Sequence record: DRR723986_3005
Length of the DNA: 20,000 nucleotides
Reading direction: 5' to 3' (one strand)
Shown here: piece by piece, positions 1 to 20,000 of the stretch
Layout of the letters: each line of letters begins with the position of its first letter
How positions within the stretch are numbered: position 1 is the stretch's first letter
Position numbers and translations under genes: made by a program
Notes under the pieces: generated by a model
The model's database searches: none
Seen by the model: only the letters and a program-made list of their open reading frames with translations
What the model was told of the DNA's origin: nothing

Positions 1-1243
1 CTGCTTCCACGGCAAAGTCAGGCTTTGACTTTCGGCCAAAAGCCCCACCCAGCATGGTGGCCTCAACGTATATCTCTTCTGGTTTCTTGCCAACAAAGGC
101 GGCCACAGTATTTTGTACTGATTGTGGATCTTGGCAGCACACCCACATTTTCAAATCATCGCCGACCCACTCTGCAGTTGCAGCAGGCGGCTCCATTGGG
201 GCGTGATGTTGATGCGGCACAAAATAATCAGCCTCATAAGATTTGTCAGCCGACGCTAATGCAGCGTCTACATCACCGCGATTGAGAAAATTATTGTCCT
301 TCCCATCGATTGACTTCCAAAGCTCGGCTTCAAACTCAGTGGTGTCATAGCCAGCATTTGGGCCGTCTTCGAATTGCGCCTCTAGCGCCTCGCGGCCCTT
401 CATGGCAGCCCATGTGTTGGTTGCCAAAACCGCAACGCCGCCCAAAGGTTTAAACAGGGCCGGGAAAGCCAGCTCAGGCAGTTCAATAACATCCACAACA
501 CCGCTAACGGCCATGGCCGCTTCCTTATTATAACCCGAAAGCTTGCCGCCAACGACAGGCGGACGGGCGGCAACAGCAAACAACATGTTGTCGCGCATTA
601 CATCCTGCCCAAACTGTGAGCTACCGGTAATGATATCATTCATGTAGATATTGCGAACCGGGCGACCAATATATTGGCGCATATTTTTGGCTTTAAACAT
701 CAAGCTTTCCGGCGCAGGCACTGGCAATTTCGATGCAGCTTCAACAAAGTCAGCAAAGTCTGCGCTGTTGCCCGAAACTGTGTTAATCAACTTATGGTTT
801 TTCACGTCAACGTCTGCGGCAGCAATGCCCCAACGCGTCGCGGCTGCCCGTACTAACATAGCCCGGGCTGAGGCACCTGCCTGCTGAAACGCCGTAAAGA
901 ACATACGAATGGAGGTGGAGCCATCAGTATTCTGGTCACCAAACTTTTTGTCACCGTATGCCGGTAAAAAGTTAATTCTGTCCCAGTCAGCATCCAGCTC
1001 GTCTGCAATAATTTGCGGCAACCCAGTGCGGCTACCCTGCCCCATCTCAACCCGGTGGATGTCTATGTGTACTGTGCCTTCGCCATCAATCATCAAATAA
1101 ACCGAGCTTTTCAAGGCTTCACCGCCGTGCGCATCCGCGATAACTTTTTTGGAAACAACAGGTGCTACAAGCGCCAAACCTGTGACTGCGCCCATTCCCT
1201 GCAATACACCGCGGCGCGATACATTTTTCACATGCACTGTCAT
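1..1243 (-). CDS. Xanthine dehydrogenase family molybdopterin-binding subunit (IorB / isoquinoline 1-oxidoreductase beta-like), 5' part; runs off the window edge
   Basis: Missing from the ORF track because no stop lies in the window. Manual translation from ATG at 1243 gives [26 protein letters not shown]...[25 protein letters not shown]...[10 protein letters not shown]. This has a Tat-like SRRGVL signal and the EMGQG and ELDADW motifs of the IorB family. ATGA overlap with the upstream 2Fe-2S subunit stop. Confidence 0.9.
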
Positions 1244-1695
1244 GACTTGTCTCCCGCAACGTCGCGAATGGCCGCTTTAATGCGCTGATAGGTGCCACAC
1301 CGACAAATATTGCCGTACATGGCGTCGTCTATCTCTGCATCGGATGGATTAGGGTTTTCAGCTAAAAGCGACGCTGCCTGCATTATCTGACCCGCTTGGC
1401 AGTAACCACACTGAGGTACATCATGCTTCATCCAAGCTTCTTGCAAAGCATGAAGTTGGTCGCCATTTGCCAACCCTTCGATAGTGGTAACCGAAGCGCC
1501 TTCAACATCTGCCATAAAGGTTTGGCATGACCGAACTGCGACACCGTCCACATGCACCGTGCAAGCCCCGCACAAACCGGCACCGCACCCAAATTTACTG
1601 CCGGTTAGTCCAGCAATATCGCGCAAATACCACAAAAGCGGCATTTCCCCGTCGCCGCTATAGTCCATCGAACGCCCATTAACTGTGGTTTTCAT
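1240..1695 (-). CDS. (2Fe-2S)-binding small subunit of a molybdenum hydroxylase (IorA/CoxS family)
   Basis: Motifs [18 protein letters not shown] and [18 protein letters not shown] upstream; coupled to the large subunit gene. Confidence 0.95.
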
Positions 1696-1779
1696 GCTGT
1701 CCCTCCCGCAGACTCAATTAATTCTCTTGTTACTATAGTGCCTAGACATGGTGTGTCTGGCAATTAAACTTTCTGTCAT

Positions 1780-2571
1780 TCATGCCGCCTGGCCTGGTGC
1801 AGGCTGAGGGCGTTTGAAAACCCATTTGGTCTCAGTGGAATCCGCCGAACTAAATTTGTAGCCGCCGCCATTAAAATTCTTCAGGTCTTCAGGGTTGTTT
1901 ATTTCATTGTCGACAACATAACGCGCCATCATGCCGCGGGCTTTTTTTGCTAAAAACGAAATAACCCGCGCCTTACCCTCTTTCACGTCCTGAAAAACAG
2001 GTGTGATAACCGGTGCTTTAAGCGCTTTTACCGGCACAGCTTTAAAATATTCATTCGACGCCAAATTAATAAGCACCGGATGTTCATGGCCTGACAGGTC
2101 TTTATCAATAGCTTTAGCGAGGCGGTCGCCCCAGAATTCGTATAGGTTTTTACCGCGGTCATTGTTAAAGCGTGTGCCCATTTCGAGCCGGTAAGCCTGC
2201 ATAAGGTCTAGTGGGTTCAGAAGACCGTATAAGCCCGACAAGATGCGAATATGCTCATTGGCGAAATCGCGCCCGGCATCGCTTAATGATTTTGCGTCAA
2301 ACCCCACATAAACATCACCCTGAAAAGCATCAATGGCAGGCCGGGCATTTGCTGGCGTAAAAGGTGGCTTAAACGCCTTAAAACGCGCCACATTCAGGTC
2401 GGCCAACTGTTCAGAGATGCCCATCATCGCCTGCAGGTCCTGGCTTTTCAATTTTTTTGCTTTCACTGCCAATTTTTTTGCCTGAGAGAGAAAGCGAGGC
2501 GACATGGAAGAAGATGATAGATTTTCACTTTCAAAATCCAATTTCTTCGCAGGCGAAAGAACAAGTAACAT
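1780..2571 (-). CDS. yaaA: Peroxide stress protein YaaA (UPF0246)
   Basis: MLLVLSPAKKLD start, ILSGLYGLL.PLDLMQAYRLEMG, NLASNEYFKAV and AKKARGMMARY are YaaA signatures. Start moved to ATG 2571, which has GGAG upstream. Confidence 0.95.
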   Translation of the reverse strand: MLLVLSPAKKLDFESENLSSSSMSPRFLSQAKKLAVKAKKLKSQDLQAMMGISEQLADLNVARFKAFKPPFTPANARPAIDAFQGDVYVGFDAKSLSDAGRDFANEHIRILSGLYGLLNPLDLMQAYRLEMGTRFNNDRGKNLYEFWGDRLAKAIDKDLSGHEHPVLINLASNEYFKAVPVKALKAPVITPVFQDVKEGKARVISFLAKKARGMMARYVVDNEINNPEDLKNFNGGGYKFSSADSTETKWVFKRPQPAPGQAA

Positions 2572-2616
2572 TAGAGAGCACTCCAAAAATAATCAGCTTA
2601 AATGACACTTTAGTTT

Positions 2617-3933
2617 TTACGGCGTTACGGTGCCAGCGGTTTTAGCCTTTGCCGCCCAAAGGATAGTCACCACGGTGGCCAAAACAAGCAGAATAAACGC
2701 TGTTTGATTCACAATTACCCAACCAAAATACCGTAGAATTGCTCCCGCCGCCAACGAAGCGATAGCGGAAGAACCAAATACCAGCATTTCATTCAACCCC
2801 TGCACACGGCCACGCTCGACGGTGGTATGTACTTTCGTTAGCAAGGTTGTGCCCCCTACATAGCAGAAGTTCCAGCCCAGCCCCAAGGCGATAAGCGCCA
2901 ATGAAAAATTGCCTAACTGAATACCCGACAACGCCGTAATAAACGCAATGGCAAAAAACGTATGGCCCGCAAACAAAATAGGCAAAACGCCAAACCTTAT
3001 GATGAGGCTGCCAGTAAACAAGCTTGGTAAAAACATTGCAATAACGTGAGCTGAAATAACCTTTGTGCTGGTGCTGCTGGAAAAGCCGCAAAAATCGACC
3101 ATTGCAATGGGTGTTGCCGTCATCACAAAAACCATCATGGCGTAACCAAGTGCGCCGTTTACAGCCGCGGCAACAAAGGCAGGCTGCTTTGCAATAACCA
3201 ACAAGGGCCGCGCTGTTTCCTGTACTTCAGCTGGGACATCATCGCCAGATGGAGGGCTTGCACAGTTAGAAACTGGTGTTTTTAAAAGCGACAATGGCAC
3301 CAAAGCCAAAACACCGACACAGGCCGTGAAAACAAAGGCCCCAACAAAAGTATAGGGCAACAGCGTGTCAATAAAAAAGCCGCTTCCAAACGGGGCAAGT
3401 AGTGCGGCAAAAATACCCCCAATAAGAACTAGCGAGATTGCTCGGGGCGCTTTGGTGGGACTAACGCTTTCACCAGCGGCAAACCGGTAATATTGCGCGC
3501 TTGCCTGAAACGGGCCGATAAAAAGCGTAGCAGCACAAAATAAAATAAAATTCTCGAAGTAAAGCCCGGAAGCGGCGATTAGAGCACCAAAAATACCGCT
3601 TAACGCACTGAGGATAAAAACGCGACGACGGGAATATTTTTGCATCAAAATTGACAACGGACCTGTCGAAAGCGCAACCACGATCATGCTCATAGACACA
3701 GGTAAGGTTGCCAGCGCCGGATCACCTGCGATCATACGGCCTGCCAACCCCGCAAAAGCAATAAACGTCATGCTGGTTGCGGTAAAACAGGCCTGAGATG
3801 CCATAAGCAAATAGACATTTGCGCCGGTGTTTTGGGTGGGCGCAGAAACAAGGCGCTCAGATGAAGCAGACGCAACTGCGCCAGATGTTTCTGGCAGCAA
3901 TTTTGACGATGCTTTTGATTTACCGTTAGACAT
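2617..3933 (-). CDS. MFS transporter
   Basis: About 12 hydrophobic segments; YRFAAGE, GLGWNFCYVGGTTLL and ERGRVQGLNE motifs typical of an MFS_1 subfamily. Confidence 0.88.
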   Translation of the reverse strand: MSNGKSKASSKLLPETSGAVASASSERLVSAPTQNTGANVYLLMASQACFTATSMTFIAFAGLAGRMIAGDPALATLPVSMSMIVVALSTGPLSILMQKYSRRRVFILSALSGIFGALIAASGLYFENFILFCAATLFIGPFQASAQYYRFAAGESVSPTKAPRAISLVLIGGIFAALLAPFGSGFFIDTLLPYTFVGAFVFTACVGVLALVPLSLLKTPVSNCASPPSGDDVPAEVQETARPLLVIAKQPAFVAAAVNGALGYAMMVFVMTATPIAMVDFCGFSSSTSTKVISAHVIAMFLPSLFTGSLIIRFGVLPILFAGHTFFAIAFITALSGIQLGNFSLALIALGLGWNFCYVGGTTLLTKVHTTVERGRVQGLNEMLVFGSSAIASLAAGAILRYFGWVIVNQTAFILLVLATVVTILWAAKAKTAGTVTP

Positions 3934-4043
3934 ACTTACCCCGAAAAACCCCGCTGCCGTACAGTACCATGGTTTTTGAGATTAGATGCAGTGATTTTTT
4001 GATGTTAGATCGCAAACAAATTATCAATGAAGACTGACTCAAA

Positions 4044-5648
4044 TCAGGCAGATTCCTGCTCTAACTTAACCCGAGATTTTGGAATGATGATCGTAAACTT
4101 CGTGCCGCTTTGATCGTTACTTTCAACTGTAATTTCGCCTTCGTGCATATCAACAAAAGCTTTCACCAAAGACAAACCAAGGCCTGTGCCTTCATGATTA
4201 CGGCTAAGGGCTGTCGAAGACCGGACAAAGGGCGAGAATATAATTTCTTGCTCTTCTTCAGGGATACCGATGCCTCGATCTTGTACGCTGATCTGAAGAC
4301 TACCGTCACTGTTCACCCCGGCTTCCAGCAACACATTCTTTGACCTTTCTGGCGTAAATTTAACTGCATTGGTCAATAAATTTAGAACAGACTGTTTTAA
4401 GCGGAGCCTGTCTCCATAGATAAGAGGCAACGACTCTGGAATTTGCAGATCAACGCCGATGTTCTTTTGAGATGCTTGGCCCGCAATCAGTGCCTGACTT
4501 TCGCGCAGCATACGCGGGACATCGACATATTCTTCTTCTATCTGAAACTGACCCGCTTCAATTTTGGCCAAATCAAGCACTTCACCCAAAACATCAGACA
4601 AATGCTCGCTGGAAGACCGAATATCCGTTAAATATTCACGGTATTTATCGTGACCAATAGGGCCAAACATTTGGTCGGACATGATGCTGGAAAAACCAAT
4701 AATGGCATTCAAAGGGGTGCGAAGCTCGTGGCTTACATTGGCCAAAAATACACTTTTAGCTCGGTTTGCAGCCTCTGCTTGCTCTTTGGTCAAAATTAAC
4801 TCAACTGATGTCTTACGAGCACGCTCCACCTCCTGCTCCAATTCCCAAGACCGTTTGCGCAAAGTCTCTTCTGATGACGAAAGTGCCTTGTTTGTAGATC
4901 GGTGGTTATCGAGCAGAACCTGCACTGCATCGAGCGAAAGATTAATTTGCTCCGCTAACATGCCCACTTCATCATTCTTGTGTCGCTTGTGAACGGTAAT
5001 GCGCTGCTCACCGGGGCGTTCAGGATCTATTTCAGATACTTCTTCCACAATTTGGGTAAGCGGTTTTGTAAGGCCTTGATGAAACGCAAAATACAAAAGC
5101 ATCACAAGCAGCATGTTGCGCACCAGACCCGACAAAAACGTTGTCGTGGCCCTTGCGAAAAAAGGTTGGAGACCGACGGCCCGGTCGATCACGACACGCA
5201 AACTACCCGGCCGTTCTGCCATAGAGTCTGGCAAGTTAAGCCGGTACTCATGAGTTGAAGTATCGTCAATTAGAACCCGAGCATAATTAACGCTGTTTGA
5301 ACTGAGCGAATTGGTATCCCTGCTGCTACCAGCCAGAACACTGCCTAAGTCATCCAATATCGCGGCTTCAGCAACATAATCGTAAACCATTAGGCCAGAG
5401 ACAACCTCTTGCGCTAGCTCGCTATCCAAAATTAAAACTGCGCGTGTTGCAGCGTTTTCTGCAACTTTCAGGCTTTCCTGCACCTTCTGGTCCAGAACCC
5501 CACCTTCTTCAAGGTAATCCAGATAAACTTGACCAGCAGACAGCACAAAACCAACAGCGAACGCGATTATCACCGCTGTTCGCGCCAACTTGAAGGAAAT
5601 TTTGTCGTTCCAGTTTAGTTTCAAACGGCTACCTTTTCGCCCACTCAA
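4044..5648 (-). CDS. Membrane-bound HAMP-domain sensor histidine kinase
   Basis: Two TM segments around a periplasmic region, a HAMP region (LTKPL...DEVGMLA), H-box SHELRTPLNAIIGF, N-box NLLTNAVKFT and G-boxes DRGIGI and GTGLGL. TTG start is uncertain. Confidence 0.93.
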   Translation of the reverse strand: MSGRKGSRLKLNWNDKISFKLARTAVIIAFAVGFVLSAGQVYLDYLEEGGVLDQKVQESLKVAENAATRAVLILDSELAQEVVSGLMVYDYVAEAAILDDLGSVLAGSSRDTNSLSSNSVNYARVLIDDTSTHEYRLNLPDSMAERPGSLRVVIDRAVGLQPFFARATTTFLSGLVRNMLLVMLLYFAFHQGLTKPLTQIVEEVSEIDPERPGEQRITVHKRHKNDEVGMLAEQINLSLDAVQVLLDNHRSTNKALSSSEETLRKRSWELEQEVERARKTSVELILTKEQAEAANRAKSVFLANVSHELRTPLNAIIGFSSIMSDQMFGPIGHDKYREYLTDIRSSSEHLSDVLGEVLDLAKIEAGQFQIEEEYVDVPRMLRESQALIAGQASQKNIGVDLQIPESLPLIYGDRLRLKQSVLNLLTNAVKFTPERSKNVLLEAGVNSDGSLQISVQDRGIGIPEEEQEIIFSPFVRSSTALSRNHEGTGLGLSLVKAFVDMHEGEITVESNDQSGTKFTIIIPKSRVKLEQESA

Positions 5649-5770
5649 GCATCACCTTATAAGCCTTGAGAAGAATAAAATTTCGGTTAATCTTAATCAT
5701 ATTTTGAGGGCTATTACCTAATTATTGAAAATCGACAATACCCATAGTTGTATTACACAATTTTAAGATT

Positions 5771-6190
5771 CTACCATTTACCGGTGTTTGGCATTGATAA
5801 CCATGGCTCCATCGGCTCTAAAGCCTCGCCTTTCTGTAATAATTCAATGGATATATTGTCTGGACTACGAATAAAGGCCATTCTACCATCGCGGGGCGGC
5901 CTATTGATTGTTACGCCTTGTTGCATAAGTGATTCGCAGAGCTCATATATATTATCAACCGCATAAGCCAAATGACCAAAGTTTCTGCCTTCCCCTAACT
6001 TTTCAGCGTCCCAATTGTAGGTCAATTCTACCTGCGCGTCTTCATCACCCGGTGCAGCAAGGAAAACAAGCGTGAACCGACCGGCCGGAACATCCTTGCG
6101 GCCAACCTCAACCAAACCAAACTTATTGCAGTAAAAATCAAGCGATGCTTCCAAGTCGGTTACACGAACCATAGTGTGAAGATATTTCAT
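5771..6190 (-). CDS. gloA: Lactoylglutathione lyase (glyoxalase I, VOC family)
   Basis: [21 protein letters not shown] and [22 protein letters not shown] motifs. Confidence 0.92.
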
Positions 6191-6242
6191 TATCTAACTT
6201 TCTATAATTTAACGACGTTCAACTACGCGTCAGATCAGATGT

Positions 6243-6716
6243 TCATCCAGCGAAAATTGCCGCAACCATGCGCTCAAGGTTGTCTCTGTCTACATCGTCA
6301 AAAGCGCCAAATTCGGTTGAATCTACATCCAGCACAGCTAATAACTTACCAGTTGAATCGACCACAGGCACCACAATCTCAGAATTGGTTCTACTGTCAC
6401 AGGCAATGTGATTTTTCACAGCGTGAACATCTTCAACTATTTGGGTTTCAAGGGTGGAGGCCGCGGTGCCGCATACCCCGCGCCCAAACTCAATTCTCAA
6501 ACACCCCAGCGTTCCCTGATAAGGCCCAACCACCAACTCATTGTTTTTGGTTTCGTCTACAATATAAAAGCCCGTCCAGAAAAACCGTTCTGGGAAAGCT
6601 TCCGCCAGCAAACATGAAATGGTGGCCATGCGTGCGGTTTGGTTTTCCTCACCGTCCAATACAGCGATAATTTGCCCGATTACAGTATCGTAAGCTGCCT
6701 GCTTATTCGTTGTCAT
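6243..6716 (-). CDS. GAF-domain protein, free methionine-(R)-sulfoxide reductase (MsrC/fRMsr-like)
   Basis: WTGFY, GPYQGTLGCLRI.FGRGVCG, HIACD and SEIVVP...LDVDS motifs. Start assumed at MTTNKQ (6716), overlapping the GNAT stop region. Confidence 0.85.
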   Translation of the reverse strand: MTTNKQAAYDTVIGQIIAVLDGEENQTARMATISCLLAEAFPERFFWTGFYIVDETKNNELVVGPYQGTLGCLRIEFGRGVCGTAASTLETQIVEDVHAVKNHIACDSRTNSEIVVPVVDSTGKLLAVLDVDSTEFGAFDDVDRDNLERMVAAIFAG

Positions 6717-7197
6717 ACTTTGCACCATAGTTTGCTAGTGTTTTATAGGCTTCGCCGCGAATAGAAAAATGCACCACACCGTCTTCCCTGTTAGCCCCCA
6801 AATGGTCATAAAAGCCCAAGGCAACATCATTGTCGTCCAGGGCCGACCATTCCATTCGTTCGCAATTCATTGCCAAAGCCTGCCGCGCCAAAAACGCTAG
6901 AAAACGTTTCCCTGCACCACCGCCGCGATACGCTTGGCGCACCAGCATATCTTCAATGTAAAGGTAGCGTGTACCGCGAAAACTGGAGAAACGTTCTGCT
7001 ACAATTGCATAGGCCACACACTGTTCGCCCACATATCCCAAATAGGCATCAGCCAACGCCCTGTCACCGAAAAGCAAACCCTGTATTGTTTCAGCGTTTA
7101 TGGTAGCCAACTCTGGGCGGCCTTCATGATTGGCCAATTCAGCGACAAATTCACACAATAAGGCAGCATCTGCCGGTTCAGCGGCGCGAATGTCCAT
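6703..7197 (-). CDS. GNAT family N-acetyltransferase (SSAT/diamine acetyltransferase-like)
   Basis: LYIEDMLV...YRGGGAG acetyl-CoA motif A, RMEWSALDDN..ALGFY. Start at ATG 7197, with GAGG upstream. Confidence 0.85.
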   Translation of the reverse strand: MDIRAAEPADAALLCEFVAELANHEGRPELATINAETIQGLLFGDRALADAYLGYVGEQCVAYAIVAERFSSFRGTRYLYIEDMLVRQAYRGGGAGKRFLAFLARQALAMNCERMEWSALDDNDVALGFYDHLGANREDGVVHFSIRGEAYKTLANYGAKYDNE

Positions 7198-7365
7198 TTT
7201 TTGCCCTCGGTTTTTAATCATGTTCACTGATCAATTCTTTTCATCTTCAACTTAGCTCTCTAGCCACAGGTTTAATATGCGTCTAAACTGTCAAATAACA
7301 GCGTACAATTTCTACATTGTTATGCAAAACTTCAATTTATCAAGAAACCTTTAGGGTGAGAAACC

Positions 7366-7929
7366 ATGAACAGACACATATTCTTCAGCGTTATCCTGAT
7401 CGCTTTTTCGCATGTTGCTATCGCAGGCGATACCCAACCGCTACCTGAGAAGGTTGACGCCACTGGCTTCCAAGATGTTTTGGCAAAAACTGGTGATGTA
7501 TACATCGCAGGACAGCCTTCTGTGGCCGGGCTGGAGCGCATGGCAAAAGACGGCGTAAAAACCGTTGTAAGCTTTCGCACGCCAGGCGAAATGGACAACC
7601 GAAATATCGTGCCATTTGATGAAGCCGCAAAAGCAAAAGAATTGGGCATGAATTATGTCAATATTCCGCTTGGAGGTGACAAGCACCCCTACTCGCCTGA
7701 AGCATTGGCTGAATTTGCTAAAGTGATGAACGACGCCGACGGAAAAACACTTATTCACTGCACGGTCGCATGGCGTGCCAGCCACATGTGGGCAGCATAC
7801 CTGACCAAATATAAGGGCATGGACATCAATGAGGCCGCCGCGCATGGAAGGGCCGCAAACATGGGTACGCAACCGCTTGAAGGCCTGCTTGGCGGCGAGG
7901 TAAAATATAGCGTCGCTGAGAAGCCTTAA
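7366..7929 (+). CDS. Exported DUF442/TIGR01244-type (phosphatase-fold / sulfur transferase-like) protein
   Basis: N-terminal signal peptide (ends ...VAIA), GQP motif, YVNIP and active-loop HCTVAWRA (CX4R). Confidence 0.75.
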   Translation: MNRHIFFSVILIAFSHVAIAGDTQPLPEKVDATGFQDVLAKTGDVYIAGQPSVAGLERMAKDGVKTVVSFRTPGEMDNRNIVPFDEAAKAKELGMNYVNIPLGGDKHPYSPEALAEFAKVMNDADGKTLIHCTVAWRASHMWAAYLTKYKGMDINEAAAHGRAANMGTQPLEGLLGGEVKYSVAEKP

Positions 7930-7941
7930 AACTTCGGTGGC

Positions 7942-9069
7942 CTAGCCGTTATGGCCTGCAGCAAGTGAAGCGGAAAGCCCCTCAAGGCAACGCTTCACAC
8001 TTGCAGGCCGTGCGGCATTACCCATAAGGCCTATACGCCAAATTTTGCCCGCAAGCGGGCCAAGCCCGGCACCAATTTCGATGCCATGATCATTCAGCAT
8101 ACGCCCACGCACTGCGGCTTCATCAACACCGTCTGGCACCGACACAGCGTTCAATTGCGGTAGCCGAACTGCTTGGCTCACCAACAAAGACAGGCCCAAA
8201 TCCTTCAACCCGGAGACCAACAGCTCATGCGCTTCGCGGTGTCTCGCCCATGTAGCCTCAAGGCCTTCTTCAAACAGCATTACCAGCGACTCGTGCAAGC
8301 CGTATAGCGCATTAACTGGCGCGGTATGATGATAACTGCGGCCGCCCTCGCCTTCCCAGTAATCCATCACCAAAGTAAGATCCAAAAACCAGCTACGCAC
8401 CAATGACTTTCTGGCCTTGATTTTCTCCAGCGCCGCCTCTGAAAATGAAACAGGCGACAAGCCCGGCGTGCAAGACAGGCATTTCTGCGAGCCAGAATAA
8501 ATGGCGTCAATGCCCCATGCGTCAACCTCTACCTGAATACCGCCAAGGCTAGTCACAGCATCGACAATACTGAGGCAATTATATTTCTTTGCAAGGGCAC
8601 ATAACGCTGCGGCATCAGCGCATACACCTGTTGATGTTTCTGCATGCACAAAGGCCAATATTTTAGCCTCAGGATTGCCTTTCAACGCTTCTTCAACTTT
8701 GGCTGGGTCCGGCGCTGTACCCCATTCCACGTCAACCAACACCGGCACGCCGCCTGAACGCAAAACATTTTGGCGCATGCGTTCACCGAACACGCCGTTT
8801 TTCACAACAACGACAACATCGCCCTCTTCTACCAAATTCACGAAACACATTTCCATGCCCGCAGAACCCGGTGCCGACACAGGAAAAGTCATGCGATTTT
8901 CGGTTTTAAAAAGCGCTTTCAATCCGCCTTTGATTTCTTCCATAAGGCCTTGAAAGTCGGGATCAAGGTGGCCCAATGTTGGCCTGGCCATTGCCTCCAG
9001 AATACGAGGGTGAACGTCAGAAGGGCCGGGCCCCATAAGCAATCTTTTTTCTGGGTGAAATGACTTCAT
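7942..9069 (-). CDS. Alanine--glyoxylate / serine--pyruvate aminotransferase (PLP class V)
   Basis: LLMGPGPS, HAETSTG, DAVTSLGG, PLP lysine in SGSQKCL, YHHT and WRIGLMG. Start at ATG 9069 after AGGAG. Confidence 0.92.
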   Translation of the reverse strand: MKSFHPEKRLLMGPGPSDVHPRILEAMARPTLGHLDPDFQGLMEEIKGGLKALFKTENRMTFPVSAPGSAGMEMCFVNLVEEGDVVVVVKNGVFGERMRQNVLRSGGVPVLVDVEWGTAPDPAKVEEALKGNPEAKILAFVHAETSTGVCADAAALCALAKKYNCLSIVDAVTSLGGIQVEVDAWGIDAIYSGSQKCLSCTPGLSPVSFSEAALEKIKARKSLVRSWFLDLTLVMDYWEGEGGRSYHHTAPVNALYGLHESLVMLFEEGLEATWARHREAHELLVSGLKDLGLSLLVSQAVRLPQLNAVSVPDGVDEAAVRGRMLNDHGIEIGAGLGPLAGKIWRIGLMGNAARPASVKRCLEGLSASLAAGHNG

Positions 9070-9157
9070 GGCGAGCTCCTGTGTAACGGGTTTCGGCACA
9101 GATGTAGCGCACGCACAGACAATGTAAAGCAACAACCGAGAATATATGTTCATCAAC

Positions 9158-9194
9158 TGTACGAAATCGAACAATATCTGTTCGTTTCTGAACA
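9158..9194 (+). promoter_or_regulatory. Tandem TGT-N10-ACA imperfect palindromes, candidate enhancer (UAS) for a sigma54 activator
   Basis: TGTACGAAATCGAACA (9158-9173) and TGTTCGTTTCTGAACA (9179-9194) start 21 bp apart, about 70-110 bp upstream of the -24 box. Confidence 0.6.
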
Positions 9195-9265
9195 ACCATA
9201 AAATAAGCTTTCGCTTATGGCGCGTTAAAACGCTGATATCACTTGGTTTTCACAAACAGTTTTCA

Positions 9266-9281
9266 TGGCACATTCTTTGCT
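9266..9281 (+). promoter_or_regulatory. Sigma54 (RpoN) -24/-12 promoter
   Basis: TGGCAC-ATTCT-TTGCT matches TGGCAC-N5-TTGCW with exact GG/GC spacing and ends 36 bp before the permease ATG. Confidence 0.8.
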
Positions 9282-9316
9282 CTTTATTTGTGCATAATAA
9301 TGCGGGGAGCAAAAAG

Positions 9317-11782
9317 ATGATCGGTGAATACATAAAAGGTGCCGTGAGAAATATTGGGCGGAGAAAACTCTTTGGTCTCATTAGCGTCCTTGGTTTGGGT
9401 GCGGGGTTTGCTGTCGCAACAATGATCGGCGTTTTTCTCCAGTTTGAAACCAGTTTTGATACCATGCACAAAGATCATGAACGTATGTACCGCCTTAACT
9501 GGATAAATATCGGCACAGGTGCCCATTTCGCAACCTTTTTCAACCCCCTTTCCCCTAACATTGCAGCGGCCTACCCCGAAAAAATTGAAAGCCATACCCG
9601 CATCGCAACCGGTGAAGAATTGGTAACCATTGACGGTGAAACAAGCTACGAAGTCGTCAGCCTAGTCGACCCAACATGGTTTAACTTTTTTTCCTACGAC
9701 GACGTACATGGAAATGCGCAGAGTGCCATACAGGGCGTCCGCAACGCAGTGATTACCAGGTCCGCAGCCCTAAAGCTTTTTGACACAGAAGCAGCCGTTG
9801 GCAGAACTTTAACCATCGATGGTGATCAGGACTTCAGCGTGGCGGCTGTTGTGGAAAATAATCATGCCAATAGCCATCTGACAGCAAATATATTTATCAA
9901 TATGGAACTTATCCCCGTCATTTGGGGCTGGGATAATATTTGGGAAAACCTTGGCTCAGATCAACTCTATCATTACATGAAACTAACCCCCGGTACCGAG
10001 CCCGCTGAAGTCGAAAAACTAGCAGTGAAATATGTCGCCGAAAACGCTTTTGAAAGCGCAGAGGAAACGATTAAAATTCCGTTGCAGCCCATTACCGACA
10101 TTCACTTTAACACCGAACTTCAAAATGAAATGTCCATCCGCGACAGTATTCTAGGCACTGTCAAAACACAGCGTCGGGCAAGCGATATCTATATTTTCGT
10201 TATCGTTGCTGTTCTAACGCTGGCCATTGCAGCCTTCAATTTTATGAATTTGCAAATTGTCCAGATATCCAGCCGCTTGCGCGAGGTTGGTGTGAGAAAA
10301 ATTTTGGGCGCAACCAAGCGAAACATCATAACGCAATTCATGTTTGAAACCATGATGCTCGCTTTTGCCGCCCTGCTTACAGGGCTGGCTATTGCTGAAG
10401 TTGTCCTACCTATGTTTGGCAACTTGGTTGGCACCAACTTGCCTGCAAGCACTGTATTTTCTGCAGATATCCTAACAATTTTAGCGGTTTCGACGGTCTT
10501 GGTTACCGTAATGGCCGGTGTTTATCCGTCGCTAATGGCTGCACGACTGGTTCCGGCGCGAGCATTGCAGGGAGAAGTGGCCAAAAACGTTGGTCCGGCA
10601 AAAGTCCGCACAGGGCTTGTGCTTATTCAATTCTCCATGGCCACGGGTTTAATTATTGCCAGCGGTGTTATAGGCAGCCAGATCAATTTCGCTTTTTCCA
10701 AACCGCAAGGGTTTGACGCAACAGGTGTTGTTACTGTTTACACGTCCACATCTGTTGCACGGCAATCCTACCCAGCCATGAAACAACAACTGGAACAACA
10801 CCCCGCTATTCAAGCAGTTTCCTACGCCAATATCGTGCCATCGCAAGACCTGTCCAATGGCTGGAGCTACAGTATTGACCCCGATGACCCAGAGCAAGGC
10901 TTGGCCACACGCATGATCAACATGGGTTTTGGGGCATTTGAGCTATTGGGCATGGAAATGGTTGCCGGACGAAGCTATAGCGAAGAGTTCCCGAATGACG
11001 AATCCGTTAACCTGAACCGGGATCTTACCTATGCCACTCCGGGCCTTATCCTTAATGAAACGGCTGTAAAAGCTGCGGGGTGGCAAAGCCCGGAAGAGGC
11101 TATCGGTAAGATTTTAGTGTCTGCATACAATCGCGGCGGCATCGACTATCGCAACGACTATACAATAGTCGGTGTCGTGAAAGATGCACACTACCGTTCG
11201 ATACGATCACCTATCGCGCCCCTTTCCTATCATCTGCAAAACGGTTCTCGCCAAATGGTCATTAAAATTGACCCCAAACGCGAACAAGAAGCTTTGGCTG
11301 CAATTGATGCCGCTTGGCAGCAGATGGTGCCAGACCGTCCTATCCGCAGGTCAATTTTAGCTGACGACTATGCCGCTTTTTACAGCGGTGAAAACCGCAC
11401 CTTCAGCTTAATCATCGGGTTTGCCGCTATAGCTGTTGCTATCGCCTGTATCGGCCTATACGGCCTCACCGCATACATGGTTGAGCGCCGGGTTAAAGAA
11501 GTTGGTATTCGCAAAGTATTGGGCGCAACCGTTGCACAAATTGTTGCACTTTTGTCGTGGGATTACACAAAGTTAGTTATTGCCGCCAGCATTCTCATAT
11601 GGCCGTTTGTCTGGTGGTTAATGGCCGATTGGCTCTCTAATTTTGCCTACCGCACTGATTTGGAGATATCCTTATTTGTCATTGCCAGTTTGGCAACATT
11701 ACTGCTGGCGGCGATCACCACGTCACTGCGCACATTAACTGCTGCACGTGCGAACCCCATAAATGCCCTTAGAAGCGAATAA
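9317..11782 (+). CDS. ABC transporter permease, duplicated MacB-periplasmic/FtsX type
   Basis: Two FtsX-type halves, each with EVG(V/I)RK(I/V)LGA; C-terminal ANPINALRSE. Start moved to ATG 9317, with GGGGAG RBS and downstream of the sigma54 promoter. Confidence 0.92.
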   Translation: MIGEYIKGAVRNIGRRKLFGLISVLGLGAGFAVATMIGVFLQFETSFDTMHKDHERMYRLNWINIGTGAHFATFFNPLSPNIAAAYPEKIESHTRIATGEELVTIDGETSYEVVSLVDPTWFNFFSYDDVHGNAQSAIQGVRNAVITRSAALKLFDTEAAVGRTLTIDGDQDFSVAAVVENNHANSHLTANIFINMELIPVIWGWDNIWENLGSDQLYHYMKLTPGTEPAEVEKLAVKYVAENAFESAEETIKIPLQPITDIHFNTELQNEMSIRDSILGTVKTQRRASDIYIFVIVAVLTLAIAAFNFMNLQIVQISSRLREVGVRKILGATKRNIITQFMFETMMLAFAALLTGLAIAEVVLPMFGNLVGTNLPASTVFSADILTILAVSTVLVTVMAGVYPSLMAARLVPARALQGEVAKNVGPAKVRTGLVLIQFSMATGLIIASGVIGSQINFAFSKPQGFDATGVVTVYTSTSVARQSYPAMKQQLEQHPAIQAVSYANIVPSQDLSNGWSYSIDPDDPEQGLATRMINMGFGAFELLGMEMVAGRSYSEEFPNDESVNLNRDLTYATPGLILNETAVKAAGWQSPEEAIGKILVSAYNRGGIDYRNDYTIVGVVKDAHYRSIRSPIAPLSYHLQNGSRQMVIKIDPKREQEALAAIDAAWQQMVPDRPIRRSILADDYAAFYSGENRTFSLIIGFAAIAVAIACIGLYGLTAYMVERRVKEVGIRKVLGATVAQIVALLSWDYTKLVIAASILIWPFVWWLMADWLSNFAYRTDLEISLFVIASLATLLLAAITTSLRTLTAARANPINALRSE

Positions 11783-11872
11783 GCAAAGGCCCGCGGCAAA
11801 CTATTGTGTAAATTTCAACGATAGGTCACACTCATAGCCATATATTCGATTTATCGAACAAAGGACTAGAGT

Positions 11873-12313
11873 GTGATTACTTATCTAAAAGGCCTTTCAG
11901 GCCCTACGATTGCGGTTTTTCTGGCGCGCTCAATGGTGGGGCTGCTGTTTCTTATGGCTGGATGGTGGAAGGTCTTCACACTAACACCCGCTCTACATGC
12001 CCAACAGTTTTTCATAGAAGGCTTCAAAGATAGCTGGATACCTGAATGGTTACTGTTGGCTTTGGGCATGGGCATTCCGCCGTTTGAATTGATCGCCGGG
12101 CTGTTGCTTGTTGTCGGTTTATGGACCCGATTAACCGCAAGTTTAACCGGCTTGTTGCTGCTGCTGACAACCTATGGTCATGCGCTTCAGCAACCCTTGT
12201 TTGACATTGACGGCCACACATTCACCCGGTTGGCTTTGATCTTGTTTGTTCTAATGATACCGTCTGACACTGATAAGCTCAGTATTGATGGTTTTCGGCG
12301 TAGCAAAAGCTAG
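11873..12313 (+). CDS. DoxX family membrane protein
   Basis: Four hydrophobic segments, R...GLLFLMAGWWKV, ELIAGLLLVVGLWTR and a C-terminal LSID motif. GTG start with AAGGA upstream. Confidence 0.8.
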   Translation: MITYLKGLSGPTIAVFLARSMVGLLFLMAGWWKVFTLTPALHAQQFFIEGFKDSWIPEWLLLALGMGIPPFELIAGLLLVVGLWTRLTASLTGLLLLLTTYGHALQQPLFDIDGHTFTRLALILFVLMIPSDTDKLSIDGFRRSKS

Positions 12314-12341
12314 CATCTGAACATTTGCGAAGGAATTTGGT

Positions 12342-13781
12342 TTGAAGAAACTTCACAGTTTTTACATCAATGGGGCGTGGCAACCGGCATCAGTTGATGG
12401 CGCGTTGGATATTATTGACCCTGCCACGGAAGACGTGATTGGTTCTGTCGTAATGGGTACTGCCGCTGATGCGCAAGTGGCGGTGCAAGCCGCAGTAGCC
12501 GCCTTTCCCGCATTCAGCAAAACAACCAAAGAAGAACGCCTTGCCCTGCTTGAGAAAATGCTCGAATGTTACAAAGCACGGTACGACGAGTTTGCTGATG
12601 CAATCCGCCTCGAAATGGGTGCACCCAAAACGTTGGCACATGAAGCCCAAGCATATTGCGGCGTTGAGCATTTGGAAGCAACCATTGCCGCACTTAAGGC
12701 CTTCTCGCTTGAAGTTCCAAAGGATGGCTATCAGCTGAGATATGAACCTATTGGCGTATGTGGCCTGATAACGCCCTGGAATTGGCCCATCAACCAAATT
12801 GTATGCAAAGTGGCTCCAGCTATCGCCGCAGGGTGTACCGTTGTTCTAAAGCCCAGTGAATATGCAGCGCTTTCTGCACAGCTTTTTGCCGAGGTTATGG
12901 ATGAAGCCGGTGTGCCTACCGGTGTGTTCAATATGGTATTCGGCGACGGTGCTGAAGTTGGCGCCGCTATTAGCGAGCATCCGGACGTTAATATGATGTC
13001 TTTCACCGGCTCAACCGCCGCTGGTGCCGCCGTTGCGGTGGGCGCCGCACCAACTGTAAAACGCGTGAGCCAGGAGCTGGGCGGCAAATCCCCCATCGTT
13101 GTAGCGGCAGACGTTGATCTGGAAACCGTTATTCCGGAATGTGTTTGGTTATGCATGGAAAACACGGGCCAGTCCTGCAATGCCGGTACCCGACTTATTG
13201 TGCCAGCCCATCTGCATGGCCGAATTGTGGAACTGGCTGTTGCAGCCGCTGAAAGCTATAAAGTTGGAGACCCAACCGATGCCGCCACGGAAATAGGCCC
13301 GCTGGCTAATACCCGCCAGTATGCAAAAGTGACCGGTTTGCTGCGCCAGGCAGAAACAGAGGGGCTAACCCCCGCAACCGGCGGCTTGGGCAGGCCTGAA
13401 GGCTTTGACAAAGGCTTCTTCGTAAAGCCAACCATATTTGTCGGATTGCATAATGACCAACTTATAGCACGAGAAGAAGTATTTGGCCCTGTGCTTGCTA
13501 TTTTACCATATGAGACTGTTGAAGAGGCAACCAAAATTGCCAACGACACGCCCTACGGCCTATCCGCATATATCTATGCGGCAGACCCAAAACTGGCTGC
13601 AAGATGGTCGCGCGACATACGAGCCGGCATGGTGCATATAAACGGTGCGCCGCTGGCAACTGGTGCGCCCTTTGGAGGGTTTAAACAATCAGGTAATGGC
13701 CGTGAATGGGGCGAATTTGGGCTTCATGAATTTCTTGAAGTAAAAGCAATTATGTCGATTGATGAGAGTGATGATGCATAA
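12342..13781 (+). CDS. NAD(P)-dependent aldehyde dehydrogenase
   Basis: ITPWNWP, LKPSE, FTGS, catalytic ELGGKSP, GQSC, EEVFGPV and PFGGFKQSGNGRE motifs. TTG start. Confidence 0.95.
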   Translation: MKKLHSFYINGAWQPASVDGALDIIDPATEDVIGSVVMGTAADAQVAVQAAVAAFPAFSKTTKEERLALLEKMLECYKARYDEFADAIRLEMGAPKTLAHEAQAYCGVEHLEATIAALKAFSLEVPKDGYQLRYEPIGVCGLITPWNWPINQIVCKVAPAIAAGCTVVLKPSEYAALSAQLFAEVMDEAGVPTGVFNMVFGDGAEVGAAISEHPDVNMMSFTGSTAAGAAVAVGAAPTVKRVSQELGGKSPIVVAADVDLETVIPECVWLCMENTGQSCNAGTRLIVPAHLHGRIVELAVAAAESYKVGDPTDAATEIGPLANTRQYAKVTGLLRQAETEGLTPATGGLGRPEGFDKGFFVKPTIFVGLHNDQLIAREEVFGPVLAILPYETVEEATKIANDTPYGLSAYIYAADPKLAARWSRDIRAGMVHINGAPLATGAPFGGFKQSGNGREWGEFGLHEFLEVKAIMSIDESDDA

Positions 13782-14821
13782 TGGATAAAAGTAAACTGGA
13801 CCGCTTGCGCGAACAATATTTGGATAAAGGTGTTAACGAACACCAAACCGAAAAGTTTAATACTGTGGCTGATAAAATTGTTAGCGACAAAACGGAAGGC
13901 ACGCGCCCAAAACCCTATAGTGGTATTTCCACCTTTCTGGACCTACCGCAAGCCGACACACTAGACGGACTGGATATTGCCGTTATCGGCGTACCCATGG
14001 ACCTGGCGGTTTCCAACCGTGCAGGCGCCCGCCTTGGGCCGAGGGCGGTTCGGGCAATTGAGCGTATCGGCCCCTATAACCACATGACAGGCATAGTACC
14101 CAAGGCCGAATGCAATGTGGCAGATGTGGGAGATGTGCCGTTTCGCTCACGCTATAGCCTTGAGGAAAGCATTCAAGATATTGAAAATTATTACCGCAAG
14201 GTGCAAGAAGCGGGCGTGCTTCCGCTATCGGTTGGCGGCGACCATTCTATAACCCACCCTATTCTGCGGGCGCTGGGTGCGGATGAGCCGGTGGCTTTGG
14301 TGCATATTGACGCCCACTGCGACACGGCAGGCACCTATGACGGCTCCAAGTTCCATCATGGTGGCCCCTTCAGGCTTGCAGTGCTTGACGGCGTTTTAGA
14401 CCCCGAGAAAACCATTCAAATCGGCATTCGCGGCTCCAGCGAAGCCATATGGGAATTCAGCTACACGTCCGGCATGACGGTGGTTCACATTGAAGACATT
14501 ATGGAAATGGGCATTGAAGCTTTGATAGAAAAAACCAAAGCACTGATCGGTGATATGCCGGTGTATGTATCGGTTGATGTGGACGGTTTTGACCCTGCCT
14601 ATGCACCTGGCACAGGCACACCTGAGGCGGGCGGCATGACACCGCGTGAGGGCTTCCAGCTGCTCCGCGGGCTGATGGGCATGAATGTAATCGGCGCAGA
14701 CGTTGTAGAGGTTGCCCCCATGTATGACCCCACAAGCAACACAGCACAGTTGGGTGCACAGCTTTTGTTCGAGGAACTTTGCATATTAGCGCAGGCTTAT
14801 AAAAACAGACAAGCTGGTTAG
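13781..14821 (+). CDS. Ureohydrolase (agmatinase / guanidino-acid hydrolase family)
   Basis: Metal-binding motifs GGDHS, DAHCD and SVDVDGFDPAYAPGTGTP; DVVEVAP. Start overlaps the ALDH stop (TAATG). Confidence 0.92.
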   Translation: MDKSKLDRLREQYLDKGVNEHQTEKFNTVADKIVSDKTEGTRPKPYSGISTFLDLPQADTLDGLDIAVIGVPMDLAVSNRAGARLGPRAVRAIERIGPYNHMTGIVPKAECNVADVGDVPFRSRYSLEESIQDIENYYRKVQEAGVLPLSVGGDHSITHPILRALGADEPVALVHIDAHCDTAGTYDGSKFHHGGPFRLAVLDGVLDPEKTIQIGIRGSSEAIWEFSYTSGMTVVHIEDIMEMGIEALIEKTKALIGDMPVYVSVDVDGFDPAYAPGTGTPEAGGMTPREGFQLLRGLMGMNVIGADVVEVAPMYDPTSNTAQLGAQLLFEELCILAQAYKNRQAG

Positions 14822-14844
14822 GCACACTGAGAAGGCGTATCATC

Positions 14845-16236
14845 ATGAGTTTTGCAAAAACTGCATTAAGCAATACCAAGTTCATGCCCTTTTGGCTGGA
14901 CAGTTTAGACGCGCCTGATAGCGAACCTGCGCTACTTGATGATATTAATGTCGACCTTCTCATTGTAGGCGGTGGCTTCACCGGCCTGTGGGCTGGCATT
15001 CAGGCAAAAGAAGCCAACCCGGACCGCACAGTTGCTATCATTGAGGCGGGCAAGGTGGCGCACGGCGCATCGGGCCGACCGGGCGCAATTGTTTCCACAT
15101 CCATCATGCACGGGCTGTCCAACGCCATTCGTGTTTTCCCTGATGACCTGGACGAATTAGAGCGGCTGGGCCACGACAATATGGGCGGTTTCATGAAGGC
15201 CTTAGAGGCCTACAATATCGACTGTGATTTTGAGTTTGGCGGCGAGCTTACCGTTGGGGTCGGCGCTGATTGTCAGGAAATTCTTAATGAAGAATATGCC
15301 CTGAACAAAGAACACGGCCATGATGTCACGCTGTTAAACGCTGCGGAAATTAAAGAGCAAATAAACTCACCGCTGTTTGAAGGGGCGGTATGGTCAAAGA
15401 AAAACAGTGGCACATTGCATCCGGCTAAATTGGCGTGGGGCTTGAAAGCTGCGGCCATAAAACTTGGTGTTGCGCTATATGAAAACACGCCGCTCGTAAA
15501 AATAACCAGAAGCGGAACAGGCCTTGTTGCCTCAACACCGAAGGCAAAAATCACTACACGGAAAGTCTTGTTGGCAACCAATGCATTCGCAGCTGGCCAC
15601 AAGCGCATTAAAAAGCGCGTGGTATTGGTGCGGGACCGTATACTTGCGACCGAACCGCTAACACCAGCCCAGCTTGACAGTGTTGGCTGGAAAAACCGCC
15701 AAGGCATTTACGACACCCGCACACAAATGAACTATATGCGGCTAACCAAAGACAACCGGATTATTTTTGGCGGTCGGTTAGGCTATTTTTACGGCGGCAA
15801 CCCGGACCCTGCGGAAGACAAAACAGAGAAACCATTCCTGCGGTTAGCAGAAGCATTTGCGCGAACATTCCCGCAACTGAGTGATGTTTCGTTCAGCCAC
15901 GCCTGGAGCGGGCCCATTGCGCTGACCAACCGCATGGCTGTTCATTTTCAGCATTATTTTGGTGGTGATGTTATTTATGCTGGTGGCTATTCTGGTTTCG
16001 GCGTGTCAGCCTCCCGTTTCGGCGCCCGCATTGGGTTGGCGGTTCTTGATCGGGCCGACATCCCGGAAGCACAGATGGCTTTCGCCGTGAGCGAGCCGGG
16101 CTACATTCCGCCAGAACCCTTCCGATGGCTAGGCGCAAAAATAACGCTATATGCCATGGACACACTCGACGAAAAAGGCGGCTGGCGAAAGCCGTGGATA
16201 TCCTTTGTCGAGAAATTAGGCTTTCCACTTACATAA
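14845..16236 (+). CDS. FAD-dependent oxidoreductase (DadA/PuuB-OrdL family)
   Basis: IVGGGFTGLW Rossmann motif, GASGR, LHPAKLAWGL, LATNAF, HAWSGPI and GYSGFGV. Confidence 0.88.
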   Translation: MSFAKTALSNTKFMPFWLDSLDAPDSEPALLDDINVDLLIVGGGFTGLWAGIQAKEANPDRTVAIIEAGKVAHGASGRPGAIVSTSIMHGLSNAIRVFPDDLDELERLGHDNMGGFMKALEAYNIDCDFEFGGELTVGVGADCQEILNEEYALNKEHGHDVTLLNAAEIKEQINSPLFEGAVWSKKNSGTLHPAKLAWGLKAAAIKLGVALYENTPLVKITRSGTGLVASTPKAKITTRKVLLATNAFAAGHKRIKKRVVLVRDRILATEPLTPAQLDSVGWKNRQGIYDTRTQMNYMRLTKDNRIIFGGRLGYFYGGNPDPAEDKTEKPFLRLAEAFARTFPQLSDVSFSHAWSGPIALTNRMAVHFQHYFGGDVIYAGGYSGFGVSASRFGARIGLAVLDRADIPEAQMAFAVSEPGYIPPEPFRWLGAKITLYAMDTLDEKGGWRKPWISFVEKLGFPLT

Positions 16237-16276
16237 CGAACAGTTTTTACCTGAAACGGCCTACTTCATTAAGTGT

Positions 16277-17788
16277 TCACTCACCCGCAAGCGCACCAGC
16301 AATAAACTCCCGCATGTCGTTTGAAAGCCTAACAAACGCTTCCTCATAAACATACATCATATGACCCGCTTCATAATATTTCATGGTAACCCGGCTTGTA
16401 TCAATGCCATGCCGCCCAACGGTATAGTCAGCATCAAAAAACGGCGTCACCAAATCATAATAGCCCGATGCCACCAGTATTTTCAGCGCTGGGTTCAGCT
16501 TCATGGCCTCAGCCAGTTGGGGCGCTGTATTGACATAAGATGGCTCGTTATAGCCGCTACTGCGATCATAAACCCAGTTGGCACCAACATCAGGGCCAGA
16601 GCCATAATAGGGCCGGTCTAACTGCACGTTTAAATCTTGTTGCATGAAATGCCGAAAAGCCGACGAGTAAGCGCCGGAAATGGCAGCTGACGCAGCATCA
16701 AACCTTGCACTTTCAGCCACACCGTCCAGGTCAGATGTTTTATAGCGAGCATCTAGGCGCCCGACAATTTCACCGCTATCCCGCAACAACTCTTTGGCAA
16801 AGCGCCCGGTTAGAATGCGCAGATTGGCTCTTTTGATGTAAGTCTCGCTAATGCCGGTATAGGCAGCTAACTTTGAAGCCATTGCGTTAAACTCACCTTC
16901 CGACAACGACGACCCTTTAAACAAAGCGGGCAGGTACTCATCGGTCGCAAACTTGCTTACTTCCGCAACAAAAGCCGTCAAATCGCCTTTCTCTCCCTCA
17001 AGCTTGCCGTGATAACGGGCCGTGGCGGCAAGACTTGGCAAATAGGTAACATGGGCGATCAAATTATCATGAACCGGTGTGCTGCCGGTATAATCCATCG
17101 CCTGCGATATCATAATCACACCGTTAATGCGCATGGGTTCTGCGCCGCCCTGCAAGTAAGGCAACATGGCGGCAACACGGGTGGTGCCGAAGCTTTCGCC
17201 TGCAATAAACTTGGGGGCATTCCATCGGCCATTGGCGCGAACCCACTCGCGCATAATTTCAGAAACCGAGCGCGCGTCTTCCGCCAGCCCGTAAACATCT
17301 TCGGCTTTGCCGTCGCCAGCCAACCGGCTGAAACCTGTACCAATCGGGTCAATGAAAACCAGATCGCTAATATCCAGCAACGCCAATGGGTTATCCTCTA
17401 TCTGGTAAGGTGCAAGCCCGGCGTCTGCAGCGTCGCTTGGCACCCGCACGCGCTTGGGGCCCATTAGCCCCATATGAAGCCAGGTAGACGCCGAACCCGG
17501 CCCGCCGTTAAACACGAATGTAACCGGTCGAAGCGGCCCGGCATCATCCATTATGTATGACGTTGTTACTGCCTCGGCATAAACCGTTCCGTCTCCGCGC
17601 TTTAGCAACTGGTTGCCGACAACGGCTTGATATTCAACCGACTTGTCGCCGAACTTGCCTTTATGCTCCGTGGTGATTTTGATTGGTTCAGGAATTGGCT
17701 TAGGCGCAGCTTCATCATTCGCGCTAACCAAAAACGCACTAGAAAGCAATAAAGCAACCCACACATACCGAACAAACGAATTGGTCAT
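16277..17788 (-). CDS. Exported peptidase S10 (serine carboxypeptidase-like)
   Basis: Signal peptide, FNGGPGSAS, IDPIGTGFS, nucleophile GESFG, YYDLVTP and YEAGHMMY motifs. GGAGG RBS. Confidence 0.92.
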   Translation of the reverse strand: MTNSFVRYVWVALLLSSAFLVSANDEAAPKPIPEPIKITTEHKGKFGDKSVEYQAVVGNQLLKRGDGTVYAEAVTTSYIMDDAGPLRPVTFVFNGGPGSASTWLHMGLMGPKRVRVPSDAADAGLAPYQIEDNPLALLDISDLVFIDPIGTGFSRLAGDGKAEDVYGLAEDARSVSEIMREWVRANGRWNAPKFIAGESFGTTRVAAMLPYLQGGAEPMRINGVIMISQAMDYTGSTPVHDNLIAHVTYLPSLAATARYHGKLEGEKGDLTAFVAEVSKFATDEYLPALFKGSSLSEGEFNAMASKLAAYTGISETYIKRANLRILTGRFAKELLRDSGEIVGRLDARYKTSDLDGVAESARFDAASAAISGAYSSAFRHFMQQDLNVQLDRPYYGSGPDVGANWVYDRSSGYNEPSYVNTAPQLAEAMKLNPALKILVASGYYDLVTPFFDADYTVGRHGIDTSRVTMKYYEAGHMMYVYEEAFVRLSNDMREFIAGALAGE

Positions 17789-17910
17789 AAATTCCTCCAG
17801 AGCATCAATGAATTGAAAATATTTTCAAAAATAGCCTAGCGGCGAATGGGTGGGCGCACAATCCCAAGCTGAAATGAGAAATAGTAATAACGCAAAGGCG
17901 ATGAGGGAAA

Positions 17911-17926
17911 GTGGTGGGCCCGGAGG
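17911..17926. repeat. 16-bp direct repeat of the tRNA 3' end (distal att core)
   Basis: GTGGTGGGCCCGGAGG is identical to 19970-19985; its reverse complement contains GGGCCCACCA. Confidence 0.9.
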
Positions 17927-17948
17927 CTCTTTACAAATCGTTATATTT

Positions 17949-17971
17949 CAATGGCTTACGTTGGATAACCT
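17949..17971. repeat. Left inner inverted repeat (IHF-like box plus TTGGATAACC)
   Basis: CAATGGCTTACGTTGGATAACCT versus the reverse complement of 19934-19956, CAATGACTTAGCTTGGCTAACCT: 19/23 identical by manual alignment. Confidence 0.7.
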
Positions 17972-18021
17972 TGTCAAAACCGCCATTATAATCATTAGAG
18001 AATATCGAACATTGGCTAACC

Positions 18022-19092
18022 CTAAACCAACCTCAATCCGTGAGGCATTAAGGCTTTCTCCTCAATAGGATAAATTTCACGCAGCTCTTCAACTCTCAAG
18101 TACAAAAGCTTAGCCATGTCTTCCATTGAATAATTTAAACTCTGCATATGCACTTTAAATATATTACTGAGGACCGTTGGTTCTTCAGGGGCAAAGTCAA
18201 GCTCTGGCGGTTCCTTGCGGCGATAGCCTGATCTGTTCATTTGAATCCATTGATATCTGGCCTGATTATAACTTATTGCTCCACATGACTGTGCGCAAAC
18301 GAGCAACGCGCCCATTGAAACCCGCCAAACTGGCTTCAATGCGGCAAGCTTCTTCAAGTTGAGATTCCGAGACAGCAAAGGGTATAGCTCATCCGGCGGA
18401 AGCAAAAGTGCACTGGCAAATGCATTCGCTTCATCTTCCATCTCTGGAGAAGGAATTTTATGCATAATGATATGCCCAAGTTCATGCGCAATTGTAAACC
18501 GCTGCCTGTCCGCAGGCTGGGCCTTATTTATAAAAATACAAGGTGGTGTGCCAGGTACATTGGATGTAAATCCATCCACAGCCAAATCGGAAAGATCACT
18601 GAATATCACTATGCACCCTGCCCGCTCGACCAATTCCACCAAGTTCCCTAGAGGCCCACTTGGTTGATGCCACATACGTCTTACAAGTGAGGCTATAGTT
18701 ACAGGTCCGTCATATTGGTCAACGTCAAGATGAGGAAGTTCTAGATCACTGTGCTGGTCTACAGACTGTAACAAACGTCGCACATGCAACAATTGAAGGT
18801 TTATTTTGGCCTCGAGTTTATTTTTCGCTTTCTGAGGAAGAGAAGACTTCTTTCGGTACTGCACGCTAATTGGCAATCCAACCATGTTATCCGGCGCACG
18901 AAATAAGTCCGTTGGATACCCCACGGCTTTGGCCAACTTAACTTCCACGTCCTCAGACGGCTCCAACAACCCGCTCTCATATTTCGAAATATTTGCTTGC
19001 GACAAGCCTGACGCTTTAGACAAATCAGATTGACTCATCCCCCGCGCCTGCCGAGACATTCTCAACAATCCAAAATTGAAAGATTTGGTCAT
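18022..19092 (-). CDS. XRE-family HTH fused to ImmA/IrrE (peptidase M78) zinc metallopeptidase; putative antitoxin/regulator
   Basis: N-terminal HTH (RQARGMSQSDLS..SGLSQANISKYESG); RQRFTIAHELGHIIMH (HExxH) followed by EDEANAFASALLLP. Confidence 0.93.
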   Translation of the reverse strand: MTKSFNFGLLRMSRQARGMSQSDLSKASGLSQANISKYESGLLEPSEDVEVKLAKAVGYPTDLFRAPDNMVGLPISVQYRKKSSLPQKAKNKLEAKINLQLLHVRRLLQSVDQHSDLELPHLDVDQYDGPVTIASLVRRMWHQPSGPLGNLVELVERAGCIVIFSDLSDLAVDGFTSNVPGTPPCIFINKAQPADRQRFTIAHELGHIIMHKIPSPEMEDEANAFASALLLPPDELYPLLSRNLNLKKLAALKPVWRVSMGALLVCAQSCGAISYNQARYQWIQMNRSGYRRKEPPELDFAPEEPTVLSNIFKVHMQSLNYSMEDMAKLLYLRVEELREIYPIEEKALMPHGLRLV

Positions 19093-19094
19093 TC

Positions 19095-19703
19095 CTAGTT
19101 AGATCCTTCACCCTCGTCCTCATCGGCTGCACGCTTGGGTGTAATTACTGGAGGCTTAGAGCCGACTTTTCTTTCACCATCAACTTCGTCTTCAGTGTCA
19201 TTCGGCAACTGCACAACATTGCCTTCATCACTCAACAGACTGAAACACCGAACAATGCTATCCCCGTTTCGTGCAATCACTAACACATCCTGAATCGACG
19301 CTTCAAGCGGCTTCTTCAAAACATATACGACTTCTAATCGGTGAACGGACGGGAGACCAAATAAATCTTGATCCTGATCATGGTAAGCAATCGCTAATTG
19401 GGTCGGAAAATTAGCCGTCAGACCACTTACTCCGCCTTTCTTAAAACGAAACAGGAGCGTACCCTTAACCAAATAACTAACGGTCAAAGGCTCATCCAGA
19501 ACTCTAATCTGCCTATTCGTAGAAAATCTCTCGTGCGCTTCAGTGCGCATAAATTCCCAAACTGCGTTGGCTCTACCTCTAGCAGTCCAATCAGGTTGTT
19601 TCATGTCCAGCCAACGCTGCCAAGACTTCATCACTATCGCGACTAGGTCCTCCCTAACAAACGCTAACTGATCCTTAATTTCATCATCACTGGGTAAACT
19701 CAA
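19095..19703 (-). CDS. Hypothetical protein, putative toxin/effector partner of the HTH-IrrE protein
   Basis: 202-aa ORF with TTG start and a strong AAAGGAG RBS (19711-19717); stop is 2 bp before the next ATG; acidic C-terminal tail. The function call is inferred from context. Confidence 0.75.
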   Translation of the reverse strand: MSLPSDDEIKDQLAFVREDLVAIVMKSWQRWLDMKQPDWTARGRANAVWEFMRTEAHERFSTNRQIRVLDEPLTVSYLVKGTLLFRFKKGGVSGLTANFPTQLAIAYHDQDQDLFGLPSVHRLEVVYVLKKPLEASIQDVLVIARNGDSIVRCFSLLSDEGNVVQLPNDTEDEVDGERKVGSKPPVITPKRAADEDEGEGSN

Positions 19704-19754
19704 AACTTAACTCCTTTACTCCATCTGGAATACTCGCCCGCACCAATACATATG

Positions 19755-19783
19755 AGGATAGCAAATCCGATTTGCAAAATCAA
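19755..19783 (-). promoter_or_regulatory. Sigma70-type promoter of the cargo operon with a palindromic operator candidate in the spacer
   Basis: Minus strand reads TTGATT-N17-TATCCT with an extended TGn before the -10. The spacer contains GCAAATC-C-GATTTGC (19761-19775). Confidence 0.6.
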
Positions 19784-19883
19784 CTATATTTTATTCATGA
19801 AATTATTCACGAGGAGCTAAGACAATGTTTCAAAACGTCATTTTTTGGGTACGATTTTATGATAAGGTCTAGCCACAGCCGTT

Positions 19884-19896
19884 TAAGCCCTTGATT
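19884..19896 (-). promoter_or_regulatory. IHF consensus site
   Basis: Minus strand AATCAAGGGCTTA is a full match to WATCAANNNNTTR, near the att site. Confidence 0.55.
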
Positions 19897-19905
19897 TTGC
19901 ACCAC

Positions 19906-19944
19906 AAAAAAAAGGCCAATTGGCTAACCTTTGAGGTTAGCCAA
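19906..19944 (-). terminator. Hairpin plus U-tract downstream of the tRNA (possible intrinsic terminator; also made of the arm-like repeat)
   Basis: Perfect 11-bp stem TTGGCTAACCT/AGGTTAGCCAA (19920-19944), followed on the minus strand by TTGGCC and T8. Confidence 0.5.
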
Positions 19945-19970
19945 GCTAAGTCATTGTTTTTAAAGGATTG

Positions 19971-20000
19971 TGGTGGGCCCGGAGGGACTCGAACCCCCGA
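19971..20000 (-). tRNA. tRNA gene, 3' 30 nt only (anticodon outside the window; acceptor stem compatible with tRNA-Ile2/Met CAT, unconfirmed)
   Basis: Reverse complement TCGGGGGTTCGAGTCCCTCCGGGCCCACCA shows a T-arm with GTTCGA loop, the acceptor 3' strand and an encoded CCA. Confidence 0.92.

What the first reader, a model, noticed from the sequence alone, without database searches (positions are those of the whole stretch)
17911..19985. Integrase-less 2059-bp cassette integrated at a tRNA 3' end
Seen: GTGGTGGGCCCGGAGG occurs at 17911-17926 and at 19970-19985, where it overlaps the tRNA 3' end. Between the copies are only two genes and short non-coding ends, with no room for an integrase and no visible remnant of one. 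Established: duplication of a tRNA 3' end is the footprint of tyrosine-recombinase integration. Inference: this is a minimal, non-autonomous cassette that keeps its cis recombination signals and may be moved in trans, making the tRNA a swappable slot for defence-type cargo.
Basis: partly seen in the sequence, partly recalled or inferred. Interest (0 to 1): 0.8.

Follow-up and report, generated by a model that had tools for sequence, protein, structure and literature searches.

The report
Integrase-less defence islet at a tRNA
A 2-kb piece of foreign DNA carrying a two-gene toxin-antitoxin type phage-defence module sits at the end of a tRNA gene between two copies of the tRNA's last 16 bases, with no integrase of its own; this is a familiar kind of decayed or hitch-hiking island, not a new kind of element.

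Summary
The exact 16-mer occurs only at 17911-17926 and 19970-19985. The right copy is the 3' end of a minus-strand tRNA(CAT) cut by the window end.

The 2043 bp between the copies hold two genes. One is an HTH + M78 peptidase protein matching PADLOC RmrA (6.8e-59). The other, upstream, is a 202-aa partner with no Pfam or PADLOC family. This is a RosmerTA-like pair. The same pair occurs on plasmids and in a phage.

The segment is foreign:
- It has lower GC than its flanks.
- It is absent from all 18 related loci.
- DNA outside the distal copy resembles the native tRNA trailer of the closest relative, while DNA next to the tRNA does not.

No integrase or remnant of one was found.

An element that keeps attL and attR but has lost its integrase is already defined in the literature as a cis-mobilizable element (CIME). 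Present mobility is untested. A 10-mer recurring in both non-coding ends is the only hint that cis sites are retained. I rate it a new member of a known kind, of modest interest.

The parts
17789..17910 (.). Native chromosomal DNA between the S10 peptidase start codon and the distal repeat copy. It comprises the peptidase upstream region plus about 40 nt that resemble a native tRNA trailer.
   Evidence: 17789-17880 aligns with the S10 upstream region of L001 (score 50 against 21.1 +/- 3.9; 0 of 1000 shuffles reach it). 17851-17910 aligns with the DNA just 3' of the L001 tRNA (25 against 16.0 +/- 2.7; 5 of 1000).
17911..17926 (.). Distal copy of the 16-bp core. This is the displaced tRNA 3' end, the attR-like junction.
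   Evidence: Exact repeat. Similarity to the tRNA stops here: the inner DNA 17927-17990 compared with the tRNA body is matched by 146 of 1000 shuffles.
17927..18021 (.). Left non-coding end of the insert (95 bp). It carries two direct copies of the 10-mer TTGGCTAACC, at 17961-17970 (1 mismatch) and 18012-18021. No terminator-like structure follows rmrA.
   Evidence: motif. (fold z = +1.11; 179 of 200 shuffles fold at least as well).
18022..19092 (-). rmrA-like gene, 356 aa: an N-terminal XRE-type HTH and an ImmA/IrrE (M78) zinc peptidase with the HELGH motif. Predicted antitoxin and regulator.
   Evidence: Pfam HTH_3 3.3e-13 (residues 10-63) and Peptidase_M78 4.1e-20 (156-263). Fourteen PADLOC RmrA models match, best 6.8e-59. 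PHROG 2439, 7.9e-86. H203, E204 and H207 are invariant in 52 sequences.
19095..19703 (-). rmrT-position gene, 202 aa, with a TTG start 7 nt after AAGGAG. Predicted toxin or effector of an uncharacterised family.
   Evidence: No Pfam, PADLOC or NCBIfam match (0 of 68 family members match PADLOC). PHROG 15813, unknown function, 1.9e-19. 353 clusters at E <= 1e-3. It always sits directly upstream of an HTH/ImmA-type gene in the 6 of 8 hit loci inspected. AlphaFold model pLDDT 88.6.
19704..19969 (.). Right non-coding end of the insert (266 bp), holding three features.
- The 15-bp palindrome GCAAATC-C-GATTTGC (19761-19775) lies between a -35-like TTGATT (19783-19778) and a -10-like TATCCT (19760-19755) on the minus strand. 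This is a candidate promoter and RmrA operator.
- An 11-bp-stem hairpin (19920-19944) is made of two inverted TTGGCTAACC copies.
- It is followed on the minus strand by T8, which makes it terminator-like for the tRNA.
   Evidence: Sequence read. Half-site positions. Hairpin I14. Fold -24.8 kcal/mol, z = -3.42, 0 of 200 shuffles. The promoter call is by eye (8 of 12 consensus positions) and the scan tool did not list it.
19970..19985 (.). Proximal copy of the 16-bp core, forming the present 3' end of the tRNA (attL-like junction).
19971..20000 (-). Last 30 nt of a tRNA(CAT) gene (T arm, acceptor 3' strand, discriminator, CCA). The rest lies beyond the window.
   Evidence: 100% identity over 32 nt to the L001 tRNA 5537-5613. 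S. meliloti tRNA(CAT) 20013-20088 of L025.

Best explanation
A 2.04-kb foreign segment was inserted by site-specific recombination into the 3' end of a tRNA(CAT) gene. The insert supplied a new copy of the last 16 nt, so the tRNA stays intact. The original 3' end was pushed 2059 bp away and still abuts the tRNA's native trailer and the S10 peptidase promoter.

The segment now carries only a RosmerTA-like operon (rmrT-like gene, then rmrA) and short ends, with no recombinase. That makes it a CIME-like or decayed genomic islet. It most likely derives from a somewhat larger integrase-bearing element, or it arrived with help from one.

How the cargo probably works is inferred from the RosmerTA literature. 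RmrA neutralises the partner protein. Through its HTH it represses the operon at the palindrome in the promoter spacer. Phage infection upsets this balance and frees the effector, which stops growth. The effector's target is unknown.

Shown here: the repeat, the tRNA identity, the foreignness of the segment, the domain content, the conserved gene pairing, and the absence of an integrase in the insert. Inferred: the recombination mechanism, the origin by decay, toxin-antitoxin behaviour, defence and autoregulation.
For: - **Repeat and tRNA identity:**
- **Insertion rather than fixed sequence, composition:** GC is 0.42-0.47 across the insert against 0.50-0.58 in the flanking genes.
- **Absence from relatives:** the cargo has no hit in 18 of 18 related loci.
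- **Closest relative has no repeat:** L001 (S10 peptidase 81% identical) has the same tRNA and no second core copy, even at 3 mismatches.
- **Flank comparison:** the distal flank matches the L001 tRNA trailer (5 of 1000 shuffles). The proximal flank does not (909 of 1000).
- **Same site used in another alphaproteobacterium:** S. meliloti carries a degenerate direct copy of the same tRNA end 206 bp from the gene. Its similarity to the tRNA ends at the same position.
- **Cargo identity:**
- **Conserved gene pair:** present on 2 plasmids and in 1 phage, with 3 further plasmid-collection records.
- **Integrases occur next to the module elsewhere:** a tyrosine recombinase in Polaromonas pH1NP1 and IntS fragments in Klebsiella aerogenes.
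- **No integrase here:**
- **Literature:** CIME definition in PMC6323972 and PMC5704250; RosmerTA in PMC10440598 and bioRxiv 10.1101/2022.05.11.491447 (passages read in each).
Against: - No truly empty site in a close relative was available. L001 is only 81% identical in the neighbouring protein and has two S9 peptidase genes between the tRNA and the S10 gene, so the flank comparison rests on about 40 nt.
- No pseudogene debris of an integrase or other island genes is left. A decay origin does not predict this. It would equally fit an element that was always minimal.
- The partner protein matches no known RmrT model.
- The partner protein has R where 65 of 68 relatives have W (position 152), and G where 49 of 68 have D (position 91). 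It may not be an active toxin.
- Everything beyond the tRNA lies outside the window and was not seen.
Confidence: 0.65

Rival explanations
1. The segment is a functional, minimal non-autonomous integrative cassette. It keeps a complete attP-equivalent (core plus arm sites). It is excised and integrated in trans by a tyrosine integrase encoded elsewhere, so the tRNA acts as an exchangeable slot for defence cargo.
For: - The 10-mer TTGGCTAACC (1 mismatch allowed) has 5 sites in 20 kb, and 4 of them lie in the 361 bp of non-coding ends, two on each side of the core.
- It is not a host repeat: there are 3 single exact copies across the 24 fetched loci.
- This layout resembles arm-type sites on both arms of an attP.
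- The insert is clean: 82% is coding and no gene debris remains.
- It brings its own terminator-like hairpin for the tRNA.
Against: - No integrase with this specificity was seen.
- No second genome shows the same ends with other cargo, or the same cassette elsewhere. DNA of the ends has no match in the plasmid or phage collections.
- The closest cargo proteins are 54% and 81% identical.
- The module is not repeat-bounded in 0 of 5 other loci.
- Two of the four motif copies are simply the two arms of a hairpin.
- The arms do not convincingly resemble those at the S. meliloti site (50 of 1000 and 974 of 1000 shuffles).
- The element has no transfer function of its own.
Confidence: 0.2
2. The 16-bp repeat is not a recombination footprint. 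The module arrived by another route, for example homologous recombination of a larger imported fragment or illegitimate insertion. The distal 16-mer is then a chance or older tRNA-end fragment.
For: - The core is short (16 bp), and only one relative with the tRNA could be compared.
- tRNA-end fragments from older events do occur near this tRNA in S. meliloti without any gene between them.
Against: - An exact 16-mer duplicate has a chance expectation of 0.01 per window.
- It is in direct orientation and brackets exactly the low-GC foreign segment.
- Its outer flank matches a native trailer.
Confidence: 0.08

Closest known systems
Cis-mobilizable elements (CIMEs), i.e. decayed ICE/IME/island remnants that keep attL and attR (PMC6323972, PMC5704250; passages read)
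   Same: Flanked by direct repeats made from the 3' end of the target tRNA gene. No integrase, excisionase or transfer genes inside. Carries accessory cargo.
   Different: - Described CIMEs are mostly from Streptococcus and Firmicutes, and their descent from known ICEs or IMEs is documented.
- Here no parent element, cognate integrase or accretion partner is known.
- At 2 kb with two genes it is at the small end, and it shows no decay debris.
RosmerTA (RmrT/RmrA) toxin-antitoxin type anti-phage systems (bioRxiv 10.1101/2022.05.11.491447; PMC10440598; passages read)
   Same: A two-gene operon. The antitoxin-type protein has an XRE HTH and an ImmA/IrrE zinc peptidase, matching RmrA models strongly. 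The partner gene lies directly upstream, the 'toxin first' order reported as common for this node. The module is found on phages and plasmids.
   Different: - The partner protein matches none of the PADLOC RmrT models (0 of 68 family members) and no Pfam family.
- Its model has only weak resemblance to the restriction-endonuclease-like fold (no match at E <= 0.001).
- Neither toxicity nor defence has been tested.
tRNA-integrated genomic islands and tycheposon-type elements with tyrosine recombinases (bioRxiv 10.1101/2020.12.28.424599; passages read)
   Same: Integration at a tRNA 3' end that leaves partial-tRNA repeats. Defence or adaptive cargo. That paper reports remnants with partial tRNAs in marine bacteria.
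   Different: No recombinase, replication or packaging gene is present, and there is a single islet rather than an island array.

Membership tests
RosmerTA | RmrA: an antitoxin-type protein with an HTH and an ImmA/IrrE (M78) zinc peptidase domain | tested here: met
   Pfam HTH_3 and Peptidase_M78. Fourteen PADLOC RmrA models match, best 6.8e-59 over residues 9-340. The HExxH residues are invariant in the family alignment.
RosmerTA | A partner gene adjacent to rmrA in the same operon | tested here: met
   The genes lie on the same strand with a 2-nt gap. The same pairing is seen in all 6 hit loci inspected, of 8 hits.
RosmerTA | The partner belongs to a recognised RmrT family | tested here: not met
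   No PADLOC match for the window protein or for any of 68 family members. No Pfam or NCBIfam match. RmrT proteins are described as diverse (PMC10440598), so this weakens membership without excluding it. DefenseFinder models could not be searched.
RosmerTA | Toxicity neutralised by RmrA, and protection against phages | not testable with these tools
   These need experiments.
CIME (cis-mobilizable element) | Bounded by attL and attR direct repeats at a site-specific integration target | tested here: met
   An exact 16-bp direct repeat of the tRNA 3' end brackets a foreign segment. That the repeats are functional att sites is inferred, not shown.
CIME (cis-mobilizable element) | Lacks integration and transfer genes | tested here: met
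   Only two genes, neither a recombinase or relaxase. No remnants in the ends.
CIME (cis-mobilizable element) | Derived from an ICE or IME by decay, and mobilisable by accretion with or in trans from a related element | not testable with these tools
   No parent element or cognate integrase was found. The genome outside the window was not available.
Autonomous tRNA-integrating genomic island or prophage | Encodes its own tyrosine or serine recombinase next to the att site | tested here: not met
   No recombinase domain in 15 large ORFs of the window or in the two cargo proteins. In the cassette ends all tblastn hits with three integrase sequences from L020 and L024 have E >= 22.
IS or MITE-type transposable element | Terminal inverted repeats with a target-site duplication, with or without a transposase | tested here: not met
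   A 15-nt imperfect inverted pair exists (18012-18026 and 19930-19944, 87%). The bases outside it do not match each other (read). There is no transposase. The 16-bp duplication is a tRNA end, not a short target-site duplication.

The most novel reading that the evidence does not exclude
The insert is a live miniature integrative cassette. It would consist of a compact attP-equivalent of about 160 bp (the core plus TTGGCTAACC arm sites on both sides) wrapped around a single defence operon. An integrase encoded elsewhere would excise and insert it in trans, so the tRNA(CAT) 3' end would serve as an exchangeable slot for defence modules in marine Alphaproteobacteria. Its cargo would add a new, uncharacterised effector family to RosmerTA.
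Probability: 0.15. Interest if true: 0.6.

Novelty: new member of a known kind. Interest (0 to 1): 0.35.

Why it matters
If it is only a remnant, it is one more example of how defence modules end up as tiny islets at tRNA genes after their vehicles decay. That is useful for annotation but not surprising.

Two points deserve modest follow-up.
- The partner of RmrA belongs to a family of about 350 clusters that sits next to RmrA-type genes on plasmids, in a phage and on chromosomes. The defence-system models searched here do not cover it. A cheap toxicity and defence assay could add an effector type to RosmerTA.
- The shared 10-mer in both ends offers a concrete, testable candidate for retained recombination signals. 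This could show whether such integrase-less islets are still exchangeable.

Tried and rejected
- **tRNA in the window:** ARAGORN and Rfam found nothing because the gene is cut at the window end. This was solved through L001 and S. meliloti.
- **Empty site in relatives:** the peptidase-anchored scan gave 18 loci. ARAGORN was run on 10 of the 18 and found this tRNA only in L001. The core 15-mer was searched in all 18 and found in 1. L001 has two S9 peptidase genes in the interval, so no clean empty site exists. S9 genes are present in 2 of 18 loci.
- **Cargo in relatives:** none.
- **DNA of the insert against plasmids and phages:** only coding matches in rmrA and the tRNA end.
- **Integrase remnants:** none.
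- **Direct repeats around the module in other loci:** 0 of 5.
- **Shared att arms with the S. meliloti site:** marginal or absent. Proximal flanks give 50 of 1000 shuffles; inner-left arms give 974 of 1000. The claim was dropped.
- **The distal repeat as a decayed longer tRNA copy:** not supported (146 of 1000 shuffles).
- **Function of the 202-aa protein, sequence searches:** Pfam, PADLOC, NCBIfam and the PDB sequence search gave nothing.
- **Function of the 202-aa protein, fold searches:** no match at E <= 0.001. A weak recurring theme of restriction-endonuclease-like folds appeared (TM <= 0.43). The canonical acidic motif could not be placed, so no nuclease call is made.
- **Protein atlas:** does not hold the sequence or its closest homologue.
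- **Complex prediction of RmrT with RmrA:** tool unavailable.
- **Integron cassette and IS/MITE readings:** rejected (see the membership test).
Full report
**1. Observation**

The 16-mer GTGGTGGGCCCGGAGG occurs exactly twice in the window, at 17911-17926 and 19970-19985. There are no further sites even with two mismatches allowed. The chance expectation is 0.01, and 0 of 200 shuffles gave two sites. With two mismatches the repeat is 21 nt long.

ARAGORN and Rfam find no tRNA in the window. The gene runs off the window end, so only its last 30 nt (19971-20000, minus strand) are present.

A scan of genome contigs with the neighbouring S10 peptidase gave 18 loci. The closest is L001, from an alphaproteobacterial MAG, with the peptidase 81% identical. 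It carries a complete tRNA with anticodon CAT at 5537-5613. Its last 32 nt are identical to window 19969-20000. A Sinorhizobium meliloti tRNA(CAT) also matches.

ARAGORN calls the tRNA Met. From recall, its C4 and C5 acceptor bases look more like tRNA-Ile2(CAU). I did not test this.

On the tRNA strand the repeat covers 4 nt of the T stem, the acceptor 3' strand, the discriminator, CCA and one trailer base.

**2. What lies between the copies**

There are 2043 bp between the copies. They contain two minus-strand genes separated by 2 nt, a 95-bp left end and a 266-bp right end.

The 356-aa protein (18022-19092):
- It has an XRE-type HTH (3.3e-13) and an ImmA/IrrE M78 peptidase domain (4.1e-20).
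- It matches 14 PADLOC RmrA models, best 6.8e-59.
- It matches PHROG 2439 at 7.9e-86.
- It matches the NCBIfam spr1629 repressor/antitoxin family, but below that family's cut-off (113 bits against 335).
- Its HExxH residues are invariant among 52 aligned relatives.

The 202-aa protein (19095-19703; TTG start preceded by AAGGAG):
- It has no Pfam, PADLOC or NCBIfam match.
- It matches only PHROG 15813, of unknown function (1.9e-19).
- An exhaustive search found 353 clusters at E <= 1e-3, nearly all about 200 aa long.
- None of 68 aligned members (the query plus 67 of the 150 listed hits) matches a PADLOC model.
- None matches a Pfam family credibly. Three families each hit a single member, at E above 0.003.

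**3. The gene pair is a conserved module**

tblastn found the 202-aa protein in 7 records of the plasmid collection and 1 phage. I inspected 6 of these 8 hits. In every one, an XRE or ImmA/IrrE gene of about 355 aa follows directly; in the fragmented Klebsiella assembly it is an HTH fragment.

| Record |
|---|
| Roseicitreum pRA04 |
| Polaromonas pH1NP1 |
| Acinetobacter phage ABMM1 |
| Rhizobium pRLG203 |
| Devosia |
| Klebsiella aerogenes |

For the two Acinetobacter records I did not fetch, one search shows an ImmA/IrrE gene beside the hit.

RosmerTA is described as a Zn-peptidase antitoxin with a toxin of unknown function (bioRxiv 10.1101/2022.05.11.491447, passages read). RmrA is reported to pair with diverse RmrT toxins, often toxin first, and a phage-borne system was validated (PMC10440598, passages read). 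The cargo is therefore a RosmerTA-like pair with an effector family not covered by the models I could search.

The AlphaFold model of the effector is confident (pLDDT 88.6, pTM 0.78). Fold searches give no match at E <= 0.001. They show only a weak, recurrent restriction-endonuclease-like theme.

Conserved residues are mostly basic: R42, R44, R86, K88, K89 and R145. Also conserved are N98, T101 and Y127, and three acidic positions (50, 109 and 124). I could not place a canonical PD-(D/E)XK motif, so the target remains unknown.

**4. The segment is an insertion**

- **Composition:** GC is 0.42-0.47 across the insert and 0.50-0.58 in the neighbouring genes.
- **Absence from relatives:** neither cargo protein nor cassette DNA is present in any of the 18 related loci.
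- **No repeat in the closest relative:** L001 has the tRNA but no second copy of the core, even at 3 mismatches.
- **Distal flank:** the 60 nt outside the distal copy (17851-17910) align with the DNA just 3' of the L001 tRNA. The score is 25 against 16.0 +/- 2.7, reached by 5 of 1000 shuffles.
- **Proximal flank:** the 60 nt next to the present tRNA end, inside the insert, do not align with it. The score is 14 against 17.3 +/- 3.6, reached by 909 of 1000 shuffles.
- **Peptidase side:** the remaining native DNA down to the peptidase start aligns with the L001 S10 upstream region (0 of 1000 shuffles).

So the distal copy still abuts native trailer DNA, as expected for the displaced original tRNA end.

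Caveats:
- The comparison rests on about 40 nt and one relative.
- L001 and L002 have two S9 peptidase genes between these points, found in 2 of 18 loci. The interval has therefore been rearranged independently in these lineages.

In S. meliloti the same tRNA end has a degenerate direct copy 206 bp away. That copy's similarity to the tRNA stops at the same position as in the window. TA modules and an IS lie beyond it. This tRNA end therefore collects integration footprints in another alphaproteobacterium as well.

**5. No integrase**

- None of 15 large ORFs in the window has a recombinase domain, and neither do the two cargo proteins.
- Six stop-to-stop frames from the two ends gave no Pfam match of interest.
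- tblastn with three integrase sequences from L020 and L024 gave only E >= 22 in the ends.
- Elsewhere the module can lie beside integrases: a divergent tyrosine recombinase 146 bp upstream in Polaromonas pH1NP1 and IntS fragments in Klebsiella. A slightly larger parent of the form tRNA-int-rmrTA is therefore plausible.

**6. Features of the ends**

- **The 10-mer TTGGCTAACC.** Allowing one mismatch it has 5 sites in the window, against 1.46 expected; 5 of 200 shuffles reach five. Four of the five lie in the 361 bp of non-coding ends. Two are direct copies on the left (17961-17970 and 18012-18021). Two are inverted copies on the right (19920-19929 and 19935-19944).
- **Not a host repeat.** Only 3 single exact copies occur across the 24 fetched loci.
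- **The right-hand pair forms a hairpin.** It has an 11-bp stem and is followed by T8 on the tRNA strand (-24.8 kcal/mol, z = -3.42). This is terminator-like for the tRNA, although the scan tool did not list it.
- **The left end has no stable structure**. The operon may read through into the S10 peptidase gene.
- **Candidate promoter and operator.** By eye, the palindrome GCAAATC-C-GATTTGC (19761-19775) lies in a 17-nt spacer between weak -35-like and -10-like hexamers upstream of rmrT. It is a candidate RmrA operator.

The motif on both ends is the only positive hint that recombination signals are retained. It could equally be a terminator arm plus relics.

**7. Interpretation**

The best reading is a small foreign islet that entered by site-specific recombination at the tRNA 3' end and now lacks a recombinase. 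[quoted passage not shown] Such elements arise by decay of ICEs or IMEs and can be mobilised by accretion (PMC5704250, PMC6323972; passages read). Partial-tRNA-flanked remnants are also reported in marine bacteria (bioRxiv 10.1101/2020.12.28.424599; passages read).

It is neither shown nor excluded.
- Against it: there are no near-identical copies of the cargo. The best RmrT match is 54% and the best RmrA match is 81%. No matching ends are found elsewhere. The module is not repeat-bounded in any of 5 other loci.
- For it: the clean architecture and the shared 10-mers.

**8. Limits**

- The contigs of the closest homologues could not be read. One is a 3308-bp Kordiimonadaceae contig that appears to hold both genes; I judge this from the equal contig length, and did not verify it.
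- Supplementary tables were not consulted. Those of the NetFlax paper might already list this effector family.

**9. Verdict**

The finding is a new member of known kinds: a CIME-like islet carrying a RosmerTA-like module. Interest is 0.35.

Noticed in passing
window 19095-19703 (residues 152 and 91 of the 202-aa protein): The window's effector has R where 65 of 68 aligned relatives have W (position 152). It has G where 49 of 68 have D (position 91). This may be an attenuated or inactivated toxin.
   Followed up: partly
window 17961-17970, 18012-18021, 19920-19929, 19935-19944: Four of the five window sites of TTGGCTAACC (1 mismatch allowed) cluster in the two non-coding ends of the insert. 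They could be arm-type recombinase sites, or a terminator arm plus relics.
   Followed up: partly
window 19755-19783: The perfect 7-1-7 palindrome GCAAATC-C-GATTTGC lies in the 17-nt spacer of a weak promoter-like pair of hexamers upstream of rmrT. A related half-site, GATTTTGC, is at 19893. It is a candidate operator for the RmrA HTH.
   Followed up: no
window 17900-18030: No terminator-like structure follows rmrA (fold z = +1.11). Transcription of the inserted operon may run into the S10 peptidase gene on the same strand.
   Followed up: no
L025 (S. meliloti CP090106.1) 19797-19822 and 20003-20028: A degenerate direct repeat of the same tRNA(CAT) 3' end lies 206 bp from the gene, with no gene in between. 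The intervening DNA holds a T-arm-like fragment of another tRNA. BrnT/CopG and RelE/HTH toxin-antitoxin pairs and an IS630 lie beyond it. The record is labelled pSymB, but it is 3.7 Mb long and carries rpoD and dnaG, so it looks like the chromosome.
   Followed up: partly
L001 5719-9813; L002 5741-9841: Two tandem S9-type peptidase genes sit upstream of the S10 peptidase gene in the two closest relatives only (2 of 18 loci). In L001 they lie between the tRNA(CAT) and the S10 gene. The window lacks them.
   Followed up: partly
proteins P0003/P0155 compared with window 18022-19703: In the closest pair, from a Kordiimonadaceae MAG, RmrA is 70% identical to the window's but the effector only 54%. 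The effector evolves faster than its antitoxin.
   Followed up: no
L020 (Polaromonas pH1NP1) 3866-6691: A tyrosine recombinase gene lies divergently 146 bp upstream of the homologous two-gene module, next to a methyltransferase and a PDDEXK nuclease gene. It may be a model for an integrase-bearing parent of the window's islet.
   Followed up: no

Follow-up and report, generated by a model that had tools for sequence, protein, structure and literature searches.

The window analysed here, a DNA stretch of 20,000 nucleotides, carries close to one of its edges a short islet in which two co-oriented genes, referred to below as A and B, lie between a pair of direct repeats. The genes and boundaries of this islet are the following:

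19095..19703, minus strand: ORF A, 202 amino acids, TTG start; presumed effector or toxin of an unnamed family (phrog_15813)
18022..19092, minus strand: ORF B, 356 amino acids, ATG start; RmrA-type protein with HTH and M78 domains
17906..17926: direct repeat (repeat family D2), distal copy, a displaced piece of the tRNA-like gene's 3' end
19965..19985: direct repeat (repeat family D2), copy at the tRNA-like gene, with the att-like core GTGGTGGGCCCGGAGG
19971..20000, minus strand: 3' end of a tRNA- or tmRNA-like gene (T-arm, 3' strand of the acceptor, CCA), truncated by the window edge (Rfam)

Two nucleotides (19093-19094) separate the TAG stop codon of A from the ATG of B, and the tight coupling announced in the original prediction is therefore borne out by the coordinates. 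An AAGGAG motif, read from the sequence, is located 7 nt 5' of the TTG codon of A, and the choice of this start codon is supported by the fact that the N-terminus of the relative P0002 likewise reads MSLP. Judging from sequence comparisons, A and B are genuine genes rather than chance ORFs, since relatives of A were found with E values down to 1.1e-56 and B matches Peptidase_M78, HTH_3, and RmrA.

The two direct repeats are 21 nt long, share an exact core of 16 nt, and are the same at 19 of the 21 positions (90%). Their start-to-start spacing is 2,059 bp, and A and B are the only cargo between them, as had been predicted, with no integrase gene. The G+C content of the islet amounts to 44.1%, vs. 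49.4% in the remainder of the window. The best explanation is that of a horizontally acquired, self-contained two-gene module; taken jointly with the RosmerTA-type toxin-antitoxin or abortive-infection reading developed below, we consider it reasonably probable. The top Rfam match of the tRNA-like fragment was to positions 345-374 of the tmRNA model (E 4.6e-4, 16.7 bits), under the gathering score of 47, and ARAGORN, run on the window, made no tRNA or tmRNA call at this fragment because the gene is truncated by the window edge. The position equivalent to U70 is occupied by a C in the Rfam alignment; since G3:U70 is the alanine identity pair, this residue favors an ordinary tRNA rather than a tmRNA. 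An Rfam match to the nematode snoRNA ceN40 (E 0.72) was dismissed as noise. In the flanks of the 17 related loci scanned (L001-L017), no tRNA or tmRNA genes were detected, so that the tRNA-type site appears to be peculiar to the window. This compact 2-kb islet without an integrase would be a neat case of minimal defense cargo at a tRNA-type attachment site.

The Pfam domains HTH_3 (E 3.3e-13) and Peptidase_M78 (E 4.1e-20) were identified in B, which also matches 14 PADLOC RmrA models with E values ranging from 6.8e-59 (residues 9-340) to 8.9e-33. The protein consists of an HTH (10-63), a conserved linker including Y79-R80, the M78 peptidase (156-263), and a C-terminal domain ending in LRLV. 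The residues of the zinc site, H203, E204, and H207 of the HExxH motif together with E219, do not vary among the 14 homologs aligned, all 14 of which also have the aromatic-Arg pair of the linker (Y/F79-R80). The description of B as an HTH protein with an ImmA/IrrE peptidase of the RmrA type, in which both HExxH and the downstream Glu are intact, thus proved accurate. B also matches the PADLOC models capP (E 1.5e-17) and capH (E 1.1e-7, profile positions 11-96 of 103), and its peptidase matches the CapP structure 7t5t (E 4e-8). These features are best explained by a single chain in which a CapH/ImmR-like XRE repressor module is joined to an ImmA/IrrE/CapP-like zinc peptidase. The pairs CapH+CapP, ImmR+ImmA, and DdrO+IrrE similarly bring together a repressor of the XRE-HTH type and an M78 peptidase carrying HExxH and a downstream Glu, but as separate proteins, whereas the two are fused in B. 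CapP and IrrE are described as being activated by ssDNA and cleaving their HTH partner, the cut in CapH occurring at F82-R83 (bioRxiv 10.64898/2026.05.16.725639), which corresponds approximately to the position of Y/F79-R80 in B. A cysteine switch of the CapP type was rejected in the case of B, which contains no Cys between HExxH and E219 and is IrrE-like in this respect.

The family of A comprises 353 cluster representatives (50% identity) at E<=1e-3. It is the same family as phrog_15813, which was matched by A with E 1.9e-19 and by 95 of 95 aligned family members (best E 1.2e-108), and to which PHROGs assigns no function and records no link with an RmrA-type partner. A itself gave no matches in Pfam, NCBIfam, or the PADLOC models, those of RmrT included, and none at E<=1 in PADLOC-DB 2.0.0; in the same database, only one of the 95 family members marginally matched an RmrT model (PDLC03941, E 0.024). 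Since A does not match RmrT, Rosmer would be missed at this locus by rule-based calling with these models. Pfam searches with the 95 members and with 13 longer ones yielded nothing consistent, no fused forms occurred among the 150 best matches (103-322 amino acids), and the family profile gave only a chance match among PDB sequences (E 0.34), while k-mer protein searches returned just 2, 11, and 2 relatives, almost none of them named and none bearing on Actinomycetota or Rv2016. Six accessions of A and B homologs have no entry in two NetFlax supplementary files, although the family may still be in NetFlax. We conclude that A represents a widespread and unnamed family of presumed effectors, new in our judgment, which is missed by the current RmrT models. 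RosmerTA systems are counted in many defense surveys; A-type systems, whose family numbers 353 clusters or more (50% identity), go uncounted by these models.

Two further leads concerning A came from Atlas. The first, DUF5986 (12-14% of members, scores 0.89-0.91), had no hmmscan support and did not come up in the literature searched. Like the second, actinobacterial look-alike clusters, it is mentioned here as a lead only.

The highest Kyte-Doolittle mean over 19 residues in A is 1.12, in agreement with the earlier claim that the protein has no clear transmembrane helix. A folded core (1-158) is followed by a disordered tail (160-202) bearing NVVQLP at 162-167; the motifs conserved in the tails of the family are NVVxLP and [LV]V[RK]x[KR], the second of which (179-183) is degenerate in the A of the window. 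Position 152, moreover, is R in the window protein but W in 88 of the other 94 members, and for these reasons the window copy may be weakened. It does have the acidic tail noted in the original prediction (net charge -7), but this is no family trait, the median charge being 0 and 40 of the 95 tails negative.

The AlphaFold models of A (pLDDT 88.6) and of P0065, a relative 25% identical to it (pLDDT 88.2), show a common order of elements, alpha-alpha-beta-beta-beta-alpha-beta-beta-beta. The Foldseek lists (PDB twice, BFVD) are headed by restriction enzymes, Holliday-junction resolvases, Cas4/ACE1, SPARDA, and tRNA-splicing endonucleases, and about 30 of the 44 rows of one list are nucleases which we take to have the PD-(D/E)xK fold. 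The structural comparison proposed along with the original prediction thus pointed weakly but repeatedly to a restriction-endonuclease likeness, none of the matches being significant (none at E<=1e-3, best E 0.016-0.024, TM-scores <=0.40). No chain with a RelE/ParE- or HicA-like fold was present among the Foldseek matches listed, and such a fold was rejected for A. The residues K88 and T101 are invariant, and R86, N98, and Y127 reach 98-99% conservation; predicted strand 2 begins with T/S74 (95%), and strand 3 carries R86-x-K88 (98% and 100%, respectively). The order of elements in the models fits the alpha-beta-beta-beta-alpha-beta of the PD-(D/E)xK nucleases, and a Lys, here invariant, lies on the third strand, but the acidic residues of the D...(D/E)xK site are not conserved and are replaced by T/S74 and R86, when the positions are assigned by secondary-structure order rather than by residue-level structural alignment. 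The models lean towards a soluble alpha/beta protein with a restriction-endonuclease-like core, and the best explanation they offer is that a conserved basic patch (R42, R44, R86, K88, K89, R122, and R145, along with N98, T101, and Y127) would replace the acidic metal ligands. A probably targets nucleic acid, via either binding or metal-free cleavage; a canonical nuclease mechanism is unlikely in view of T/S74 and R86, and A may have a role other than catalysis. The suggestion that A might be an enzymatic rather than a pore-forming toxin therefore stands as far as the pore is concerned, which is unlikely in a soluble protein with no transmembrane helix; its enzymatic half meets with a fold that leans towards nucleases and with catalytic acids that are missing. 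The set of clearly invariant residues in the model offers targets for mutation.

The comparison was extended to 21 related loci (L001-L021), 14 of them from genomes, found via an alignment of 11 sequences (A2), and seven from plasmids or phages; this sample is partly redundant, as L004 and L005 are identical copies within one genome, L016 is identical to L019, and L012-L014 are near-identical. All the loci obtained in the genome-contig search belong to Pseudomonadota, apart from one belonging to Thermodesulfobacteriota. In every case (14/14 genome loci and 7/7 plasmid or phage loci), a homolog of A is followed on the same strand by a homolog of B, with a spacing of -47 to +9 nt, so that the association with HTH-IrrE genes expected from the window holds throughout the 21 loci. 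The pairwise identities of A and B are correlated (r=0.94, a value reached in none of 2000 permutations), and well-supported clades are common to the two trees, which shows that the genes are inherited as one unit and says nothing about physical binding.

A is broken and B intact at one of the 21 loci (L020), both are broken at another (L021), and A is nowhere intact without B, which is the pattern that a harmful A would predict. The opposite assignment, in which the M78 peptidase would be the toxin and A an antitoxin or inhibitor blocking the protease by means of its disordered tail and the two motifs it bears, recalls the prediction of COG2856 as a toxin (Makarova et al., 2009; PMC2701414), and A does resemble many antitoxins in being encoded upstream and in its disordered tail, along which linear motifs are conserved. 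We regard it as highly improbable: a toxic B predicts the reverse of the decay observed, RosmerTA is described as a Zn-peptidase antitoxin with a toxin of unknown function, and no transformants of the rmrA deletion could be obtained (bioRxiv 10.1101/2022.05.11.491447), and both NetFlax and later experiments, according to the account given in PMC10440598, take the ImmA-protease node to be a hub antitoxin with diverse toxin partners.

The surroundings of the pair are those of mobile elements and defense islands. Integrases or transposases are present at L003, L005, L010, L011, L018, and L021, and copies were found on plasmids (7 records) and in one Acinetobacter phage, where they adjoin repressor and antirepressor genes. 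Known defense systems (CBASS, IetAS, type IIG RM, Gabija, and type I RM) lie within 5 kb at 5 of the 14 genome loci, a count based on the 28 neighboring ORFs scanned of 147 listed. Given its occurrence on plasmids, on att-flanked islets, and in a phage, the pair might also be a pure addiction module, which would use post-segregational killing to stabilize the islet, plasmid, or prophage that carries it and play no anti-phage role; selfish maintenance would in particular explain the persistence of the window islet, which has no integrase. This explanation seems rather unlikely given the defense neighborhood and the phage protection reported for tested RosmerTA systems (bioRxiv 10.1101/2022.05.11.491447; PMC10440598), and the two roles are in any case compatible, not mutually exclusive.

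Three candidate cis elements were found between A and the tRNA-like gene:

19755..19783, minus strand: promoter-like TTGATT-17 nt-TATCCT, with the palindrome GATTTTGCAAATC opening the spacer (read from the sequence)
19789..19808, minus strand: direct repeats in tandem, GAATAATT-N4-GAATAAAA, a putative operator recognized by the HTH of B (pattern search)
19906..19944, minus strand: perfect 10-bp hairpin (TTGGCTAACC / GGTTAGCCAA) followed by a T-run, terminator-like, 3' of the tRNA-like gene (read from the sequence)

The tandem GAATAWWW pattern has a single match in the window (expected 0.00) and recurs at 10 of the 21 related loci, each time just 5' of A and on its strand; GAATAWWW is enriched about 90-fold 5' of A, and none of the 13 upstream regions aligned departs from the second GAATA. 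This conservation suggests that B may bind to the GAATA repeats. The stretch TTGATTTTGYAAA of the promoter-like region is kept in related loci; the promoter scan gave 0 sites at its threshold, TTGATT/TATCCT scoring 8/12, under that threshold. The operon is probably autoregulated. The hairpin is absent from the list produced by the terminator scan, and two terminator-like sites which that scan placed within B were taken to be due to chance. The 10-mer GGTTAGCCAA occurs three times in the window, every copy lying within the islet ends, as compared with 0.04 expected.

The position of the candidate operator bears on whether the pair might be a regulatory module instead of a toxin-antitoxin system. 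B would then be a fused CapH+CapP or ImmR+ImmA switch sensing damage, and A a non-toxic accessory, such as a DNA-binding co-factor or sensor, acting on neighboring mobile-element or immune genes. The N-terminus of B does span nearly the whole capH profile, the peptidase resembles CapP, A has no canonical catalytic acidic residues, and the phage pair adjoins antirepressor and repressor genes. At L001, moreover, the cyclase gene opening a CBASS operon begins 4 bp inside the end of B, an overlap which fits a regulator role and the packing of defense islands equally well. CapH/CapP-type regulators adjoin immune operons which they control, and many of them possess a cysteine switch loop, but here an immune operon lies directly downstream at only one of the 21 loci, the genes 3' of B change from locus to locus, and the att-flanked islet of the window holds nothing further to regulate. 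The operator-like repeats sit 5' of A itself, and the unit controlled by B, contrary to the CapH+CapP-type switches, appears to be its own operon with A. A purely regulatory role is accordingly an unlikely one.

The closest described systems are those of RosmerTA. The layout in a two-gene operon is shared, as are the setting in mobile elements and defense islands and the adjacent co-oriented partner (2-bp gap here, present at 21/21 loci), and B, which combines an HTH with a Zn-peptidase, matches RmrA models over the full length. The toxin-first order of A and B is that given for 58% of the hub systems (PMC10440598). The differences concern A, which matches no RmrT model described in PADLOC-DB 2.0.0 and which is predicted to be soluble and nuclease-like in fold, whereas the RmrT of Gordonia phage Kita is reported to depolarize membranes (PMC10440598). 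On balance, we favor the view that A and B form a module of the RosmerTA type whose effector belongs to a new family. The original prediction had also likened the core of A to Rv2016, the partner of Rv2017 in Mycobacterium tuberculosis. As described in the TASmania study, these genes are likewise arranged with the toxin first and have similar sizes (191 amino acids, followed by a 346-amino acid HTH_3 protein); Rv2016 is toxic in Mycobacterium smegmatis, with weak rescue by Rv2017, and its nearest Pfam family is HicA_toxin (PMC6504116). HicA_toxin was not matched by A (E<=1) or by its 95 aligned relatives (E<=0.1), which neither backs nor refutes the link with Rv2016.

The gene structure, the family assignments, the constant pairing, the cis element, and the mobile and defense setting are observed; the following scheme, inferred as regards the toxicity and target of A, the signal, and the direction in which control runs, has the pair functioning, in what we hold to be the likelier account, as a RosmerTA-type toxin-antitoxin or abortive-infection module with A as the effector and B as the RmrA-type component. 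The HTH of B would occupy the GAATAWWW tandem repeats and the promoter palindrome and hold the operon at a low level, and B would additionally hold A harmless. An infection signal, which by analogy with the relatives IrrE and CapP might be ssDNA, would flip the peptidase of B; repression or neutralization would then be lost, perhaps via cleavage at Y/F79-R80 of the B linker or at the tail motifs of A, and A would arrest the cell.

A more specific version of this scheme, quite doubtful as it stands, would make A a new class of effector with a restriction-endonuclease fold, in which an Arg/Lys/Tyr/Thr/Asn site replaces the metal-binding acids, making it a metal-free cleaver or clamp of RNA or DNA. 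B would then be a one-chain, CapH-CapP-like sensor of phage ssDNA, cutting itself at Y/F79-R80 and/or cutting the tail of A (NVVxLP, [LV]V[RK]x[KR]), so that the operator would be derepressed and A released, by proteolytic control and not by simple sequestration. The conserved operator-like element and the aromatic-Arg site of the linker make this idea of a single-chain repressor-protease switch testable.

Genes A and B are fairly likely to constitute a toxin-antitoxin or defence module of the RosmerTA type (the anti-phage system pairing the toxin RmrT with the antitoxin RmrA), in which A is the effector. Both open reading frames were found exactly where the original prediction had placed them, and their coupling is as tight as described, 2 nt separating the TAG of A from the ATG of B. 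The islet carrying them has the following features:

17906-17926 and 19965-19985: direct repeats, 19/21 positions common, with a 16-nt exact core
18022-19092, minus strand: B, 356 aa, ATG start
19095-19703, minus strand: A, 202 aa, TTG start
18012-18021 (minus), 19920-19929 (minus) and 19935-19944 (plus): 10-mer GGTTAGCCAA, 3 copies in the window versus 0.04 expected

AAGGAG lies 7 nt ahead of the TTG of A, and this start is supported by the relative P0002, which likewise begins with MSLP. The repeats, 2,059 bp apart from start to start, do bracket A and B and nothing else, so the description of the pair as the only cargo of a cassette holds; these 2,059 bp contain no integrase. The G+C content of the islet is 44.1%, versus 49.4% in the rest of the window. 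The upstream repeat copy (19965-19985) forms the terminal part of a tRNA-like gene running off the window edge. The best Rfam match of positions 19971-20000 was the tmRNA 3' end, at E 4.6e-4 and 16.7 bits, far under the gathering score. Both tmRNA and tRNA-Ala carry U70, which belongs to the G3:U70 identity pair. Since the U70-equivalent base in the Rfam tmRNA alignment of this stretch is C, insertion may have taken place at an ordinary tRNA, which is more likely here than a tmRNA gene. All three GGTTAGCCAA copies lie just inside the two islet ends, two of them forming a hairpin after the tRNA-like gene and the third directly following the stop codon of B; they may serve as arm-type recombinase sites or be what remains of the ends of the element.

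B had been described as an HTH protein with an ImmA/IrrE peptidase whose HExxH motif and downstream Glu are intact, and H203, E204, H207 and E219 are indeed present; together with H211, these residues are invariant in B and 13 homologues from related loci. Pfam HTH_3 was matched at residues 10-63 (E 3.3e-13) and Peptidase_M78 at residues 156-263 (E 4.1e-20). Fourteen PADLOC RmrA models match B over its full length (best E 6.8e-59), and further matches were obtained with PADLOC capP (1.5e-17) and capH (1.1e-7, profile positions 11-96 of 103) and with the NCBIfam 'spr1629 family repressor/antitoxin' (1.3e-32, under that model's cut-off). That the roles of the two proteins are reversed is considered highly improbable. 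In the small alignment available, B departs from the consensus at 14 of the 91 conserved columns, all the catalytic residues being kept. CapP is reported to have a cysteine switch and to cut CapH at F82-R83 (bioRxiv 10.64898/2026.05.16.725639). A switch of this type was rejected for B, since no cysteine occurs between HExxH and E219, and B is IrrE-like in that respect. The HTH-peptidase linker of B contains a conserved block, G72-x-P74-x-S76 ... (Y/F)79-R80-(K/R)-(K/R), in which Y/F79 and R80 occur in 14/14 sequences at about the same place as the aromatic-Arg cut site of CapH; by analogy, Y/F79-R80 is a candidate cleavage site. Residue 165 of B (window 18598-18600) is Ser, the 13 aligned homologues all having Cys in an x-C-D motif before the peptidase core; this is not the position of the CapP switch. 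The B homologues share a conserved C-terminal end, L-R-(L/I/V)-V-(K), encoded at 18022-18036 in the window.

A pattern scan limited to one genome per species yielded 14 loci from Alpha-, Beta- and Gammaproteobacteria and one Desulfatiglandales genome. The B homologue follows the A homologue on the same strand in all 14, with a spacing of -47 to +9 nt and identities of 40-54% for B and 29-44%, in the best aligned segment, for A. A was also found by tblastn in seven plasmid records and one phage record, and an XRE/ImmA-IrrE gene directly follows it in the seven cases examined (six plasmid records and the phage). The original prediction required A homologues to co-occur with HTH-IrrE genes: A is followed by this partner in 21/21 loci, which are not all independent, and A without B occurs in none of the 21. 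In L020, A is broken and B intact; in L021, both are broken. L004 and L005 are identical pairs located about 365 kb apart on one Xanthomonadales chromosome, one of them adjoining transposase genes. The pairs and flanking genes of Acinetobacter phage vB_AbaM_ABMM1 (L016) and a 658-kb A. baumannii 'plasmid' (L019) are identical, and the latter record probably contains this prophage. Near-identical pairs in Paraburkholderia gardini, Pararobbsia alpina and Paraburkholderia antibiotica (L012-L014) lie in differing neighbourhoods (Gabija plus RES, AraC plus RES, and type I RM, respectively), which indicates recent horizontal spread. The pairwise identities of A and B are correlated (r=0.94, reached by 0/2000 permutations) and the supported clades of the two trees agree; this shows joint inheritance, as distinct from physical contact.

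Known defence systems were present within 5 kb in 5/14 genome loci, the defence scan having taken in 28 of the 147 neighbouring ORFs listed: a CBASS cyclase and 2TM effector (L001), IetAS (L003), a type IIG restriction-modification enzyme (L009), Gabija (L012) and type I RM (L014). Genes for integrases or transposases are found in L003, L005, L010, L011, L018 and L021, and RES-domain and RadC genes are also among the neighbours. Addiction without defence, which is compatible with the toxin-antitoxin reading, is rather unlikely to be the whole role of these pairs. In L001 (5606-8358, an alphaproteobacterial MAG), the CBASS cyclase gene and the end of the B homologue have 4 bp in common, and the gene of a Cap15-type 2TM effector comes next. 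This reflects either additional regulation of CBASS by the pair at this locus or close packing of the island.

The window and most of the related loci share an ordered set of elements upstream of A:

19801-19808 and 19789-19796: GAATAWWW direct repeats, 11-12 nt apart in the window and related loci
19778-19783: TTGATT
after TTGATT: 17-nt spacer, starting with the palindrome GATTTTGCAAATC
19755-19760: TATCCT

The 18 upstream stretches (150 nt each) contain 27 copies of GAATAWWW, with at least one in 15 of them, as against 42 copies in the other 377,836 nt, both strands counted. A strict tandem arrangement is seen at one site in the window (0.00 expected) and in 10/21 loci, always on the strand of A and just ahead of it. 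Conservation of this motif alongside proteins with no more than about 30-50% identity suggests a protein-binding site, for which the HTH of B is the obvious candidate. In L006, L007 and L009, the motif takes a GTTAT-type form, and the presumed recognition helix of B is likewise different; since these loci are close relatives, the parallel counts for little. In the Acinetobacter phage, the pair adjoins antirepressor and repressor genes. A purely regulatory module is an improbable alternative to the toxin-antitoxin reading.

A had no match at E<=1 in Pfam, NCBIfam or PADLOC. A word-indexed protein search gave just two relatives. With an exhaustive HMMER search, the number of cluster representatives was 353 at E<=1e-3, of which 138 reached E<=1e-10; almost all measure about 200 aa (103-322 aa among the 150 matches listed). 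All 95 aligned members matched phrog_15813, a PHROGs family of unknown function (A itself at 1.9e-19); Pfam gave no consistent family for them, and a single member touched one RmrT model (E 0.024). K88 and T101 are invariant across the 95 members; W28, R42, A45, R86, K89, N98, Y127, R145 and W152 are at least 93% conserved, position R122 is K/R in 95%, and D/E50 and D/E124 are acidic in 80% and 94%. Residue 152 of A (window 19248-19250) is Arg, as against Trp in 88/94 other members, including the two closest relatives; it may be an attenuating change, but since family members have a median of one deviation of this kind, R152 alone is no sign of decay. The tail (window 19155-19220) has two short conserved motifs amid variable sequence: NVVxLP is intact (residues 162-167), and [LV]V[RK]x[KR] is degenerate (KVGSK, 179-183). 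The latter motif resembles the hydrophobic/basic C-terminal end of the B homologues, and we speculate that this end and the tail motifs could dock in the same peptidase groove.

The AlphaFold2 model of A, built with the family alignment (pLDDT 88.6, pTM 0.77), consists of two long helices, a three-strand meander, a short helix and three further strands, with a disordered tail from about residue 160; P0065, a member 25% identical to A, is predicted to have the same layout (pLDDT 88.2). A has no TM helix, in agreement with the original prediction: its maximum 19-residue hydropathy is 1.12. Foldseek gave nothing significant for either model against the PDB (best E 0.018 for A, 0.016 for P0065) or in BFVD (0.024), with TM-scores <=0.40. 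Restriction-endonuclease-fold proteins head all three lists, none significantly: SwaI, EcoRV, BglI, PvuII, NaeI, Hjc resolvase, tRNA-splicing endonuclease, Cas4/ACE1, the SPARDA nuclease and viral PD-(D/E)XK proteins; human Rep15 was also matched. Where PD-(D/E)xK enzymes have Asp and (Asp/Glu)-x-Lys, A has T/S74 and R86-x-K88, as placed by the order of secondary-structure elements. Since the Lys is kept and the acidic metal ligands are not, the models suggest, with modest strength, that A may have a restriction-endonuclease fold that has diverged, with a basic site of phosphate-binding appearance; nucleic acid is its probable target, and it is unlikely to use a classical metal-dependent nuclease mechanism.

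The pair resembles RosmerTA in its presumed function and its layout. The PADLOC comparison bore out the B half of this likeness, B matching RmrA beside an adjacent gene, and not the A half, as A matches no known RmrT model; the pair would thus escape a caller that relies on PADLOC-DB 2.0.0. RosmerTA has been described as a Zn-peptidase antitoxin with a toxin of unknown function, the rmrA deletion being reported as unobtainable (bioRxiv 10.1101/2022.05.11.491447). According to another report, the ImmA-protease node is a hub antitoxin with many unrelated toxin partners, and one tested RmrT depolarises membranes (PMC10440598). Toxins are stated to adjoin COG2856-HTH fusions in phages and prophages (PMC2701414), and single-stranded DNA to turn on IrrE and CapP, which cut their HTH partner (bioRxiv 10.64898/2026.05.16.725639). 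The original prediction suggested that the core of A may resemble M. tuberculosis Rv2016, the partner of Rv2017. Rv2016 (191 aa) is reported to be toxic in M. smegmatis and poorly rescued by Rv2017 (346 aa), HicA_toxin being its nearest family per TASmania (PMC6504116). The Atlas gave leads only (actinobacterial look-alike clusters, DUF5986), six accessions of A/B homologues were not found in two NetFlax supplementary files, and our literature search found no study of the A family or the RosmerTA mechanism beyond those cited. In the toxin-antitoxin reading, B, acting at the promoter and the GAATA repeats, would repress the operon, and it would also keep A harmless; an infection or DNA-damage signal would activate or divert the peptidase, whereupon repression and neutralisation would lapse and A, acting on nucleic acid, would stop the cell. 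The nucleic-acid mechanism specifically is a tentative part of this scheme.

Elsewhere in the window, the encoded proteins have ordinary chromosomal roles: molybdopterin oxidoreductase subunits, YaaA, an MFS transporter, a histidine kinase, an aldehyde dehydrogenase, an arginase-family enzyme, a DAO oxidoreductase and an S10-like peptidase. An ORF without a Pfam match at 7332-7649 (minus strand, 105 aa) overlaps one with phosphatase-like domains on the opposite strand at 7366-7929 (plus strand, 187 aa), and the minus-strand ORF is probably spurious.
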